From: an uncultured Gammaproteobacteria bacterium
GTDB lineage: Bacteria > Pseudomonadota > Gammaproteobacteria > UBA9214
Direction of reading: 5' to 3'
Length of the DNA stretch: 64,000 nucleotides
Assembly: GCA_963827755.1 (NCBI GenBank)
Contig: CAWHCQ010000004.1
Location: 32,001-96,000, forward strand
Positions 1 through 64,000 of the stretch are shown piece after piece. The position numbers and the translations under genes were made by a program. Below the pieces are notes generated by a model, which was not told the DNA's origin, searched no databases, and was given only the letters and a program-made list of their open reading frames with translations. How positions within the stretch are numbered: position 1 is the first letter of the stretch; every line of letters begins with the position of its first letter.

Positions 1-471
1 CTGTCGGTACAGGGGACTGTCTTCGATCCGGGCTACTGGTATGTGACAACCCAGGAGGCACAATGGGTCGGCTGGACGCTGCAGAAAATGGGTATCAATA
101 ACCTGGACAATATCTATTTCGGATTCGTCAATGGCATCCCGAACCCGGCGATCAATCCTGCCGACTGGATGTCCTTTGCGCTGATCGGCGGAGCGGCAAT
201 CATCGCGCTCTACCACGACGAATTCAAGTTCAAGAAGCCCACCTGGGAGACCGCCATGTGGTCGGTTATCGGCGGATTTTTCATGGGCATCGGTGCGCGA
301 CTTGGACTCGGGTGCAACGTGGGCGCCTTCTTCGTACGGGTCGCCAACGGCGACTGCTCGGGCTGGTTGTTCGGCCTGGGGATGGCGGGCGGGGCCTATC
401 TGGGCGTCAAGTTCTTCAACTGGTGGACCGAGAAAAAGCTTGCCAAGGAAATGGAAGCGTGTGGTTTTTAA
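1..471 (+). CDS. YeeE/YedE (TsuA-like) sulfur-compound transporter, 5'-truncated by window edge
   Basis: Frame open from base 1. Hydrophobic helices and GGFFMGIGARLGLGCNVGAFF, the G-A-R-x-x-x-G-C-N signature of YeeE/YedE. Followed by a TusA-like gene. Confidence 0.88.
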   Translation: MSVQGTVFDPGYWYVTTQEAQWVGWTLQKMGINNLDNIYFGFVNGIPNPAINPADWMSFALIGGAAIIALYHDEFKFKKPTWETAMWSVIGGFFMGIGARLGLGCNVGAFFVRVANGDCSGWLFGLGMAGGAYLGVKFFNWWTEKKLAKEMEACGF

Positions 472-500
472 CTTAGTCAGTACATAACGGGGTATCTAAA

Positions 501-752
501 ATGGGTATGAAATTCGAGAAGACCGACGATGGGCGTTATCGCCTGAACGTCAACGGGTATGTGTGTCCGCATCCGCAGATATACACAAAAAAGGCCCTGG
601 AGAAGCTGGCCTCGGGCGAAGTCCTGGAGCTGATTTTTGACAATCCCTCATCTGGCGAATCCATTCAGCAAATGGTAGAGAATGACGGCAACGAGATGCT
701 GGACCAGAAAAAAGAGAGTGGCCAGTTTATTTGGCAAATTCAGAAAGTATAG
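501..752 (+). CDS. TusA/SirA/YeeD-family sulfur carrier
   Basis: 83 aa, L-N-V-x-G-x-x-CPHP (CPxP) motif, DNPSS, typical TusA size. Confidence 0.9.
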   Translation: MGMKFEKTDDGRYRLNVNGYVCPHPQIYTKKALEKLASGEVLELIFDNPSSGESIQQMVENDGNEMLDQKKESGQFIWQIQKV

Positions 753-860
753 TTCCGTGGAGTTATCGCAGACTGTGTGATTGCCGGGTGGCGCCTGTCG
801 TCGTTGAATGAGCAAACGATGAGAGTCATCCGATGGATAAGCGGATATAGAGGGGGCGTT

Positions 861-1055
861 ATGAAAAGTGATCTTTGGTTTGTATTTGCAGTGACTGCCG
901 GGTTTCTGGGTTTTCTCATGGGCTACGGCGTGCCGCCGATGCAGGAGGTCGGTATCGCTGCCGTCGGTGGACACGGCGGCCCGGCGGTCGAGAGCGCCGC
1001 CGAGACCGACGCCGCGATGGAACAGTTCAGGGAACTGCAGAAGCTCACTGAATGA
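861..1055 (+). CDS. small single-TM membrane protein (64 aa), unknown function
   Basis: AGAGGGGG RBS before ATG 861. N-terminal TM ending GFLMGY, acidic tail. Lies within the operon. Confidence 0.7.
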   Translation: MKSDLWFVFAVTAGFLGFLMGYGVPPMQEVGIAAVGGHGGPAVESAAETDAAMEQFRELQKLTE

Positions 1056-1152
1056 ATGCTGCGTGGGCCAGAGGTTCCGGGCAGCGTGTGCCCGGGCCGT
1101 GAAAGATGGCCCCGCTTGTATTGATGGTATAGCGAAACAAGAGGACAAAAAA

Positions 1153-1368
1153 TTGTCGAATATATATCTTCGAACAGCGATAACAGGCGGCGCGTTTATC
1201 GTGGCCTTTCTGCTGGGTTATAGCATCTCGGCGCGCACCGGGGTGGAACCCGGGTATTTTTCAGCGGTGGAGGTTGGCTCCTACGGCGCGCCGGAGGGGG
1301 AGAGTAAAATCGAAGGCCTGTCGGATCAGGATGCGGACTACTACAAGTCCCTGATGAACGAAGAATAG
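1153..1368 (+). CDS. small single-TM membrane protein (71 aa), probable paralogue of 861..1055
   Basis: GAGGA RBS before TTG 1153. TM ending AFLLGY, acidic tail. Confidence 0.68.
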   Translation: MSNIYLRTAITGGAFIVAFLLGYSISARTGVEPGYFSAVEVGSYGAPEGESKIEGLSDQDADYYKSLMNEE

Positions 1369-1524
1369 TCCAGTGCGATTGGCCAAAAGAGAAAAGCCTG
1401 TCGCGCGGATCGGTAGGGCTTGTTCGGTTGACGCCATGTCAGGAATCCAGCACAACGGCGCTTCGGGAAAGCCCGTTGCGCCGGTCATGCGATGGTCGAG
1501 ATGTAGCAGACCAGGCAAACCGCT

Positions 1525-2952
1525 ATGGATGTTCTGAATACGCAGTTCAATTACGCTGTGATCCTCGGGGGCGGGCCCTCGGGCCTGGCCGCGGGGCATG
1601 TGCTGTCTGAATCCGGGTGCAATGTCCTTGTCATCGAGCGCCAGGCGCGCGTCGGCGGTCTCGCCAAGACCCTCGAGCACCATGGCTTCAGATTCGACCT
1701 GGGCGGTCACCGCTTTATCACCGGCAACAAACAGCTGGAGAGCCTGGTAAGGGAAATTCTCGGGGGTGAACTGTTGACGGTCGAGCGTTCGAGCAAGATC
1801 CTGCTCGATGGCAAGCTCTATGACTACCCCATAACTGTTCGCAATGCCCTTTCCCGGCTCGGTTTGCGCAAGTCGATCAGGATAGGTGCGGACTATTTAC
1901 TGGAACAGATGCGCAAACGCTTTAGAAAGACCCCGATCATCTCGCTGGAAGACTGGGTCGTGCAGCACTTCGGGCGTTCCCTGTTCGAGTTGTTTTTCAA
2001 GGAATACAGCGAGAAGGTCTGGGGTATACCCTGTAACAGAATTGCCAGGGAGTGGGTCGCCGCGAGGATAAAGGGCCTGTCCCTCGGGGTGGCCATCAAG
2101 GCAGCATTCTCGCGCACCGGGTCGCGACGCCCGCGGACACTGGCGAATCAGTTTCTGTATCCGCCGCTTGGTATCGGACAGATCTGCGACGGCCTCAAAG
2201 CGCGGATAGACGAGATCGGTCAGGTAATGACGGATACGCGTGTGATCGGCATCAACCATGCGGATAACCGGATCCAGAGCATCATCGTAAAGGATGCCGG
2301 CGGCGTTCAGGGGTATACGGGCTACGAATTCATCTCCAGCATTCCATTGACGCTGGTCGTCCAGCTGCTTAATCCACAACCGCCCGCAGAGATCCTCCAG
2401 GCGGCGGCCAGCCTTCGATTCAGGGATCTCATCGTGGTGACCGTAATGATCAACCGGGAACATGTCACCGACCAAACCTGGATATACGTACCTGACTCGA
2501 CGGTACCCTTCGGCCGAATCCACGAACCGAAGAACTGGAGCGCCCGAATGGCGCCCGAGGGCAAGACTCACCTTGTGGTCGAGTATTTCTGCTTCAGGGA
2601 AGATGCTATCTGGGCGGAGACAGATACGATGCTTGCACAGCGCACAGTCCGTGAACTCGGCAAGCTCGGGATAATCGAAGTGGAAGAGGTTTACGACAGT
2701 GTAGTAATGAAGATACCAAACGCCTATCCGCTGTTCGAGGTGGACTATATCGAGAAACAGAAATGTATTGTTGATTATCTCGAGCGGTTCACGAACCTTG
2801 AGCTGGTCGGGCGGGGAGGCCAGTTCGAATACTACAATACCGATCACGCCATGGAGTCCGGTATCGCTGCGGCGGAGGCCATTCTTGCGCGAATCGATGG
2901 CACGGTCGCCGTGCGAACACCGGTGCTGGCAAGAGGCCGGGTATGCCCATGA
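1525..2952 (+). CDS. FAD-dependent oxidoreductase (protoporphyrinogen oxidase / UDP-galactopyranose mutase-like family)
   Basis: VILGGGPSGLAAG Rossmann motif, ERQARVGGLA, FDLGGHRF, C-terminal GRGGQFEYYNTDHAM. Confidence 0.85.
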   Translation: MDVLNTQFNYAVILGGGPSGLAAGHVLSESGCNVLVIERQARVGGLAKTLEHHGFRFDLGGHRFITGNKQLESLVREILGGELLTVERSSKILLDGKLYDYPITVRNALSRLGLRKSIRIGADYLLEQMRKRFRKTPIISLEDWVVQHFGRSLFELFFKEYSEKVWGIPCNRIAREWVAARIKGLSLGVAIKAAFSRTGSRRPRTLANQFLYPPLGIGQICDGLKARIDEIGQVMTDTRVIGINHADNRIQSIIVKDAGGVQGYTGYEFISSIPLTLVVQLLNPQPPAEILQAAASLRFRDLIVVTVMINREHVTDQTWIYVPDSTVPFGRIHEPKNWSARMAPEGKTHLVVEYFCFREDAIWAETDTMLAQRTVRELGKLGIIEVEEVYDSVVMKIPNAYPLFEVDYIEKQKCIVDYLERFTNLELVGRGGQFEYYNTDHAMESGIAAAEAILARIDGTVAVRTPVLARGRVCP

Positions 2953-4439
2953 AGTGTGTGCTGATACATCCCGCGTGGTCCCCGGAGGAAATCTTCCCTG
3001 CCGGGACGGTCACGTCGCAGATCAACTACTGGCAGCCACTCGGCACCCTCTACGTGGGCGCCGCGATGCTCGAGGCGGGGCATGAGGTTGAGTTTTTGAA
3101 TGGTGCATTCATGACCCATGAGGCGATCATGGCGCGAGTTGCGGAGATCCGCCCGGAGTTCGCCGGCCTTTACTCGACGACCTTTGGCTTTTCGAAGGCG
3201 GTCCATACGGCGAACGCGCTCAAACAGTTCGACAGGGACATGTTCGTGTGTGTTGGCGGCCCCTATCCCATGGCCATGAAGTATCAGTGTCTCGAGGGGG
3301 AGGGGGCGAACTTCGATGCGGTGGTCACCGGCGAGGCCGAATTGGCGATCGTTGAGCTGCTCGAACGACTGGCGGGGGATATGGGTCTCACAGGTCTGGC
3401 GGGGGTGGATTTCAGGGTGGGCGGCGAGATTATCCGCAACCCGCCCCGCGCGCTGCTCGAAGACCTCGATTCACTGCCATTCCCGGCCCGGCACCTGCTG
3501 GGCGAGAAGGCGCACTACATCCCGCCGCCGGGTCAGTACCGGCGCAAGCCGGTCACGATCCTGATTACGTCGCGGGGCTGCGACAGACGCTGCATTTTCT
3601 GTTTTCAGGTCGACAAAGAGCGCCAGTATGGCAGCCGCGGAGTCCGGTTCCGCAGCGTCGAGAATGTCCTGCAGGAGATCGAGCTGTGCCTCGCCCAGGG
3701 CTATCGGGAGATCAAGTTCATCGACGACACGTTTGCCGCCAACTACGACCGGGCCATGGATATCTGCCGGGAGATAAAGCGACGCAAGCTCGATTTCACC
3801 TGGTTTGCCTCGGCCTGCGTGAACCAGGTCGACCCGCCGCTGCTGCAGGCCATGAAAGACGCCGGCTGCTGGGCGATCCTGTTCGGGGCGGATAGCGGCG
3901 TGCAGAAGACACTCAATTCACTGCGCAAGGCGACCACGCTCGAGATGATCCGGCGCGATGTCGCGTGGGCGAAACAGGCCGGTATCCGTGTGAGTACCCC
4001 GTTTATCTTCGGTGCGCCCGGCGAGACCTTCGAGGACGGACTGAAGACGATCGAATTCGCCGTGGAGCTCGATGCCGATCTGGCCAACTTCCATTCGCTC
4101 ACGCCGTTTCCGGGTACGCCGTTGCACGACAACCTGGAGAAATACGGGAGCGTCTCGGAGAATCTCTCGGATCGTACCTATCAGTCAGCTGCGTTCGTGC
4201 CCTATACGATGACGCGCGATGAAATCCTCAACTTGCGCCAGATTGCGTTCCGGCGTTTTTACACCCGGCCGAAGTTCCTGTTGCGCCGGTTACTGCAGAT
4301 GCGTTCCTGGAATGACCTGCGGGTCAATTTTCAGGGTCTGCGAAGCCTCTACCAGCTTTGGGCCACGCGTAATTTATTTCACGGCTGGAAAGGCAAGGCG
4401 GGAACGCCTGAAATCGCCGGGCGGAGCGCTGAGGAATGA
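2949..4439 (+). CDS. cobalamin-binding (class B) radical SAM protein
   Basis: N-terminal B12 domain (PLGTLY...VGGPYP...VVTGEAE), TSRGCDRRCIFC CxxxCxxC. ATGA overlap with the upstream stop. Confidence 0.9.
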   Translation: MKCVLIHPAWSPEEIFPAGTVTSQINYWQPLGTLYVGAAMLEAGHEVEFLNGAFMTHEAIMARVAEIRPEFAGLYSTTFGFSKAVHTANALKQFDRDMFVCVGGPYPMAMKYQCLEGEGANFDAVVTGEAELAIVELLERLAGDMGLTGLAGVDFRVGGEIIRNPPRALLEDLDSLPFPARHLLGEKAHYIPPPGQYRRKPVTILITSRGCDRRCIFCFQVDKERQYGSRGVRFRSVENVLQEIELCLAQGYREIKFIDDTFAANYDRAMDICREIKRRKLDFTWFASACVNQVDPPLLQAMKDAGCWAILFGADSGVQKTLNSLRKATTLEMIRRDVAWAKQAGIRVSTPFIFGAPGETFEDGLKTIEFAVELDADLANFHSLTPFPGTPLHDNLEKYGSVSENLSDRTYQSAAFVPYTMTRDEILNLRQIAFRRFYTRPKFLLRRLLQMRSWNDLRVNFQGLRSLYQLWATRNLFHGWKGKAGTPEIAGRSAEE

Positions 4440-4490
4440 CGCTGCGGCGACTTGATTGTTCTCATCCATGAAAACAGGAGACCTGATACG

Positions 4491-4781
4491 ATGAACATTC
4501 TATTTGAGATATCATCGGGCGATGCGTCCAGTGTACTGGTGCCGCTGGCCCGGGCCTGCGATCGCAACGGGGTGACATGGAGCTGCTTTTTTACCGGCGA
4601 CGGCGTCAAGACCCTCGCGCGTGACGATGTCCGTGCAACAATCGCGGGGGCAGCGAGCGCGGCGGCCTGTGAAGTTTCCTGGGAACGCTACATGGGAGAC
4701 CAGCCCTGTCCCGTGGAGATAGGCAGCCAGACCAACAACAGCGCCATGGTCGGTGATGTCGACAAAATCGTCAGCCTTTAG
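4491..4781 (+). CDS. DsrE-like sulfur-relay protein
   Basis: CAGGAG RBS. FFTGDGV motif, AACEVSW Cys at the DsrE active-site position, GSQ, C-terminal DKIVSL. Confidence 0.75.
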   Translation: MNILFEISSGDASSVLVPLARACDRNGVTWSCFFTGDGVKTLARDDVRATIAGAASAAACEVSWERYMGDQPCPVEIGSQTNNSAMVGDVDKIVSL

Positions 4782-4793
4782 GAGGGCATTCAA

Positions 4794-5066
4794 ATGGCAC
4801 AGAATAAATCAATCCTCATGCTTGGACGTCGGGACCCGACAGAGACCATGCGCGTTGCTGCGGGTCTGACGATTTTCAATCATACGCCGAGCATAGTGTT
4901 TCTGGTGCCGGTACCGGATACGCCCGAGAATGCCGAGATGGCGGAGTTGCTGGAGTTCTCGGATATCGAATCGAAGACCACGGTAGAAAATCAATCGCTT
5001 CCGCATATCGGGGCAGATGCCCTTGCTGCCGCCATCCTCGCAGCAGACGAGGTCATCAACATCTAG
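4794..5066 (+). CDS. DsrF-like protein
   Basis: AGGAGG RBS. ExxRxAxGL motif, C-terminal ADEVINI, no Cys. Confidence 0.65.
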   Translation: MAQNKSILMLGRRDPTETMRVAAGLTIFNHTPSIVFLVPVPDTPENAEMAELLEFSDIESKTTVENQSLPHIGADALAAAILAADEVINI

Positions 5067-5092
5067 TCACAACAGCAAGAGGAGGCACCGGC

Positions 5093-5275
5093 ATGAAGAT
5101 CGTTGTTCTGAACACAGGAATGTTTCCCGAGAAAGGTGCGCTTGAGGACGCACTTGCGCAGCTTGGGTCTGACCACGAGGTTTCCCGGCATGATGCGGAG
5201 GGCGAGCACGCTGATGACGACTGGGACCGCACCGTGCAGGCAATCGTGTCCGCCGATCGGGTCATAACCCTCTGA
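5093..5275 (+). CDS. short DsrH/TusB-like protein
   Basis: GGAGG RBS. 60 aa ending WDRTVQAIVSADRVITL, resembling the DsrH C-terminus. Confidence 0.55.
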   Translation: MKIVVLNTGMFPEKGALEDALAQLGSDHEVSRHDAEGEHADDDWDRTVQAIVSADRVITL

Positions 5276-5439
5276 CGGACAACAGCCGCGTCCACGCGGG
5301 CACATCCGCCGGTCGCCCCTGCACGCCGAGGGAGAGAATCAGTTTGTACGAATCGCGCGTTGAGCCCCTGTGGTTTCCATTCCACCGGCCACGGCACAGC
5401 ACCACCATGTCATAACAATCGAATAAACAGGAGTGAAGC

Positions 5440-5886
5440 ATGAAGACACAACGTATTCTCGCACCGGTTGATGGTTCAAAATTGTGTCATTTCGCTCTCG
5501 ACGAGGCAGACAGGCTGGCTTCGCAGAGCGGTGGCGAATTGACCCTGATGTTCGTTCATGAGCCGGCAACGGTCCATCTCATGGATGATGATTTTCCGGA
5601 GCCTGCGGAGACGACAGAGTTATTGGCGGCGGCGGCGAAAAATATCATGGAAAAATGTGCTGGTGCGTGCATCACGCCCGAGAAACACCGGCACATTGTC
5701 ATCGAGCGCGGCTCACCGGCACAGACCATTATCGAACACTCGGGGGAGTACGACCTGATCGTCATGTCAACGCACGGGCACTCGGGAATGAAACACTTCC
5801 ATCTTGGCTCGGTGGCGGAGCGTGTGGTCCGCGGTTCGCACTGCGACGTGCTTGTGGTAAAACAGCCAAGTGACAGAAGCGATTGA
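5440..5886 (+). CDS. universal stress protein (UspA family)
   Basis: ILAPVDGS, DLIVMSTHG, LGSVAERVVR...VLVV. Confidence 0.93.
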   Translation: MKTQRILAPVDGSKLCHFALDEADRLASQSGGELTLMFVHEPATVHLMDDDFPEPAETTELLAAAAKNIMEKCAGACITPEKHRHIVIERGSPAQTIIEHSGEYDLIVMSTHGHSGMKHFHLGSVAERVVRGSHCDVLVVKQPSDRSD

Positions 5887-5982
5887 GCTGACTGGCAGCG
5901 ATCCGCTGTGCCTGAATGCGCGGGCAACAGGAAAATGATGTGCATCGCGGGCGAATGCAGGACTGTATATCGATAGCCGCGC

Positions 5983-6987
5983 ATGAATGAACTCGTCTCG
6001 ATCATCATCCCCGTTCGAAACGGAGAAGCTACAATCGCACGTTGCCTGGAAGCGGCACTCGCATCGCGCTATGAGCGCTTCGAGGTGATCGTCGTCAATG
6101 ATGGCTCGGACGATCGTTCAGCCGAGATAATAAAGACCTTCCCATGCACCCTCGTTCAGCTGCCCGGGCACTCCGGGACGTCGACTGCACGCAATACCGG
6201 CGCTTGCCACAGTCACGGGGATATCCTGTTTTTCACCGATGCGGACTGCCTGTTGAACGAGGATACCCTCGCGATTGCCGTCGCCACACTGACGGCTGCG
6301 GGCCGGGACGTGGTACTGGGCGGAACCTATACGGCGCAGCCGGCTGACGATCGTTTCTTCAGTGCATTCCAGTCGGTCTTCGTCAATCACGCCGAAAGCC
6401 GTGATCGCGACAACCCCGACTACATTGCGGCACATGCCATGGTGCTGTACGCAGATACATTCGAGAAAAGCGGAGGGTTTGTCGAAGACTTTCTGCCTAT
6501 ACTCGAGGATGTCGACTTCAGTCACCGGTTGCGAAGTAGCGGGTATCGACTCGTTATGAATCCCGGGATTCAGGTCCGGCACCTGTTCGACTATTCCCTT
6601 CTGGGGTCGGCCTGCAATGGTTTCAGAAAATCCAAATACTGGACTATCTATTCCATACATCACAGGGATTTGCTTGCGGACTCCGGCACGGCATCGCGGG
6701 CATTGAAGCTTGATGTGATAGCCCTGTTCGGCAGTGTCCTTGCAGCAGCGCTCGTCCTGGGTACCGGGAATGCGTGGTTCTCCGTTCTTATCGCAGTGCT
6801 GATGGCGCTGAACATCACTGTAAATCGCGAGCTACTGCAGGGGTTCTACCGTGCACGCGGGATGGCTTTTGCGCTCGCGGCTTCGGCCTACTACCTCCTG
6901 GTCTACCCCCTGGTGGTCGGCGCGGGTGGCCTCGCCGGGTTGCTGGGCTACCGCCGGTACGCCGGGTTACTGGAGGCTGCCGGCTGA
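5983..6987 (+). CDS. GT2 glycosyltransferase with C-terminal TM helices
   Basis: VSIIIPVRNGE, VVNDGSDD, ARNTG, FTDAD, EDVD, hydrophobic C-terminus. Confidence 0.92.
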   Translation: MNELVSIIIPVRNGEATIARCLEAALASRYERFEVIVVNDGSDDRSAEIIKTFPCTLVQLPGHSGTSTARNTGACHSHGDILFFTDADCLLNEDTLAIAVATLTAAGRDVVLGGTYTAQPADDRFFSAFQSVFVNHAESRDRDNPDYIAAHAMVLYADTFEKSGGFVEDFLPILEDVDFSHRLRSSGYRLVMNPGIQVRHLFDYSLLGSACNGFRKSKYWTIYSIHHRDLLADSGTASRALKLDVIALFGSVLAAALVLGTGNAWFSVLIAVLMALNITVNRELLQGFYRARGMAFALAASAYYLLVYPLVVGAGGLAGLLGYRRYAGLLEAAG

Positions 6988-8075
6988 TGTCCTCGATGGT
7001 GCGGCATGCAGGCTCGATCTTCTGGAAACGGCGGCCCGTTCATCTGACGTTTTTTCTGACCCGCAAGTGTAATGCCCACTGTCCGTTCTGTTTTTACCTG
7101 AAGAGTCCGGATAACCCGCAGACCGGGGCAGCGGAGTTGTCTCTCGATGAGATTGAGCGCATCTCCCGGTCCCTGGGCAGGTTGTTGTGGCTTGCCTTCT
7201 CGGGCGGCGAGGTCTATCTGAGGAAGGACCTGGTCGAGATAAGCAAGCTTTTCTACGATCGAAACAGGCCCGCCGTCATGCTGTACCCGAGCAACGGCAT
7301 GCTGCCCGATCTGATCCGGGATCAAACGGAGCGGATTGCAGCGCACTGCCGCAGCAGTGTCGTCGTCGTCAAGCTCTCGCTCGATGGTATCGGCACTGAC
7401 CATGACACGCTACGCAATACCCCAGGCAATTTTGACAGGACCATGCAGACCTATGCACACCTTCAAGGCCTCCTCGATGTCTATCCTAATTTCGAACTCG
7501 GCTTTAATACCGTGCTCACTGCGCAGAACCAGGACAAGATCGAAGCGCTCATCGATTATGTCGCTGGCCTGGACAGGCGCACAACGCACACCATCTCGAT
7601 GGTGCGCGGGAACCTGCTGGACAACGGATTCAAGCAGGTCGATCCTGAGAATTACCGCCGCGCCGCAGAAATACTGGCAACCCGCCTCCGGGAGCGGACC
7701 TCCGGCATTAACCGGTTCAGGGGAGCGCGTCTCAAGGCGGCGCAGGACGTACTGCAGCGCCGGTTTATTCACCAGACACTGACCGGACAGGACCGGTCAC
7801 TGCCCTGTTACGCGGGGAAGCTCAACCTGGTGCTGACCGAATCGGGCGAGGTGTACCCCTGCGAGATTCTTCCGCAGAGTCTCGGCAACGTGCGGGACCA
7901 TGATTACGACATCATGCAGGTGACCCGCACCGGGAAGGCGCGCGAGGTCCTGCATTCAATATCCGCCGGTAACCCGCACTGCCGGACCTGCACGCACGAA
8001 TGCAACTACATCACGAATATCCTGTTCAACCCCGCGATGTATCCCGCATTGATGAAGGAGTATCTTCGACTATAA
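6987..8075 (+). CDS. radical SAM protein with SPASM/twitch domain
   Basis: TGATG coupling to the GT2 gene. CNAHCPFC, SGGE, SLDG, then CYAG...GEVYPCE...CRTCTHEC. Confidence 0.9.
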   Translation: MSSMVRHAGSIFWKRRPVHLTFFLTRKCNAHCPFCFYLKSPDNPQTGAAELSLDEIERISRSLGRLLWLAFSGGEVYLRKDLVEISKLFYDRNRPAVMLYPSNGMLPDLIRDQTERIAAHCRSSVVVVKLSLDGIGTDHDTLRNTPGNFDRTMQTYAHLQGLLDVYPNFELGFNTVLTAQNQDKIEALIDYVAGLDRRTTHTISMVRGNLLDNGFKQVDPENYRRAAEILATRLRERTSGINRFRGARLKAAQDVLQRRFIHQTLTGQDRSLPCYAGKLNLVLTESGEVYPCEILPQSLGNVRDHDYDIMQVTRTGKAREVLHSISAGNPHCRTCTHECNYITNILFNPAMYPALMKEYLRL

Positions 8076-8181
8076 CGGTACAGCAGCGACCCGCTTGCCC
8101 GTAAAAGAACGTGCCCGGGCAGGACCGGCACCCGGGCGGGAATGACGGATTTCCGGTCGTTCGGGTTCAGGCAACAGGAAG

Positions 8182-9447
8182 CTAGCCCCGGCTATCCAGC
8201 AATTTGTCACGCACGAGGCCGATATGCAGGCGCAGGCTGTAGAGTTCATCCGTATAGGACAGGGGTACGTTGACCTTGCGCACTTCTTCTTCCAGCTTGT
8301 CGAGTTTTTGCAGCAGTGATTCCAGGGCCTCGGCGGAATGTGTTGCGGGGTTTTCGGTATCCAGTGCCTGCAGTTCACGGTACCAGCGATAGATCTTCTT
8401 GCGTACCTGCCAGCGGTAGGTCGGCGGCGTGATTTTGGCCAGCGGCAGCAACAGCGTCAGCAGCGGCACCAGCATGATCTTGAGACGGTCGATCAGGCTG
8501 GCCGTCCAGAAGGGCAGGTAGCGCTGCAGGAAGGGTGGTCCGTGTTTGTAGAAGCGGCGCGCGTCATCGTTCAGCGGAAATTCCAGGTTCTTGCTGTTGG
8601 GAAAGACGCCGGGCTTCTCGAACAGGCCGCTGGTCTCGTGCACGCGGCTGGCGGCCTGTAACAGCAGGCTGACCAGTGCGGGGTGGAAATCCTTGTCTGC
8701 GACGAGGTTCGCAGTCGCCGCCAGCAGAATGGTGTCGTGCGCGGGAATGTTTGCCTGCAGGTCGATGACGCCCTCGGACAGGGTGACGGCAGAGAGAAAG
8801 TGGTGCATCCGCGTGTAGGCGGTGGCGCGTGCAAAGGACATCAGGCGAATATCCCGCCGCTGCAGCAGCTGCTGCACCAGCGGTGCGGCGGGTGCGGCGA
8901 CCAGGAAGAGGGCGTCGATACGGCCCTGTAACAGGGCCTGCGCGGCGCCGGCGCCGCCGATGGGCTGAATATTGTCATTCCCGGCATCGATGAAATTGTC
9001 CGCCAGCAGCTGGCTGGCGATGGCGTGGGTGCCGCTGCCGCGCTCACCGATGGCGACACGCATGTCCTGCAGTTCGCCCAGCCGGGTCAGCGTTTGCTCG
9101 CCGCGGTAAAAAACCCACAGGGGCTCGTAATACAGGCTGCCCAGGCTGGTGAGGGTGCCGCCATCCGCTTGAGTGCCGGTACCGCCCTGCACGAATGCGA
9201 GGTCAACCTCGCCGCGCTGCAGTAATTCGAGATTCTCGATAGAGCCCGCCGTATTGCGGATTAGCAGCTCGACACCGTTCTGCGCCAGCCATTCCCGGTA
9301 GCGCCGGGCGAACAGGTAGTACGCGCCATCCGTGTGACCGGTAGCGATGGTCAGGGTGCGCGGTGGTGCGGGATTCACGAACTGCCAGGCGATGAAGAAG
9401 CCGATGAGCGTGAGCAGCAAGGTTATGCCTATTGTCAGCAGACGCAT
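8182..9447 (-). CDS. TAXI-family TRAP solute-binding protein with N- and C-terminal membrane segments
   Basis: TIATG..GAY, TAGSIENL, DLAFVQGG, YEPLWVF, GSGT, RYLPFW. Confidence 0.85.
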   Translation of the reverse strand: MRLLTIGITLLLTLIGFFIAWQFVNPAPPRTLTIATGHTDGAYYLFARRYREWLAQNGVELLIRNTAGSIENLELLQRGEVDLAFVQGGTGTQADGGTLTSLGSLYYEPLWVFYRGEQTLTRLGELQDMRVAIGERGSGTHAIASQLLADNFIDAGNDNIQPIGGAGAAQALLQGRIDALFLVAAPAAPLVQQLLQRRDIRLMSFARATAYTRMHHFLSAVTLSEGVIDLQANIPAHDTILLAATANLVADKDFHPALVSLLLQAASRVHETSGLFEKPGVFPNSKNLEFPLNDDARRFYKHGPPFLQRYLPFWTASLIDRLKIMLVPLLTLLLPLAKITPPTYRWQVRKKIYRWYRELQALDTENPATHSAEALESLLQKLDKLEEEVRKVNVPLSYTDELYSLRLHIGLVRDKLLDSRG

Positions 9448-9736
9448 GGGGGTTGCCTTTTGTTCAGGTGGTTAATACCGGCCGGCTTATTCTACACGCA
9501 TACAGGGAAACCAGACCCGGTTCTGACAGATTGCCGGGGAGTTGCGTCGTGACAGGCGAGGCAACAGGATCTTGCGTTTCCCGCCGGGCAGCCGGGTTGG
9601 TATTGTGGTGTATATTTTCACTCGACACACGGGTTTGCACGTTTGCCGGGGCGATCGGGCCGCCTTTTTTACAGGAAACGGGGTAAAATAAGCCAGGGTC
9701 TCGTCAAAATAATGATGCAGGACGGGGGGATACATC

Positions 9737-11551
9737 ATGCAGGTACGCTTCTGGGGCACGCGCGGCTCACTGGCAAAGCCGGGGCCGGGGACTGTCCGTT
9801 ACGGCGGCAATACCTCCTGTGTCGAGGTGCGCTCGGCCTCGGGGACGCTGGTCGTCATCGATTGCGGAACCGGGGCCCATGGTCTCGGCGAGGCGCTGAT
9901 GGCGGAGCCGGTTCAGCCCGTGCACGGTCACCTGTTGATCAGCCACACGCACTGGGATCACATCCAGGGAATCCCTTTCTTCGCGCCGCTGTTCGCGCCC
10001 GAGAACGAGTGGGACATCTACGGGCCAAACAGCCTGAGCCAGTCGATCCAGGAGACGCTCTCGGGACAAATGCAGTACACCTACTTCCCGGTGACCCTCG
10101 ATGCGCTCGATGCGAAGATCAGGTATCACGACCTGGTAGAGGGTGAGTTCAGGGTCGGGGACATCACCATCCGCTCCCACTACCTGAATCACCCGGCCCT
10201 GACGCTCGGCTACCGGCTTGAAGCCGACGGTCATTCGGTGGTCTATTCCTGCGATCACGAACCTTATGCCCGCTCGCCGTCGACCGACAGTGGCGGACTC
10301 GGCGACCAGGACCTGCAGCATGCAAATTTTTTACGCGGTGCTGATCTTGTTATTCACGATGCGCAGTACACCGAAGCGGAATATCCCGGCAAGATCGGCT
10401 GGGGTCACAGCACGGCCGAGTATGCGGTCGATATCTGTAATGCCGTTGGCGTAAAGCAACTGGCGTTGACCCACCATGACCCGATGCGGGATGACGACGC
10501 CGTCGACCGGATTGTCGCTGCCATGAGAAGCCGCCAGGGTTCGTCCGGGCAGTCGCTGTACGTATTTGCGGCCTCGGAGGGCGAGACGGTTGACCTGGGC
10601 ACGGGCATCGATTCAGAGGTTACGCACAGCAGAACAGCCTTCTCTGCCGTGACAAAGGTTAAACCGGCGATGTCGGATTTCCTGATAGTGCTGGGTGCCA
10701 CCGACGCGCACACGGCCGGGGTGATCAAGAGTGCCGCGGCCGCCGAGAATGTGCGGCTCATTGCCGCGGCGAGTACCGAAGCCGCGCTGCAAGCCATAGC
10801 CACGGAGCGACCTTCTCTGGTGATTGTGGACGCGCAGGCGGCGGGCGATGATGCGCTTGCAATAGGCCGCAGGCTGAAAGAAGCAGCGACGCCGGGCACT
10901 GCGCAGCCGGATCTCGTGGTTATCGCCGACAGGGACCACCCGGCCCCGGCACTGGCCGGGTTCGATCCCGTCTGGATTAGCAGGCCCTTTTCCCGGGAGT
11001 ATGCACGCACGCGCATACGCGCGTGGATTCTGCGCACGACCTGTCGATGGGTGCGCGCACAGATTCCGCCAGGCGAAGAGGCGCGGCTGGCGGCGCTCGA
11101 TGAACTGCACATACTGGATAGCGAGCCGGAAGAACGTTTCGATCGTATCGTACGAATCGCTGCGGAAGTCTTCGATGTCCCGATCGCCCTGGTCAGTCTT
11201 GTCGACCGCGAGCGCCAGTGGTTCAAATCCTGTTTCGGCCTGGACGTGAAAGAGACCTCGCGTGACATGGCGTTCTGTGCGCATGCAATCCTCAAGGACG
11301 AGGTGATGATTGTCCCTGACGCCCTGCTGGACCCGCGGTTTGCCGACAACCCGCTGGTGACCGGCGAGCCGCATGTTCGCTTCTATGCCGGTTGTCCGCT
11401 GAAACTGCCCGACGGGAACTTTATGGGCACCCTCTGCCTGATCGATACGCGGCCCCGCCAGATCGACGACAGGAAAGTCAGGCTGCTGCAGGACCTCGGG
11501 AAACTTGCCGAGCTGGAGCTTGCGAGAGGGCCCGGCCCGGCCGGGTCATGA
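9737..11551 (+). CDS. MBL-fold hydrolase (phosphodiesterase-like) fused to receiver-like and GAF domains
   Basis: FWGTRGS..YGGNTSC, HTHWDH, HDAQY, WGHS. C-terminal GAF (EERFDRI...FCAHAI...RFYAG...GTLCLID). Confidence 0.85.
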   Translation: MQVRFWGTRGSLAKPGPGTVRYGGNTSCVEVRSASGTLVVIDCGTGAHGLGEALMAEPVQPVHGHLLISHTHWDHIQGIPFFAPLFAPENEWDIYGPNSLSQSIQETLSGQMQYTYFPVTLDALDAKIRYHDLVEGEFRVGDITIRSHYLNHPALTLGYRLEADGHSVVYSCDHEPYARSPSTDSGGLGDQDLQHANFLRGADLVIHDAQYTEAEYPGKIGWGHSTAEYAVDICNAVGVKQLALTHHDPMRDDDAVDRIVAAMRSRQGSSGQSLYVFAASEGETVDLGTGIDSEVTHSRTAFSAVTKVKPAMSDFLIVLGATDAHTAGVIKSAAAAENVRLIAAASTEAALQAIATERPSLVIVDAQAAGDDALAIGRRLKEAATPGTAQPDLVVIADRDHPAPALAGFDPVWISRPFSREYARTRIRAWILRTTCRWVRAQIPPGEEARLAALDELHILDSEPEERFDRIVRIAAEVFDVPIALVSLVDRERQWFKSCFGLDVKETSRDMAFCAHAILKDEVMIVPDALLDPRFADNPLVTGEPHVRFYAGCPLKLPDGNFMGTLCLIDTRPRQIDDRKVRLLQDLGKLAELELARGPGPAGS

Positions 11552-11596
11552 AGACCCGGGTGAAGAAGGTGGCGATAGCCGGAGGGCTGCAAGCTT

Positions 11597-14318
11597 TTAC
11601 TGCACCAGTGTCAGGCCCGGTTTTGCAGAAGACAGCAATTCATCAATCTCGTCGACAGGCAGCGGCCGGCTGAACAAATAACCCTGCATGACATCACAGC
11701 CATGTTCGGTCAGGAAGATGCGCTGTTCATCCGTCTCGACACCCTCGGCAACAATGGTCAGGTTGAGCGTGTGGCCGAGGGCGAGAATCGCCTCGACTAT
11801 GGCTGCATCGTTGTTGTCTGCCGGAATGTCGCGCACAAAGGAACGGTCGATTTTCAGGGTATTGATCGGCAGACGTTTCAGGTAACTCATCGATGAATAG
11901 CCGGTGCCGAAGTCATCGATGGCCAGCTGCACGCCGAGATTGCGCAGTGCGCGCAGGTTACCGATAGTGGTGGCGGCCTGGCTCATGATGCAGCTCTCGG
12001 TGATCTCCAGTTCGAGATAGCGCGGCTCAAGGCCGGTGGCATCCAGGACTTCACCGACTGCCTGTACCAGTCTGTCAGTGATCTGCTGGCCTGACACATT
12101 CACTGCAACGGGAATCCTGATCCCCGTTGCATCCTGCCATGCCCTGTTTTGCTCACAGGCGGTCCGCATCACCCACTCACCCAACGGCTCGATCAGCCCG
12201 GATTCCTCCGCTACCGGTATGAACATGTTCGGCGGTACCAGTCCATGCTGCGGATGATGCCAGCGCAGCAGCGCCTCCAGTCCCACGATCCGGTCAGTCT
12301 CGAGCGACACCTGTGGCTGGTAGTGCACCTCAAATTCATCTCTTTCCAGGGCCTTGCGCAAATCTGTTTCCAGGGCCAGCCGTTCGTCGGCGGCGACGGT
12401 CATGTCTGCCAGGTAGAACTGGAACTTGTTACCGCCGTCTTTCTTCGCATGGAACATGGCAATGTCAGCATGCTTCATGAGGGTGGTGACATCATTGCCG
12501 TCCTGCGGGTACATGCTGATGCCGATACTGGCACCGAGGAATACTTCCCGGCCGGACACCTCGAACGGCCTGGCAAGGGCATCCAGGATCCGCTGCGCGA
12601 CTTCCGGCACGCTGTCCTGTGTATCCATGTCCTCGAGAATAATTGTAAACTCATCGCCGCCGAGGCGTGCAACGGTGTCATCCTCGCGTGCAGCTCAGCA
12701 GCAGGCGTTTGGCAACCTGCTGCAGCAGGTCGTCGCCGGCCGGGTGGCCCAGCGTGTCATTGATTTTCTTGAACCCGTCCAGGTCCATGAACAGCAACGC
12801 CAGCTGGCGCCGGGCACGGCGTTGATGCTGCAGGGCATGTGCGAGGCGGTCGCCGAACAGCAACCGGTTGGGCAGGTCGGTGAGCGCATCATGATGCGCC
12901 AGGTGGTCGAGTTTTTCCTGCGTGAGATGGCGCTCGGTAATATCGAGAATGATCGCTACAAATACCTGCGCGGTGCCCGGCCCGGCGAGTTGCAGGTTGA
13001 CCTCGACCGGGTAATGGGAGCCATCCTTGCGTCTGTGTACCGCCTCAAACCGCAGGCGCCGGGTGGTGCCGTTCAGCAGGGGTTCGATAATCCCGATAAA
13101 TGACTCCCGGGTATGCTCCGGTTTGATATCCACGGGGGTCAATTGCAGCAGTTCCTCCATGGAGTAGCCGAGATTGTCACGCGCCCCCTGGTTGACGTTG
13201 ACAAATTTCAGTGTCTGCGTATCGAACATGTAGATCTCGTTGAGCGAATGCTCGAGGATCTCCCCAAGGCTGTTGGCCTTGTCCTCGTGATGCTGGTCAA
13301 GCAGTCGCCGGGTCTGCCTGCGCTCGTTGAGGCTTGCGGCAAATAACAGGGTGAAAAGCGTTGTGACCGCCATGAACAGCTGCAACAGCAGCAGCGATTC
13401 ATTCATGTCGGTACGCATGAAGGGCCCGCTGCCGCCGATTGTCCCCCAGACTGCACTTGCCGCGACCACGGTCAGGCAGATAGTGGCACCGTGTTTGCCG
13501 AAACGCATGGCGGCCCAGGCGAGCGGGGTTATAGGCAGGAAAGCCAGCGGGACATGATTGATAGCCAGCCCCGAGTTGCGTCCGAATACCAGTTGCGCGA
13601 TCAGCAGTGTGCACATCAGCAGCGCTGCCGCTTCAAGCGCGCGTATTACGGACCAGTTTTTTTCAGGCAGCTGTTTCCACGCCAGCAGTAGCGGCGCAAT
13701 CATAAGAACGCCTCCGCTATCACCCAGCCACCAGGTAAGCCAGACGGAGTTATAGAGTGATTTTGCGATCAGTCCTGCTTCCAGCAGGGTGACGGTGCCG
13801 ATGGTTGCACTGATTAATGTTGCCAGCATCCCGCCACCAGCGATCAGGATCAGCACCCCGCGCATGGTATCCAGCGGGTTCCGGGTCCTGGCCAGGGATT
13901 GCACCAGCAGTGCCCCTGCGATGGCTGCCAGGGTATTGCCTGTTGCAATACCCAGACATGCGCTGACGGGCATGCTGGCCGTGATATTCACAATAAATGC
14001 GCCGGCCGTAATGGCGGGCCAGAGACGGATGCCGAAGATCAGCAGGGCTGCCAGGGCGAGGCCGCTGGGCGGCCACACGGCGGTGACGCTGCTGTGCACC
14101 ATGGCCAGCTGCAGGCCCAGTCTGGCTGACACCACGTAGAGAACGATAATGCCCAGGCCAACCAGAGTCAGCCGGGTCAGTTGCTGTGCGTCCATTCGAG
14201 TATGCAGCGGGTGTGTGGCCATGGCGTCGATTTCACAAAATGAGCGAATTTGAGGGACAACCTCACATTCCTGTTGCCTGAACCATGAAATCGGCCGCAG
14301 GCTGTTGATCTTGAACAT
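11597..14318 (-). CDS. MASE1-PAS-GGDEF-EAL diguanylate cyclase/phosphodiesterase, one frameshift near 12685
   Basis: MASE1 TMs (VWPPSG, WWLGD), PAS, HDALTDLPNR, DLDGFK. RLGGDEF (GGDEF at 12647-12661) is in the frame of the downstream EALLRW/DDFGTGYSS ORF. Start codon uncertain. Confidence 0.88.
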
Positions 14319-14365
14319 GCACCCGGCCCCGGTTTTGAATAGAATGGACTCAACTCCAGACTTTA

Positions 14366-15565
14366 TTGATTATCAGCGTGTTATCTCTTAAGACATCCTC
14401 GCGTCTGTATATTCTGCTGGCCCTTCTCGGGGTCGCGGTCCTGCTTGTAATGACGCGGCCCGACAGGGATCCCGGGCTGCAGCAGGCGGTTGCCCCCAGG
14501 GTCGTCGTCGCGGCGGTCGGCCTGCACGAGCTGTTGCCCGTCGAGTCCGTCAGCGGGCGGCTGGAGCCGGCGCGCAAGACCTCGCTGCGCTTCGAATTGC
14601 CGGGGCAGGTGCAGGCGCGTGCCGTTGATCCCGGCCAAGTGGTGGAGCAGGGCGCCCTGCTACTGTCTCTTGGTGCAGGGGATTACGAGGATGCCGTGAT
14701 CGAGGCCAGGGCGCAGCTTGCGCAGGAGTCGCGCAATATCCAGCGCGACCGTGAACTGCTGGCACTCGCGAAGCGCAATTTCAGCCTGCAGCAAAACGAG
14801 CTCGAACGCCTCGAGAAGCTGGGGGCGGACTCGCTGGTTTCAAAATCGCGTCTCGATGAGGCCCGCATCAGGCTGATCCAGCTTGAAGCGGAGATGGCGG
14901 AGCTTGATGCCAGGGTAAGCTCGGCAAGTTCACGGCTGTCACTGAAGCAGGCGGCCAGCAACCGGGCGGCACGTAATCTTGAGAGAACGCGGCTGCTTGC
15001 ACCGTTTGCAGGTAGCGTCAATGCGGTGGACGTCCAGGTCGGTGACTATGTCACCTCGAACCAGGCGGTGGTGGACCTGATCGATGCAAGCCGGCTCGAA
15101 CTCTATGTTGAAGTGCGCGGCGATGTCGCACAATCACTCTCGCCGGGACAGGCGGTGGATATCGAGGTCAATAACACGACCCTGCCGGGAGAGATCGTGG
15201 CACTGCAGCCTGATCCCGACCCGGTAACCTTCACGCATGCACTGCGCGTGCGCCTTGCCGGCGATACTGCGAGACCAGGGCAGATCGCCCGTGCGCGGCT
15301 GCCGATGCGGCCGCTGCACGCCGTCAAGGCCGTCCCGGCAACGGCGCTGCTCCATGATGAGGGCAGGACGTTTGTTTTCCGCTATAAAGACGGCCTGCTG
15401 GAGAAAACAGAGGTGCAGCCGGGCAGCCGCGTGGGTGACCTGACGGTGGTCCTGCAGGGTATTGAAGCAAGCGACCTGGTGGTCATGCGTGATGTGGCCG
15501 CTCTCAGCGATGGACAGTCAGTCGAGGCCGTCGCCGTGACCGGTGCGGCTGCCCCGGAACAATGA
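14366..15565 (+). CDS. RND efflux periplasmic adaptor (MFP)
   Basis: N-terminal TM, lipoyl-like halves, coiled coil, APFAG motif. Upstream of an AcrB-like gene. Start uncertain. Confidence 0.88.
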   Translation: MIISVLSLKTSSRLYILLALLGVAVLLVMTRPDRDPGLQQAVAPRVVVAAVGLHELLPVESVSGRLEPARKTSLRFELPGQVQARAVDPGQVVEQGALLLSLGAGDYEDAVIEARAQLAQESRNIQRDRELLALAKRNFSLQQNELERLEKLGADSLVSKSRLDEARIRLIQLEAEMAELDARVSSASSRLSLKQAASNRAARNLERTRLLAPFAGSVNAVDVQVGDYVTSNQAVVDLIDASRLELYVEVRGDVAQSLSPGQAVDIEVNNTTLPGEIVALQPDPDPVTFTHALRVRLAGDTARPGQIARARLPMRPLHAVKAVPATALLHDEGRTFVFRYKDGLLEKTEVQPGSRVGDLTVVLQGIEASDLVVMRDVAALSDGQSVEAVAVTGAAAPEQ

Positions 15566-15662
15566 TGCGGCAGCCGGTTCCTTGCCCGGTTTACTCATAC
15601 AGTCTGCCGCGCGTTAACAGCAGGCACTGCACCTTGCGGGTGCGTGGCGTGATGAAGCTGTC

Positions 15663-18600
15663 ATGTCGCTGATCCGATTCTCCATCAGTAATCCCCTGGT
15701 AACCAACCTGCTGCTCGGGATCGTGGTGATCCTCGGGGTGCTGGCGTGGCGTTCCATGCCGCAGGAGATGTTTCCCACCGTCGAGCTGGATGCGGTCAGC
15801 ATCTCTGTCGTGTTCGAAGGTGCATCACCCGAAGAGGTGGAACGCCAGGTCAGTATCCCGCTGGAAGAGGAATTCGAGGGCATGGCCGACATCGATGTGC
15901 TCACATCGACCAGTAATGAAGGGCTTGCCACGCTGATGATCAAGCTGAAGCCGGGTACCGACGTCGACCAGTACATGCGCGATGCGCAGACCGCGCTTGA
16001 CCAGGTTACGGATTTGCCGGAGGAAGCCGAGGAGCCGCAGCTGCTGCGGGTGAAGGCGCGCTTCCCGGTCATCAGCCTGAGCCTGTACGGTGATGTGGCA
16101 CGCGGTTATCTCTATGACCAGGCCGACTTGATCAAGCAGCGGATGGCGAAGATTGGAGGGGTTGCCAGCGTCGGTATTGCCGGTAACCGGGATTGGGAAA
16201 TCTGGATCGAGGTGAACCCGTTTGAGCTGGCGGCGCACACGGTTTCGCTCGGGCAGGTGCTGGCTGCCGTACGCGGTAACCTGCGTGATTTGCCGGGGGG
16301 CTCCCTGAAGGCGAACGAAGGTGACATCCTGTTGCGTGGCAAGGGTGTTGCGCCCGAGCCGGAACAGATTGCCGGGATTATCGTGCGCAGCAATGACAGG
16401 GGCGGACAGCTGCGTCTTGGCGAAATCGCACAGATCGAGTTGCGCCTGGAAGAGGCGCGTACCCTGGGGCGTTTCAACGGCCGGCCTTCCGTCAACCTCA
16501 CCGTGACCAAGACAGTCGAATCCTCGACCATCGATGTCGCCGATGCGGTGCGCGAGTTTGCGGCGGACCTGAGGAACGAATTACCCGCCACCATCGAGGT
16601 CGGTATCTTCAACGATCTGTCGACCTATGTGAGAACCCGTCTGAATACAGTGAAATCATCCGGACTGGTGGGTCTCTGTCTGGTGCTGTTATCGCTTTAC
16701 CTGTTTCTGAGTTTCCGGGTTGCCCTGATAACCGCCATGGGTATACCGGTGTCCTTCCTGGTGGCGACGGCCGTGATTTTTTACCTTGGCTACACCATCA
16801 ACATGGTATCGCTGTTCGCATTCCTGATTGCGCTGGGCCTGATTGTCGACGATGCCATTATCGTCACCGAGAATATTTACCGTCACATGGAAATGGGCAA
16901 GTCGGCGCAGCAGGCGGCAGAAACGGGTTCCCGCGAGGTAATGTGGCCGGTAGTTGCGAGTACGGCAACCACCATCGCGGCGTTCATGCCTATGTTCGCC
17001 ATCGAGGGCATTATGGGGGCCTTTATTGCCGTGATTCCCGTGGTCGTCAGCGCCGCGCTGGCGGGCTCCCTGTGGGAGGCCTTTGGCGTATTGCCGTCAC
17101 ATTGTGCCGAGTTGCTGCACGTGGCCAGCAAGAAGTCACATGAACACAGCGTTGACTGGAGTCGATTGCTGAATCACTACATCGGCTGGCTGCGCTGGGC
17201 CCTGCATAACCGTTATTTTGTGGCGCTGTTCAGTATCGGTGTGCTACTGGTGACGATCGTGTTTGCCGTGACCCGTATTCCCTTCATGCTGTTCGATGAT
17301 GTCGATGTCGGGCAGTTTTTTATCAATGCCGAGGCGCCCAACACCTACAGCCTGGAAGACACGGCAAGGCTGGCAGAGCAGATGGAAGAGATCGTAATGA
17401 CGTCGCTGGCCGAGGATGAACTCGATACCCTGTTGACCAATGTCGGTGTGAGCTTCATCGATTTCAACCGTTTTCAGCTCGGCAGCCAGTACATCCAGCT
17501 GGTTGTTGACCTGAAGAAGGCGCGTCCGGAAGGCTTTATTGAACGTTTTATCTCGCCCCTGGTGAGCCTGAAGTTCGAGTGGCAGGGCAGCCGCACCCGG
17601 GCCACGGAGGATATTATCAACGAGTTGCGTGCAAAGCTGCAGACCATCGCCGGGGTGCGGCGTATTGCCATCCAGCGGCCGCAGGGTGGTCCTGCCGGCG
17701 CCGACCTCGAGGTCGGCGTCAGCGGTCCGGATATCCAGGTCCTGCGCGAACAGGCCAGTCGCATGGTCGGCTACCTGCAACGCCTGCCCGGTGTGCATGA
17801 CGTACGCCATAATCTCGAGACCGGCAAGCTCGAATACCGGTATTCACTGAATGACCGTGGCAGGGAACTTGGTATTCGCCAGAATGATCTTGCCGATGCC
17901 GTGCGCACCGGCTTTCTCGGCGTTGAGGCCGTGCATGTCACCCTCGGCAACAAGCGCGTGCCGGTGCGGGTGATCTATTCCGATGCAATACGCCATACCA
18001 GTGACCTTGGCCGACTGCCGATAGTGCTCGCCGACGGGCGCCTGGTATATCTCGGTGATGTCGCGGATATCATTCCCGGGCGCGGTATGAGTACCATCAA
18101 CCGCCGTGATACCCGGCGCCTTGGGCTGGTAACGGCGGAAGTGGATGACCAGGTGACCACGCCGCTGGAAGTTGCCGAACTGGTACGCCGTGAGTTTGCG
18201 GGTTTCAATGATGATTTACCCGGCTATGAACTGGTATTCCTCGGCGAAAAGAAAGATGCATCGGAATCTTTCCAGGGTATGCGTGATGCCCTGGTGATCT
18301 CCGGCGCAATCATATTCTTTATCCTGGCGGCCCTGTTCCGCTCCCTGCTGGATCCGCTGGTGGTGATGTTCGCCATTCCTTTCGGCGTCATCGGCGTGGT
18401 GTTCGGGCACATGCTGTTTGGTTACCATCTGCAGTTTCTGTCAGCCATCGGCTTTCTTGCCCTGACCGGTATCGTCGTCAACGATTCACTGATCCTGGTG
18501 GATTTTGCACGGCGCCTGCGCATCGGGGGCATGGACAGAATTGATGCCATGGTTGAGGCCGGACGGGTGCGGGTGCGTCCCATCCTGCTGACCAGTATCA

Positions 18601-18851
18601 CCACCTTCCTGGGAATCTCGCCCCTGATTTTCTTTGCCACCGGCCAGACCGCGTTTCTTTCGCCGATGGCCGTCAGCCTCGGTTTCGGCCTGTTGTTCGC
18701 GACCCTGATCGTGCTCATATCCATTCCCTGCTTTTACCTGATTGCCGATGACCTGCGTGAATATGTACGTGCAAAACTGCGCGCACTAACGGGGTCACAG
18801 CACAATCCTGTCCCAGGTCCAGTAGAGACCGATGATGGCAATGACCAGTGA
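15663..18851 (+). CDS. RND efflux permease (AcrB/AcrD/AcrF family)
   Basis: 1062 aa, GASPEEVE, GLIVDDAIIVTENI, RVRPILLTSITT. Confidence 0.95.
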   Translation: MSLIRFSISNPLVTNLLLGIVVILGVLAWRSMPQEMFPTVELDAVSISVVFEGASPEEVERQVSIPLEEEFEGMADIDVLTSTSNEGLATLMIKLKPGTDVDQYMRDAQTALDQVTDLPEEAEEPQLLRVKARFPVISLSLYGDVARGYLYDQADLIKQRMAKIGGVASVGIAGNRDWEIWIEVNPFELAAHTVSLGQVLAAVRGNLRDLPGGSLKANEGDILLRGKGVAPEPEQIAGIIVRSNDRGGQLRLGEIAQIELRLEEARTLGRFNGRPSVNLTVTKTVESSTIDVADAVREFAADLRNELPATIEVGIFNDLSTYVRTRLNTVKSSGLVGLCLVLLSLYLFLSFRVALITAMGIPVSFLVATAVIFYLGYTINMVSLFAFLIALGLIVDDAIIVTENIYRHMEMGKSAQQAAETGSREVMWPVVASTATTIAAFMPMFAIEGIMGAFIAVIPVVVSAALAGSLWEAFGVLPSHCAELLHVASKKSHEHSVDWSRLLNHYIGWLRWALHNRYFVALFSIGVLLVTIVFAVTRIPFMLFDDVDVGQFFINAEAPNTYSLEDTARLAEQMEEIVMTSLAEDELDTLLTNVGVSFIDFNRFQLGSQYIQLVVDLKKARPEGFIERFISPLVSLKFEWQGSRTRATEDIINELRAKLQTIAGVRRIAIQRPQGGPAGADLEVGVSGPDIQVLREQASRMVGYLQRLPGVHDVRHNLETGKLEYRYSLNDRGRELGIRQNDLADAVRTGFLGVEAVHVTLGNKRVPVRVIYSDAIRHTSDLGRLPIVLADGRLVYLGDVADIIPGRGMSTINRRDTRRLGLVTAEVDDQVTTPLEVAELVRREFAGFNDDLPGYELVFLGEKKDASESFQGMRDALVISGAIIFFILAALFRSLLDPLVVMFAIPFGVIGVVFGHMLFGYHLQFLSAIGFLALTGIVVNDSLILVDFARRLRIGGMDRIDAMVEAGRVRVRPILLTSITTFLGISPLIFFATGQTAFLSPMAVSLGFGLLFATLIVLISIPCFYLIADDLREYVRAKLRALTGSQHNPVPGPVETDDGNDQ

Positions 18852-19982
18852 TCCGCCCCGTACAATGACCGGGCGATACCAGGGTTTTTTCGAGAACCAC
18901 AGGCCGACTGCGAGGAATCCCAGGGAGATAACGGCCAGTTGACCCAGTTCGACGCCGATATTGAAGCTGATCAATGCGGTAAGAAACGCATTATCGGGCA
19001 TGCCGAAATCATTCAGTACCTGCGCAAACCCCATGCCATGCAACAGGCCGAAACAAAAAACGATGAGCAGGCGGCTCTTGTGCAGCGAGCGGGCAAATAT
19101 ATTTTCAATACCGATGTAGGCGATCGAGAGTGCAATCAGCGGCTCGACGATGCGTGACGGCAGGCTGATGACATCGGCCATCGAGAGTCCGAGGGTGATG
19201 GAGTGGGCGAGGGTGAACATGGTGACCTGCCACAAGAGCGGGCGCATCCTGACGCTCAGCAGGAAGATGCCGAGGATAAACATGATGTGATCAAGTCCCT
19301 TCGGCAGGATGTGTTCAAAACCTGCAACGATGTAGGTAATGATGACGGCAGGGAGCGGTCGTGCGGTGAACACCTCGGTGAGTGAAAAGGGCTCGCTCGG
19401 CTGGTCCTTGCGCAGCCACTGCCAGTCTGACCAGTGCCACTTGCCGTTGGCCTCGTCGATCTGGCGGACACGGACGGCGTTATCACCAAAGCGGGCCGGG
19501 TAGTACCAGCCGACCGTTTCGACTTTGCGTGCGATATCTCCTTCCAGGTAGATGACACTGATCCTGGGGACCTTGGTGTAGCCCGGTTCCGGAATCTCGA
19601 CACGGCTTAAGTTCAAATCGGCCTGTTGATTGTCAAACAGCAGTTTTACTTCAGCGATGAAACGGCTGTGAAAGGGTTTGAAGGCCAGCTCCAGTGCCTC
19701 GGCCGGCAATACCCGCAGTTCATCATAGGCCGCGGCATTCGGGGCATCCTGTGTGTTTTTGTAGCGGGCGTTAATGCCTGTCAGCAGGGCCTCGATGCTG
19801 GCGCGCACCTCGACCCGGTAGGTGCCATTGGTATTCACGCTGATCTCGACCAGGGCGGGTTTTACGATGTCTGCCGGCACCGGCCCGGCCGGGACAAACA
19901 GCATGAGCAGCCAGATCATCCGTAGCCATGCCGGGCAGGGCCGGGTGGCGCAGGCGGGGAGACGCGGTGCCTGAAGTCCCAT
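18795..19982 (-). CDS. HupE/UreJ-family membrane protein with periplasmic N-domain
   Basis: GFEHILPKGLDH, FTLAHSITL, FGLLHGMGFA, FNIGVELGQ. Start may be 19919. Confidence 0.85.
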   Translation of the reverse strand: MGLQAPRLPACATRPCPAWLRMIWLLMLFVPAGPVPADIVKPALVEISVNTNGTYRVEVRASIEALLTGINARYKNTQDAPNAAAYDELRVLPAEALELAFKPFHSRFIAEVKLLFDNQQADLNLSRVEIPEPGYTKVPRISVIYLEGDIARKVETVGWYYPARFGDNAVRVRQIDEANGKWHWSDWQWLRKDQPSEPFSLTEVFTARPLPAVIITYIVAGFEHILPKGLDHIMFILGIFLLSVRMRPLLWQVTMFTLAHSITLGLSMADVISLPSRIVEPLIALSIAYIGIENIFARSLHKSRLLIVFCFGLLHGMGFAQVLNDFGMPDNAFLTALISFNIGVELGQLAVISLGFLAVGLWFSKKPWYRPVIVRGGSLVIAIIGLYWTWDRIVL

Positions 19983-20237
19983 GTCAGTTACCGGGAGGTC
20001 GCGAACCAGGCGGGATAGTGGTTGGTTTTCATTAGTATTTCACCATATATGAAACATAGGCCATTATTTACTGCCTGTAATTCACGGCATTGGTGTTTTA
20101 TTATAATTGTGCAAACCATAGTCGCATGCTGCCCTGCAGATTGTCGCAGCCTGGCCTGGCCGCCCGAGGGCCATCGGTTGTGTAACATGCTATGGTAATG
20201 CCAACACCTTTATAAACATAACTGACACAGGTGACCT

Positions 20238-22181
20238 ATGCCTCCGTTTGACCGAAGAGAGTTCCTCAAGATCCTTGGTATTGGCGCGGCTGCAACAACA
20301 ATTCCCGGACTGACCGCGTGCAGCAAATCCGAAGACGCCGCCACTGAAGCGATGCCTGCTTCGCAGGCCGGCAACCCGCTGGAAAGTTTCTATGACCTGC
20401 CAATGCAGGGCAATGCCCGGATCCTGCATATTACCGATGTGCACGGCCAGTTGAACCCGGTGTATTTCCGCGAGCCCAATGTCAACCTGGGCGTGGGCGA
20501 TGCCTACGGCCGCCCGCCTCATATCGTCGGCAAGGGTTTTCTGGATTACATGGGATTGAGTGCGGATTCACCCGAGGCCTATGCCTACACCTATCTGGAT
20601 TTCGAGAAAGCGGCCCGCCGCTACGGCAAAACAGGTGGGTATGCCTACATGAAAACCCTGTTGAATCGTCTGCGCGAGCAGGCCGGTGGCAAGGGCAATA
20701 CCCTGACGCTGGATGGAGGTGACCTGTGGCAGGGGTCGGGCACCTCGCTGTGGACCCGCGGCGTCGACATGGTGGAGGCCTCGAACCTGCTTGGCCTTGA
20801 TGTCATGGTCGGTCACTGGGAGTTTACCTACCGGGAGGATGAAGTCCTCAGTAACGTTGCCCTGTTCAAGGGTGATTTCATCGGGCAGAACGTCAGGATC
20901 AAGGAAGATGCCCTGTTTGGTGATGAATATACGGCCATGACCGAGAAGTACGATGGCAGAGGCCTGTATGACGAGGATACCGGGCATGCCTTTCAGCCCT
21001 ATGTCATAAAAAATGTGGGTGGTGCACGCATTTGTGTGGTCGGCCAGGCATTCCCCCGGACCGGCAACGCCAATCCGCAGGAATTTTTCCCGGACTGGTC
21101 TTTCGGGCTGCGTGAAGACGACATGATCGAACTTGTCACGAATATTCGTGCCGATGAGCAGCCGGATGCAATCGTGCTGTTGTCACATAACGGTATGGAT
21201 GTTGATATCAAGATGGCCGAGCGTGTGCCTGGTCTGAACGCCGTATTTGGAGGGCATACACATGACGGTATTCCCAGGCCCGTAAAGGTTAAAAACGTCG
21301 AGGGGCATACCTGCCTGGTTACCAATGCCGGTTCCAACTGCAAGTATATCGGCGTGATGGATTTTGATATCCAGGACGGGACGATAAAGGGAATGCATTA
21401 CAAGATGCTGCCGGTGATTGCCGAAATGCTGGCACCCGACAGTGAAATGCAGGCCTATATAGACCAGATGCGGCAAACGGTCTACGACGAGAACATTATC
21501 GAGAGCCGTGCCAGCAAGTTTTTCTTTAATCCATCGCGCGTCGGCAAGACCTTTGATGCCATCCTCAGCGAGAAGCTGGCGATTGCCGATCGCGTGCTCT
21601 ATCGCCGGGGTAACTTCATGGGGACCTGGGACCAGGTTTTGTGTAATGCCCTGCGCCATGAATACGGTGCGGATGTTGCCCTGTCGGCGGGTGTTCGCTG
21701 GGGTACGAGCACGCTGAAAGGGGAGTGGATCACCATGGAGGATGTCATGACCCAGTGTGCGATGACCTACGGTGAGACCTATGTATCCGAGATGAAGGGC
21801 CGTGACCTGATGAATATTCTCGAAGGCGTCGCGGACAACCTGTTTGACCCTGATCCCTATTTGCAGTCCGGTGGTGACATGGTGCGTGTCGGCGGTCTTG
21901 ACTACACGATTGACCCGTCAAAGCCCCTGTATGAACGCATCACCGATGCCCGACTCGATAACGGCCACATGATTGACCCGGAGGAAACCTACAAGGTTGC
22001 CGGCTGGGCTTCGGTGGGCAGGACACCGGAAGGGCGGCTGATGTGGGACGTGGTGCGTGATTATATTCTCGCAACCCGGGGCAAAGACAATGTCCTGGTA
22101 TTGCCCAAGATCAATCATCCGAAGCTGGTGGGGGTTGCCGCCAACCCGGGTATTGCAGACTACCCCGGCGAAATAGCCTGA
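20238..22181 (+). CDS. soxB: thiosulfohydrolase SoxB
   Basis: Tat RREFLK, HITDVHGQL, FREPNVNLG, DGGDLWQGS, GHWEFTY, RRGNF, DPYLQSGGDMVR. Confidence 0.96.
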   Translation: MPPFDRREFLKILGIGAAATTIPGLTACSKSEDAATEAMPASQAGNPLESFYDLPMQGNARILHITDVHGQLNPVYFREPNVNLGVGDAYGRPPHIVGKGFLDYMGLSADSPEAYAYTYLDFEKAARRYGKTGGYAYMKTLLNRLREQAGGKGNTLTLDGGDLWQGSGTSLWTRGVDMVEASNLLGLDVMVGHWEFTYREDEVLSNVALFKGDFIGQNVRIKEDALFGDEYTAMTEKYDGRGLYDEDTGHAFQPYVIKNVGGARICVVGQAFPRTGNANPQEFFPDWSFGLREDDMIELVTNIRADEQPDAIVLLSHNGMDVDIKMAERVPGLNAVFGGHTHDGIPRPVKVKNVEGHTCLVTNAGSNCKYIGVMDFDIQDGTIKGMHYKMLPVIAEMLAPDSEMQAYIDQMRQTVYDENIIESRASKFFFNPSRVGKTFDAILSEKLAIADRVLYRRGNFMGTWDQVLCNALRHEYGADVALSAGVRWGTSTLKGEWITMEDVMTQCAMTYGETYVSEMKGRDLMNILEGVADNLFDPDPYLQSGGDMVRVGGLDYTIDPSKPLYERITDARLDNGHMIDPEETYKVAGWASVGRTPEGRLMWDVVRDYILATRGKDNVLVLPKINHPKLVGVAANPGIADYPGEIA

Positions 22182-22205
22182 TCGTTTTGTATTGCAGGCA
22201 TTTCT

Positions 22206-22329
22206 GTAGGAGCGGATCTCATCCGCGATTGAGGGTCCATGGTGTGCGATCGCGGATGAGATCCGCTCCTACAATGAATGAATGAAAGGGGGGCATGGTG
22301 TTGTGATCGCGGATGAGATCCGCTCCTGC
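22206..22329. repeat. cluster of three GTAG-type REP palindromes (family A)
   Basis: GTAGGAGCGGATCTCATCCGCGAT at 22206-22229, inverted copies at 22249-22272 and 22306-22329. Confidence 0.85.
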
Positions 22330-22342
22330 AAATGACAGGCAT

Positions 22343-22374
22343 AAAAAAAGCCCGGTATAAACCGGGCTTTTTTT
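22343..22374. terminator. bidirectional intrinsic terminator between soxB and soxA
   Basis: AAAAAAAGCCCGGT-ATAA-ACCGGGCTTTTTTT. Confidence 0.9.
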
Positions 22375-22392
22375 ATGTGTTACAGATCCCCG

Positions 22393-23229
22393 TTACTTGC
22401 GTGCACCGGGGCCGTTCATTTCCAGTCCGTTACTCATGTAGGTATGGAAGTACTCCAGTGCCGTGTATTCAGGACCCTGCGGTTTGTAGGCCTTGGCACG
22501 TACCTGCTTGTTGCAACCGCCGTAGCGGCGATGCAGGGTACCCAGGCCGCCCCACTTGGAACGGTACACGGGAAAGTGCGTCACTTGACCAAGTCCCGGG
22601 CTCAGCAGGTCAGCGCGAATCTTGTTACCGGAGTTATAGACATGGCAGTCAGCACAGGCCATGTTCAACTGACCGCGTTTGGCATAGAAATGCGCCTTGC
22701 CTTGATTGTAAATCTCCAGTGCACGTGGATCATCCGGGATTTCTACATTGATGGTCTTGCCCCGGGATGTGTAGTGCATGTATGCAGAGATGTCGGCAAT
22801 TGCACCCTTCTGATACTTGAGGGGCTTTTCGCCATTCGCCTCCCGGCAGGCATTGATGGCGGCTTCCAGGGTGATTACCTTGCCTGAAGCCTTGTCAAAG
22901 AAAGGATAGCGGTGTGCAATGCCATCACCACCGTTTTCAAAGCAACTGGCATAGGTTTTGCCGTTGGCAAACGGCTTGTTGAATAATGTCTTGCCTTTTT
23001 CTATGTTCAGCTCATAGGGCGGAAACTCCTCGATATCCTCCCATTGCTCACGGGAAGCTGCGTCAATGGAATACACCCCATTGACGAAGTCATTGAAGGG
23101 CGTGCCCGGGAAGCGTTTTTGAAAGTAGGATCTGAATTTTTCCAGATCCTCTTGCGGTGTCGCCTGTGCCGTCGCTGCAAAGGTGCCAAACAGACCAATT
23201 ACCAGGAATGCTGTCAGGAGTTTTTTCAT
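22393..23229 (-). CDS. soxA: SoxA cytochrome c (mono-haem type)
   Basis: One CADCH, first haem site degenerate (TYASCF), KRGQLN, HFPVYR, active-site RRYGGC, YMSNGL..GPGARK. Confidence 0.96.
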   Translation of the reverse strand: MKKLLTAFLVIGLFGTFAATAQATPQEDLEKFRSYFQKRFPGTPFNDFVNGVYSIDAASREQWEDIEEFPPYELNIEKGKTLFNKPFANGKTYASCFENGGDGIAHRYPFFDKASGKVITLEAAINACREANGEKPLKYQKGAIADISAYMHYTSRGKTINVEIPDDPRALEIYNQGKAHFYAKRGQLNMACADCHVYNSGNKIRADLLSPGLGQVTHFPVYRSKWGGLGTLHRRYGGCNKQVRAKAYKPQGPEYTALEYFHTYMSNGLEMNGPGARK

Positions 23230-23269
23230 CGAGTGTTTCCCCTACTGTGTTGTTGTCCAGAAGTTCTGG

Positions 23270-23581
23270 TTAGCTAATGGTGGTTTCGCGGGAATCCTTT
23301 CCACCCTTGTTATCTACCCAGCTGAGTTTCACGGTATCACCGGCTGCGCCACCGGAAAACCGGAATGACAGGTAGGGATTTTTGGAGATCGCAGGACCCC
23401 AGTTTGCGGTCATGACCGCATTGCCCTTGTGTTCACAGATAACTTCCTGGATGAAGTGGGCAGGAATCTTCTCACCCGTTTTTTTGTCCTTGCGGGTGCC
23501 GGTCTCCATCGAGTGACTGATCAGCGCCTTGATCGTCGTTACGCCATCATCAACTTTTGCGCGCATTTTAATGCTTGCCAT
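23270..23581 (-). CDS. soxZ: SoxZ
   Basis: HSMETGTRKD, IPAHFI, ISKNPY, WVDNKG. Confidence 0.96.
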   Translation of the reverse strand: MASIKMRAKVDDGVTTIKALISHSMETGTRKDKKTGEKIPAHFIQEVICEHKGNAVMTANWGPAISKNPYLSFRFSGGAAGDTVKLSWVDNKGGKDSRETTIS

Positions 23582-23635
23582 GTCAAATCCTCTTTGTACG
23601 CTGTATTTAGAATAAAGTTTGCAGCAGTGTCGGGC

Positions 23636-24109
23636 TTATCCGCCACAACCGCCGATTGTTACCTTGACTTCCTTGCCGGTGCTGTAGAGTTTCCCGTTGG
23701 CCTTTACAACAGCAATCACGCTGGAGGTCTTGCCCATCTTGATTCGGGTAGAGACATACCCCTCGGTGCCTTTGCCCAGAACGAAGCTGGCGGTCAGCGG
23801 GGTTGCGTTTTTCTCTGCAAGTATGCTGATGGATTCGGCGCCGCTGATGTCGGTCGTCACCGAAACCGGTACGACGGCTCCATTTTCAGCAATATCCGGC
23901 GCCTTGATCTTGATCTTGTCACTGCCATCCAGTTTGGAGCTGCCAAACAGGCCGCTGAGTGCTGAATTCACATCCTTGGCGTCAAATGCATCCTTGGACC
24001 AGGCGGCCAGCGAGGCGCGCGGGGTGAGCAGGCCGGCACTGGCAGCCATACCGATAGCACCGGTAGCCAGTGAGCCCTTCAGAAATATTCTGCGTTTCAT
24101 GCTTGTCAC
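23636..24109 (-). CDS. soxY: SoxY
   Basis: Tat RRIFLK, APDIAENGAVVP, C-terminal VKVTIGGCGG. Confidence 0.97.
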   Translation of the reverse strand: MTSMKRRIFLKGSLATGAIGMAASAGLLTPRASLAAWSKDAFDAKDVNSALSGLFGSSKLDGSDKIKIKAPDIAENGAVVPVSVTTDISGAESISILAEKNATPLTASFVLGKGTEGYVSTRIKMGKTSSVIAVVKANGKLYSTGKEVKVTIGGCGG

Positions 24110-24153
24110 GAGTGTTTCTCCTGAATAATGTGATGGTTAGTCACGTCTGTAAA

Positions 24154-24528
24154 TCAAAGGGTGTATACGTAATCAACAATCTGGTCAACTTCGCTTTCGC
24201 TCAGGACCCCCATTCTTCCAAACGGTATCATGATGGTGTTTGGATTATTGATGGTGGCATCCCAGATTTGAGCCCTGAGCTTGGCCTTGTCAGGGAAGCG
24301 CAGTTTCATGCTGATCAGGGGTGGGCCAATGTTTCCCGGCAGGTCACCGTTATCCATGGCATGACAGGCGAGGCAGTTTCCCTTTTTACGATCAAATGAC
24401 AGCGCCTTGCCTTTTGCGATGGCGGAATCTGCGGCCATGGCAGAAGGAACTGCGGTCAACATTAATGCCCCGGCCAAGACAGCAAGTGAACATGCTGAAA
24501 TGAAAATATTCCTAGCGGTTTGCAGCAT
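24154..24528 (-). CDS. soxX: SoxX cytochrome c
   Basis: KGNCLACH, GNIGPPL, QIWD. RBS before ATG 24528. Confidence 0.95.
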   Translation of the reverse strand: MLQTARNIFISACSLAVLAGALMLTAVPSAMAADSAIAKGKALSFDRKKGNCLACHAMDNGDLPGNIGPPLISMKLRFPDKAKLRAQIWDATINNPNTIMIPFGRMGVLSESEVDQIVDYVYTL

Positions 24529-24574
24529 TGTTTCTTTCTCCTGTTGGTCTGCGTGTTGAGTGGTTACCGGCATG

Positions 24575-24916
24575 TTACAGGCTGCGCGGGTTGGCTGTTT
24601 CGTAGTAATATTGTTTTACTGCGCTTTCGGCCTCGAATTTTGCCTTGTTAGCGAGTTTGACGGCAGTGTCGTTGTCGCCCTTGGCGGCGGCTGCCTGTGC
24701 CTCTTTCAGAAATTTTTCGGTGTCGCGCCATATCCAGTTGTTGGCCTTCGCGGCCTTGACGGCACTCTCGGCGCTGGCAATGGCCGCAGTTGCTGCGGGA
24801 CTGGCCATGGAGCCACTGCTGGCCACTGGTTTCATGGCCTGATCAGCACAGCCGTTGATCAGCCACATTGAGAGGATTGCAGCTATCAGTAACTTGACGT
24901 GAGAACGTATCTTCAT
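24575..24916 (-). CDS. soxK: SoxXA-binding protein (SoxK/SAXB), lipoprotein-like
   Basis: Ala-rich helical protein with WRDT motif, LINGC lipobox, directly upstream of soxX. Confidence 0.8.
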   Translation of the reverse strand: MKIRSHVKLLIAAILSMWLINGCADQAMKPVASSGSMASPAATAAIASAESAVKAAKANNWIWRDTEKFLKEAQAAAAKGDNDTAVKLANKAKFEAESAVKQYYYETANPRSL

Positions 24917-25043
24917 ATTAGGTCTGACTCCGAAGTAATTAAAAAGTGCAAAAAATGACTGCCTGATTACCTGTTGGGAAGGTTAAGCTATCACCCGGAT
25001 TCTGGAAGCGCAAGTAGGGAAATTACTGCATTAGTATATGCAT

Positions 25044-26489
25044 TTATTCTAATTTTTCTGCCTCGAGGACGTTCTGCAGGTTCTTGATACCCGCTTGTAA
25101 ACCTGCAGTCTGGTAATCGCTGAGGCCTTTTTGTTTTTCTGCAAGTTTCAGCTGTTCTATTGCCTGTTTTGTATAGCCGTTGAGAAAATAATATTGCGAC
25201 ATAGCCGTATGTGTCTGGATGTTTCTGCCGGTTGCGCCCGCGGCCCGGGCAAGTAATTTATACATCTCCGGGTTGAGAGGATGCTTGTTGCTGCCGTCGG
25301 CAAGCAGTCTGAATGCCTTTTCAGCCTGGCCTGCGGACAGCAGGGTAGTGGCATAGGGCAGGATAATCTTCGGGCTGTCCGGATAGAGCGCAAGGCTGGA
25401 CGCGTAAATATCCAGTGCCGGTTCGAATTGTTTGCCCTGGTGCAGGATGCCGGCAAGTGACAGTCGATAGGCGATGCGGTCCGGGTCACTTTTATGCAGC
25501 TGTTCGAGTACTTTGCTGGCTTCTTCGGGTTTATTGTCCGCCGCAAGCAGCAGTGCAAATTCATAGCGCTCGACGGCTGTGTCACCGCCGCTATTGCCTT
25601 TATAGCGACGCACGTCGGCGAGCACCTGGCTGGCGTTATCGTAGCTGTCGACTCGCAGTTTTGCCTGTAACAGCAGGAAATCCGGGTCTGGCGCAGTATC
25701 AACCTTGGGATAGCTGGCCGCGCGTGAGATTGCTTCGGAAATCCGGTTGGTGGTAACCGGATGGGTGCTGAGAAATTCCGGTGGCCGGGCGCCATAGAGC
25801 CTGGAACTTTTCTGCAGGCGTTCAAAAAAACCGGCCATGCCGTACGGGTCGAAATCCGCATTCGCGAGCGTCTGGATACCGATGCGGTCGGCCTCCTGTT
25901 CGTTAGCACGGGTGAAATTGATCTGATATTGCAGACTGGCCGCGGATGCTGCGGTCAGCGCTGCCGCACCTGCCTCGCCATTCTGTGATCCGATAAGCAA
26001 AGCCGCTGCGAGGACGGCCAGGCTGGGTATGCTCATTTTGTCGGCAGCCTCAAACGACCGTGCGAGGTGGCGCTGGGTGACATGTGCGATTTCGTGGGCA
26101 AGGACGCCGGCAAGTTCGCTTTCGGATTTGGCGGCCAGGACCAGCCCGGTATTCACCCCGATGTGGCCCGCGGGGCCTGCGAAGGCGTTAATCCCGGAAT
26201 CGTTGATCAGGAAAAAGGTGAAGTCCGTTGTCGGGTTTTCGCTTCTTGCGACCAGCCGGCGGCCGAGGGCTTCCAGGTAGCTGCCGGCTTCCTGATCATC
26301 AAGTATCAACCCGGACTGGCGCAGCTCGCGCATGAAGGCGGCACCCAGTGCCTTGTCCTTTTGCGGCGATATAATACGGCCCGAGGCATCGCCAAGGCTG
26401 GGTAACTGGTCGGAATAGGTTTCGGCCGGGGCCGTTGCCGAGTAGATCAGTAGCAGGCTGCCAAGCAGTCCCCGGGAAAGTGGTTTCAT
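25044..26489 (-). CDS. bepA: M48 metalloprotease with TPR (BepA/YfgC)
   Basis: LPSLGD, INAFA, HEIAHVTQRH, EQEADRIG, PEFLSTHP. Confidence 0.9.
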   Translation of the reverse strand: MKPLSRGLLGSLLLIYSATAPAETYSDQLPSLGDASGRIISPQKDKALGAAFMRELRQSGLILDDQEAGSYLEALGRRLVARSENPTTDFTFFLINDSGINAFAGPAGHIGVNTGLVLAAKSESELAGVLAHEIAHVTQRHLARSFEAADKMSIPSLAVLAAALLIGSQNGEAGAAALTAASAASLQYQINFTRANEQEADRIGIQTLANADFDPYGMAGFFERLQKSSRLYGARPPEFLSTHPVTTNRISEAISRAASYPKVDTAPDPDFLLLQAKLRVDSYDNASQVLADVRRYKGNSGGDTAVERYEFALLLAADNKPEEASKVLEQLHKSDPDRIAYRLSLAGILHQGKQFEPALDIYASSLALYPDSPKIILPYATTLLSAGQAEKAFRLLADGSNKHPLNPEMYKLLARAAGATGRNIQTHTAMSQYYFLNGYTKQAIEQLKLAEKQKGLSDYQTAGLQAGIKNLQNVLEAEKLE

Positions 26490-26711
26490 AACGTGAGTGA
26501 TTGATATATTTACAATTAAAGCAACTAAGACAGGGAATCAACGCCCGGGTTCAACCTGAATGCGGGTGTTTTGCATACCTCCCCCTACAGGGGGCTTGCC
26601 TTACGGGGTGTGTTATCATAACGTCTTCCACGCATTATAAAATGTATTTCATCAGGATCCGTGCGATCGGGTCTTTAAAAGGCTGTAAATTTTAATATTA
26701 GGAGAGACGTA

Positions 26712-26942
26712 ATGGCGGATTTTGATGACGAACTTGACGCGACGGGCCTGAATTGCCCGCTGCCTATTTTACGAGCAAAGAAGGCCCTGAATAATCTGGA
26801 GACGGGCAAGATATTACACATCATTGCGACCGACCCGGGTTCGGTCAAGGACTTCGAGGCTTTCGCCAAGCAGACAGGCAATGAACTGATGTCATCTTCT
26901 GAAGAAGACGGAAAATTCATGTTCCTGATGAAGAAGGGCTGA
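26712..26942 (+). CDS. tusA: TusA-family sulfur carrier
   Basis: LDATGLNCPLPILR, ATDPGSVKDF, AGGAG RBS. Confidence 0.92.
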   Translation: MADFDDELDATGLNCPLPILRAKKALNNLETGKILHIIATDPGSVKDFEAFAKQTGNELMSSSEEDGKFMFLMKKG

Positions 26943-26972
26943 TACAGCCTGAAATTACAGGATTTTGGACAT

Positions 26973-27003
26973 AAAAAACCCCGGTCAATGACCGGGGTTT
27001 TTT
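26973..27003. terminator. bidirectional intrinsic terminator
   Basis: AAAAAACCCCGGTCA-A-TGACCGGGGTTTTTT. Confidence 0.9.
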
Positions 27004-27026
27004 ATTGTCCGGGTGTTTTGTCCGGC

Positions 27027-28425
27027 TTATCTGAACTTCCAGTTAAACCCGGCACTGAAGATATCGACCGCGGCATCGTATTTCGCATTCAGTGCATGGG
27101 TGCCGGTCAGGCCTGACGGGAAACGGTGCCGTCGGGTCATGGGCATCGGCGGTACCGCTGAGTTTCGGATCATCGACAAACAGGTGTGCATAGCCAAAGT
27201 CAAAGCTGATCTCCGGGGTGTACTTGTAGGTGGCGCCGAATGTCAGCCAGGTGCGGTCGTTGTCCGGGACGCGCGGGGTGCGCAGGGTTGAATTCGGAAC
27301 CGGTGTTTCATCAAGGGCCAGGCCGCCGCGGAAGATCCAGTTCCGGTTATGGGTATATTCGGCACCCACGGCAAACCGGGTGGTGTCTTCCCAGTTCAGC
27401 GGGGTCACGCTGAGTGAGCCATCGGCAAACTCTACCACCAGTGAATCCAGCTTGCTCCACTGGGTCCAGGTAACGTCTGCCATCACCGCCCATTGTGAAT
27501 TGATCCCGTGGTAGGCGCTGAGTGACAGGCTGTCCGGCAGGGTGACATCGAGACTTGGCATCCTGCTTTCTGTTACCAGCGGGCCGGAGATCTTGCTGCT
27601 CACCATCGAGTTCCAGCTCAATCTTGGAGCGGTAGTGCAGGCCAAGGCGGGTGTGGTCGGTCGGTTCCAGCAGTACACCCATGTTGAAGCCGAAGCCCCA
27701 GTCGTCGCCGGTAACTTTGCCTTGCTGTCAAACGTGCCGGTACCCAGCCCCGGAACCGGGTAGTGCTGGCTCCTCGCCAAGAAAATCTCCCAGGCCAACG
27801 TCGGCGGCCTGGGTCAGTTCACCGTCTGCATACATGGCGCTGACGCCAAAACCGACCGTTGCGTGCTCATCAATCTTGAAGGCAATGGACGGGTTCAGGT
27901 TATAGGTCAGCAATTCCGACTTGATGGCATGATAACGGCCGACCCAGTCATCGTCATACTCCGTCGTCAGTCCGAACGGTGCGAACACACCAATACCCAT
28001 CCAGATCCTGTCATTGTATTGATGGGAGATGTAGCCGCTCGGAACGGCGGCAATCAGGTCGGTATCGTCTTTTGTTTTACCCGTGATCGGCATCCCGCCA
28101 GGATAGGACCTGGTACCCAGCAATTGCAAGCGTTGTTCGGGTTGTAATAGCCGTCTGCCTCGACATCGGTATCGGCGCTGACGATTTGCAGGTTACCCGT
28201 AATCATTGAGCCGGGCAGGCGCGACATGCCGGCCGGGTTGAAGAAGATGGTGCTGGCATCATCGATGCCGGCCGACCCGATGGCGTAGGCGGTACCCATG
28301 CCGCTGACGCTTTGTTCAATCAAGGCAAAACCGGATGCAAAGGCGTTGGCGGATAGAAGCGATAAAAGCCCGGCAGTAGCGTATGCCTGGATAGCACGTA
28401 CAACTGGATGGTGTTTGGCCATCAT
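27027..28425 (-). CDS. fadL: FadL/OmpP1/TodX outer-membrane transporter, broken by about 5 frameshifts
   Basis: Fragments across frames: SGFALIEQS..G.AYA, DDASTIFFNPAGM, PFGLTTEY, NLNPSIAFK, GDDWGFGFN, RVPDNDRTW, ending AGFNWKFR*. Confidence 0.85.
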
Positions 28426-28722
28426 CAGTCTCCTCTATTTGGCTGAATTATTTGGGGCGAAGACAGGGTAGCAGGCAGGACTTTGCGTGTTTCAAATGAC
28501 ATCGGATTTATCATCCCCCCAAAGATAATGTGAGCTCACACTACTTCACCTGAGGTAAAGAAACAACACCTGTTGTTGACAATGCCCTAAGCCTTTGACA
28601 CAGTTGCGGCACGTGCTGGTATTTTGATGTTGCATAAAAACAACCATCGGCATACAAGGGTATTTATTGATTCATACGATGTGCAAACCAGGGGGCGAGT
28701 AGTATGAAGAAAATATTTCCGG

Positions 28723-30194
28723 GTGACTGAAAACCGCGTGCTGCTGCTTACCGCGCTGGTCTTTACATCAACCGCAATGGCAACCACCGGTTATTTCGGT
28801 CATCGGTTACGGTGCGAAGTCGATGGGCATGGCGGGGGCGACGGTCTCCAATCCGCAGGACTCCATTGCGGCTGCAACCAATCCTGCCGGCATGGCGCTG
28901 GTGGGTGAACGGGTCGATGTGAGCGTGCGTTTCTTCAGTCCCGAGAACGCAAAGCAGAACTGTAGACAACGGCCGCTGGGTGCCAGTTTTGATGTCAAGG
29001 ACAAGAGTCGCCGTGACCTGTTCATCATTCCAAACCTGGGTTTTACCCAACAGGCAAGGTAAATGACAAGCTGTGGTGGGGTATCAGTATCTACGGCAAC
29101 GGTGGCATGAACACGACCTATGACCGCAATCTTTATGACGAGGCCTTTGCCGTGGTGGTGCGTGCACAGCTTTGGCGTATCCCGTCCCGCCGGCGCCGGC
29201 ACCGTATCCCGCCAGGTCCGGCTGCGGCTGGCATTGTTCCGGCAAGGTACCTCTACCACGGATTTCGGGACTACCGGTATACCGAATGTCGGGACACTGG
29301 GTGTGGACCTTCTCCAGGCCCTGTTTGCCCCGACGATTTCCGTGAAGGTCAACGAGAAGCACACGCTCGGCGCTTCGCTTGTTGATTGGCGTGCAGCGTT
29401 TCAGTGCACGTGGCCTGGGTAACTTCCAGTGCTTCACCAACTCGGTCGCAACCAATCCGGCCAATCGGCCCAGGTCTGCAAGCTGCCCGGTGCGTTGCAG
29501 CCGTCCCATCCAATGGCTTGACCAATAACGACAGTGACTGGTCCTACGGTGCCGGTGTGCGGCTTGGCTGGATCGGTGACGTCAGCCCGCGGGTGACCCT
29601 GGGCCTGGCCGCGGCCAGCAAGGTCTACATGACCGAGTTCGATGACTATGATGAACTGTTTGCCGAGGACGGGGATTTCGATATCCCGGCCAATGTGCAC
29701 GGCGGGCATTACCTTCAAGGCAACACCGAAGCTGAACATTTCCTTCGACTTCCAGCGTATCTTTTACGAGGGGGTCAATTCCATCTCCAATGCCGGGCCA
29801 TCCGACACTCTCGGCACCGATCGACTACCGCCGGGCGGAGGTCCTGCTGGGTACGGGTAATGGCCTCGGCTTTGGCTGGGAAGACACCAATACCTACCGC
29901 CTGGCCGCGGACTACCGGCACAATGACCAGTGGACCTTGCGCGCCGGTGTCGCCATGCTTGACCAGCCGATACCGGATGACCAGGTGCTGTTCAATATCC
30001 TGGCACCGGCGGTGGTCGAAAAGCATGTCACGCTGGGCTTTACCTACCGCCCGAACAAGAGCAGTGAATGGAGCTTTGCCTACATGCATGCCTTCGAGGA
30101 AGAGGTTAAAAGCAACCTGACGGCCTTCGGGATTCCCGGGAGTATCCAGATGTACCAGAATTCAGTGGATATCGGTTACACGCTCAAGTTCTGA
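28723..30194 (+). CDS. second FadL/OmpP1/TodX-family transporter, broken by about 6 frameshifts
   Basis: Fragments across frames: ATTGYF..GYGAKSMGMAGA, NPAGM, YGNGGMNTTY, LGVDLLQ, GDFDIPAN, GFGWED, FNILAPAV, ending YTLKF*. Start uncertain. Confidence 0.82.
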
Positions 30195-30213
30195 GCATTG
30201 GCACCATGTCGTT

Positions 30214-30244
30214 AAAAAAGGCCGCGGAAACGCGGTCTTTTTTT
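30214..30244. terminator. bidirectional intrinsic terminator
   Basis: AAAAAAGGCCGCG-GAAA-CGCGGTCTTTTTTT. Confidence 0.85.
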
Positions 30245-30328
30245 ATGACCCGCAGGCCGATACCCGTCAGGATGATTGATCCCTGGAAGTTGACAACAGC
30301 TGACTGCGGACCGACAGCCGCTTGCGTG

Positions 30329-30880
30329 TTATTCCCTGACCGGACGCTTGGCAAGTTTTCGCTGCAGGGTGCGGCGGTGCATGTTGAGGGCGCGGGCGGC
30401 GGCAGAAATATTGCCCTCGTGTTCGGCCAGTACTTTCTGCAGGTGTTCCCATTCCAGTCGTTTTACCGAGAGCGGCTGTTCGGCAGGAGTGACGGAGGGA
30501 TCGCCTTCGATGCGCTGCAGTGCGGCAACGATTTCATCGGCAGTCGCCGGCTTGGTCAGGTAATGTACGGCACCGAGCTTGATGGATTCGACGGCCGTGG
30601 CGACGCTGGCATAACCGGTCAGCATCACAATGCGTGTATTTTCATCCAGGGCTGCGAGTTGCCTGACCAGTTCGAGTCCTGATTCGTTGCCGATACGCAG
30701 ATCCACCACGGCATATTCAGGGTCGATTTCCCTGGCCAGCTGTAATGCCGTTTCCAGGTTATGGGCAATCGACACGGCATAGTCCTGCCGCGTCAGTGCG
30801 TCACCCAGCACCTCGCAATAGACCTCGTCATCGTCAACCAGTAATAAGGACGGTTTGTCATGTGGTGTGCCTGCGGTCAT
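30329..30880 (-). CDS. regA: RegA/PrrA-type response regulator
   Basis: REC domain plus EWEHLQ...NISAAARALNMHRRTLQRKL. Confidence 0.9.
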   Translation of the reverse strand: MTAGTPHDKPSLLLVDDDEVYCEVLGDALTRQDYAVSIAHNLETALQLAREIDPEYAVVDLRIGNESGLELVRQLAALDENTRIVMLTGYASVATAVESIKLGAVHYLTKPATADEIVAALQRIEGDPSVTPAEQPLSVKRLEWEHLQKVLAEHEGNISAAARALNMHRRTLQRKLAKRPVRE

Positions 30881-32190
30881 GGTTCAGTCCGGGTTCGTTC
30901 CTGTGAATGTGGTTCTGGTGCTGGTGGTGCGAGCAGGGGCAGGGTAATACGTACGGTTGTGCCGGCCCCGGTCCGGCTTTCTGCCAGCAGCGTGCCTCCC
31001 AGCCGCTGAATGGTTGCCTGTGCAAGGTACAGGCCAACACCAAGCCCCTCTGTCTTGGTGCTGACCGGTGTTTTTCCAAGCTGACTGTGTACCTCCCTGT
31101 TCAGTCCCGGTCCACGGTCGAATATTGCCAGTCTCAGTGCGGTTGCCGACCAGTCCGCTTCCAGTGTTACGTGATCCGGTGAGGCATCGGCGGCGTTATT
31201 CAGAAGATTGACCAGTGCCTGTGTCAGGGTACGCTCGGCGATGATTTCGCTGGCGGGGCCGGAGCGGTCTATAACTGACTCCAGTGTGGCCGCCTGCCCC
31301 TGGGTTTGCCATTGTGCAATGACCTCATCAAGATAACTGCCGACCGGCATGCGGTGGCCGGCTTCTGCGCGCCCGGCCCCGGCGGAGACGGAAATGACCG
31401 AGAGCGCTTCCTTGCAGCGCCTGATTTGCTCCTCCAGGATGCCAAGTTTTTTGTGCAGCTCGGGATGCGCTTCATCGGTGTATTGTTTTTCGAGTTCCGC
31501 AGTGAGGATTGCCATGGTGCCCAGCGGAGTACCCAGTTCGTGGGCCGCACCGGTTGCCAGTGTGCCCAGTGCGATCAGGCGTTCATTCTGCAGGGCGCTC
31601 TCGCGCGCCTCTGCGAGCTTGCGGTCGCGCTGTCGCAGGCTGTGTGCCATGCCGACAATAATGACGGCTACAATACCGGCGCTCATGACGAACCCCAGCC
31701 ACATGCCGAAGATATGCATCCGGAAGCCAGTCGCGTGGTGGGCGTGTTCGGTCCCGGGTGTGCCGATAAAGAACAGGGCCGAATAACTGGCTACGGTAAT
31801 GACCGCCATCATCCATGTATGGCTGCGCGGCAGAATGGTGGCGGCAATCATCAGTGGCAGCAGGTAAAACCATACAAACGGGTTGGATGCGCCACCCGTG
31901 AAAAAGAACACGCCGGTCAGCCCGGCGACGTCCAGCAACATTTGCACAAAGAGTTCACGGTCGCTAAATCGATGCCCGGTTTTCAGTCTGATCCAGGTGA
32001 AGACATTCACACTGATAATCAGGGCAAGCAGAACCAGCAAGGCACGCAGCGGCAGGGCCAGGTCAAACAAAATACCGGCAACTGCTATACCCAGGGCTAT
32101 TGCGGCAATTTCAATATTGCGCAGCGTGAACAGGCGGTTATAGTTCCGGCGTGCTGTTTCTTCCGCGCTTGTGTCCATACCCGGTTTCAT
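30877..32190 (-). CDS. regB: RegB/PrrB-type sensor histidine kinase
   Basis: TM region with GGASNPF quinone-binding motif, AAHELGTPL, N/G boxes. Confidence 0.88.
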   Translation of the reverse strand: MKPGMDTSAEETARRNYNRLFTLRNIEIAAIALGIAVAGILFDLALPLRALLVLLALIISVNVFTWIRLKTGHRFSDRELFVQMLLDVAGLTGVFFFTGGASNPFVWFYLLPLMIAATILPRSHTWMMAVITVASYSALFFIGTPGTEHAHHATGFRMHIFGMWLGFVMSAGIVAVIIVGMAHSLRQRDRKLAEARESALQNERLIALGTLATGAAHELGTPLGTMAILTAELEKQYTDEAHPELHKKLGILEEQIRRCKEALSVISVSAGAGRAEAGHRMPVGSYLDEVIAQWQTQGQAATLESVIDRSGPASEIIAERTLTQALVNLLNNAADASPDHVTLEADWSATALRLAIFDRGPGLNREVHSQLGKTPVSTKTEGLGVGLYLAQATIQRLGGTLLAESRTGAGTTVRITLPLLAPPAPEPHSQERTRTEP

Positions 32191-32376
32191 ACCCCGATAA
32201 TGCAGTGGACGATGCCGCCCGGCAACCCGGGTGGTTTGTGCTTAAATAGCGTCAAACGACGCCAGGAATCATCCCCTTCACAGGGATGGCGTCTCATCCT
32301 GAATTATTTTATAGTATCAACAGGTTGCCATGGTTCCCCCGGGTAATGGCAAAACCCTCACCTGAAAGAATAAATC

Positions 32377-33285
32377 ATGGCAGACCGCAGATTACAGGTA
32401 TTTCACACCGTTGCTCGCTTGCTGAGTTTTACCAAGGCGGCCGAGAGTTTGCACATGACCCAGCCGGCGGTGACCTTCCAGGTGCGTCAACTGGAAGAAT
32501 ATTTCAATACCCGCCTGTTTGACCGGACCCATAACCGCATCAGCCTGACCGAAGCCGGCAAGCGCGTTTACGAGTATGCGGACCAGATTTTCGATCTTTA
32601 CGCAAAAATGGATAACGCGGTCCGTGATATAACCGGCGAGATCAGCGGTGTCCTGATCATCGGTGCGAGCACCACCATTGCCGAGTACATGCTGCCCTCG
32701 CTGCTGGGAGATTTCAAAAAGAAGTACCCGGATGTCAACGTTCAACTCAGGGTCTCCAACTCGGACGGTATCGTGACCATGGTGGAGAATAACGACATCG
32801 ATCTTGGCGTGGTCGAGTCGGCGGTCCTGAACAAGAACCTGGTCGTGGAGGAGTGTCGCAAGGACCGCCTCGTTGCGATTGTACCGCCACAGCATGCGCT
32901 GTCGGGAAACACTAAAATCAGTCTCAAGGAATTGCTCGAGCATGACTACATTGCACGTGAAGAAGGTTCCGGTACACGCGAGGTGATCCATGAACACCTC
33001 TCGGATGCGGGCCTGAAATCAGCGGATCTGCATGTGGCTATGGAACTCGGCAGCCCGGAAGCGATCAAGGGTGCGGTCGAGGCGGGCATGGGGGTCTCGA
33101 TCGTTTCAGAGGTGACCATCCACAAGGAACTGCAGCTCGGGACCCTGGTTGCGCTCGAGTTGAGCCCGTCACTGGAACGACAGTTTTCGTTTGTTCACCA
33201 GAAACAGAAATTCCGTCAGCGTGCCATGGACGAGCTGCTTGCGTTTGCACGCGCCTATTGCCTGTCACACAAAGACGACCACTGA
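32377..33285 (+). CDS. LysR-family regulator (CysL-like)
   Basis: SFTKAAESLHMTQPAVTFQVRQLE, GASTTIAEY, REEGSGTR. Confidence 0.92.
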   Translation: MADRRLQVFHTVARLLSFTKAAESLHMTQPAVTFQVRQLEEYFNTRLFDRTHNRISLTEAGKRVYEYADQIFDLYAKMDNAVRDITGEISGVLIIGASTTIAEYMLPSLLGDFKKKYPDVNVQLRVSNSDGIVTMVENNDIDLGVVESAVLNKNLVVEECRKDRLVAIVPPQHALSGNTKISLKELLEHDYIAREEGSGTREVIHEHLSDAGLKSADLHVAMELGSPEAIKGAVEAGMGVSIVSEVTIHKELQLGTLVALELSPSLERQFSFVHQKQKFRQRAMDELLAFARAYCLSHKDDH

Positions 33286-33416
33286 ACAGGCTGTTGCATA
33301 TAATCCCTGCGGCCGTTCGTGCTGCGTGCGTCCTGCGGGATTGGAACAGGGTGCTGGCGGGCGCATAAACACCGAATTTCACTATCCTCCTTCCAGATCC
33401 GGTATACACTCTGCAG

Positions 33417-33788
33417 ATGGAAACAACTGAAAAACACCTGCTGCAACTCTTCAGTCAACTTGCTGCAGGGGACCAGGCCACCCTTTTGGCCTTTGCCGAG
33501 TTTCTTTATGGCCGGGGTTCTTCCGGGGAAACGATGGCCGCACCGGAACCGGTGGTGATTGAGGAACCGGGACAGATTGAACGGCCGGCAGAAGAAAGCA
33601 TTGTCGGCTGCCTGAAGCGCCTGGCGAATACCTATCCGATGCTGGACAAGAATGTAATGCTGAGAGCAACCTCCGAACTGGTTGCTACAAGCCTCATGAA
33701 AGGTGGAGATACTGTTGCAGCGATTGATGAGCTCGAAGAGATTTTCCGGATACAATATGAGCAACTCAGGGCAGGGACGGGAAAGTAA
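33417..33788 (+). CDS. hypothetical protein
   Basis: 123-aa ORF (TLLAFAEFL, RPAEES..KRL..TYPML) ending 3 bp before the AI-2E gene. Confidence 0.7.
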   Translation: METTEKHLLQLFSQLAAGDQATLLAFAEFLYGRGSSGETMAAPEPVVIEEPGQIERPAEESIVGCLKRLANTYPMLDKNVMLRATSELVATSLMKGGDTVAAIDELEEIFRIQYEQLRAGTGK

Positions 33789-33791
33789 GGG

Positions 33792-34871
33792 ATGAATATC
33801 CTGCGTATATGGTACCACCGATATTTTTCGGATCCCCAGGTGGTTATCCTCGGTGTGCTGCTGCTGGCGGGTTTTGCGGTCATACTGACGTTTGGCCAGA
33901 TGCTCGCACCGGTACTGGCCGGTATCGTGATTGCCTACCTGCTGGACGGCGTGGTGGAAAAATGTAACCACCTGGGCGCGCCGCGCTTCTCCGCGGTTGT
34001 GCTGGTGTACGTTTTGTTCATGTCATTTATCCTGTTCGCTGTACTCTGGTTGATGCCGCGTTTGTATTTCCAGGTCACGCAACTGGTGTCGCAGCTGCCG
34101 ACAATGATTGCCCGGGGCCAGGACGTCCTGCTGCAATTGCCACAGCGCTACCCGAGCCTTTTTACCGAGGCGCAGGTCAGCGATATTCTTACGGCAATAC
34201 GCGCCGAAATCACTGCCCTGGGTCAGCACGTGCTGTCCCTGTCGGTGGCGTCGGTGTTCGGGCTGATCACCCTGATGGTGTACATCCTGCTGGTGCCGAT
34301 ACTCGCTTTCTTCTTTCTCAACGACAAGCAGCACATCCTGGACTGGTTCAGCCAGCGACTGCCGGCGCAGCGCAGCCTGGCGAACCTGGTCTGGAGCGAT
34401 GTGAACCTGCAGGTCGCCAACTATGTACGTGGCAAGGTGTGGGAAATCTTTATTGTCGGTGCCGTGGCCTTTGCCATCTTTTCATTCCTGGGCTTGCAAT
34501 ATGCCTTGCTGCTTGCAACCCTGGTCGGTTTTTCGGTCATCATTCCCTACATCGGCGCAGCGGTTGTGACGGTGCCGGTGGCGATCATAGGCTGGTATCA
34601 GTGGGGCTGGAGTGCTGAATTTGGCTGGTTGATGCTGATCTACGGAATATTGCAGGCGCTCGATGGCTATTTGCTGGTGCCGTTGCTGTTTTCCGAGGTG
34701 GTCAACCTGCACCCGGTGGCGATCATTATCGCCATTCTCGTGTTTGGAGGCCTGTGGGGTTTCTGGGGTGTTTTCTTTGCCATCCCGCTCGCAACGCTGG
34801 TGCAGGCGGTGCTCAATGCCTGGCCGCGCAAAGAAAAAACGGAGAATGAACCTGTAGCGGGAACCAACTGA
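33792..34871 (+). CDS. AI-2E family (PerM) transporter
   Basis: YFSDPQ, NYVRGK, IPYIGA, LVPLLFSEVVNLHP, FFAIPLA. Confidence 0.92.
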   Translation: MNILRIWYHRYFSDPQVVILGVLLLAGFAVILTFGQMLAPVLAGIVIAYLLDGVVEKCNHLGAPRFSAVVLVYVLFMSFILFAVLWLMPRLYFQVTQLVSQLPTMIARGQDVLLQLPQRYPSLFTEAQVSDILTAIRAEITALGQHVLSLSVASVFGLITLMVYILLVPILAFFFLNDKQHILDWFSQRLPAQRSLANLVWSDVNLQVANYVRGKVWEIFIVGAVAFAIFSFLGLQYALLLATLVGFSVIIPYIGAAVVTVPVAIIGWYQWGWSAEFGWLMLIYGILQALDGYLLVPLLFSEVVNLHPVAIIIAILVFGGLWGFWGVFFAIPLATLVQAVLNAWPRKEKTENEPVAGTN

Positions 34872-34897
34872 GATGCATGTACTTGCATGTGTCACTT

Positions 34898-34959
34898 TCG
34901 CGGATGAGATCCGCTCCTGCTGTCGTACGCACGGCCGCAGGAGCGGATCTCATCCGCGA
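34898..34959. repeat. inverted pair of family A REPs
   Basis: TCGCGGATGAGATCCGCTCCTGC at 34898-34920 and its reverse complement at 34937-34959. Confidence 0.85.
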
Positions 34960-34961
34960 GG

Positions 34962-35429
34962 TTAAAGTTCCTTCACCGCATCCAGCACTTCGTCAACATG
35001 GCCGGCCACCTTTACCTTGCGCCATTCCCTTTTCAGGGTGCCCTTGCCATCGATCAGGAAGGTGCTGCGTTCAATGCCCATTACCTTGCGGCCGTACATA
35101 TTCTTTTCCCTGATCACATCAAACAGCCTGCAGGCTGTCTCATCTGCATCTGAAAGCAGTTCAAACGGGAAATCCTGCTTCGCCTTGAAATTCTCGTGTG
35201 ACTTGATGCTGTCACGCGAAATCCCCAGAATGACAGTATTGCGGCGCCTGAATGTGTTGATACGGTCGCGAAAGTCCTGTCCTTCCGTGGTGCAGCCCGA
35301 TGTGCTGTCTTTCGGGTAGAAATATACCACCACGTTTTTTCCCCTGAAATCCGAGAGTGCGATGTCCTGTTCACCGGTTGCAGGCAAGCTGAAGTCCGGG
35401 ACTTTTTTTCCAACAGAAACCTTTGGCAT
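34962..35429 (-). CDS. bcp: peroxiredoxin Bcp
   Basis: YFYPKDSTSGCTTE, ERSTFLID. Confidence 0.93.
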   Translation of the reverse strand: MPKVSVGKKVPDFSLPATGEQDIALSDFRGKNVVVYFYPKDSTSGCTTEGQDFRDRINTFRRRNTVILGISRDSIKSHENFKAKQDFPFELLSDADETACRLFDVIREKNMYGRKVMGIERSTFLIDGKGTLKREWRKVKVAGHVDEVLDAVKEL

Positions 35430-35522
35430 GATGGTGTATCTTCCTTTCCGGTTGGTGATTTACAGACTTGTTGGTCAGCCGGCGCTCCTGCAGCAATAGT
35501 AAACGCTGCTGCGCTGATTTCC

Positions 35523-36074
35523 CTAATTCTTTACCGGCTCGAACAGTGCGTCAAGATTCAACTCGTCGCAGAACTCCATGAACTCTTCACGCAAGTTCGA
35601 AATGTGGGTACTGGCGGGGACATTCACGGTCATGTGTACGGAAAACATCGGTGTCCCGGTGTGGGCGGCTGCATAGCTGGAGGTGACCATTTCCTGGATA
35701 TTGATTTTCCGCCGGGAGAAGAATCTGGCCAGGTTGTGAACGATGCCGGGCTGGTCCAGCGCGACGGCATCGACCCCGTAGGGTAGCAGGTCCTTGCGGC
35801 CTTCCTGCATGCTGGCCCGTCTCGAGATTATGGTCAGTTCGAGCCTTTCTTCCAGGCCCTGTATCTGGTTTTCCAGTTTTGCCAGGCTGCTCCAGTTGCC
35901 CCCGACCTGCAGCAGCAGGGCAAAATCGCCACCCAGGACCGTCATGCGGCTGTCGATAATCGTGCAACCGCTGCCGAGTACTGCATTGGATATTTCTTCA
36001 ATGATTCCGGGCTTGTCCTTGCCAAGGGCGGACAGCACCAGTTGACTGTTTTTTGCCGTGCTTTGATCTTTCAT
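35523..36074 (-). CDS. gcvR: glycine cleavage system regulator GcvR (ACT domains)
   Basis: G.DKPGI, DSRM, DQPGIV. Conserved bcp-gcvR/dapA-bamC order. Confidence 0.9.
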   Translation of the reverse strand: MKDQSTAKNSQLVLSALGKDKPGIIEEISNAVLGSGCTIIDSRMTVLGGDFALLLQVGGNWSSLAKLENQIQGLEERLELTIISRRASMQEGRKDLLPYGVDAVALDQPGIVHNLARFFSRRKINIQEMVTSSYAAAHTGTPMFSVHMTVNVPASTHISNLREEFMEFCDELNLDALFEPVKN

Positions 36075-36218
36075 TATTCCGGGAACCGGTTGTTTAAGAG
36101 AGCAGCAGGTGCCGTTGGCAAAAGTCTACCATTATTCCCGTATTGGTGGGTGTTTGCCTTGTCAGCCCGGGGTGCCGCCAGTACCATGTCGTTCTCGTCC
36201 GGTACGGAGATTCTGGTG

Positions 36219-37106
36219 ATGTTTCAGGGCAGTATGGTAGCGCTGGTGACCCCGATGCAGGAGGGGGGCGCTATTGATGAAGACAGTCTGCAGCGTTTGA
36301 TTGATTTTCATGTGAAGAATCATTCCGATGCGCTGGTGGTGGTCGGCACGACCGGTGAATCAGCGACCCTGAACGAGGAGGAGCACTGCCACGTAATCCG
36401 GCGGTCGGTGGAAATCGCTGCCGGCCGGATTCCGGTAATTGCAGGAACCGGTGCCAATTCAACCCGCGAGGCGATTGATCTGACCGTTTGCGCCATGCAG
36501 GCCGGGGCGGATGCCTGCCTGCTGGTTACCCCGTACTACAACAAGCCGACCCAGGAGGGCCTGTACCAGCATCACAAGGCCATCGCCGATGCCGTGCCGA
36601 TTCCGCAGATCCTGTACAATGTGCCAGGCCGAACCGCCTGTGACATGCTGCCGGAGACCGTAGCGCGACTGGCGCCGATCGAGAATATTGTCGGTATCAA
36701 GGAGGCAACCGGTAACATGGATCGTGCACGGGCCATTCTGGATTGCTGTGGTCATCAGCTGGACCTGTACAGCGGTGATGATGCGACTGCGATGGAGCTG
36801 ATTTTGCTGGGAGGAAAAGGCAATATTTCAGTGACTGCCAATGTTGCACCAAAAGCCATGCATGAACTTTGCAGCGCTGCACTTGTCGCAGATCGTGATT
36901 CGGCAACAACAATCAATGACCGGCTGGATATTCTACACAGGGCCCTGTTCGTCGAATCCAGCCCGATCCCTGTCAAGTGGGCATTGTATGAAATGGGACT
37001 GATCCCTGCGGGGATACGATTACCGTTGACGCCCCTGGCAGAAAAATTTCATGTAACAGTCCGGCAGGCCCTCAGGCAAGCCGGCGTACTCGATAACCGG
37101 GAATAA
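36219..37106 (+). CDS. dapA: 4-hydroxy-tetrahydrodipicolinate synthase
   Basis: MFQGSMVALVTP, GTTGES, YNVPGRT, GIKEATG. Confidence 0.97.
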   Translation: MFQGSMVALVTPMQEGGAIDEDSLQRLIDFHVKNHSDALVVVGTTGESATLNEEEHCHVIRRSVEIAAGRIPVIAGTGANSTREAIDLTVCAMQAGADACLLVTPYYNKPTQEGLYQHHKAIADAVPIPQILYNVPGRTACDMLPETVARLAPIENIVGIKEATGNMDRARAILDCCGHQLDLYSGDDATAMELILLGGKGNISVTANVAPKAMHELCSAALVADRDSATTINDRLDILHRALFVESSPIPVKWALYEMGLIPAGIRLPLTPLAEKFHVTVRQALRQAGVLDNRE

Positions 37107-37110
37107 CCCT

Positions 37111-38232
37111 ATGCAATTGAACACACACTCCAGAATACTTCTTTCATTGCTGGCGGGTAGCCTGTTGCTGTCGGCCTGCGGCAGCCTGGACAAGGTGGCA
37201 CCCGGCAGGCAGAAGGTTGATTACAAAAAGAGCAAGGCGACTGAATCGCTGGAAGTCCCGCCTGACCTGTCATCGCAAACGATAAATGAGGCCCCGAGCG
37301 CGCTGGATAGCGCAAGCCCCGCGCTTTCGTCATTAAACGAAGGGCTGCCGACGGGCGTATCAATGGTGCTGCCCGATCAATCGAACATGAAATTCGAGCG
37401 GGATGGTGACCAGCAATGGCTGGTAGTACAGGGCAAGCCGTCGCAGGTCTGGCCGAAGATCAGGGAGTTCTGGCTGGAGGAGGGTTTCCTGATCAAGATG
37501 GAAGACCCGCGCGTCGGCATTATCGAGACCGGCTGGTCTGAAAATCGCGCCGATATACCCAAGGGGCCGGTTCGCAATGTCCTTGGAAAGGTGATGGACT
37601 TCGCCTATTCCGCCGCCACGCGTGACCAGTACCGGGTACGCCTTGAACGGGGCGCAGAACCGCTGACGACAGAGATTTACCTGACACACCGCGGCGTCGA
37701 GGAAGTGATCAAGGGCAGTGTCGAGGACAATTCGACGGTCTGGGAACCGCGTCCCAGTGACCCGGAGCTGGAAGCCGAGATGCTCAAACGCATGATGGTC
37801 TACCTGGGTATCGAGGAACGGAAGGCCGAGACCATGCTGATGCGCAAGGCCGCTGTACAACAGCCCCGCGCCCGGATGGTATCGGTCAGGGAAGGCAGCA
37901 TGCTGGTTATCGATGAAGACTTCTCACGTGCCTGGCGTCGTACCGGGGTTGCACTGGACCGGGTCGGCTTTGCCGTTGAGGACCGCAATCGTATGGAAGG
38001 TATCTACTACGTCCGTTATAACGATCCGCTCGCAGGTCAGGACAAGGATGGCGTGTTGAGCAAGCTGGCCTTCTGGTCTTCCGATGACGAAGACGAGACG
38101 ATGCAATATCAAATCGAGGTTCAGGCGCAGGGTGCGGCAACTCACATTGTTGTCAATAATGCCCAGGGCAGGCGGGACACGTCCGCTACGGCCAAGCGCA
38201 TTCTTTCGCTGCTGGAAGAAGAGCTTCGTTAG
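37111..38232 (+). CDS. bamC: outer-membrane assembly lipoprotein BamC/NlpB
   Basis: LSAC lipobox, LEVPPDL, position after dapA. Confidence 0.88.
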   Translation: MQLNTHSRILLSLLAGSLLLSACGSLDKVAPGRQKVDYKKSKATESLEVPPDLSSQTINEAPSALDSASPALSSLNEGLPTGVSMVLPDQSNMKFERDGDQQWLVVQGKPSQVWPKIREFWLEEGFLIKMEDPRVGIIETGWSENRADIPKGPVRNVLGKVMDFAYSAATRDQYRVRLERGAEPLTTEIYLTHRGVEEVIKGSVEDNSTVWEPRPSDPELEAEMLKRMMVYLGIEERKAETMLMRKAAVQQPRARMVSVREGSMLVIDEDFSRAWRRTGVALDRVGFAVEDRNRMEGIYYVRYNDPLAGQDKDGVLSKLAFWSSDDEDETMQYQIEVQAQGAATHIVVNNAQGRRDTSATAKRILSLLEEELR

Positions 38233-38255
38233 AATGCGCGACAGAGCCGCATAAA

Positions 38256-39017
38256 ATGCGCTTTGCATCACTGGGCAGTGGCAGCCGGGGTAATGCCACC
38301 CTGGTGTCTGCCGGCTCCACCCTGGTAATGGTCGATTGCGGTTTTTCCGCCCGCGAAACAGAACGGCGCATGGCGATACTCGAGTGTTCTCCCGGTGATC
38401 TGTCGGCTTTGCTGGTAACCCATGAGCATGGTGATCACATTCGCGGGATTGGCCTGCTGGCCCGCAAGTATGATTTGCCTGTCTGGATAACCCGGGGTAC
38501 CCGCCAGGTGATGCGCGATGATGATGTGCCGGCTGTACACTATTTCGATGGTCATTCAGGCTTCACTGTCGGTGCACTGCGGGTAGAGCCATTCACAGTG
38601 CCGCATGATGCCCGTGAACCCTGCCAGTTTACCTTCGATGACGGGGATTGCCGCTTCGGGATGTTGACGGACACGGGCCGCCTGACTCCGCATATTCTTG
38701 CATGCCTGGATGGCTGCGATGCCCTGTTGCTGGAATGCAACCACGATGTTGACATGCTCATGAACGGGCCGTATTCGGCGAGCCTGAAACAGCGTGTCGG
38801 CGGCCCCATGGGGCACCTGAGCAACGCACAGGCCGGTGAGATGCTGTCGCGGCTGGATACCTCGCGTCTGCAGCACCTCGTGGCGGCGCACCTGAGCGAC
38901 AAAAACAACCGGCCGGAGCTTGCCCGCCAGGCGCTGGCCCTGGCGCTGGAATGCGAGACCGACTGGGTTGGTATTGCGGAGCAGGAAACGGGCCTCGACT
39001 GGCGGACAATCAGTTGA
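38256..39017 (+). CDS. MBL-fold hydrolase (YycJ/PhnP-like)
   Basis: LGSGSRGNA, THEHGDH, ECNHD, GHLSN. Confidence 0.9.
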   Translation: MRFASLGSGSRGNATLVSAGSTLVMVDCGFSARETERRMAILECSPGDLSALLVTHEHGDHIRGIGLLARKYDLPVWITRGTRQVMRDDDVPAVHYFDGHSGFTVGALRVEPFTVPHDAREPCQFTFDDGDCRFGMLTDTGRLTPHILACLDGCDALLLECNHDVDMLMNGPYSASLKQRVGGPMGHLSNAQAGEMLSRLDTSRLQHLVAAHLSDKNNRPELARQALALALECETDWVGIAEQETGLDWRTIS

Positions 39018-39168
39018 TTCAAGGCTGCTGAAAAATATGCACTCTGGAAGTACTTGATCAATGCATCTCCCCTGTTACTCTGATATTGTCCGGCCAGGTG
39101 CATCCTGACTTTGCATGATCCTTCAAGTATCATTCCCCGCTTCCAGTTTTCTGTCTAACGGAGTCTCG

Positions 39169-42100
39169 ATGCTGCACCTGCGCGGTGGTCCCGCACTGTC
39201 CGATTTTCGCCGGCAGAAATTACTGCTGCAACTCGAGGTTCACGTGCCAGGTGTGCGTGGCATCGAGGCCGATTACCTGCACATTGCCGAGCTCTCCGCT
39301 GCCCTGTCCGATGCCGAGCTGGAAATCCTCACACAGCTGTTGACCTACGGGCCTTCGATGCCGGGCGGCGAGGCCCTTGCCGGCTCGCTGGTGGTTATCC
39401 CGCGTCCGGGTACGATCTCGCCCTGGTCCAGCAAGGCAACCGATATTGTGCATAACTGTGACCTGGACAAGGTGCTGCGCGTCGAGCGTGGCATTGTTTA
39501 TACGCTGGAGCTTGAAGAGGGAACTGAGCTGTCCGCAGAACAGCGGGCCGCGATACTGCCGCTGCTGCATGACCGCATGACCGAAACGGTTGTATTCGAT
39601 GTTAACGATACGGATGCTTTATTCCGCCATGCCCCCCCGGCACCCTCGCAAAGCGTCGATATCCTCAAGGGCGGCCGTGCCGCGCTGGAGACGGCCAACC
39701 GCGAACTGGGCCTGGCCATGTCCACAGACGAAATCGACTACCTCGTCGAGAACTTCACGGCCCTCGGGCGTAACCCTGTCGATATCGAACTGATGATGTT
39801 CGCGCAGGCCAACTCGGAACATTGTCGCCACAAGATCTTCAACGCCGACTGGATCATCGATGCTGAACCGCAGGGTGAATCACTGTTCAACATGATCCGG
39901 GCCTCGCACCGGGCCAGTCCCGGGGGCATTCTCTCGGCCTACAGTGACAACGCAGCGGTAGTGGAGGGTTTTGTTGTGCCGCGTTTCTTTGTGGATCCGG
40001 ACAGCAATTCCTACGGTGCCCGGCGGGAAGCGGCGCACCTGGTGATCAAGGTGGAGACCCATAATCATCCGACAGCCATTTCACCCTTTGCCGGTGCCGC
40101 CACCGGCTCCGGTGGTGAAATACGCGATGAAGGGGCGACCGGGCGCGGCGCGAAACCGAAGGCCGGGCTGTGCGGTTTCTCGGTATCCAACCTGCGTATC
40201 CCCGGTTTCGAGCAGCCATGGGAAACCGATCATGGCAAGCCGGCGCGGATTGTCTCGGCACTGGACATCATGGTCGAAGGTCCACTGGGTGCCGCGGCAT
40301 TCAATAACGAATTCGGTCGTCCCAACCTGTGTGGCTACTTCCGTACCTTTGAGGAAGAGGTGCCCGCGGCGCACGGGACCGAACTGCGTGGCTACCACAA
40401 GCCCATCATGCTGGCGGGCGGCATCGGCATGATTCGTGATCAGCATGTACACAAGAACACCATTATGCCGGGTACGCCGATCGTGGTACTGGGTGGACCT
40501 GCGATGTTGATCGGGCTCGGCGGCGGTGCGGCGTCGTCGATGTCGAGCGGCGCCAGTGCCGAAGACCTGGATTATGCCTCGGTACAGCGCGGCAACCCGG
40601 AGATGGAGCGGCGTGTGCAGGAGGTGATCGACCGCTGCTGGGCGCTGGGTGATGCCAACCCGATTGTCTCGATACATGACATTGGTGCAGGCGGCCTGTC
40701 GAATGGCGTTCCGGAACTGGTGCATGACAGCGGCCGTGGCGGGCGCTTTGAATTGCGCGAGATCCCCAACGATGACCCGGGAATGTCGCCGCTGCAGGTC
40801 TGGTGTAACGAATCACAGGAACGCTACGTGCTGGCGGTCGAGCCTGCAAGGATGCCGGAGTTTATCGCCATGTGTGAACGCGAGCGCTGCCCGTATGCGC
40901 AGCTTGGCGAGGCAACGGAAGAATCGCAGCTGCTGCTGCATGACCGGCATTTCGGCAATACGCCGATTGACCTGCCGATGAGCCTGTTGCTGGACAAACC
41001 GCCGAAGATGCTGCGTGATGTGCAACGCGAGGTCATTCAGCAGCGTGAGTTCAGAACCGGCGCGTATCGATGTTACCGAGGCCGCTTATCGCGTGCTGCA
41101 GATACCCGCGGTCGCCGACAAGACCTTTCTCATCACCATCGGTGACCGCTCGGTGACGGGCATGGTGGCACGTGACCAGATGGTCGGTCCGTGGCAGGTG
41201 CCGGTGGCGGATGTGGCCGTGACGGCCTCTGATTATGAAGGCTGCACCGGCGAGGCCATGGCCGTGGGCGAGCGTACACCGCTGGCCCTGTTGCACGGCC
41301 CGGCCTCGGGCCGCATGGCGGTCGGCGAAGCGATTACCAATATCGCGGCCAGCCGCATTGAAGCCATCGACAAGATCTGCCTGTCCGCAAACTGGATGGC
41401 CCCGGCCGGGCATCCCGGTGAAGATGCACGGCTGTATGACACGGTAAAGGCCGTTGGTGAAGAACTCTGTCCGGCGCTCGGTATCGCCATACCGGTCGGC
41501 AAGGACTCCATGTCGATGAAATCGGTGTGGAACGAAGCGGGTACTGACAAGGCGGTGACCGCACCGTTGTCGTTGATTATTTCAGCATTTTCACCGGTGC
41601 TGGATGTGCGCCACACACTGACGCCGCAGCTGCGCACTGACAAGGGTGAAACCGACCTGGTCCTGGTTGACCTCGGCCAGGGGAAAAACCGCCTCGGCGG
41701 GTCGGCGCTGGCGCAGGCATACAAGCAGCTCGGTGAGCTGCCCCCGGACCTCGATGCCCCGGAGCTTTTGAAGGCATTGTTTGCCGCCGTGCAGGAATTA
41801 AACAGCCGGGGATTGCTGCTCGCCTATCATGATCGTTCCGATGGCGGGCTGCTGGCATGCCTTTGCGAGATGTGCTTTGCCGGACATGCCGGGGTTTCAA
41901 TCAGTATCGATGCACTCGGTGATGATCCTCTTGCCGCCCTGTTTGCGGAAGAGCTGGGCGTGGTGATCCAGGTGAGACGTGCAGACAGGGATAATCTCCT
42001 GGCCGCCCTTGCTGCCCGCGGTCTTGAAGGGCTTGCACACCTGCTCGGTACCCTGAATGACACCGACCGGGTTGAAATTACCCACCAGGGCCACGCCGTC

Positions 42101-43069
42101 TTCTCGGAAACGCGCATCGACCTGCAGCGCGCCTGGTCCGCCACCAGCTACCAGATGCAGTCATTGCGCGATAATTCCGAGTGCGCCCGCGAGGAATACG
42201 ATGCCATACTGAATGCTGATGACAAGGGCATGCAATGCGTCGTTCCTTTCGATATCAATGAAGATATCGCCGCTCCGCTTATCAGCAAGGGTGTGCGTCC
42301 CCGTGTCGCGATTCTCCGCGAGCAGGGCGTCAATGGACAGGTCGAGATGGCCGCTGCATTTCACCGCGCCGGTTTCGAGCCGGTCGATGTACACATGAGT
42401 GATCTGCTGTCGGCGCGCGTCACGCTGGCAGAGTTCAAGGGGGTCGTGGCCTGCGGTGGTTTCTCTTACGGCGATGTGCTGGGTGCCGGACAGGGCTGGG
42501 CGAAATCGGTGTTGTTTCATGCCCGCCTGCGCGATATGTTCAGCGCCTTCTTTCAACGCGAGGACGGTTTTTCCCTGGGAATTTGCAACGGTTGCCAGAT
42601 GCTTTCCGGTCTCAGGGAACTGATTCCCGGTGCCGCTGCCTGGCCACGCTTTGTGCGCAATAAATCCGAGCAGTTCGAGGCGCGTTTCTCGCAGCTGGAA
42701 GTCCTCGACTCTCCCTCGCTGTTTTTTGCAGGCATGGCGGGTGCCGTGCTGCCGATAGCCGTGGCACACGGTGAAGGGCGGGCCAGCTTCAGTGATGCCG
42801 GCGGTGCGCAGGCCGCGCTCGACAGCGGCATCGTTTTGGCCCGTTTCATAAACAGCAATGGCCAGGTTGCGCAACGCTACCCGGCAAACCCGAATGGCTC
42901 ACCGCTGGGTATCACCGGGCTGACCACCGAGAGCGGCCGCGCCACCATCATGATGCCGCATCCCGAGCGCGTGTTTCGTGCACTGCAGAACTCCTGGCAC
43001 CCGGAAGAGTGGGGTGAAGACGGCCCCTGGATGCGCATGTTTCGCAATGCGCGGGTGTGGGTAGGCTGA
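39169..43069 (+). CDS. purL: phosphoribosylformylglycinamidine synthase (large type), one frameshift near 41050
   Basis: [25 protein letters not shown]. Second frame: [28 protein letters not shown]. Confidence 0.96.
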
Positions 43070-43105
43070 TAAGGATTTGTATCGCGGGGTTCGGGGTAGA
43101 GTTTT

Positions 43106-43248
43106 GATGGGTACGCTACGCTTTACCCATCCTACAAAGAGGTAGTATGCAGGATGGGTAAAGGAGCGAAGCGACGTACCCGTCATGGGGATGCAAAGAG
43201 GTAGTATGCAGGATGGGTAAAGGAGCGAAGCGACGTACCCGTCATGGG
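43106..43248. repeat. REP family B cluster with 59-bp-period tandem duplication
   Basis: GATGGGTACGCTACGCTTTACCCATCCTAC at 43106-43135, then two direct units starting 43135 and 43194 that contain GCAGGATGGGTAAAGGAGCGAAGCGACGTACCCGTC. Confidence 0.82.
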
Positions 43249-43269
43249 AATGACAGATGTGGACAGATC

Positions 43270-43971
43270 TCAGCCCTTTTTCCCTGAAAAATTTACCTGC
43301 AGAGTCCCGAATTCACGTGCATAGTATTCAAGCAGCGCCTGCAAAAAGACCACAATACCAAGCATTTCGCAGAGTTCCTCGAGGGTGTAAAGGACGCTGT
43401 AGGTAATGCTGGTGGTTCCGTGGATATCCGCTTCCCGTGCACTGAACACTTCCAGGCCAACCGCACCGGACAGAAAAATGCCGCCGGCTATGATGAAGCG
43501 GATCATGGTTGGCCGTGGCAGGGCAAGAAGGAAACGGAAATAAAACAGGGCCAGAAGAATCACCAGGCCGGTGTAGGGTATAACCCAGGGAAAATACAGG
43601 TAACCACTGGCCGTGATGTACTGCTCCATCATGTCGCCGACTTCCTCATGCAGGGCCATGCCTTCATCGAGGCCCAGGAACAGGAAGATCCATGCCAGGA
43701 TTTCCCATTGAAAGCCATAGGGTTGTCGCGTCTTTCTTTTACCGGTAGCTATCAGAAAAAGAACACTCGAGCAGAGGATGATGGCAAATACTGAATAGAG
43801 GGAGGGCAGGTTGCCCTCGTAGTCAAAGTCGAGTATTTCAATAAAATTAAACTTTTTCGGGTCAGCAATAACGAAATATGCGGTTAATTGTGCAATATGC
43901 AGCGCTGCAAGTACTGCAATAATCGTAAGTAATATGGCGCTAACTCGTTTTGGAGCTATTGAAATTTCCAT
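43270..43971 (-). CDS. multi-pass membrane protein, unknown function
   Basis: EGNLPSLYS, LDE...HE, F.WVIPY, EE..EMLG, several TMs. Confidence 0.8.
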   Translation of the reverse strand: MEISIAPKRVSAILLTIIAVLAALHIAQLTAYFVIADPKKFNFIEILDFDYEGNLPSLYSVFAIILCSSVLFLIATGKRKTRQPYGFQWEILAWIFLFLGLDEGMALHEEVGDMMEQYITASGYLYFPWVIPYTGLVILLALFYFRFLLALPRPTMIRFIIAGGIFLSGAVGLEVFSAREADIHGTTSITYSVLYTLEELCEMLGIVVFLQALLEYYAREFGTLQVNFSGKKG

Positions 43972-43996
43972 AGGTGCTCTTTTTTATCGTGGTGGT

Positions 43997-45205
43997 TTAT
44001 TGTTTTGTAACCCACGTTTCACCGAGACCAAGCTTTTCCTTGATTACTGCACTTTGTGTTAGCGCAGCTTGCCTGCTTTCAAACCCGGTCACCCGGAGCC
44101 GGTAGTAGGTTTTGCCGTTGACGGTCGCAACAACCTGGTCGGTTGCAACGCCCCTGGCCAGAAACCGGCCTCTCACTTTTTCGGCAGCAGACTGTTTCGT
44201 GTACGAGGCAAGGTTGATCGACCAGTCGCCACCTTTGCCGGTTTGTGCATTCTGGCCGGCTGCCTGCAGTGGCTTCCCGGACTCGGCCGGGACAGTCAGC
44301 TGCGACAGGAGAACTGGCCTGGACGGCTCATTATTCGCAGCAGTTGCCGGCGTCGGCTCCGGCTTCATGTCTGTGGCCTGGGCGAATGCGCACCGGGCGT
44401 TGCAGCGGTGGTCATAATGGCGCGCCGTCTGCGGTTCCTGCCATTGGTTGCTTCCATGGCCGGGTTCTGCCATCCCTGCTGTTTTCAGGACGGTCGAAGC
44501 GGCAGGCATGTGGTCCGCCGTTGCAGCCGGCAGTTGTTCCGGCGTGGCGGGCAGATCGTCGCCATCGTCACTCGACACGGGCAGGGGGGTGTCGCTGTCC
44601 ATGCGGGTTGTCTGTTCAGCAGTCGGGGCAGCCGGCAGGGCACCCGCGGCTGTAGCCGGCAGTTCTTCCAGCATCGCAATCAGGGTATAGCCCTCAACGG
44701 GCGCCTCCTGGAGAGGGCTGTCGCTGTCCGGGCTTGTTGGCAGCGCCCTGGAAGGCGCGGCAGCCATGTCGATCTTCGTGGTGCTGGCGGTGCCCTGGCT
44801 GGCAGTTGTTGCCGGTAAGGATGCATCGTTGAGCGCGACGGATGTTTCCCCGCTTTCCGCCGCGCGGCTGTCTGCTGATTCAGGGGCGGCGGGTGACAGC
44901 TGCGTGCTGTTGTCGGCAAGCTGCAGCGAGGAATTCCGGCTCATGTACACCCCGGCAATACCGATGGCCAGCGTGGCAACGGCCAGTGCCGTCATGGCCG
45001 TGAGTACCCGGTCGCCAAAACTGCCTCCCGGGCGCGCCCGTTCGCTAACTTGTTCAGCCGTGCCCTGCCAGACCCGGCTGCCGACCCGGTCTTCAAAATC
45101 ATCCCAGGTCTCCCACGGTGTCAGGCCGGCCGCAAAACCGGCGGCACCCTCATCGTGCATCTTTTTCGCGAAGGCCTCGAGTTCTTCCCTGTTTTTCTTT
45201 TCCAT
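43997..45205 (-). CDS. SPOR-domain cell-envelope protein
   Basis: TM, Ala/Pro/Thr-rich linker, C-terminal WSINLASY...YYRLRVTGF. ATG at 45205. Confidence 0.82.
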   Translation of the reverse strand: MEKKNREELEAFAKKMHDEGAAGFAAGLTPWETWDDFEDRVGSRVWQGTAEQVSERARPGGSFGDRVLTAMTALAVATLAIGIAGVYMSRNSSLQLADNSTQLSPAAPESADSRAAESGETSVALNDASLPATTASQGTASTTKIDMAAAPSRALPTSPDSDSPLQEAPVEGYTLIAMLEELPATAAGALPAAPTAEQTTRMDSDTPLPVSSDDGDDLPATPEQLPAATADHMPAASTVLKTAGMAEPGHGSNQWQEPQTARHYDHRCNARCAFAQATDMKPEPTPATAANNEPSRPVLLSQLTVPAESGKPLQAAGQNAQTGKGGDWSINLASYTKQSAAEKVRGRFLARGVATDQVVATVNGKTYYRLRVTGFESRQAALTQSAVIKEKLGLGETWVTKQ

Positions 45206-45209
45206 GTGG

Positions 45210-46889
45210 TTATTTTTCCAGTCGTTTGTATTTGATGCGGTGCGGTTGCTCGGCGGCCGTTCCGAGGCGGCGTTTGCGGTCGGCCTCGTAGTCGGCATAG
45301 TTGCCCTCAAACCAGACCACCTGGCTGTCCCCCTCGAAGGCAAGTATATGCGTAGCTATCCGGTCAAGGAACCAGCGATCATGGGAAATCACCACGGCAC
45401 AGCCGGGGAAATCCAGCAGCGCCTCTTCCAGTGCGCGCAGCGTCTCCACGTCCAGATCGTTGGTCGGTTCGTCCAGCAGCAGGACATTACCGCCACTTTT
45501 CAGCAGCTTGGCGAGATGTACGCGGTTGCGTTCACCCCCGGACAGCGTGCCAACGTGCTTTTGCTGGTCGGTACCGTTGAAATTGAACCGGGAAACATAG
45601 GTGCGTGAATTCAGTTCATGCTTGCCGACGGTTATGATGTCCTGGCCGTCCGAGATTTCTTCCCAGACCGTCTTGCTGTCGTCGAGGCTGTCACGGCTCT
45701 GGTCCACTGAGGCGATCACCACCGTATCGCCAATGCGCAGTTCCCCGGAATCCGGCTGTTCCTTCCCGGTCAATATGCGGAACAGGGTGGTTTTTCCGGC
45801 GCCATTCGGGCCGATGACGCCAACAATGCCGCCGCGGGGTAAATTGAAGCTGAGGTCTTCAAACAGCAGGGTGTCGCCGAACCGTTTGCTGATGTTGGTG
45901 GCTTCAATAACCAGTTCACCCAGCCGGGGGCCCGGCGGTATAAACAGCTGTTTGGTCTCGTTGCGCTGTTGCGATTCCTTCGAAGAGAGTTCTTCAAAGC
46001 GTGCAAGCCGGGCCTTGCTCTTGGCATGGCGCCCCTTGGCCCCGGAACGGACCCACTCCAGTTCTGCCTTGATGGCCTTCCTTCTCGAGCTTTCCTGCTT
46101 TTCCTCGGTCTCGAGACGCTGGTTTTTCTGTTCCAGCCAGGAGGAATAATTTCCTTCCCAGGGAATGCCGTGGCCGCGATCAAGCTCGAGTATCCAGCCG
46201 GCCGCGTTGTCGAGAAAGTAGCGGTCGTGGGTAACCGCTACCACGGTACCGGGGTATTCAACCAGGAAGCGTTCAAGCCAGGCAACACTTTCCGCGTCGA
46301 GATGATTGGTCGGTTCGTCGAGGAGCAGCATATCCGGGTTGGACAGCAACAGTTTGCACAGGGCAACCCGCCTGCGTTCACCCCCCGAGAGTTTCGTAAC
46401 GTCCGCATCCCAGGGTGGCAGGCGCAAGGCGTCGGCTGCGATTTCCAGCTTGCGGTCCAGTTCCCAGCCACCGGCGGCGTCGATGGCATCCTGCAATTTG
46501 CCCTGCTCTTCCAGCAGGGCGGTCATCTCGTCGTCTTCCATGGGTTCGGCAAACTTCATGCTGATTTCGTTGAAGCGATCGAGCAGGGTTTTTACCTCAC
46601 CAAGCCCGTCTTCAACATTGCCGCGTACATCCTTGCCGGGATCCAGCGCCGGTTCCTGGGGAAGGAAACCCACCTTGATGCCGGCCTGCGGCCTTGCTTC
46701 ACCCTCGTATTCGGTGTCTTCGCCGGCCATGATGCGCAGCAGGCTGGATTTGCCCGAACCGTTCAGGCCCAGTACGCCGATCTTGGCACCCGGAAAAAAA
46801 GACAGCGAGATGTCTTCCAGGATTTTGCGCTTGGGTGGAACGACCTTGCCCACCTGGTTCATGGTGTAGACGTACTGCGCCATCGACAT
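45210..46889 (-). CDS. ettA: energy-dependent translational throttle EttA
   Basis: [26 protein letters not shown], two ABC cassettes, PHRIKY. Confidence 0.97.
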
Positions 46890-47009
46890 GTTTCCTTCAG
46901 GGCCGGAGACAGATGCGGCTTATTATAGACAGCGTGGTGCTGGTGGCAAACTGCTTTGTAGTGTACAGGCACTCATTGTATTGTTGTTGTCGAAGATGAG
47001 GCTGAAGGC

Positions 47010-47963
47010 ATGAGGATAAAAAATTCTGCCTGCGTGTATGTCGGGGACGATCTGGCCCGTTACGGTTTTGGCCAGGGGCATCCCTTTGGTCCGGACCGCC
47101 TCGATGCCTTCTGGAAACATGCGCAGGCCATCGGGCTCGACAAGCGGGTCACGCTGTGCACACCGGTGACGACGCAGCGCGAGACGATCGAGCGTTTTCA
47201 TACGCATGAATATGTTGACCGGGTTATCCGCCAGTCTTCAAGCGGGGAGGGCTTTCTGGACTGCGGGGATACGCCGGCCTGTCCGGGTATTTACGAGGCG
47301 GCCTGTTTTGTCGTCGGCAGCGTACTGGATGCCATCGAGCGCCTGGTCACGGGTGAGTTCCGCCATGCCTTTGTTCCCATCGCCGGTCTGCATCACGCCC
47401 GGCGTGACAGTGCAGCCGGGTTTTGCGTGTTTAATGATTGCGGGGTTGCGATTGAAACCCTGCGTTCGGTGCATGACCTGCAGCGAATTGCCTATGTCGA
47501 TATCGATGCGCACCATGGTGATGGGGTGTTCTACAGTTTCGAGGATGACCCGCAACTGATTTTTGCAGACCTGCATGAGGATGGGCGGTTTCTTTATCCC
47601 GGTACCGGCAGGGAGAATGAGTGTGGCAAGGGTACGGCTGCAGGTACCAAGCTCAACATTCCCATGCCGCCCGATGCGGATGATGAACTATTTTTTCAGG
47701 CCTGGGAAAAGGCGGAGGCGTTTGTCGACCGGCAGCGGCCCGAGTTCATCCTGTTCCAGTGCGGGGCGGACAGCATCGCCGGTGACCCGATTACGCACCT
47801 GCGCTATTCCCCGGCTGCCCACCGGCATGCAGCGCAACGTCTGTGCCGGCTTGCAGACAGGCACTGTGACGGCCGCGTGCTGGCGATGGGCGGGGGTGGC
47901 TATAACCGCGCTAACCTGGCAATGGCCTGGACGGCCGTACTTGAGGTCCTCGTTGAGGCCTGA
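47010..47963 (+). CDS. histone deacetylase-family (AcuC-like) protein
   Basis: HPF..R, GLHHA..GFC, DIDAHHGDG, GGGGY. Confidence 0.92.
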   Translation: MRIKNSACVYVGDDLARYGFGQGHPFGPDRLDAFWKHAQAIGLDKRVTLCTPVTTQRETIERFHTHEYVDRVIRQSSSGEGFLDCGDTPACPGIYEAACFVVGSVLDAIERLVTGEFRHAFVPIAGLHHARRDSAAGFCVFNDCGVAIETLRSVHDLQRIAYVDIDAHHGDGVFYSFEDDPQLIFADLHEDGRFLYPGTGRENECGKGTAAGTKLNIPMPPDADDELFFQAWEKAEAFVDRQRPEFILFQCGADSIAGDPITHLRYSPAAHRHAAQRLCRLADRHCDGRVLAMGGGGYNRANLAMAWTAVLEVLVEA

Positions 47964-48086
47964 GAGGTCGGCCGGGTGTATAAATGTGCCTTGATTGGTT
48001 CGCAAGCCCCTGTCGAATAGTCTATTATCTTGGGCTTCCGGAGATGCCGGATAACCCTACCCACATGAAGGAAGTTACCTAATTAT

Positions 48087-49346
48087 ATGTTTGCTAAAGA
48101 TATGCAGATCGCAGGTTATGACGATGAGCTCTGGCAGGCCTTCCAGGGCGAGCGTCAACGCCAGGAAGATCACATTGAACTGATCGCCTCTGAAAACTAT
48201 GCCAGTCCGCGGGTGCTGCAGGCGCAGGGGTCGGTGCTGACGAATAAATATGCCGAGGGTTATCCGGGCAAGCGCTATTACGGCGGTTGCGAATATGTGG
48301 ATGTTGCCGAGCAGCTTGCCATTGATCGTGCCAGGGCGCTGTTCAAGGCGGACTATGCCAATGTGCAGCCACATTCCGGTTCGCAGGCCAACCAGGCCGT
48401 CTATTTTGCCCTGTTGCAGCCGGGCGACACCATTCTCGGTATGAGCCTGGATGCAGGCGGGCACCTGACGCATGGATCGAAGGTCAACTTCTCGGGCAAG
48501 CTGTTCAATGCCGTGCAGTATGGCCTGAACAACGAGACCGGTGAAATCGACTACGACGAGGTCGCCGCACTGGCGAAAGAACACCGGCCGAAAATGGTGA
48601 TTGCCGGATTTTCCGCCTACTCGTTGCAGGTTGACTGGCAGCGCTTTCGCGAGATTGCCGACAGTGTCGGGGCGTACCTGCTGGTGGACATGGCACATGT
48701 GGCGGGCCTGATTGCCGCGGAAATCTATCCAAGCCCGGTCAATATCGCGGACGTGACCACGACGACGACGCATAAAACCCTGCGCGGTCCGCGCGGTGGC
48801 CTGATCCTGGCGCGGTCCAATGAAGCGATTGAGAAAAAACTCAACTCGATGATTTTTCCCGGCATCCAGGGCGGCCCGTTGATGCACGTGATTGCGGCCA
48901 AGGCCGTGGCGCTGAAGGAGGCGATGGAGCCGGCCTTTCGGGAATACCAGCAGCAGGTTCTGCAAAATGCCCGTGCCATGGCCGAGGTCATGATGTCTCG
49001 CGGTTACAAGGTGATCTCCGGGAGAACGGATGATCACCTGTTCCTGGTCGACCTGATCGACAAGGGCTTGACCGGGAAACAGGCCGATGCCGCCCTCGGT
49101 GCCGCGCACATCACGGTGAACAAGAATGCCGTGCCGAATGATCCGCAGTCGCCTTTCGTCACCAGCGGTATCCGCGTCGGCACGCCTGCGATTACCACGC
49201 GCGGTTTTAACGAGAGCGACGCGCGCGAACTGGCCGGCTGGATGTGCGACGTTATGGATGACATCGAGAACCAGGATGTCATAGCGGCTGTGCGCGGCAA
49301 GGTGATCGAGGTGTGCAAGCGCCTCCCCGTGTACGGCAAGGCCTGA
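48087..49346 (+). CDS. glyA: serine hydroxymethyltransferase
   Basis: [27 protein letters not shown]. Confidence 0.98.
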
Positions 49347-49360
49347 CAGGGTATTCGACG

Positions 49361-49876
49361 ATGCATTGTCCTTTTTGCGGTAAGCAGGATACCAAGGTTA
49401 TCGACTCGCGACTTGCCAGCGAGGGTGCGCAGGTGAGGCGTCGACGTGAATGTCTTGACTGCAATGAGCGCTTTACGACCTTTGAATCAGCCGAGCTGGT
49501 GTTGCCGCGTATTATCAAAGGCAATAACGCGCGCGAGGCCTTTGATGAAAAGAAGCTGACAGCCGGGATGATGCGTGCGCTGGAAAAGCGCCCGGTCAAG
49601 TCGGAGAATGTGGATGCCGCGATCAATCGCCTGCAGCATCGCCTGCGTGCCAGTGGTGAGCGCGAGATCCCGGCACGCCTGCTGGGTGAGTGGGTGATGA
49701 ATGAATTGCGCGAGCTGGACAAGGTCGCTTATGTAAGGTTTGCATCGGTGTACCGCAGTTTCGAGGATGTCAATGCCTTCCGCGAGGAAATAGAACGACT
49801 CGAAAGCCAGCCCACGCAGGAAGACAGGAAGGACCAGATTTCGTTGCTGCCGGATGAACAGGATACGCGTAACTAG
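49361..49876 (+). CDS. nrdR: transcriptional repressor NrdR
   Basis: MHCPFC..VIDSR..RRRRECxxC, ATP cone, AYVRFASVY. Confidence 0.97.
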
Positions 49877-49944
49877 TTTTTCTCAATCACGCCTGCCCGC
49901 AGTCAGGGCGGCTTTCCTGGACTCATCGCTCGAGGTTCCTGTCC

Positions 49945-51053
49945 GTGTTTTCTGCAGATGATCACCATTACATGGCGCGCGCCCTGCGCCTGGCTGAGCG
50001 CGGGCTGTTTACGACAGATCCCGAACCCGCGCGTTGGCTGTGTGCTGGTGCGTGCCGGTGAGGTGGTCGGCGAAGGCTGGCATGAGCGCGCCGGTGAGGC
50101 ACATGCCGAGATCAATGCCTTGCAGGCGGCCGGTGACAGGGCTGCCGGGGCTACCGCCTATGTCACCCTGGAGCCCTGCTGCCACCATGGGCGCACACCG
50201 CCCTGTACGGACGCCCTGATCGGGGCGGGCGTGGCGCGTGTCGTGGTGGCGATGGAAGACCCGAATCCGCGAGTGGCCGGCATGGGCTTGCAGGCATTGC
50301 AGCAGGCCGGCATCGAGACGGCGACCGGTGTGCTGGCGGCGGAGGCCGCCAGGCTGAACCCCGGTTTTGTGATGCGCATGCAGCAGGGGCGGCCCTGGGT
50401 GCGCTGCAAGCTGGCGATGAGCCTCGATGGCCGTACCGCCATGGCAAATGGCGAGAGCAAATGGATCAGCGGTGAACAGGCGCGCCTGGATGTACATAAA
50501 TTACGGGCGCGCAGTACGGCGATCATGACAGGTATTGATACCGTGCTGGCTGATGATCCGTCACTCACCGTGCGCCTGGATGAAGCAGCGGCTGTATACA
50601 GGAACCCGCTGCGGGTTGTGCTGGATTCCAGATTGCGTATGCCGGCGGCTGCGAAACTGCTCGGATTGCCGGGCGAGACGCTGATCATTACCGGTGTTGC
50701 AGACGCGCAGAAAAAGTCCCGGCTGGAACGGGACGGCGTTTCCGTGCAAGACACTGCCGCTGGAGCAGGGGCGCCTGCAGCTGGCTGCTGTGCTGCACTA
50801 TCTCGGCGGGATGCAGATTAACGAAGTGCACCTGGAAGCCGGGGCGACCCTGTGCGGCGCGTTACTGCAGGCGGGGCTGGTCGATGAACTGGTTGTCTAC
50901 ATGGCGCCGCAGTTGATGGGCGATGCCGCCCGCGGCCTGTTTGTGCTGCCGGGACTGGAGCATATGCAGCAGCGCATCCGGCTGTCGATCAGCGATATCC
51001 GCGCGATTGGTGATGACTGGCGGATCAGTGCAACGGTTGCGGCGAATGCCTGA
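49945..51053 (+). CDS. ribD: RibD deaminase/reductase, frameshifts near 50020 and 50748
   Basis: YMARALRLA, then PNPRVGCV, HAE, LEPCCH, SLDGRTA, then VHLEAGATL. Confidence 0.93.
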
Positions 51054-51146
51054 TCCGGCATACAGCGCAGATGACGAATCACTCGTCAGAATACAAGAGA
51101 ATTCCTTCTCCCTCCGGGAGAAAGGGTTAACCGGGTAGTAATGAAG

Positions 51147-51818
51147 ATGTTCACAGGAATCATACAGGCTGTCGGCAGTATCACCGTTCTGGAAAACCGG
51201 GGCGGTGATATGCGTATTGGTATCCATACCGGCAGTTTGCCGATGGATGATGTGTGCATCGGCGACAGCATTGCCGTGAGTGGTGTCTGCCTGACGGTAG
51301 TGGAAAAGGGCGCCAACGGTTTTGCTGCGGACGTTTCGGGTGAAACGCTGCAGCGCACCATGCTCGGCAGCCTCGCTGTGCAGGATGCCGTGAACCTGGA
51401 AAAGGCACTGACGCTGCAGACGCGTCTCGGTGGTCACCTGGTGAGTGGTCATGTGGACGGGATCGGGGTGGTCACTGCCCGGCGCGAAGACAGCCGTTCG
51501 GTGCAGTTCACCATCAAGGCACCCGATGAGCTGGCGCGTTATATCGCCACCAAGGGGTCGATCTGCGTCGACGGGGTCAGCCTGACAGTGAATGCCGTGG
51601 ATGGCGGCAAATTTGAACTGAATATCGTGCCGCATACACTGGATGCCACCACGATGAAGGCCTACCGTTCCGGCCGCAAGGTCAACCTCGAAGTCGACCT
51701 GGTCGCGCGTTATCTGGAGCGCCTGCTGCTTGGTGATGCGGCGGCACAACCCGGCCCGGGAGAGGCAATAACCCGCGAACGGCTGGAATCATACGGATTT
51801 CCTGCCAGGCGCAAGTAA
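51147..51818 (+). CDS. ribE: riboflavin synthase (alpha chain; RibC/RibE depending on nomenclature)
   Basis: MFTGII, GDSIAV.GVCLT, GGHLVSGHVD. Confidence 0.96.
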   Translation: MFTGIIQAVGSITVLENRGGDMRIGIHTGSLPMDDVCIGDSIAVSGVCLTVVEKGANGFAADVSGETLQRTMLGSLAVQDAVNLEKALTLQTRLGGHLVSGHVDGIGVVTARREDSRSVQFTIKAPDELARYIATKGSICVDGVSLTVNAVDGGKFELNIVPHTLDATTMKAYRSGRKVNLEVDLVARYLERLLLGDAAAQPGPGEAITRERLESYGFPARRK

Positions 51819-51911
51819 TACGTGCCGGATGAACTTCTTTCCGTGAAGCCGCTTGCGCAATCGTGGATAATGCGGGAACGAAAACAAACCCTGCAGGAAT
51901 AGTTGCTTGTT

Positions 51912-53021
51912 ATGGTGTTGAATACGATTGAAGAAATCATCGAGGATATCCGTGCGGGCCGCATGGTTATTCTCATGGATGATGAAGACCGCGAGAACGA
52001 GGGCGACCTGGTGATGGCGGCCGGGCACGTGCGTCCTGAAGATATCAATTTTATGGCAAGCCATGGTCGCGGCCTGATCTGCATGACCCTGACACGCGAG
52101 CGCTGCGAGCAACTGGCGCTGCCGTTAATGGTGCAATCCGGCGACTCCCTGCATTCAACCAATTTCACCGTGTCGATCGAGGCCGCAGAGGGGGTGACAA
52201 CCGGGATCTCGGCGCAGGACCGGGCGCAGACAATTCTGGCTGCGGCGGCAAAGAATGCGCGGCCGCAGGATATTGTCCAGCCCGGCCATATATTCCCCCT
52301 GATGGCGAAACCCGGCGGCGTGCTCACCCGGGCCGGGCATACCGAGGCAGGTTGTGACCTGGCACGCCTTGCCGGGCTCGAGCCGGCTGCCGTCATTGTC
52401 GAGATCCTGAAGGAGGATGGCAGTATGGCGCGGCGCCCGGATCTCGAGATCTACGCGCGTGAGCATGGCCTGAAAATCGGCACCATCGAGGACCTGATAC
52501 GCTACCGTATCGAGAACGAGAAGACGGTGGAACGCGTCGCCGAGAATGACGTGGCCACGGAGCATGGGACGTTCAGGGTCTATGCCTACCGCGATGCCTT
52601 TGGTGACGCGGTGCACCTGGCCATGGTCATGGGCGAGATCAGTCCGAATGAGCCGACACTGGTGCGTGTCCATATGCAGGATATGCTCAGCGACCTGGTG
52701 GATGCCAGGACCGAGGGCCATCACTTGCCGTTACGCAGGGCGCTGCAAAAGGTTGCGCAGGAAGGCAAGGGCGTCGTGGTGATCCTGCGCCAGCAGGAAT
52801 CGGCCAATACGCTGGTCAACCTGGTGAGGACGTATCATATGCCGGAGGTAACGCAAGCGCCGGCAGAGGCCGGGGTGGACGAGTTGCGTACCTACGGCAT
52901 CGGTGCGCAGATTATTGCAGATGTCGGCGTGCAAAAGATGCGCGTGATGAGCGCGCCCAAGATTGTTCATGGCATCGCCGGGTTTGGCCTGGAAGTCGTC
53001 GGCTATGAAGCGTGCGACTGA
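51912..53021 (+). CDS. ribB: bifunctional DHBP synthase / GTP cyclohydrolase II-like (RibBA; C-domain looks degenerate)
   Basis: DDEDRENEGD, TTGISA.DR, RAGHTEA. C-domain has LVRVH but lacks the following Zn-binding cysteines. Confidence 0.92.
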   Translation: MVLNTIEEIIEDIRAGRMVILMDDEDRENEGDLVMAAGHVRPEDINFMASHGRGLICMTLTRERCEQLALPLMVQSGDSLHSTNFTVSIEAAEGVTTGISAQDRAQTILAAAAKNARPQDIVQPGHIFPLMAKPGGVLTRAGHTEAGCDLARLAGLEPAAVIVEILKEDGSMARRPDLEIYAREHGLKIGTIEDLIRYRIENEKTVERVAENDVATEHGTFRVYAYRDAFGDAVHLAMVMGEISPNEPTLVRVHMQDMLSDLVDARTEGHHLPLRRALQKVAQEGKGVVVILRQQESANTLVNLVRTYHMPEVTQAPAEAGVDELRTYGIGAQIIADVGVQKMRVMSAPKIVHGIAGFGLEVVGYEACD

Positions 53022-53065
53022 TTCGGCCGGCAAAGATTATTTAAAAAATATTTCGGGAAATAATT

Positions 53066-53542
53066 ATGAGTGACATTACGGTAAATGAAGGTGACCTGGT
53101 TGTACGCAGCGCCAGGATAGCGTTGCTGGTTTCACGGTTTAACAGTTTTGTGGTGGAGAGTCTGCTCGAAGGAGCCATCGATGCCCTGAAGCGGCACGGT
53201 GCAGACGAGCGCGACTTGCAGATTGTCCGTGTTCCGGGTGCCTACGAGATGCCGATTGCCGCTCAGCGGCTGGCGGCCGGCAAGCGCTTCGATGCCATTA
53301 TTGCACTGGGTGCTGTCATTCGAGGCGGTACACCGCACTTTGAATACGTCGCCGGTGAATGCACCAAGGGACTTTCATCGGTTTCACTGAAGTACGACAT
53401 CCCCATCGCCTTCGGCGTGTTGACCGTCGACACCATCGAGCAGGCGATCGAACGGGCCGGCACCAAGGCCGGAAACAAGGGTGCCGAGGCCGCCATGTCG
53501 GCCATTGAAATGATCAACCTGCTGCGTGGCCTGGAAGGCTGA
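53066..53542 (+). CDS. ribH: 6,7-dimethyl-8-ribityllumazine synthase
   Basis: [22 protein letters not shown]. Confidence 0.97.
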
Positions 53543-53561
53543 TCAGCATGTCTTTCATGTC

Positions 53562-54017
53562 ATGAAGTTCTCTGCACATGAGCGTAGCCGCGCACGCCGT
53601 TATGCCATGCAGGCCCTCTACCAGTGGGACCTGTCGGGCACCGATCTGCCCGAGATCCGCAAGCAGTTTCTGGAGGCCGAGGACTTCACCCGCGCCGACC
53701 GGAGCTACTTCAATGGCTTGTTGAGAGATATACCGAAACATATTGTAAAGATTGATAAAAATATCTCTGAAAATATCGATCGTCCGATCGAGCAGCTGGA
53801 CCCGGTGGAGCGCGCCATCCTGCGTATCGCGGTCTGCGAGTTATTGCTCCGCGCCGAGATTCCCTACCGGGTGAGCATCAATGAGGCGGTCAACCTGGCG
53901 AAGAAATTCGGCGCCGAGCAGGGGCACACCTTCGTGAACGGGGTGCTTGACCAGGCGGCGCATACGATTCGCCCGGCTGAATGCGCCGGCTCGCATGAGA
54001 ATGCCGCCGGTCGCTGA
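53562..54017 (+). CDS. nusB: transcription antitermination factor NusB
   Basis: RSRARR.AMQALYQW, INEAV.LAKKFG, FVNGVLD. Confidence 0.96.
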   Translation: MKFSAHERSRARRYAMQALYQWDLSGTDLPEIRKQFLEAEDFTRADRSYFNGLLRDIPKHIVKIDKNISENIDRPIEQLDPVERAILRIAVCELLLRAEIPYRVSINEAVNLAKKFGAEQGHTFVNGVLDQAAHTIRPAECAGSHENAAGR

Positions 54018-54024
54018 ATCGGCC

Positions 54025-54992
54025 ATGTCCGAATCCGAGTTCGAAATCATCCGCCGTTATTTCATGCGGCAATCATTAAAACGCGACGATGTGCTTACCG
54101 CTATCGGCGATGATGCAGCCGTGTTGCGGGTGCCGGCCGGACAGGAGCTGGTTGTCTGTATGGATACGCTGGTTGCCGGGGTGCACTTTCCCTGCGAAAC
54201 AGCAGCTGCTGCCATTGGTCATAAATCACTGGCGGTCAATCTCAGTGACCTCGCGGCCATGGGGGCAACCCCCGCCTGGGCCACCTTGTCACTGACGATG
54301 CCCGAAAATGATTCCACCTGGATCGATGAATTCAGCCGCGCATTCCTGGCGCTTGCCGATCGTTACAGCGTGCAGCTGGTGGGCGGTGATACAACGCGCG
54401 GACCGCTCTCGGTGACGGTGCAGGCGCACGGTCTTGTTTCACGAGGCGATGCATTGATGCGCAATGGCGCAGCGCCGGGTGACAGGATTTATGTAACGGG
54501 GACTTTGGGTGATGCAGGACTGGCCTTGCAGTTGCAGGGAGATGCCCCGGCTGATTTGCAGAAGAAACTGGATTACCCGGAACCGCGTATTGAGGCAGGG
54601 CAGCTGCTTGCCGGGCTTGCCAGTGCAGCGATTGATATTTCCGACGGCCTGCTGGCCGACCTGGGTCACTTGCTGGAAGGCGGCTGATGCGGGTGCGTCC
54701 CTGCAGGTCGATAGCCTGCCGCGCTCGAATGAATTTATTTCAAGCCTGCAGCAAGTCGGTGTCACAACAGCCGTCCCGCTATTATGAATTACCCCTGTCA
54801 GCCGGGGATGACTACGAACTGTGTTTTACCGTCCCGGAGCGGCACTGCGCCAGGGTCGAACAGCAATTATCGGCACTGCCTTGCGGCTGTACGCAAATCG
54901 GCATCATCGAGGAACAGGCAGGAATCCGCTGTTATCTGGAGGACGGCACGCGCTACCAGCCTGTTGCCGCGGGATACCGGCACTTTGAATGA
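54025..54992 (+). CDS. thiL: thiamine-monophosphate kinase, frameshifts near 54680 and 54775
   Basis: EFEII.RYF, IGDDAA, AVNLSDLAAMGA, GGDT, DISDGL. GDDYELCFT and GYRHF lie in later frames. Confidence 0.93.
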
Positions 54993-54999
54993 GACCGAG

Positions 55000-55480
55000 A
55001 TGACGCCGAGGATAAATCCGCGGCTGTTGCTGCACCCCGTGGACTGCCTGGCGCTGGGATTTGGCAGCGGGCTGGTGCCGCGTGCCCCGGGGACCGCGGG
55101 GACGCTGGTTGCGATCCCGCTGTACCTGCTGCTGCAGACGCCTTTCGCTGAATCTCTATCTGCCGCTGGTCATCGGGCTGTTCCTGCTCGGAATCCCGAT
55201 TTGCGCCCACACCGCACGGCGTCTCGGTGTGCATGATCATCCCGGGATTGTCTGGGACGAAATTGTCGGTTACCTGGTGACCATGACCCTTGCACCCGCC
55301 GGGTTGGGTCTGGGTTGCCGCGGGATTTGTCCTGTTCAGGCTGTTCGATGTTATCAAACCCTGGCCGATCAGCTGGTGTGACCGGCGGGTACACGGTGGC
55401 TTCGGGATTATGCTGGATGATTTGCTGGCGGGTGTGATGGCGGCAGCAGTATTGCAATTGGTTGTTGTTTTATTTGTAGG
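55000..55480 (+). CDS. pgpA: phosphatidylglycerophosphatase A, at least 2 frameshifts, 3' end approximate
   Basis: GFGSGL...APGTAGT, HDHPGIVWDEIVG, FRLFDVIKPWPI..D....GG.GIMLDD. Confidence 0.9.
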
Positions 55481-55499
55481 GGCGCCTTGCAGGCGCGAT
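55476..55499. repeat. single GTAG-type REP (family C)
   Basis: GTAGG-G-GCGCCT-TGC-AGGCGC-GAT. Confidence 0.55.
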
Positions 55500-55514
55500 T
55501 ATTATTTGATGCGG

Positions 55515-55805
55515 GCTTTCGCTGGTCGCTCCCGGCATCCATGCCTCCCGCGACACTTGTACATCCATGTACATCGCGCACGGCGAGATACTTTTCTTTG
55601 CTCCGCCAAAGAAAAGTATCCAAAAGAAAGGCGGCCCGAAGGCTTGCCCGCTACTTGATCTACAAGCCCGCTTCGCAGGCTTGCCCATGCGCTTCTCGCG
55701 AAAACCGGCGCATGCGCAACTCGCAATCTCGCTGCGCTCGAAAGCTCAGACAGGGCGCATGCTTCATCCGGTTTTCACTGCGATGCTCGGCTGCGCCTAC
55801 GGGAG
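55515..55805. mobile_element. non-coding palindrome-rich MITE-like element, boundaries approximate
   Basis: GATACTTTTCTTTG-CTCCGC-CAAAGAAAAGTATC hairpin at 55587-55620, plus GGCATCCATGCC and GTACATCCATGTAC mini-hairpins. No credible ORF. Confidence 0.55.
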
Positions 55806-56014
55806 TAGTTTAAAACCGTGGAATGTCCCGAATTGCTCGTATTCCGGTCGTTTAGCCTCTGCTTATATAATCAATGACTTAAAGGCGGGAGACGACCCAA
55901 AGACGACGTTTAGCGCTTGGTAATATAGATATTGCGGGCGTATATTGAAGTTTCCAGTTAAATAAATAAACAAGACTGGCAACAACTAATAATAGGTTTG
56001 CTGGAGAAATCACT

Positions 56015-56857
56015 ATGAAGAAGTCGCATTCATTAGCCTCGATAAGCGCCGCTATTATTATGTTCCTGTCAACAGCAACGTCTGCTGCGTTGATTGATCG
56101 CGGTGATGGCTTGATCTATGACAATGTACTGAATATCACCTGGCTGCAGAATTCATTCCTGGCTGCGAGTAATACGTTTGGTTTGCCGACTGGTGTGAGT
56201 CTGGGTACACATCCTTCCGACAGCAGCGGTTTTAATGGAATCATCTATTCCATAGGCACCATGAACTGGCCCGGCGCTCTGCACTGGATCGACGCCATGA
56301 ACGCTGACGGCGGCACGGGTTATAAGGGGTTTAACGACTGGCGTCTGCCGATAATGAGTCCCGTCAATGGCAGCAGTTTCAATACAACGTTGAGCAGCGA
56401 CGCCACGACTGATATGGGTACCGCCCCGACTACCACTGATGGGTCGGACGGTGGCTGGCGCGATGGCAGCAACAACCCGGTCTCAGAGATGGGACACATG
56501 TACTACGTGAACCTGGCCAACCTTGGATTGTGTGATCCAGCCGTACCTTATTGTACCTTCCAGACCGGCTGGGGTCTGAATAACACCAGCTTTGTCGATG
56601 CAGAGACCGGCCTGACGGTGTCGCTTGATATTAACCAGAGCGGTAGCGGCTACTGGTTCGGTACGGAGTTAAATTCCAGTACCGCGTGGGGCTTCGGCTT
56701 AAACGTTGGCAGTCAGGTCCAGGCCAGCGGCGATAAGGACTTCACCTCCGCCTATGTTTGGGCTGTGCGTCCCGGCGATGTGCCGATACCCGCCGCGGTG
56801 TGGCTGTTCGGCTCCGGCCTGCTGGGACTAGTAGGGATAGCTAGGAGGAAGTCATGA
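56015..56857 (+). CDS. VPLPA-CTERM (PEP-CTERM-like) sorted protein with DUF1566/Lcl-like motifs
   Basis: Signal peptide, DWRLP, SEMGHMYY, VWAVR, C-terminal VPIPAAVWLFGSGLLGLVGIARRK. Confidence 0.88.
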   Translation: MKKSHSLASISAAIIMFLSTATSAALIDRGDGLIYDNVLNITWLQNSFLAASNTFGLPTGVSLGTHPSDSSGFNGIIYSIGTMNWPGALHWIDAMNADGGTGYKGFNDWRLPIMSPVNGSSFNTTLSSDATTDMGTAPTTTDGSDGGWRDGSNNPVSEMGHMYYVNLANLGLCDPAVPYCTFQTGWGLNNTSFVDAETGLTVSLDINQSGSGYWFGTELNSSTAWGFGLNVGSQVQASGDKDFTSAYVWAVRPGDVPIPAAVWLFGSGLLGLVGIARRKS

Positions 56858-57513
56858 AGAAATCACGTCTGTTGGGTGCTGTGTGTGCATCCTTACTCCT
56901 CCTGTGCACCTCAGTGACGCAGGCAACAATCGTAATAATTGAACCTGATAATTATCTACCGGGGCAAGCTCTAACTAACGTGATTTCCGGAGTTACCTTG
57001 TCGGTTGCAAATGGGAGTGGAGTGCCTCAGTTAAATGACCAAGTTGAAGCTTTCCAAGGTAACTTTTCATCAACCGGAAGCTTGGTATTTGGGAGGCAGG
57101 TGGTACCTTTCATTCCCGATGATAACTGGTTTCTTACCGATATTTTCGTTCACTCAATCTTACGCGCTGACTTTAACGTGCCGGTAGATGCGGTTTCCAT
57201 TGATGTAATATCAGATACAACAGGGGATGAGGGAGCGCTGCTGGCCTACGATGCATCGGGTACACTGTTGGATACCGCCGTGGTCAGTCTTGGTAACCCC
57301 GGCACGTTTGCGACAGCTACCATTAGTCGCCCAACGGCAGACATTGCCTATATACTCGCTGGCGGCTATCCGGTTGTCTCTAGTCCGCCTTTTAACGTCG
57401 TTGCGCTCGACAATCTTCAATTCAATGTTATCCCCATCCCCCCAGCCCTCTACCTCTTCGGCTCCGGCCTACTTGGTCTAGTCGGTATGGCTAGGCGCAA
57501 AAAAGCGGCTTAA
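56854..57513 (+). CDS. VPLPA-CTERM sorted protein
   Basis: Signal peptide, C-terminal IPIPPALYLFGSGLLGLVGMARRKKAA, ATGA overlap. Confidence 0.88.
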   Translation: MKKSRLLGAVCASLLLLCTSVTQATIVIIEPDNYLPGQALTNVISGVTLSVANGSGVPQLNDQVEAFQGNFSSTGSLVFGRQVVPFIPDDNWFLTDIFVHSILRADFNVPVDAVSIDVISDTTGDEGALLAYDASGTLLDTAVVSLGNPGTFATATISRPTADIAYILAGGYPVVSSPPFNVVALDNLQFNVIPIPPALYLFGSGLLGLVGMARRKKAA

Positions 57514-57535
57514 CACTAAATAAGAATCAACAGGG

Positions 57536-57564
57536 ACGGCGGCTTCGGTCGCCGTATTATATTT
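57536..57564 (+). terminator. probable intrinsic terminator
   Basis: ACGGCGGC-TTCG-GTCGCCGT followed by an AT-rich tract. Confidence 0.65.
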
Positions 57565-57835
57565 GCTAAAGGTCTGAAAGTGGCCGACTCCAGTCTTCGT
57601 CGGGCGTTGCAACAATTGGTGAGGGGCGAGCCAGGAACGGCAGGTTACCGACCGTACCCGGTCGTTTAGCAAATAACTATCTGATAATTTGCTAAAAGAC
57701 AGGAGCCGACCCTTTCCTGAAGTTCGGCGACTTGGATTGAATGTCTTGAAGAATAGTAATCAAGCCTAAAAGTAGTAAGAGTGATTGCTCGATAAGCTTG
57801 AGATTCAGGGAAAATGGCGTTAATTCAGCCTACAC

Positions 57836-58264
57836 TCAACCGCTAATATAGGTTTCAAGATTCTTGATCTTGAAGTCCTTCTCAACGATCAGATATTTGA
57901 CGACGTCACCGATCGACACAATGCCGCAGAGGCTGCCGTTGCAAAGTACCGGGAGATGGCGGATACGCTTTTCGGTTATCAGCTGCATGCAATCGTCCAG
58001 CGAGGTTTCCGGCGTGACGGTGGTCAGATCGGTTGACATGAGTTCCCTGACCTTGACCTTGTCGATTTTCTGCCCCTGAAGAACCACCTTCCGGATAACA
58101 TCGCGTTCGGAAACCATTCCGACAACCGCGCCGCCTTCCACCACCACCACTGTTCCCGCGGAAATATCTTCCATTTTTTCGATCGCATCCCGCACCGATG
58201 TGTCCGGGTCCACGGTCAAAACATCGCGTCCTTTGGAATCCAGCAAATTCAATACAGCACCCAT
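57836..58264 (-). CDS. CBS-domain pair protein
   Basis: GMVSERD, RIRHLPV, GIVSIGDVVK. GGAGG RBS. Confidence 0.93.
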   Translation of the reverse strand: MGAVLNLLDSKGRDVLTVDPDTSVRDAIEKMEDISAGTVVVVEGGAVVGMVSERDVIRKVVLQGQKIDKVKVRELMSTDLTTVTPETSLDDCMQLITEKRIRHLPVLCNGSLCGIVSIGDVVKYLIVEKDFKIKNLETYISG

Positions 58265-58409
58265 TACAACCTCCTTGATAATTTATTGATAAACCCCATA
58301 CTTATATTCAGTATATCTGCAAGAACACAAACCTCAAGCCAATCAGTTAATTTATACATAATCCGAAGTATGACATTTTTGAAAAGATATGTAGTCCGTC
58401 TTTAGGCGA

Positions 58410-58580
58410 ACCTGGGGGCTTCTACCCCAGCTGCCGGGCACGTCGTATGGCAGAAAGTGCCGCCTTGCTGGTAGATGAAGTATTGCCACATGAGCCCATG
58501 CGCCAATGGGTATTCAGCGTGCCGTTTCCTCTCAGGTTCCTGTTTGCCAGCCAACCCAAAATCATGGGCAAGGCGCTGGA
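58410..58580 (+). pseudogene. IS91/ISCR-family transposase remnant
   Basis: GFYPSCRARRMAESAALLVDEVLPHEPMRQWVFSVPFPLRFLFA matches the recalled GFCPSCGARRM...RQWV segment of ISCR/IS91-like transposases. Truncated on both sides. Confidence 0.8.
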
Positions 58581-58913
58581 GCAACAATCCGCTGAAATAA
58601 AAACGCCGGAGCAGAACACAGAGGTCGGGCTAAAACCCGCCGGTTATGCGTAAAAGCATTAAAAGAATACAGTACCCTTTAAGCACGACGTGAACATCCG
58701 GTTTCGCAGGAAGCTGACGTTCGCGAGTAGGGTGGTGTATGACGTGTATCCGAACTCGGACGTTCAGAAAACCAATTCCAGAGTTTCCTCTGGCCGCTTG
58801 GTGATACTAAATGCCATCTGCATGCTGACGTGGCCTGCTCCCTGATTTTGTACTACAGTAGCAACTGATTTTCGGACTGCCGCTATATCCATCTATTGAC
58901 GTTCGCCCAAGTC

Positions 58914-59756
58914 ATGCTCAGGCAAAGCTATCTTCTTATTGCGATTCTATGTCTCGGCGTTTTCGCCGGATACTATCTGTTGCGTGTTGTTTCACCACAA
59001 CCGGGTAGTCCAAATGCCGAAGCACCACAGGGTACGTTGGAGTTCGACCGAGAGTATAAAGACTATACGGATGTTACGCTTACCCGATTGCAGCAGCGAC
59101 TCGAGCAAGCAGAGCAGGAGCGGGTATGGCTGGCCGAACGAATTGCAGCACTGGAGGCGGTGACAGGGAAACCCGAGACGTATCCTGACACCGGAACCGG
59201 GACACCGGCAACTGAGGCAAACGAGGTAATGGAATCCACTGCACCACCACCGACCTTTCGCACCAGCGTCGAAGCCCTGATCGAGACCGGTATCCCGGAG
59301 GAGCAGGCGGCCCGCATCCAAGCGTATCTTGATGAGTATGACCTGAAGCAGTTGTATCTGCAGGACCTCGCCAGCCGCGAGGGCTGGCTCAATACCGCCC
59401 GCTACCGCAAGGAACAGAGCGAGACCCGGAATGCCTACCAGGATTTACGCTCGGAGATCGGGGACGATGCCTACGATCGCATGCTCTATGCCCTTGGACG
59501 GACCAACCGGGTCGTAGTGCGCGACATCATGCAGAACTCGACCGCTGAGCAATACGACCTGCGGGCAAACGACCGGATCATCGAGTATGACGGCCAGCGG
59601 GTGTTCACTGGCCAGGAACTGAACACGCTGGTCACCCAAGGGACTGCCGGTGCGCCAGTGCTATTGCGGGTGCAGCGGGATGAACAGCAACTCGAGTTCT
59701 ACCTCCCACAGGGGCCGATTGGCATCAGGCTGGCCACCAGCCGAGAACAACCCTAG
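58914..59756 (+). CDS. membrane-anchored PDZ-domain protein
   Basis: N-terminal TM, coiled coil, C-terminal STAEQYDLRANDRIIEYDGQ...VQRD...GPIGI. Confidence 0.8.
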   Translation: MLRQSYLLIAILCLGVFAGYYLLRVVSPQPGSPNAEAPQGTLEFDREYKDYTDVTLTRLQQRLEQAEQERVWLAERIAALEAVTGKPETYPDTGTGTPATEANEVMESTAPPPTFRTSVEALIETGIPEEQAARIQAYLDEYDLKQLYLQDLASREGWLNTARYRKEQSETRNAYQDLRSEIGDDAYDRMLYALGRTNRVVVRDIMQNSTAEQYDLRANDRIIEYDGQRVFTGQELNTLVTQGTAGAPVLLRVQRDEQQLEFYLPQGPIGIRLATSREQP

Positions 59757-59793
59757 ATAAGGTTGGAGGGAGTGAAACTACAGCATTAGTAAC

Positions 59794-59822
59794 AAGGCTC
59801 CTTCAGGAGCCGTTTTTTCTTT
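59794..59822 (+). terminator. intrinsic terminator
   Basis: GGCTCC-TTCA-GGAGCC-GTTTTTTCTTT. Confidence 0.8.
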
Positions 59823-60124
59823 GGGATTGAATGTCCGAGTTTAGCACTGCATCTCGGAAGTTCGCATGAATTTGGGGAATGACAGGTTCTGGCCGATCCC
59901 GGTAGTACAGTAATCATCCCCAGAGAGATGACTGGCATCTGCTGAACGACCGATTCTGCCCCGATTCAGGTCGTTCCAGGTAGACGCTTACAACGCCGTA
60001 ATCCCAGTTGTGTTCAGTCCTTTCAGAAGCTGTTGAACCGATCCGAAGACAACTTCGTAAACAACATTGTATGCTGGATACTCTTATATCCAATATAGTG
60101 CTAGATGGTTTGATGGATTAGTTC

Positions 60125-60985
60125 ATGGTACACACAACCGGAAGTCTGCTACAACCAAGTTCCTGGCGCATCGCGGCGGCGCTCTTGCCGGGTCTGCTGG
60201 TGGGGGGGCTCATGTTGGCGAACGGTCCAATCCCGCAACCCCTGAGCTATCACGACTTTGCCGATACCCGAGTTTTGCTTGGTATCCCCCACGCCGGAAA
60301 TGTGTTGACGAATCTGGCTTTTTTCATCGTCGGCGGGTGGGGGTTGTGGTTTCTCGCGCAACCAAATTCTTCAGGACGATCTTTCATCGATGGCCGCGAG
60401 CGCCGACTTTTCCGGTATTTCTTCACGGGTGTGTTTCTTACAGCTTTCGGTTCCGGCTGGTATCACCTGGAACCGGACAATTACAGCTTGGTCTGGGATC
60501 GCCTGCCGATGGCAGTGGCTTTCATGAGCATCTTCGCGGTCATGATCGCTGAACGCGTGAAGTTGAATATTGGCGTCGCCTTGTTAGGGCCACTGGTGGC
60601 AATTGGAGTGGCAAGCGTGCTGTGGTGGATCTGGACAGAGCATGCGGGTCAGGGGGATCTGCGTTGGTATTTGATGGTGCAGTTCTACCCCACCCTTACC
60701 ATTGCGCTGATGCTTCTGTTACTGCCCACGCCATACACAAGAGGCAACGACTATTGGGGACTGTTTTTATTTTACGCGGCGGCCAAGGTCGTGGAAGTAC
60801 TCGACCACGAGATATTCAACTTGTCCCAGGGTTTGGTTAGTGGCCACAATCTAAAACACCTGTTCGCAGCAGCTGGTGCTGCGTGGCTCTTGCGGATGCT
60901 CTGGTTGCGCCAGGCACGCCGTCCCCTGATACACCGGGGAAGCGTCCTTGCTACAGCTGAAGTATTCAGCCCGGAGGAGGAGTGA
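60125..60985 (+). CDS. alkaline (phyto)ceramidase-like / CREST membrane hydrolase
   Basis: YHDFADTR, NVLTNLAF, GSGWYH, WDRLPM, SGHNLKHL. Confidence 0.85.
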   Translation: MVHTTGSLLQPSSWRIAAALLPGLLVGGLMLANGPIPQPLSYHDFADTRVLLGIPHAGNVLTNLAFFIVGGWGLWFLAQPNSSGRSFIDGRERRLFRYFFTGVFLTAFGSGWYHLEPDNYSLVWDRLPMAVAFMSIFAVMIAERVKLNIGVALLGPLVAIGVASVLWWIWTEHAGQGDLRWYLMVQFYPTLTIALMLLLLPTPYTRGNDYWGLFLFYAAAKVVEVLDHEIFNLSQGLVSGHNLKHLFAAAGAAWLLRMLWLRQARRPLIHRGSVLATAEVFSPEEE

Positions 60986-61273
60986 CGCCAAAATTCCAAA
61001 ATTTGGCCCATACTTAAATCCGGTGACCAATGTCACCTTTCTTGCATAGTTGCCGTTGAGGGTTTTTGGCGAGAAGGCGGCAACGGGTCTGTTCCCGCTT
61101 TTTAACAGCGGCTAATATTGGAAATGGCTAAACGGTGACTATCGACCCAATATAGCGGAAGTACAGCAAATTGAATTGTATGTCCGAGATTGCGGCGAAA
61201 GCTGACGTTAGCACCCAAGTTCACATTTCCCTATCAGCAAATTTCGATTGTTCGCGAACAGATTTATTGAACG

Positions 61274-61669
61274 CTAATTATTTCTCGCCCCCTGCTTCAC
61301 CCACAAATGCAGAATCTCAATCTCATGTTCTGTTATGGGCTTGTGTGTATTTTTCAATTTAAGAGACAAATTACCGGCACGACCCTCGACCAGCATATTA
61401 AGGGGGCTCGTTTTACTATTACCCGGTACAATCACAGGCCCATATATCGATCCCTCCATGAGGGCCTCATAACTATCCATTTCTAGTCCCGTCTTTCTAT
61501 AACCCCCACCGTTGGGCGGTGTATGGCAATCTATGCATTTATCCACAAATATAGGGTGCACATCTCGTTGATAGCTAATCTGCGGTGTGGTTGTACAACC
61601 TGAAGAATAAAGAGAGGTTAGGAGTGTAGTTATAAAACTAACGGTGTATGTATAGTTCATTGGTCTCAT
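61274..61669 (-). CDS. c-type cytochrome lipoprotein (planctomycete cytochrome C-like)
   Basis: SSGC lipobox, ISYQRDVHPIF..KCIDCH, IVPG..S.L, WVKQGA. Confidence 0.82.
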   Translation of the reverse strand: MRPMNYTYTVSFITTLLTSLYSSGCTTTPQISYQRDVHPIFVDKCIDCHTPPNGGGYRKTGLEMDSYEALMEGSIYGPVIVPGNSKTSPLNMLVEGRAGNLSLKLKNTHKPITEHEIEILHLWVKQGARNN

Positions 61670-61680
61670 AGGGCATTACG

Positions 61681-62412
61681 TCAATCAGCCAACACAATTT
61701 GGGAAAGATCACTTATGCAATCCTTTCCTTCTTTTAAAAGCTTTTTCAAAAGTCTCGGATCATGCTCCATATCCAATTCTAACGTGATCATCGCATGGCA
61801 CTCGATTCTTTTGAAAGAGGCTAAAGTATCATTTTTCATCCGTTCTTTCATGATGTTAACGCCAATGACAGGAGGAACGAAAAAATTCGGCTTCATACTT
61901 GATTCATGAAGCACCCGGGTACGTGCCCCCTGAGGGTGTATTTCCCAGGTGGAAAAGCCCGATTCAAAGCTGCTGAGTTCCGGAATGGTTTTTATTGTAA
62001 TGAGTTCTTCCCCAGCCTCTACAATATCCCCGACCCAGTCAATTGTAATGTGGAACGGTCCTATCAAGTGCACAGAATGATTCCGCACCCTAATCACTTC
62101 ATCACGATCAGAAGGAAGCATCTCGATTTCGGTAATAGCTGGATTTATTCGATAGCCATGCTTGTAATCAGTTATTACCTCATATACGTAATCCTTAGGC
62201 GCATCGAGTATATATACAACCCGCAGGCGGTACTCACCATTCGCCTCTATTACGGACAGTTCTTCAAGCTCACCAGCAGTGGAAATAGCATTGAATAGTA
62301 GCAAAGCAGACAGGGTGCATATCCAGGTCACTGAGGTGCATAGCATTGAATGCCGCGACTCAGCTTGCCTGAGAAATAATGCCATCAACTGCTGCATTAT
62401 CGTCATCATCAA
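61681..62412 (-). CDS. SRPBCC/START (polyketide cyclase-like) domain protein
   Basis: LDAP...VYEVITDY, G..TW...GARTRV, P.FFVPPVIG. Start uncertain. Confidence 0.7.
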   Translation of the reverse strand: MMMTIMQQLMALFLRQAESRHSMLCTSVTWICTLSALLLFNAISTAGELEELSVIEANGEYRLRVVYILDAPKDYVYEVITDYKHGYRINPAITEIEMLPSDRDEVIRVRNHSVHLIGPFHITIDWVGDIVEAGEELITIKTIPELSSFESGFSTWEIHPQGARTRVLHESSMKPNFFVPPVIGVNIMKERMKNDTLASFKRIECHAMITLELDMEHDPRLLKKLLKEGKDCISDLSQIVLAD

Positions 62413-62534
62413 GGGGTAATCATCCTGTGTTACTTTAAGGAAGTTTGTTGGCTGTCGATGAGGAGAAAATGGAGACTATCCTACTGCTCCGTCGTGAAAG
62501 GGAATCAGAGGAGTTGTATCTCGAGATAATGAAA

Positions 62535-62849
62535 TTAACTTATAAGCGTTTCATTGGAATTACTTTCTCCCCTGTTGTCAATCCAGATGACCTTGATCGT
62601 GTCACCAATCTTGCCATCCAGCAGCCAGAACGACAGATAGGGAGTTTCCGCTATACCTTTTCCCCAATTGGCAGACATAACGACCCTTCCATTATGTTCA
62701 CAGAGAATTCTCTGAATATAGTGCTCCGGTATAAGTATGCCCGTTAGTTTATCCTTACGCCGGCCTGTTTCCATTGGGTGATTGAACAGCATCTTGATTT
62801 GATGCTGTCCTTTTTTCAGTCGGGCTTTAATTTTAACTGAGTTAGTCAT
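62535..62849 (-). CDS. soxZ: second SoxZ-like protein
   Basis: HPMETGRRKD, IPEHYI, PYLSF, WIDNRG. AGAGGA RBS before ATG 62849. Confidence 0.9.
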   Translation of the reverse strand: MTNSVKIKARLKKGQHQIKMLFNHPMETGRRKDKLTGILIPEHYIQRILCEHNGRVVMSANWGKGIAETPYLSFWLLDGKIGDTIKVIWIDNRGESNSNETLIS

Positions 62850-62875
62850 ATCCTCTGTAACCTGGGTGCTGTTAG

Positions 62876-63343
62876 TCAACCGCCACAGCCTCCGGCTGTT
62901 ATCTTGGTTTTCTTCCTTGCACTGTATAACCTGCCATCAGCCTTTACTATGACTACAACATGGGTTGTTTCAGCCAGCCTAATACGTGTGTTCAAGCGGT
63001 TGGCTATCATGTCGGTCATTTCGAAGCTGGCCAATAGTGGAATGGGATTCTTTTCAGAAAACAGACTAATCGATTCAACATTATCGAACCCGTCTGCTCG
63101 AACATTTATTGGTACGTTGGCAGCGTTCTCGGAAACCTCGCCTAACTCGATCTCGATGAGTTCACTTGGTTCTGCATCGGAAGCACCCAAAAGTCTGGTC
63201 ATTGCATCCTGTAAGGACTCGGTAGTAAAGGCAGTCTCCGGCCATGTGGCGATGACTTCCCGCGGTATCAGAAGCCCCTTGCTCGCCGCTAATAGGGGCG
63301 CACCTGATGCCAGAGCAGAAATTAGAAAGAGCCGTCGTTTCAT
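62876..63343 (-). CDS. soxY: second SoxY-like protein
   Basis: Tat KRRLFL, SENAANVP, EKNPIP, C-terminal KITAGGCGG. Confidence 0.9.
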   Translation of the reverse strand: MKRRLFLISALASGAPLLAASKGLLIPREVIATWPETAFTTESLQDAMTRLLGASDAEPSELIEIELGEVSENAANVPINVRADGFDNVESISLFSEKNPIPLLASFEMTDMIANRLNTRIRLAETTHVVVIVKADGRLYSARKKTKITAGGCGG

Positions 63344-63400
63344 TCGCTAACCCTATGGTTATTAAATACAGGACAGTAAGTACAATCTATGTACTGTTAC

Positions 63401-63745
63401 TCAGCAACCATCACCCTCGACCATAACTTCACCGGTTACATTGTCATGCTTGGCGTTGCCTTCATCATCGGTGACGATTGTCCTGACAAACATCATTGAT
63501 TCAATGCGGTCAAACTGGGTATCCATTGCCTTCGCGATCTGCTTATCAGTCAACCCATCATAGATCATGATGCGACCGCGCTGTTCCAGCTTTAGTTGAT
63601 TATCCGGCGGGTTGAACAGCAGCTTTTCCTGCCAGTCTCCGGCGGCGGCCGGTGGTACGGCAGTACATCCGGCAGTACACAGTAGTGTGGTGATGCCAGT
63701 AGCCAGTACCAGCGTCTGCAGGGTATGAGTCAGAGTGTTTTTCAT
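63401..63745 (-). CDS. exported hypothetical (lipo)protein ending in Cys
   Basis: GGAG RBS, signal with TAGC, IYDGL...AMD.QFDRIESMMFV, ends EGDGC*. Confidence 0.75.
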   Translation of the reverse strand: MKNTLTHTLQTLVLATGITTLLCTAGCTAVPPAAAGDWQEKLLFNPPDNQLKLEQRGRIMIYDGLTDKQIAKAMDTQFDRIESMMFVRTIVTDDEGNAKHDNVTGEVMVEGDGC

Positions 63746-64000
63746 GTCACTCCGACTATGATCAGTTTATGGTTAATCGAAAACATTGTAGACACCCTTA
63801 AATTGTTTGTTAGTGTATATATATTCAAGCTTTTAGCTTGTTCGAGAATCAATGGTGTCAGCAAACTCAGCGTACACCGCCAACCCGCCCCGCGCATCGG
63901 GGCGCTCCCCCATTTTAGGGGTGGGGGATTCCCCCATGGCAGCCAATGCGACTACTCGGAATCGAGCCCGGCCCGCATCTTCGGACTCACGTACGTCTCC

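Follow-up and report, generated by a model that had tools for sequence, protein, structure and literature searches.

A conserved operon joining a YeeE-TusA-DsrEFH type II-like sulfur relay to radical SAM, flavoenzyme and glycosyltransferase genes in sulfur-metabolising bacteria

What task could unite genes for sulfur import and relay with two radical SAM enzymes, a UDP-galactopyranose-mutase-like flavoenzyme and two glycosyltransferases? The question is raised by the first 8,075 nucleotides of a 64,000-nucleotide stretch of gammaproteobacterial DNA (the window), for which a sequence-only reading had proposed an undescribed chalcogen-insertion pathway. The ORF list and the Pfam and NCBIfam scans bear out the layout given there, with 12 co-oriented genes, all on the plus strand, in positions 1–8075 (Table 1), and with stop/start overlaps at the junction of the flavoenzyme gene with that of a B12-binding-domain radical SAM enzyme (B12-rSAM; ATGA, 2949–2952) and at the junction of the GT2 gene with that of a SPASM/twitch-type radical SAM enzyme (TGATG, 6985–6989). 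The family calls were also correct. The start of the window cuts the unit; upstream of base 1, where a look had been advised, the operon goes on along the same strand with the 5′ part of yeeE, the GT-C gene (PMT_2) and a tandem rhodanese gene. These 8,075 nucleotides hold the greater part of a conserved operon with ~14 genes, in which two modules are joined. Behind the last gene lies a terminator-like hairpin; it is its position that commends it, because the scan as a whole gave 7 sites against 8.2 in shuffled sequences, that is, no excess.

Table 1. Operon genes and a downstream hairpin, with positions counted from the first base of the window
Feature	Position	Strand	Basis or remark
Tandem rhodanese, 350 aa	upstream of base 1	+	signal peptide
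GT-C glycosyltransferase, 618 aa, PMT_2	upstream of base 1	+	
yeeE/yedE-family sulfur transporter, 3′ part	1..471	+	PF04143
TusA-family sulfur carrier	501..752	+	PF01206, 69.3 bits vs cut-off 28.6
Small single-pass membrane protein 1, 64 aa	861..1055	+	hydrophobic segment, residues 6-24
Small single-pass membrane protein 2, 71 aa, TTG start	1153..1368	+	paralogue; TGVEPGYF...GSYG...DYYKSL; family alignment
FAD enzyme, family PRK07208.1-4, UDP-galactopyranose-mutase-like	1525..2952	+	NF005548, 436 bits vs cut-off 389
B12-binding-domain radical SAM enzyme	2949..4439	+	PF02310 and PF04055; translationally coupled to flavoenzyme
DsrE type II-like subunit, 96 aa	4491..4781	+	AF2 pLDDT 95; Foldseek
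DsrF-like subunit, 90 aa, without Cys	4794..5066	+	AF2 pLDDT 93; Foldseek
DsrH-like subunit, short, 60 aa	5093..5275	+	aligns to 56-aa family (MKILHILNDGP...DRVISW)
Universal stress protein (Usp) family member	5440..5886	+	PF00582, 102.5 bits
GT2 glycosyltransferase, membrane-anchored	5983..6987	+	PF00535, 104.6 bits
Radical SAM enzyme, SPASM/twitch-type C-terminal domain	6987..8075	+	PF04055, 41.3 bits; PF13186, 23.5 vs cut-off 21.5; translationally coupled to GT2
Hairpin, G+C-rich, palindromic, terminator-like	8113..8137	.	between operon end and convergent gene 8182-9447

The complete YeeE-family protein (G000:C4:30981-32471, 496 aa) matches PF04143 at 7.8e-39 and stays under every NCBIfam cut-off (YedE/FdhT, 138 vs 350; TsuA, 87.6 vs 400); its Cys76, Cys144 and Cys445 are conserved in 94–98% of 51 orthologues. 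TusA has a single cysteine, Cys22, within a CPHP motif, and the active-site cysteine of the rhodanese is invariant. The three small ORFs at 4491–5275, which had been called DsrEFH-like, match no Pfam family even at E = 10, and hhalign comparisons among their three families were not significant. Sequence profiles thus did not confirm that call for the window's own ORFs; it is supported by predicted folds and a predicted heterotrimer. A Nitrospirota orthologue of the DsrE-like protein exceeds the PF02635 cut-off (24.9 vs 22.7), and the cysteine at residue 60 of the DsrE-like product is invariant among 33 sequences. All of the top 13 Foldseek matches of this ORF in the PDB have the YchN/TusBCD/DsrEFH fold, and the top six for the DsrF-like ORF include, besides other Rossmann-like folds, YchN, a DsrE/DsrF-like protein, TusD and DsrE. 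When the trimer was predicted, the score was 0.75, compared to 0.10 for the best control; 116 of 157 solved complexes attain the mark applied, as do 2 of 215 mismatched pairs, and the runs share at least 98% of contacts with a partner pLDDT of at least 81. This result may reflect mere likeness, because structures of DsrEFH and TusBCD are solved. The DsrE- and DsrF-like ORFs are predicted to have DsrE-family folds, and the trio is predicted to assemble as a heterotrimer.

The relay trio fits the recently described YeeE-TusA-DsrEFH type II "YTD cluster", for which the excerpted text of PMC13293266 gives in vitro passage of sulfur from TusA via DsrE to DsrC; the literature on such relays also includes PMC9751629, which, in its excerpted text, cites work from 2020. 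Common to both are a YeeE-family gene, a TusA with a CPxP cysteine, a DsrE-like protein of ~100 aa in which one cysteine is conserved, its two small partners in a predicted trimer, and occurrence in dsrAB-bearing genomes. The taxa found here match YTD subtype 1 as delimited in the same excerpt (Nitrospirota mostly, then Pseudomonadota; PMC13293266). Unlike in the common YTD form, to which the window trio is only 19–35% identical, the DsrH-like member is only 56–60 aa long, and the relay genes do not stand together but alternate with those for the flavoenzyme, two radical SAM enzymes, GT2, GT-C, Usp, rhodanese and small Gly/Tyr-rich membrane proteins. The terms "radical SAM" and "glycosyltransferase" have 0 occurrences in the searched text of the YTD papers, and no paper on the whole gene set was found in the literature searched. 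The earlier statement that no characterised pathway matches is upheld to that extent for the set as a whole and fails for its relay half, which is the YTD cluster of the excerpted PMC13293266. What is new is the joining of a YTD relay to a UDP-galactopyranose mutase (UGM)-like flavoenzyme, B12-rSAM, SPASM-type radical SAM enzyme, GT2, GT-C and small Gly/Tyr-rich membrane proteins.

The flavoenzyme belongs to an uncharacterised family (PRK07208.1-4), and its best solved relatives are eukaryotic-type UGMs (PDB 3ute and 4dsg), with full-length similarity at E values of 6e-21 to 3e-18. The alignment takes in the FAD motif, the GGH loop and the Arg, Tyr and Asn positions by which UGMs bind the UDP-sugar; unlike a UGM, the protein scores 55.6 on the UGM equivalog, whose cut-off is 303.75. 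The closest PDB match of B12-rSAM is AprD4 and its top-scoring named family is HpnJ, nearest relatives that both act on sugars; its scores stay below the cut-offs for HpnJ (186 bits vs 577.6) and BchE (148 vs 481). Its CX3CX2C motif is invariant and Cys 5, 116, 249, 292 and 309 are conserved in 91–99% of 79 sequences, while in the SPASM enzyme CX3CX2C and Cys 121, 274, 292, 335 and 339 are conserved in 98–100% of 47 sequences. HpnI/HpnK/HpnJ, a branch of bacteriohopanepolyol synthesis, likewise combine a GT2 with a B12-domain radical SAM enzyme; the present operon is unlike them in its low HpnJ score, in an HpnI score of 19 bits vs 310, and in having neither a deacetylase nor hopanoid genes in the cluster.

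GT2 has a DAD motif and three hydrophobic segments at its C-terminus. GT-C has ~13 membrane segments and an acidic, invariant first loop, and 11 of 11 orthologues fall into the PMT_2 clan. A membrane GT2 paired with a multi-span PMT_2-clan GT-C is also the arrangement of the two-step polyprenyl-phosphate systems ArnC/ArnT, GtrB/GtrC, Ppm1/Pmt and, by what we take to be their glycosyltransferase families, MtxS/MtxT. Unlike those systems, the cluster shows no flippase gene, and its GT-C matched no NCBIfam family and no solved structure by sequence search.

With the B12-rSAM profile, 387 relatives were found in the species-genome collection, and the loci of 80 were retrieved. The gene set recurs around the B12-rSAM orthologue at these 80 public loci from several phyla, which places it beyond chance: the flavoenzyme is present at 73, TusA at 64, the DsrH-like gene at 54, the DsrE-like at 53, the SPASM enzyme at 48, GT2 at 43, Usp at 42 (in Nitrospirota between membrane protein and flavoenzyme) and the DsrF-like gene at 37. 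The sequence-only reading had let its proposal hang on whether the relay and the enzymes occur together elsewhere, and they do. Among 32 related loci with complete 10-kb flanks (full-flank loci), yeeE is found at 32, DsrE-like and DsrH-like genes at 29 each, TusA at 26, the DsrF-like gene at 19 and rhodanese at 15, next to the flavoenzyme at 30, GT-C at 27, a small membrane protein at 26, Usp at 20, the SPASM enzyme at 19 and GT2 at 18. At most loci the genes for GT2 and the SPASM enzyme lie on the other strand, at 13–14 of the full-flank loci they are absent within 10 kb, and the relay is found alone in many genomes, as would be expected of two unrelated neighbouring operons, for a sulfur relay and for envelope glycosylation, that are co-inherited without shared function. 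We regard this as very improbable given the start/stop overlaps, the presence of yeeE at every full-flank locus and the interleaving of the modules, which takes two distinct gene orders and is seen in four or more phyla; the trio lies between B12-rSAM and GT2 in the window's lineage and upstream of GT-C elsewhere. The combination is maintained among sulfur-metabolising bacteria of several phyla.

Small membrane protein 1 has no family match, and its own family adjoins the enzymes at 59 of the 80 loci; Nitrospirota versions of protein 2 carry (A)GGYG(AP) repeats. At loci L033 and L054 the anchor is fused to a tandem rhodanese, and since that rhodanese is signal-anchored, the tails are probably periplasmic. 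Tyrosine is the sole hydroxyl residue in many Gly-Tyr repeat tails and would be an unusual glycosylation site. The adjacency and the conserved motifs or GGYG repeats might indicate that the radical SAM enzymes cross-link or methylate these proteins, as in ribosomal peptide maturation, and that they also receive sugars from the glycosyltransferases. Enzymes of the SPASM type often mature peptides, SkfB (E = 1.8e-7) is the best solved relative of the one encoded here, and B12-rSAM scores 132 bits on the RiPP enzyme ApyD. However, both radical SAM enzymes are devoid of membrane or signal segments whereas the tails are probably periplasmic, six of the 32 full-flank loci lack the small protein although flavoenzyme and B12-rSAM are present, Pfam scans gave no leader-recognition domain, and the UGM-like flavoenzyme points to a sugar substrate. 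We therefore consider peptide modification improbable.

The locus had also been described as "not dsr" within the window, which is right for the window alone. The gene set is restricted to dsrB-bearing genomes: dsrB exceeds its cut-off in 48 of the 51 genomes that carry the set and in 0 of 14 controls (counts without correction for shared ancestry), and the genome from which the window comes contains dsrA and a partial dsrB, cut by a contig end. Among 401 evenly sampled Nitrospirota genomes, B12-rSAM occurs in 86, dsrB in 205 and a DsrE-like match in 142. Here, dsrB is present in 79 of the 86 B12-rSAM-positive genomes and 126 of the 315 others, and the DsrE-like match in 79 and 63, respectively (hand counts, without correction for shared ancestry). 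Thus, the enzyme module is nested within the relay and within Dsr, and the relay also occurs alone.

We tentatively favor the explanation that an envelope glycosylation module is attached to a sulfur-acquisition line for Dsr. In the first, known module, sulfur would move from the periplasmic tandem rhodanese through the YeeE-family channel to TusA and the DsrEFH type II-like trimer, and the imported sulfane sulfur would pass on to the Dsr system. In the second, uncharacterised module, the UGM-like flavoenzyme, B12-rSAM and the SPASM/twitch enzyme may modify a nucleotide sugar, probably into a form with a five-membered ring, which the membrane GT2 would put onto polyprenyl phosphate and GT-C would transfer at the periplasmic face. 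As acceptors, the small membrane-anchored Gly/Tyr-rich proteins whose genes directly follow tusA are the most likely; once decorated, they could serve, together with the rhodanese, in capture or delivery of the sulfur substrate at the YeeE entrance. The second relay in 20 carriers, the GT2 and SPASM absences, the lack of a flippase gene and the Tyr-only hydroxyl tails count against this explanation.

The relay is a second one in those carriers whose dsrB is followed, at a distance under 100 nt, by a canonical type I dsrE (20 of 51, of which 19 are labelled Proteobacteria and one is unclassified); among them are G001, G002, G004 and G009, the carriers whose B12-rSAM loci come closest to that of the window. 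The cluster shares the logic of rhodanese, TusA, DsrE-fold trimer and DsrC with type I DsrEFH and rhd-tusA of purple sulfur bacteria; since the type I dsrE adjoins dsrB in these same genomes, the cluster trio is an additional, divergent set. As DsrC loading is already covered by type I dsrE there, the second relay suggests a second acceptor, which fits a relay feeding the radical SAM enzymes. In that case, the YeeE-TusA-DsrEFH type II line would supply the tailoring enzymes, one radical SAM enzyme would insert sulfur into a furanose or carbocyclic sugar, and the thio-sugar would be exported to the envelope via GT2 and GT-C. The enzyme module is almost never without the relay, as the yeeE and Nitrospirota DsrE-like counts show, and the five extra conserved cysteines in each radical SAM enzyme could hold an auxiliary cluster or accept a persulfide. 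The sulfur of the MTX sugar comes from methylthioadenosine rather than a persulfide relay, and we know of no such relay in the albomycin pathway. The chemical precedents are AbmM of albomycin synthesis, a radical SAM enzyme that has an auxiliary cluster and replaces the ring oxygen of a furanose by sulfur with its Fe-S cluster as donor (excerpted text of PMC12691670), and, for a sulfur-bearing furanose carried on polyprenyl phosphate, MtxS, which loads methylthio-xylofuranose on decaprenyl phosphate for transfer by MtxT to mycobacterial lipoarabinomannan (excerpted text of PMC8780516). We nevertheless judge a thio-sugar rather unlikely. No cut-off of a sulfur-inserting radical SAM family is reached (MiaB/RimO, 37 vs 251; twitch family, 35 vs 170), the dsrB restriction would be unexpected for a purely biosynthetic envelope sugar, 63 of the 142 DsrE-like-positive Nitrospirota genomes have the relay without the enzymes, and the relay family has a demonstrated acceptor in DsrC, according to the excerpted PMC13293266.

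Handling of selenium, or of an arsenic thio-compound, instead of sulfur, a variant of the original proposal, would agree with the top NCBIfam names, which are the selenium-linked YedE/FdhT for YeeE and YedF for TusA, and with a weak match of GT2 to an arsenosugar-associated family (86 bits vs cut-off 182). We give it hardly any credence, as all of these scores are far under their cut-offs; the arsenosugar match is the sole probe of the arsenic variant and lends it no support. No selD over the cut-off was found in the window's own genome (91.8% complete) or in G001–G009, the carriers with the closest B12-rSAM loci, and selenium is therefore disfavored as the common function. Across the 51 carriers, selD exceeds its cut-off in 28, compared to 48 for dsrB.

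Pfam and NCBIfam scans of the listed open reading frames identified 12 genes, all on the forward strand, between positions 1 and 8075 of the window (Table). The two gene overlaps reported in the sequence-only reading are both present in the sequence (ATGA at 2949-2952 and TGATG at 6985-6989). That reading had also proposed to read the contig upstream of base 1 for further genes of the operon, and these are found there. The window lies at G000:C4:32001-96000 in its own genome (G000, contig C4), and the operon continues upstream on the same strand with the rest of yeeE, a 618-residue GT-C enzyme (PMT_2, about 13 hydrophobic segments) and a 350-residue tandem rhodanese, which bears a signal peptide and the active-site loop CQTGTRS. 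A Tll0287-like lipoprotein and a two-component system are encoded farther upstream, again on the same strand. At its 3′ end the unit is bounded by a palindromic hairpin (8113-8137) and a gene running convergently. A scan for promoters and terminators returned sites no more numerous than in shuffled sequence.

Table. Genes of the operon and their recurrence among the best 80 of 387 loci around B12-radical SAM relatives; positions are those of the window
Gene	Position	Strand	Remarks	All loci	Loci with full 10-kb flanks
Rhodanese		+	upstream of window	32/80	15/32
GT-C		+	upstream of window	53/80	27/32
yeeE/yedE family	1-471	+	last 156 codons; full protein 496 aa, start upstream of window	65/80	32/32
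tusA	501-752	+	PF01206	64/80	26/32
Small single-pass membrane ORFs 1 and 2	861-1055; 1153-1368	+	ORF 2 with TTG start	59/80	26/32
Flavoenzyme	1525-2952	+	family PRK07208.1-4	73/80	30/32
B12-domain radical SAM	2949-4439	+	PF02310 + PF04055
E-like	4491-4781	+	small ORF	53/80	29/32
F-like	4794-5066	+	small ORF	37/80	19/32
H-like	5093-5275	+	small ORF	54/80	29/32
Usp	5440-5886	+		42/80	20/32
GT2	5983-6987	+		43/80	18/32
Radical SAM/SPASM	6987-8075	+		48/80	19/32

The Tll0287-like protein (PF11845; G000:C4:26851-27417, equivalent to 9851-10417 of locus L001) is encoded 486 nt upstream of the rhodanese, has a lipoprotein-type signal and contains two cysteines (145 and 148) three residues apart; its gene is retained in the three closest loci (L004, L005 and L014). 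The two-component system (L001 6839-9600; G000:C4:23839-26600) consists of a histidine kinase with periplasmic phosphonate-binding-like and PAS domains and a LuxR-type response regulator. In Acidiferrobacterales loci, a PAS-LuxR regulator immediately precedes the trio of small ORFs (F-like, E-like and H-like, in that order). Downstream of the operon, the genes at 8182-12628 are not conserved with the cluster; on the minus strand they encode an NMT1-like periplasmic binding protein and a partial GGDEF plus EAL protein, and a further gene encodes a metallo-beta-lactamase-fold protein that contains a GAF domain.

Searching a one-genome-per-species collection with a B12-radical SAM profile identified 387 relatives, and the best 80 of these loci were analyzed, 32 of which have full 10-kb flanks; genes were counted per locus with HMMs built on clustered ORFs. 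The 80 loci are labelled Gammaproteobacteria (Ectothiorhodospiraceae, Chromatiales, Acidiferrobacterales), Beta- and Alphaproteobacteria, Nitrospirota (Nitrospiria, Thermodesulfovibrionia), Rokubacteria and, in one bin, Deferribacteres. Closed genomes are among the carriers, G297 for example. Across these phyla the B12-radical SAM sequences are at least 61% identical; the operon provides this highly conserved, uncharacterized family with a defined biological context. The enzymes recur with the relay genes in these genomes, as the sequence-only reading would require, with yeeE at every full-flank locus. The commonest gene order is the F-E-H trio, GT-C, yeeE, tusA, the small membrane protein(s), Usp at some loci, the flavoenzyme and the B12-radical SAM enzyme; next come SPASM and GT2, encoded on the opposite strand, and after them the rhodanese. 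In the lineage of the window (7 loci), all genes are on one strand and the trio lies behind the B12-radical SAM gene. The relay and glycosylation genes could be separate operons that have become neighbors by chance, but their interleaving in two different orders argues against mere adjacency, and we regard this explanation as very unlikely. GT9 heptosyltransferase-like genes, one or two per locus and called from a sequence motif judged by eye, are located upstream of the trio in 16 of the 80 loci (Nitrospirota; e.g. L032 287-2400 and L049 66-1900), and two more B12-radical SAM paralogues follow the cluster at L019 15709-18800.

The 496-residue YeeE-family protein matches PF04143 at 134.5 bits, and TusA matches PF01206 at 69.3 bits, with a single cysteine (Cys22) in the motif CPHP. 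The window's trio has no Pfam match at E-values up to 10, and hhalign comparisons of F-like and H-like with E-like are not significant (probabilities 1.4% and 6.2%). Iterated HMMs over the related loci place each of the three ORFs in a wider small-protein family, of whose common forms the window's copies are divergent members (only 19-35% identity). The E-like protein is predicted with a pLDDT of 95, and its best 13 PDB matches are all YchN, TusBCD or DsrEFH chains (TM 0.67-0.83). It contains one cysteine that is invariant among 33 sequences; a Nitrospirota orthologue exceeds the cut-off of the Pfam DsrE family (PF02635), which is also present in about half of the best 120 database relatives. 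The F-like prediction (pLDDT 93) matches YchN, a DsrE/DsrF-like protein, TusD and DsrE, less exclusively than E-like does. The three chains are predicted to assemble into a trimer, with a score of 0.75 compared to 0.10 for the best control, agreement between runs in at least 98% of contacts and a partner pLDDT of at least 81. Among solved complexes 116 of 157 attain this score mark, and among mismatched pairs 2 of 215; as DsrEFH and TusBCD structures have already been solved, the trimer's passing it may reflect likeness only. At five variant loci (L042, L047, L075, L077 and L028, around 7000-8600), YeeE is shorter (about 358 residues), the TusA-like protein lacks the N-terminal CPxP, ends in two cysteines and scores below the PF01206 cut-off (23.1 bits), and the small membrane protein is absent.

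The YTD cluster (the YeeE-TusA-DsrEFH type II relay) shares with the window a YeeE-family gene, a TusA carrying the sulfur-binding cysteine, a DsrE-like protein with a single conserved cysteine, the active-site residue in YTD, and two small predicted trimer partners. According to the available text of PMC13293266, the first in vitro characterization of this relay (2026), type II proteins form a complex that transfers sulfur from TusA through DsrE (Cys67) to DsrC; the set was assigned by scores above 80 bits on three HMMs and occurs in 985 genomes from 20 phyla, its subtype 1 being found chiefly in Nitrospirota (57%) and Pseudomonadota (21%). The available texts of PMC9751629 and PMC13490349 report YTD proteins in the proteomes of sulfur disproportionators. 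The terms "radical SAM" and "glycosyltransferase" are absent from the available text of all three, and literature searches for the relay combined with the enzymes returned nothing relevant. The earlier statement that no characterized pathway has this gene set thus holds, within these searches, for the union with the enzymes, but not for the relay half, which is known as the YTD cluster. We conclude that the relay is a divergent YTD-type set and that its composite with the enzymes is undescribed as far as our literature searches reach.

The occurrence of the cluster is linked to Dsr. Among 51 carrier genomes (those of 50 of the 80 loci and the window's own), dsrB exceeds its cut-off in 48, compared to 0 of 14 controls. 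In the window's own genome, dsrA is complete and dsrB is truncated where contig C1 ends (G000:C1:2-1760); the genome also has five DsrC/TusE-family matches. The sequence-only reading had set the cluster apart from dsr by the genes within the window; this is correct there but not at the genome level. Carriers labelled Nitrospira had been expected to be Dsr-free, which would have spoken for a biosynthetic role; this idea was dropped because dsrB is present in them (G018 and G048). Of 401 evenly sampled Nitrospirota genomes, 86 contain the B12-radical SAM enzyme, 205 contain dsrB and 142 give an E-like match. Genomes with the enzyme contain dsrB in 79 of 86 cases, compared to 126 of 315 without it, and an E-like match in 79 of 86, compared to 63 of 315. 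About 11 of the latter 79 belong to a lower-scoring tier that may lie outside the cluster, and the overlaps were counted by hand from the listed genomes, uncorrected for relatedness or incomplete bins. The distributions are nested, with the enzymes confined almost entirely to genomes that have the relay, and the relay almost entirely to those that have Dsr, while the relay often occurs without the enzymes. The reading that we tentatively prefer, at somewhat less than even confidence, is that an envelope glycosylation module has been added to a sulfur acquisition and relay line that would feed Dsr. Envelope capture of sulfur substrates and delivery of sulfane sulfur to DsrC are only partly known in Dsr bacteria. 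In about a fifth of the sampled Nitrospirota (86/401) and in several lineages of Proteobacteria, the relay is firmly coupled to a pair of radical SAM enzymes, a flavoenzyme resembling a sugar mutase and a glycosylation pair for export. The operon is therefore a testable candidate either for a part of sulfur acquisition at the cell surface or for a new pathway to a sulfur-containing sugar.

The second of these possibilities is the main alternative to our reading: the relay would pass sulfur to a radical SAM enzyme for the synthesis of a thio-sugar. It is close to the sequence-only proposal of a sulfur line feeding these enzymes. Type I DsrE/TusD (TIGR03012) exceeds its cut-off in 23 of the 51 genomes, and in 20 of these it lies 18-79 nt behind dsrB (19 labelled Proteobacteria and one unclassified, including G001, G002, G004 and G009 among the carriers of the closest loci). 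The cluster trio in these 20 carriers is therefore an extra relay beside the canonical one, which is the strongest point for the idea that the relay serves the enzymes. No type I dsrE is found in the window's own assembly, where dsrB runs off its contig, so that the missing type I dsrEFH may be an assembly gap. Chemical precedents are provided by AbmM (available text of PMC12691670) and MtxS/MtxT (available text of PMC8780516). We consider a thio-sugar pathway possible but rather unlikely. Selenium or arsenic handling, also raised earlier, appears the least probable reading. The selD gene exceeds its cut-off in 28 of the 51 carrier genomes, but in neither the window's own genome nor the nine with the closest loci (G001-G009), and the selenium families are not matched at their cut-offs (YedE/FdhT 138 vs 350; YedF 51.7 vs 79).

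The flavoenzyme belongs to an uncharacterized family, and its closest solved relatives are UDP-galactopyranose mutases (UGMs) of the eukaryotic type. It scores below the UGM equivalog TIGR00031 (55.6 bits, cut-off 303.75); alignment with the Aspergillus fumigatus enzyme shows that the FAD motif, the GGH loop, the Arg, the Trp/Tyr and the C-terminal Tyr/Asn positions all match. The aligned Arg/Tyr positions are presumably diphosphate-binding residues. Cys170 of the flavoenzyme is kept in 96% of 67 orthologues. The B12-radical SAM enzyme (PF02310 at 57.7 bits and PF04055 at 78.3 bits, with an invariant CX3CX2C motif of C213, C217 and C220) is classed by these domains and this motif with the class B (B12-binding domain) enzymes. 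The nearest named families, HpnJ (TIGR03471, 186.3 bits, cut-off 577.6) and BchE, are matched far under their cut-offs, and the nearest structure is AprD4; five cysteines are conserved besides the radical SAM motif. The SPASM enzyme passes the PF13186 cut-off (23.5 vs 21.5 bits), and among solved structures it is related only to SkfB and to BlsE, a sugar-acid decarboxylase. A full SPASM domain has a seven-cysteine pattern, whereas only five extra cysteines are conserved here (four C-terminal ones plus Cys121), more like a single auxiliary cluster (twitch-like). Maturation of a peptide by the radical SAM enzymes would be a different role for this pair, which we consider improbable.

GT2 contains three C-terminal hydrophobic segments; its cysteines 21, 55 and 89 are each conserved in 98-100% of 41 orthologues. 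PMT_2 matches all 11 GT-C orthologues tested, and the first loop of GT-C has an invariant R-x-x-D-D-N (R88, D91, N93). GT-C has no NCBIfam family and no solved relative by single-sequence or profile searches. A membrane-anchored GT2 and a multi-span GT-C are also combined in polyprenyl-phosphate glycosylation of the two-step ArnC/ArnT type; no small multi-span flippase (GtrA or ArnE/F type) is found among the unit's ORFs. Taken together, the enzymes read as nucleotide-sugar tailoring, polyprenyl-phosphate loading and periplasmic transfer.

The small membrane proteins match no Pfam or NCBIfam family and constitute a single family, whose members have an anchor at the N-terminus (…GFL.GYS…) and a tail rich in Gly and Tyr. 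Proteobacteria have two paralogues, both ending in YY(K/R)xL, and the single Nitrospirota protein contains (A)GGYG(AP) repeats, up to about ten of them; the protein of locus L051 combines both types of feature. In loci L033 (6798-7919, 373 residues) and L054 (3573-4679, 368 residues), the anchor, together with a GGYG stretch, forms one protein with a tandem rhodanese. These fusions, together with the signal peptide of the window's rhodanese, suggest that the tails are located in the periplasm, where they would be the most obvious acceptors for GT-C. The proteins may resemble Gly/Tyr-rich sulfur globule proteins; literature searches on this likeness returned nothing usable. A more elaborate proposal, which we consider a long shot, is that the enzyme module builds a sulfur-bearing five-membered-ring sugar on these proteins at the mouth of YeeE, which the second DsrEFH-type relay would charge and receive from. 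If true, this glycoconjugate would act outside the cytoplasm as a carrier that binds polysulfide or zero-valent sulfur and passes it to the import and Dsr machinery; such a carrier has long been postulated and is not known to have been identified. The probability left by the readings named here is reserved for an explanation beyond them.

In a metatranscriptome (run X20), contigs are 90-98% identical to parts of the flavoenzyme, B12-radical SAM, Usp and SPASM genes; these are contigs of relatives from an RNA library that may contain DNA, and thus no proof of transcription, and parts without coverage carry no meaning. Three runs whose labels read sediment or marine sediment metagenome (X1-X3) contain contigs near-identical (at least 99%) to window 1-8075; in these runs, 17 of 65, 32 of 224 and 110 of 647 pieces reach this identity.

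Follow-up and report, generated by a model that had tools for sequence, protein, structure and literature searches.

Short imperfect palindromes in one island of the window, the 64,000-nt stretch of DNA analysed here, border gene modules that occur in other genomes beside other neighbours, with seven of 13 homology ends at the centres of the palindromic sites and with some of the sites there made of hybrid arms. The sequence comparisons lead us to favour, with about even confidence, a reading in which these are REP/NIME-like sites that border exchangeable modules and recombine within a shared centre, and we infer that the modules move by site-specific exchange and not by exchange between repeats. 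The site family itself is real and confined to islands, and it is independent of the integron that the same genome contains.

The sites span positions 55,818-61,214, where five spacers hold 11 clear and two or three weak copies of an imperfect palindrome of about 32 nt (Table 1). All nine motif copies quoted in an earlier note on this DNA lie where it placed them. We built a covariance model, R1, on 34 copies, of which the window supplied 12 and contigs C14 and C36 the other 22; both contigs belong to the same genome (G000, in which the island lies on contig C4). The window copies fit the model by construction. Run over the whole window with filters off and rows kept at E<=0.2, R1 returned 15 rows: 11 distinct forward-strand sites (two, three, two, three and one in spacers A to E), three reverse-strand echoes and one row outside the island. 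Two extra copies in spacer E reach only 11-12 bits, a further copy in the style of those quoted, at 57,740, was missed by the scan of the whole window, and the count of 15 copies given earlier is corrected accordingly. The motif had gone unnoticed in the first 55 kb, and R1 gives a single borderline match in the 58.6 kb outside the island (26,536; 17.7 bits; E 0.15). The covariance search proposed in the note also yielded matches outside the training set, elsewhere in G000 (C35, C28, C12, C21 and C7), in congeners and in another genus (G038), where the best score, 35 bits, exceeds the 30 bits of the top training copy. Among the gene calls, CBS, PDZ, SoxY and SoxZ were all confirmed by Pfam, while the ceramidase call retains a weak family likeness that falls under the Pfam cut-off; the IS91 remnant is borne out by 90% identity between window positions 58,397-58,579 and the DNA directly upstream of the Y2_Tnp domain in congener contig G013:C350.

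Table 1. Features of the island, in window coordinates
Feature	Position	Strand	Evidence
Different repeat (about 225-330 bp), left edge of island	55472..55805		at least 9 other G000 copies at 74-98% identity; also in congeners
Site A1	55818..55857	+	R1 26.1 bits, E 0.002
Site A2, CGACCC-centre type (centre 55893-55898)	55877..55915	+	R1 23.5 bits
Module 1: two secreted proteins, common C-terminal sorting-signal-like tail	56015..57513	+	Pfam
Site B0, TGGCCGA-centre type, unit H1	57565..57603	+	R1 19.4 bits; homologous to C36:1943, C14:6028
Site B1, unit H2	57632..57671	+	R1 26 bits
Site B2, unit H3, centre CGACCC 57707-57712, recurrent junction	57691..57729	+	R1 22.2 bits
CBS-domain protein module	57836..58264	-	Pfam CBS 96.5 bits
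IS91-family transposase gene remnant, N-terminal part	58397..58653	+	90% DNA match, G013:C350:10219-10403
Site C1	58689..58726	+	R1 17.8 bits
Site C2; left junction of PDZ module at 58753	58734..58769	+	R1 19.5 bits
PDZ-domain protein module	58896..59756	+	Pfam PDZ_2
Site D1	59826..59867	+	R1 22 bits
Site D2, TGGCCGA-centre type	59874..59912	+	R1 30 bits, highest in G000 genome
Site D3	59941..59980	+	R1 28.8 bits
Membrane protein module, weak ceramidase-family likeness	60125..60985	+	Pfam 22.8 bits, below cut-off
Site E1 (weak)	61025..61062	+	R1 12.3 bits, E 2.6
Site E3, unit H3, centre CGACCC 61143-61148, recurrent junction	61127..61168	+	R1 only 11.4 bits
Site E4, unit H4	61175..61214	+	R1 25.8 bits; 88-97% copies at C14:4653, C12:81554, C35:2822
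Cytochrome c (61274-61669) + SRPBCC protein (61681-62412) module	61274..62412	-	Pfam

Each unit consists of two inverted arms of about 11-12 nt, with outer bases GAAYG...CRTTC, flanking an asymmetric centre of 7-8 nt. Centres in G000 are of two types, TGGCCGA and CGACCCA, which are also the commonest among the several variants of G038. In the genus of the window the units form a composite of about 200 nt in the fixed order H1, linker, H2, AT-rich palindromic linker, H3, H4, found complete in G012:C30 (twice), in window spacer B, at C36:1935-2140 and at C14:6017-6180. All five spacers in the window represent complete or partial copies of this composite, with two to five units each, and orientation within an array is uniform. 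The sites had been proposed to be defined by structure, with inner stems that mostly still pair. In G000 the pairing holds only in part and the case for structure is weak: the consensus is palindromic yet many local copies pair poorly and many look decayed, paired cells make up 66.7% across the 34 copies against 63.7% in column shuffles, a level that 23 of 500 shuffles reach and that we count as no better than shuffled, and RNAalifold found no consensus fold for these copies. The signal is clearer in G038, whose 85 matches pair in 87.8% of cells against 84.6% when shuffled (0 of 500 shuffles reach this level) and have 39 cells altered on both sides where 14 are expected; on these counts, symmetry is evidently under selection in the G038 sites.

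Within the 2.85-Mb G000 genome, R1 gave 46 matches at E<=10, confined to eight contigs, and three arrays hold 34 of them (C4 87.8-93.2 kb, C14 1.7-11.5 kb and C36 0.8-5.9 kb). In both genome and window the motif is limited to a few islands rather than core-wide. Nineteen of 24 sampled congeners have matches (0 to 35 per genome), as do, at E<=0.02, four of the genomes chosen to represent, one apiece, 150 further genera in the class. Two genomes of other genera, G038 and the closed genome G186, carry near-perfect single sites 3' of co-oriented genes, and one array in each begins about 110-140 nt past the tRNA-Met downstream of dnaG-rpoD. The 36 matches of G186 (E<=0.5) form about 12 clusters or arrays in which sites stand singly after small, mostly ORFan genes; of 19 ORFs in arrays, 14 match no Pfam family, and among the rest are a GNAT, an SNase and an SRPBCC protein. 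Sites in G038 lie in both orientations and in tight clusters with a spacing of about 55 nt.

Core synteny with congeners stops just before the different repeat that forms the island's left margin. The first module comprises a gene with an Lcl_C domain (56015-56857), homologues of which occur in arrays of G015, G020 and G022, and a second gene (56854-57513), with a 68-nt direct repeat at both 3' ends of the pair. As the note had claimed, the clusters delimit modules: the CBS, PDZ and cytochrome c + SRPBCC modules of this island and the DUF748 module of the C14 array are found elsewhere with other neighbours. A 95% identical copy of the CBS module, lacking the IS91 remnant, lies among different neighbours in G013:C326, with homology that begins at 57705 in site B2, while homology to G019:C157, C36, C14 and C28 stops at 57712, where three paralogous alignments end. 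The PDZ module has an 89% copy beside a different module in G012:C67, where homology starts at the 3' arm of site C2 and the PDZ module of C4 adjoins the DUF748 module of C14; further copies at 77-80% are found in G003, G005, G013 and G016. Full composites flank both sides of a 95% copy of the cytochrome c + SRPBCC module in G012:C30, to which homology starts at 61143. Four metagenome runs, each from a different study, have contigs about 99% identical to the 60.1-61.1 kb module, and all of these contigs diverge or change partner at 61148-61151, in site E3. One contig of run X2 switches partner at 55900, by site A2, with just 22 letters on one side, and contigs of runs X2 and X9 start at 59890/59891, inside the centre of site D2. 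Among the assembled contigs of the metagenome runs, no circular or excised module forms were seen. The carriers of the exchanged modules are related marine bacteria.

We assembled the ends, 13 in all, of matches with 87-96% identity and lengths from 83 nt to 3.5 kb, including two composite-level matches of 83 and 130 nt. Seven of these ends fall inside a site centre (window 57705, 57712, 58753 and 61143; C14 4663, 6155 and 9633), although centres account for only some 1.4% of the length of the two arrays. This clustering could be exaggerated, since BLAST ends favour edges of conserved blocks, and several of the junctions are not independent (57705 and 57712 share one site, 61143 and the run contigs another). 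All seven lie at the same position, the 3' edge of the 6-9-nt centre, with clean arm swaps, and at C14 9633 the G012 copy is a hybrid site that shares the 5' arm and centre but then runs on into a 3' arm belonging to a different site type. The prediction that breakpoints fall within the hairpins holds for these seven and fails for the other six, mostly right-hand ends that lie off sites (58408, 59769, 62481, 57630 and the two ends of the match to G006).

It is possible, though we give it clearly less credence than site-specific exchange, that these are ordinary REP/BIME-type extragenic palindromes piled up in accessory DNA with no dedicated system, where they would stabilise mRNA 3' ends, resemble terminators in function or bind proteins, and that the junctions arose by homologous or short-homology recombination between repeats or by breakage at hairpin or cruciform tips. 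The size, extragenic position and palindromic consensus of the sites, the mixed-orientation clusters of G038, the mosaics with other motifs within composites, the sites directly 3' of co-oriented genes in G186, the six ends away from sites and the failure of our screens to find a dedicated enzyme all accord with this explanation, and IS elements and introns target REP centres. However, the copies number tens, not hundreds, in few arrays; RAYT was not found in G038 or G186; the 34 aligned copies, by eye, lack the GTAG head that is typical of RAYT-linked REPs; and repeat-mediated exchange should scatter across the 200-nt composite instead of placing seven junctions at one edge of the centre. That the sites are instead attC sites of an integron or CALIN (an attC cluster without integrase), recombined by IntI, is scarcely credible despite the cassette-like layout, the AAC...GTT-like ends, the small and mostly co-oriented genes, the intact IntI of congeners G020 and G006 and a decayed integron with canonical attC sites in G000 itself, which lies on another contig than the island (C40; pseudo-intI at 95643-96103, covering TIGR02249 positions 15-82 and 249-314 only). 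A model of 10 canonical attC sites from the G020 integron, R2, found four sites beside this pseudo-intI and two on C3 in G000 and none in the palindrome islands, while R1 found none in the G020 integron array; attC sites of this lineage measure 57-97 nt against the roughly 32 nt of the palindromic units, several of which share a spacer, and crossovers lie at the centre, not at the G|TT box. Furthermore, G038, the genome richest in sites, has nothing above the TIGR02249 cut-off, and no Phage_integrase ORF of IntI size was found in G186. The palindrome islands resemble an integron cassette array yet are none: of the note's integron analogy, the layout and the dispensability of intI stand, and the attC link is analogy only.

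The co-occurring tyrosine recombinase or HUH enzyme that had been envisaged did not emerge, as none tracks the sites in the genomes examined: site counts do not go along with the presence of IntI, Y1_Tnp (RAYT), Y2_Tnp (IS91), group II maturase or serine recombinases, nor with that of a tyrosine recombinase of 232 aa that lies within some arrays. G038, with 83 R1 matches (E<=1, both strands counted), has none of the screened enzymes except two large serine recombinases, and IntI is the sole one present in G020 (33 matches, counted likewise). XerC-like and XerD-like genes, the only other tyrosine recombinases found in G017 and G020, are the only ones common to every site-rich genome examined, which together with the arm-centre-arm anatomy of about 11/7-8/11 would suit Xer-type sites moved by host XerC/XerD, like the dif modules of Acinetobacter plasmids. 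We nevertheless regard this as unlikely, as the sites do not resemble the dif-like site of G000 (C34:42909-42935) and array sites share one orientation, whereas pdif sites resemble dif and alternate in orientation. Slimmer still is the prospect that another mobile element left the sites behind as relics or uses them as targets, either as IS91-family rolling-circle transposon ends or as group II intron homing sites, and that the activity of this element produced the mosaic. The island contains the IS91-family remnant, many sites end in GTTC, which would match the IS91 target, and a group II intron on C14 has inserted in a site centre, its 3' end lying inside TGG|CCGA and being 94-98% identical across eight copies in four congeners, with an intron fragment adjoining a site on C36. 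Yet Y2_Tnp was not found in G000, G017, G020 or G038 and is present in G014, a genome without sites; group II maturase occurs in four of 24 congeners and was not found in G038; and the G013 copy of the CBS module is without the remnant.

Under site-specific exchange, the sites would mark off, within flexible islands, the gene modules that are open to exchange, and recombination with a crossover inside the shared centre would allow modules to be gained, lost and re-sorted. A module so exchanged would carry the 3' arm of its left site together with the 5' arm and centre of its right site, and the recombinant sites would be arm hybrids. The substrate could be single-stranded DNA in folded form, as the note proposed, but inverted arms around an asymmetric centre with crossovers would fit the core site of a recombinase that acts on double strands equally well. 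The gene for the enzyme may lie beyond the binned genomes, or the enzyme may fall outside recognised recombinase families.

Known systems share several of these properties. In neisserial intergenic mosaic elements (NIMEs), dRS3 inverted repeats flank RS elements in strain-variable arrays beside variable genes, are reported to serve as integration sites for filamentous prophages and are proposed as site-specific recombinase binding sites promoting exchange of adjacent genes (PMC1797815). Like our sites, NIMEs together with minimal mobile elements consist of short inverted-repeat units in which the ends are conserved and a centre of about 8 nt varies, in arrays with short intervening segments near variable genes; our sites differ in their unrelated sequence, arms of 11-12 nt rather than 6 nt, two conserved centre types, fixed H1 to H4 order and single orientation in the genus, and crossovers that can be placed in the centre, as well as in the single site per small gene of G186, in contrast to NIME arrays between large genes, and in that no phage or transposase partner was found for them. 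REP/BIME sequences form lineage-specific families in clusters and mosaics and are targets of mobile elements, and with our sites they share these traits and an extragenic imperfect palindrome of 30-40 nt; they differ in being dispersed in hundreds, and the four Y1_Tnp genes of G000 lie away from sites. Related REPIN-RAYT systems have been described (PMC3337134, PMC3116915); the inverted doublet structure of REPINs is absent in this genus. With attC/CALIN arrays the palindromic sites share a location at cassette 3' ends, the cassettes being small and for the most part co-oriented and ORFan, together with symmetry kept more than sequence, use as a group II intron target and modules re-sorted between genomes, but they are half as long, have no R/L box organisation, go unmatched by an attC model of the same genus, stand several to a junction in this genus and form many small, IntI-independent arrays per genome with no attI/IntI platform. 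Module-flanking sites are already known in Acinetobacter (PMC6449649, PMC13141974), and its pdif modules are likewise bounded by arm-centre-arm sites of about 28 nt and shuffled between replicons, although they are plasmid-borne, whereas the sites described here are chromosomal, unlike dif and of one orientation per array.

The palindromes of the island belong to a family that is rare in the genome and gathered into a few arrays. All nine copies quoted in an earlier note were present, and alignment of 15, then 34, copies gave a unit of ~30-33 nt with the approximate consensus TGAAYGnCnGG...TGGCCG/CGACCC...CnGnCGTTyAG. A covariance model (R1) trained on 34 copies, of which the window supplied 12 and contigs C14 and C36 of its genome (G000) the other 22, was run over the whole window with no filters and returned 11 plus-strand sites at E<=0.2, all at 55,818-61,214; three further rows were reverse-strand echoes of these sites, a single borderline match lay beyond the island at 26,536, and the last spacer (E) held two additional copies scoring just 11-12 bits. 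Over the 2.85 Mb of G000, R1 gave 46 matches at E<=10 confined to eight contigs, 34 of them in three arrays (the window island on C4, C14 at 1.7-11.5 kb and C36 at 0.8-5.9 kb) and the others on C28 at the contig end, C35, C12, C21 at the contig start, and C7. With its matches limited to eight contigs and mostly in three arrays, the motif is real, rare and strongly clustered, and is not scattered over the core genome. Contig ends adjoin four of the eight site-bearing loci. Rfam, searched over the whole window, gave nothing at gathering scores.

By BLAST against G000, stretches of 76-133 nt in the spacers have homologues among spacers on C36, C14, C28, C35 and C12, and placing G000 spacers side by side with congener copies resolved an ordered composite of ~200-220 nt. 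It opens with H1 (centre TGGCCGA), which a conserved linker joins to H2; a second, AT-rich and itself palindromic linker then leads to H3 (centre CGACCC) and H4. Spacer B of the window carries the whole composite and the remaining spacers partial copies. The observation that inner stems mostly pair was borne out only in part in G000: arms paired in 66.7% of cells across the 34 copies against 63.7% in column shuffles (23 of 500 shuffles reached 66.7%), no better than column composition predicts, with slid controls at 26-37%, and RNAalifold predicted no fold on these copies. The consensus is therefore palindromic, yet many G000 copies pair poorly. In G038 and the closed genome G186, both from other genera, the unit is near-perfect, with 11-12-nt arms, a 7-8-nt centre and the same two main centre types. 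The 85 matches of G038, in an alignment fitted to the model that counts both strands of palindromic sites, paired in 87.8% of cells against 84.6% in shuffles (0 of 500 reached 87.8%), with 39 cells changed on both sides where 14 were expected. This covariation, together with varied inner-arm sequences that still pair, favours selection on symmetry itself. At two G000 loci (L012 on C35, 2490-2860; L013 on C12, 4550-4700) H4 is fused, at one and the same base, to ~110 nt that are identical in both and look like the beginning of a short ORF; each copy adjoins genes for secreted proteins with thrombospondin-type repeats.

DNA-level synteny with 30 congeners through the riboflavin-nusB-thiL-pgpA region ends at about window 55,480. 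The claim that the palindrome clusters delimit modules held up, in that the CBS, PDZ, cytochrome c + SRPBCC and DUF748 modules recur in other genomes. The CBS gene has a 95% identical copy in G013:C326; for the PDZ gene, G012:C67 has a copy at 89% identity and four other genomes have copies at 77-80%; and the cytochrome c + SRPBCC pair is 95% identical in G012:C30, where the full composite lies on both sides. The DUF748 module of the C14 array matches at 96% over 3.5 kb in G012:C67, directly beside the PDZ module, although the two modules occupy separate contigs in G000. Since modules of the island and of C14 are found elsewhere with other neighbours, we conclude that they have been re-sorted between genomes.

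Two features mark the left edge of the island. A repeat of ~225-330 bp (window 55472-55805), with a perfect 14-nt inverted repeat at 55587-55620, sits exactly where congener core synteny stops; it has at least nine other copies in G000 at 74-98% identity (two each on C40, C17 and C7, and single copies at C4:98837 and on C52 and C35) as well as copies in congeners, and it looks like a MITE-type element. The pgpA-like gene to its left (54784-55381) is split between two ORFs in overlapping frames, 54784-55236 and 55061-55381, and appears to carry one or two frameshifts, which would make it a pseudogene or an assembly error.

We located the points where homology between module copies ends, using 13 ends of seven matches with 87-96% identity and lengths of 83 nt to 3.5 kb; two of the matches are composite-level (83 and 130 nt, in G019:C157 and G012:C19), and 11 ends were inspected by eye, with the two of the G006:C359 match taken from BLAST coordinates alone. 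Homology ends in a site centre in seven of the 13, a small sample in which some junctions share one site and the limits of conserved blocks tend to attract alignment ends; by a rough estimate (~24 sites x 8 nt in 14 kb), centres make up ~1.4% of the two arrays. The proposal that breakpoints fall within the hairpins thus holds for these seven ends and not for the six located elsewhere (see table). At CGACCC sites identity begins with, or stops right after, those six bases, which argues for crossover within a shared core. At the C14 junction at 9633, the G012 copy has an identical 5' arm and centre followed by the 3' arm of another site type, and because the arm switches after the centre we regard this site in G012 as an arm hybrid. 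Three paralogous alignments within G000 stop at window 57712, and the longest direct repeat, in each of its three copies, runs up to the CCC of that core. The 60.1-61.1 kb module was also present in ~99% identical contigs from four metagenome runs of four studies, all of which pass into unlike sequence at 61148-61151, and two of these contigs start at 59890/59891, in the centre of D2; this evidence consists of assembled contigs, which are unable to show excised circles or read-level joints. Apparent skips in such contigs at 55900, 57712 and 61158-61171 have sides of just 21-22 letters, and we read them as other repeat copies and not as deletions.

Mobile elements also occur in or near the sites. 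The group II intron of C14 encodes a reverse transcriptase (ORF 2943-4341), and its 3' end is shared at 94-98% identity with eight copies in four congeners (G003, G005, G013 and G045), all of which stop at the same base; on C14 this end falls inside the TGG|CCGA centre, and G012:C19 has the uninterrupted site. An intron fragment adjoins a site on C36. Integrons are known to host introns that target attC, and an intron in a palindrome centre parallels these. The window island contains an IS91-family remnant, which the CBS module lacks in G013. The IS91-family transposase genes of congeners have a tyrosine recombinase gene as their immediate upstream partner.

Coordinates of junctions, mobile elements, recombinase genes and tRNA-linked array starts
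Feature	Locus	Positions	Remark
Centre junctions	Window	57705, 57712	Both in B2
Centre junction	Window	58753	C2
Centre junction	Window	61143	E3
Centre junctions	G000:C14	4663, 6155, 9633	
Ends away from centres	Window	57630, 58408, 59769, 62481	
Ends away from centres	G006:C359 match		Both ends
Group II intron	L009 (G000:C14)	~1745-4538	In site centre, 9 nt after another site
232-aa tyrosine recombinase	L043	2204-2899	
232-aa tyrosine recombinase	L046	6942-7637	
232-aa tyrosine recombinase	L048	162-860	
232-aa tyrosine recombinase	L047	about 2663-3295	
IS91 transposase + tyrosine recombinase pair	G022:C8	410839-412393	
IS91 transposase + tyrosine recombinase pair	G014:C258	1956-3461	
IS91 transposase + tyrosine recombinase pair	G015:C98	2810-4310	
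IS91 transposase + tyrosine recombinase pair	G013:C212	237-1502	
Array start after tRNA-Met(CAT)	G038 L019	4654-4907	
Array start after tRNA-Met(CAT)	G186 L074	8115-8342	

The lineage also carries integrons, and these proved to be a separate matter. Intact IntI is encoded by the congeners G020 (456 bits) and G006 (455 bits), and the attC sites of the G020 array next to IntI are canonical at 57-97 nt. R1 found no match in that array, and a second covariance model (R2), built from 10 of its canonical attC sites and run on the whole of G000, had zero matches in the palindrome islands on C4, C14 and C36 while recovering four sites beside a pseudo-intI on C40, two on C3 and two weak ones, on C9 and C12. 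As each model misses the other's arrays, we consider the integron and the palindromes of this lineage to be separate things. Profile TIGR02249 gave nothing above its cut-off in the site-rich genomes G038 or G017, and G000 has only the pseudo-intI, on a contig without the window island; of that gene (C40:95643-96103) only profile positions 15-82 and 249-314 remain. The decayed integron (L014, C40:91968-96119) has intI cut to its N- and C-terminal parts with four canonical attC upstream, and the two-site attC cluster (C3:20201-20886) lies ~4 kb from a Y1_Tnp gene (C3:16187-16519).

Beyond G000, R1 found matches at E<=1 in 19 of 24 congeners, with 0 to 35 per genome, and none in five congeners of 93-100% completeness. 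Of 150 other genera of the class, each sampled by a single genome, four had an R1 match at E<=0.02. In closed G186, 36 matches at E<=0.5 form ~12 clusters of 2-5 sites, mostly co-oriented (two clusters have one opposite-strand site each), and the sites mostly lie 0-110 nt past the stop codons of small co-oriented ORFs or overlap them by a few bases; 14 of 19 array ORFs lack a Pfam family, and the rest encode GNAT, SNase, an SRPBCC protein and two DUFs. One array each in G038 and G186 starts ~110-140 nt after tRNA-Met, downstream of dnaG-rpoD, and G000 has its rpoD on C28, ~8 kb from the site-carrying contig end. Between rpoD and the tRNA, G038 has two ~130-nt direct repeats with tRNA-gene-like starts. 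The exact H4 pattern occurred in 12 records of a contig collection, with ~4 expected by chance on a rough estimate, and two looked relevant, one titled Thiogranum sp. MAG. The composite had no match in plasmid and phage collections, no sequencing run contained more than 0.28 of the sampled words, and none of the runs listed as containing the sequence was an RNA run.

A co-occurring tyrosine recombinase or HUH enzyme, which the earlier note had suggested looking for, did not emerge, as none of the usual candidates tracks the sites in the profile results for each family; most genomes searched are metagenome bins, from which mobile replicons may be absent. Y1_Tnp (RAYT) is missing from G038, G169, G174 and G186, and none of the four Y1_Tnp genes of G000 is near a site. 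Y2_Tnp (IS91) was not found in G000, G017, G020 or G038 and is present in G014, a site-free genome; the group II maturase occurs in 4 of 24 congeners and was not found in G038; serine recombinases were not found in G000, G006, G012 or G020; and an all-against-all comparison of array ORFs of ten genomes gave no recurrent enzyme. A tyrosine recombinase of 232 aa, which has no more than a short N-terminal part and shows 73-80% identity across genomes, is placed like a 'cassette' and lies <=250 nt from sites in all four arrays that carry an intact or near-intact gene (G013, G015, G017 and G023), with broken copies in G014, G015 and G016; we rejected it as the general enzyme, as it occurs in only 6 of 24 congeners and the genomes richest in sites are among those in which it was not found (G000, G006, G012, G020 and G038). 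We likewise rejected an enzyme encoded next to the C14 array (11752-12771), a tyrosine recombinase that adjoins tRNA-Val, resembles ordinary island integrases and is unrelated to the in-array recombinase of G017 (28% identity over 43 aa). This edge of the array (L009:11752-12914), with a 339-aa integrase gene and tRNA-Val(CAC), is arranged as tRNA-linked genomic islands usually are. The remaining tyrosine recombinases found in G017 and G020 are XerC-like and XerD-like only. A dif-like site at G000:C34:42909-42935, one mismatch from a short dif motif, is probably the chromosomal dif site, and the palindromes show no likeness to it.

Whether the palindromes are site-specific recombination sites is, in our judgement, an evenly balanced question. 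The reading fits because they combine inverted arms, an asymmetric centre of two types, crossovers in that centre, hybrid arms and one orientation per array; the substrate could be either a folded single strand, as the earlier note proposed, or a double-stranded arm-centre-arm core site. It is possible, though we think it rather unlikely, that the units are instead REP/BIME-like palindromes with centres that just break or recombine easily. Such repeats would account for the absent enzyme and for the G038 clusters, but they explain poorly why the sites are confined to arrays and why the crossover point is fixed. Returning to recombination sites, we put forward with greater reserve still, and as an improbable whole, a non-integron gene-cassette system spanning several marine gammaproteobacterial genera. 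Small modules, each with a ~32-nt palindromic site, would insert and excise at numerous positions in the chromosome, one of them the tRNA-Met that lies downstream of rpoD; strands would be exchanged within the 7-8-nt centre, with the two centre types serving as separate compatibility classes; and the catalyst might be a recombinase or nuclease outside recognised families, or an enzyme of the host that folded DNA recruits.

Should the palindromes prove to be genuine recombination sites, bacteria would have means other than integrons to file and re-sort single-gene modules, and uncultured marine sulfur-cycle bacteria would possess a second, simpler site for this job that is half the length of attC, is used at many loci and has no need of IntI. 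In practice, these palindromic repeats break assemblies and flag where to seek the accessory genes of these genomes. Searching the literature, supplements excepted, we found no description of this palindrome family. REP/BIME-RAYT elements, integron attC arrays and Acinetobacter dif modules share some of its features, and each falls short on a defining point. Like REPs and BIMEs, the palindromes are repeated, extragenic and imperfect, 20-40 nt long, and form clusters and mosaics with other motifs, as in the ordered composite with its linkers and the tight clusters of G038; unlike REPs, which are many and dispersed, they number 46 matches on eight contigs in G000 and 36 in ~12 clusters in G186, and the cognate RAYT of REPs, usually REP-flanked, has no counterpart in the four genomes G038, G186, G169 and G174. 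Sites of the attC type measure about 57-141 nt in general and 57-97 nt in this lineage, in contrast to units of ~30-33 nt, and their crossover lies in the terminal GTT box, whereas the junctions here lie in the centre. Xer/dif modules differ in that the palindromes are unlike the host dif-like site.

Among described elements, the neisserial intergenic mosaic element (NIME) comes closest. In NIMEs, inverted repeats called dRS3, 20 bp long with ends of 6 bp and a centre of 8 bp, form arrays in which short RS segments lie between the repeats; NIMEs adjoin variable genes, their authors proposed that a recombinase binds them and that they thereby promote exchange of the genes nearby, and dRS3 is an integration target of filamentous phages (PMC1797815). 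The palindromes offer a concrete, testable case for the old proposal, drawn from Neisseria repeat arrays, that short intergenic palindromes promote exchange of the genes beside them, and here the crossover point is readable from the sequence. The likeness to NIMEs is one of kind only, with no sequence homology, in that both are arrays of short inverted repeats with short variable segments, lie beside variable genes and vary between strains (PMC1797815).
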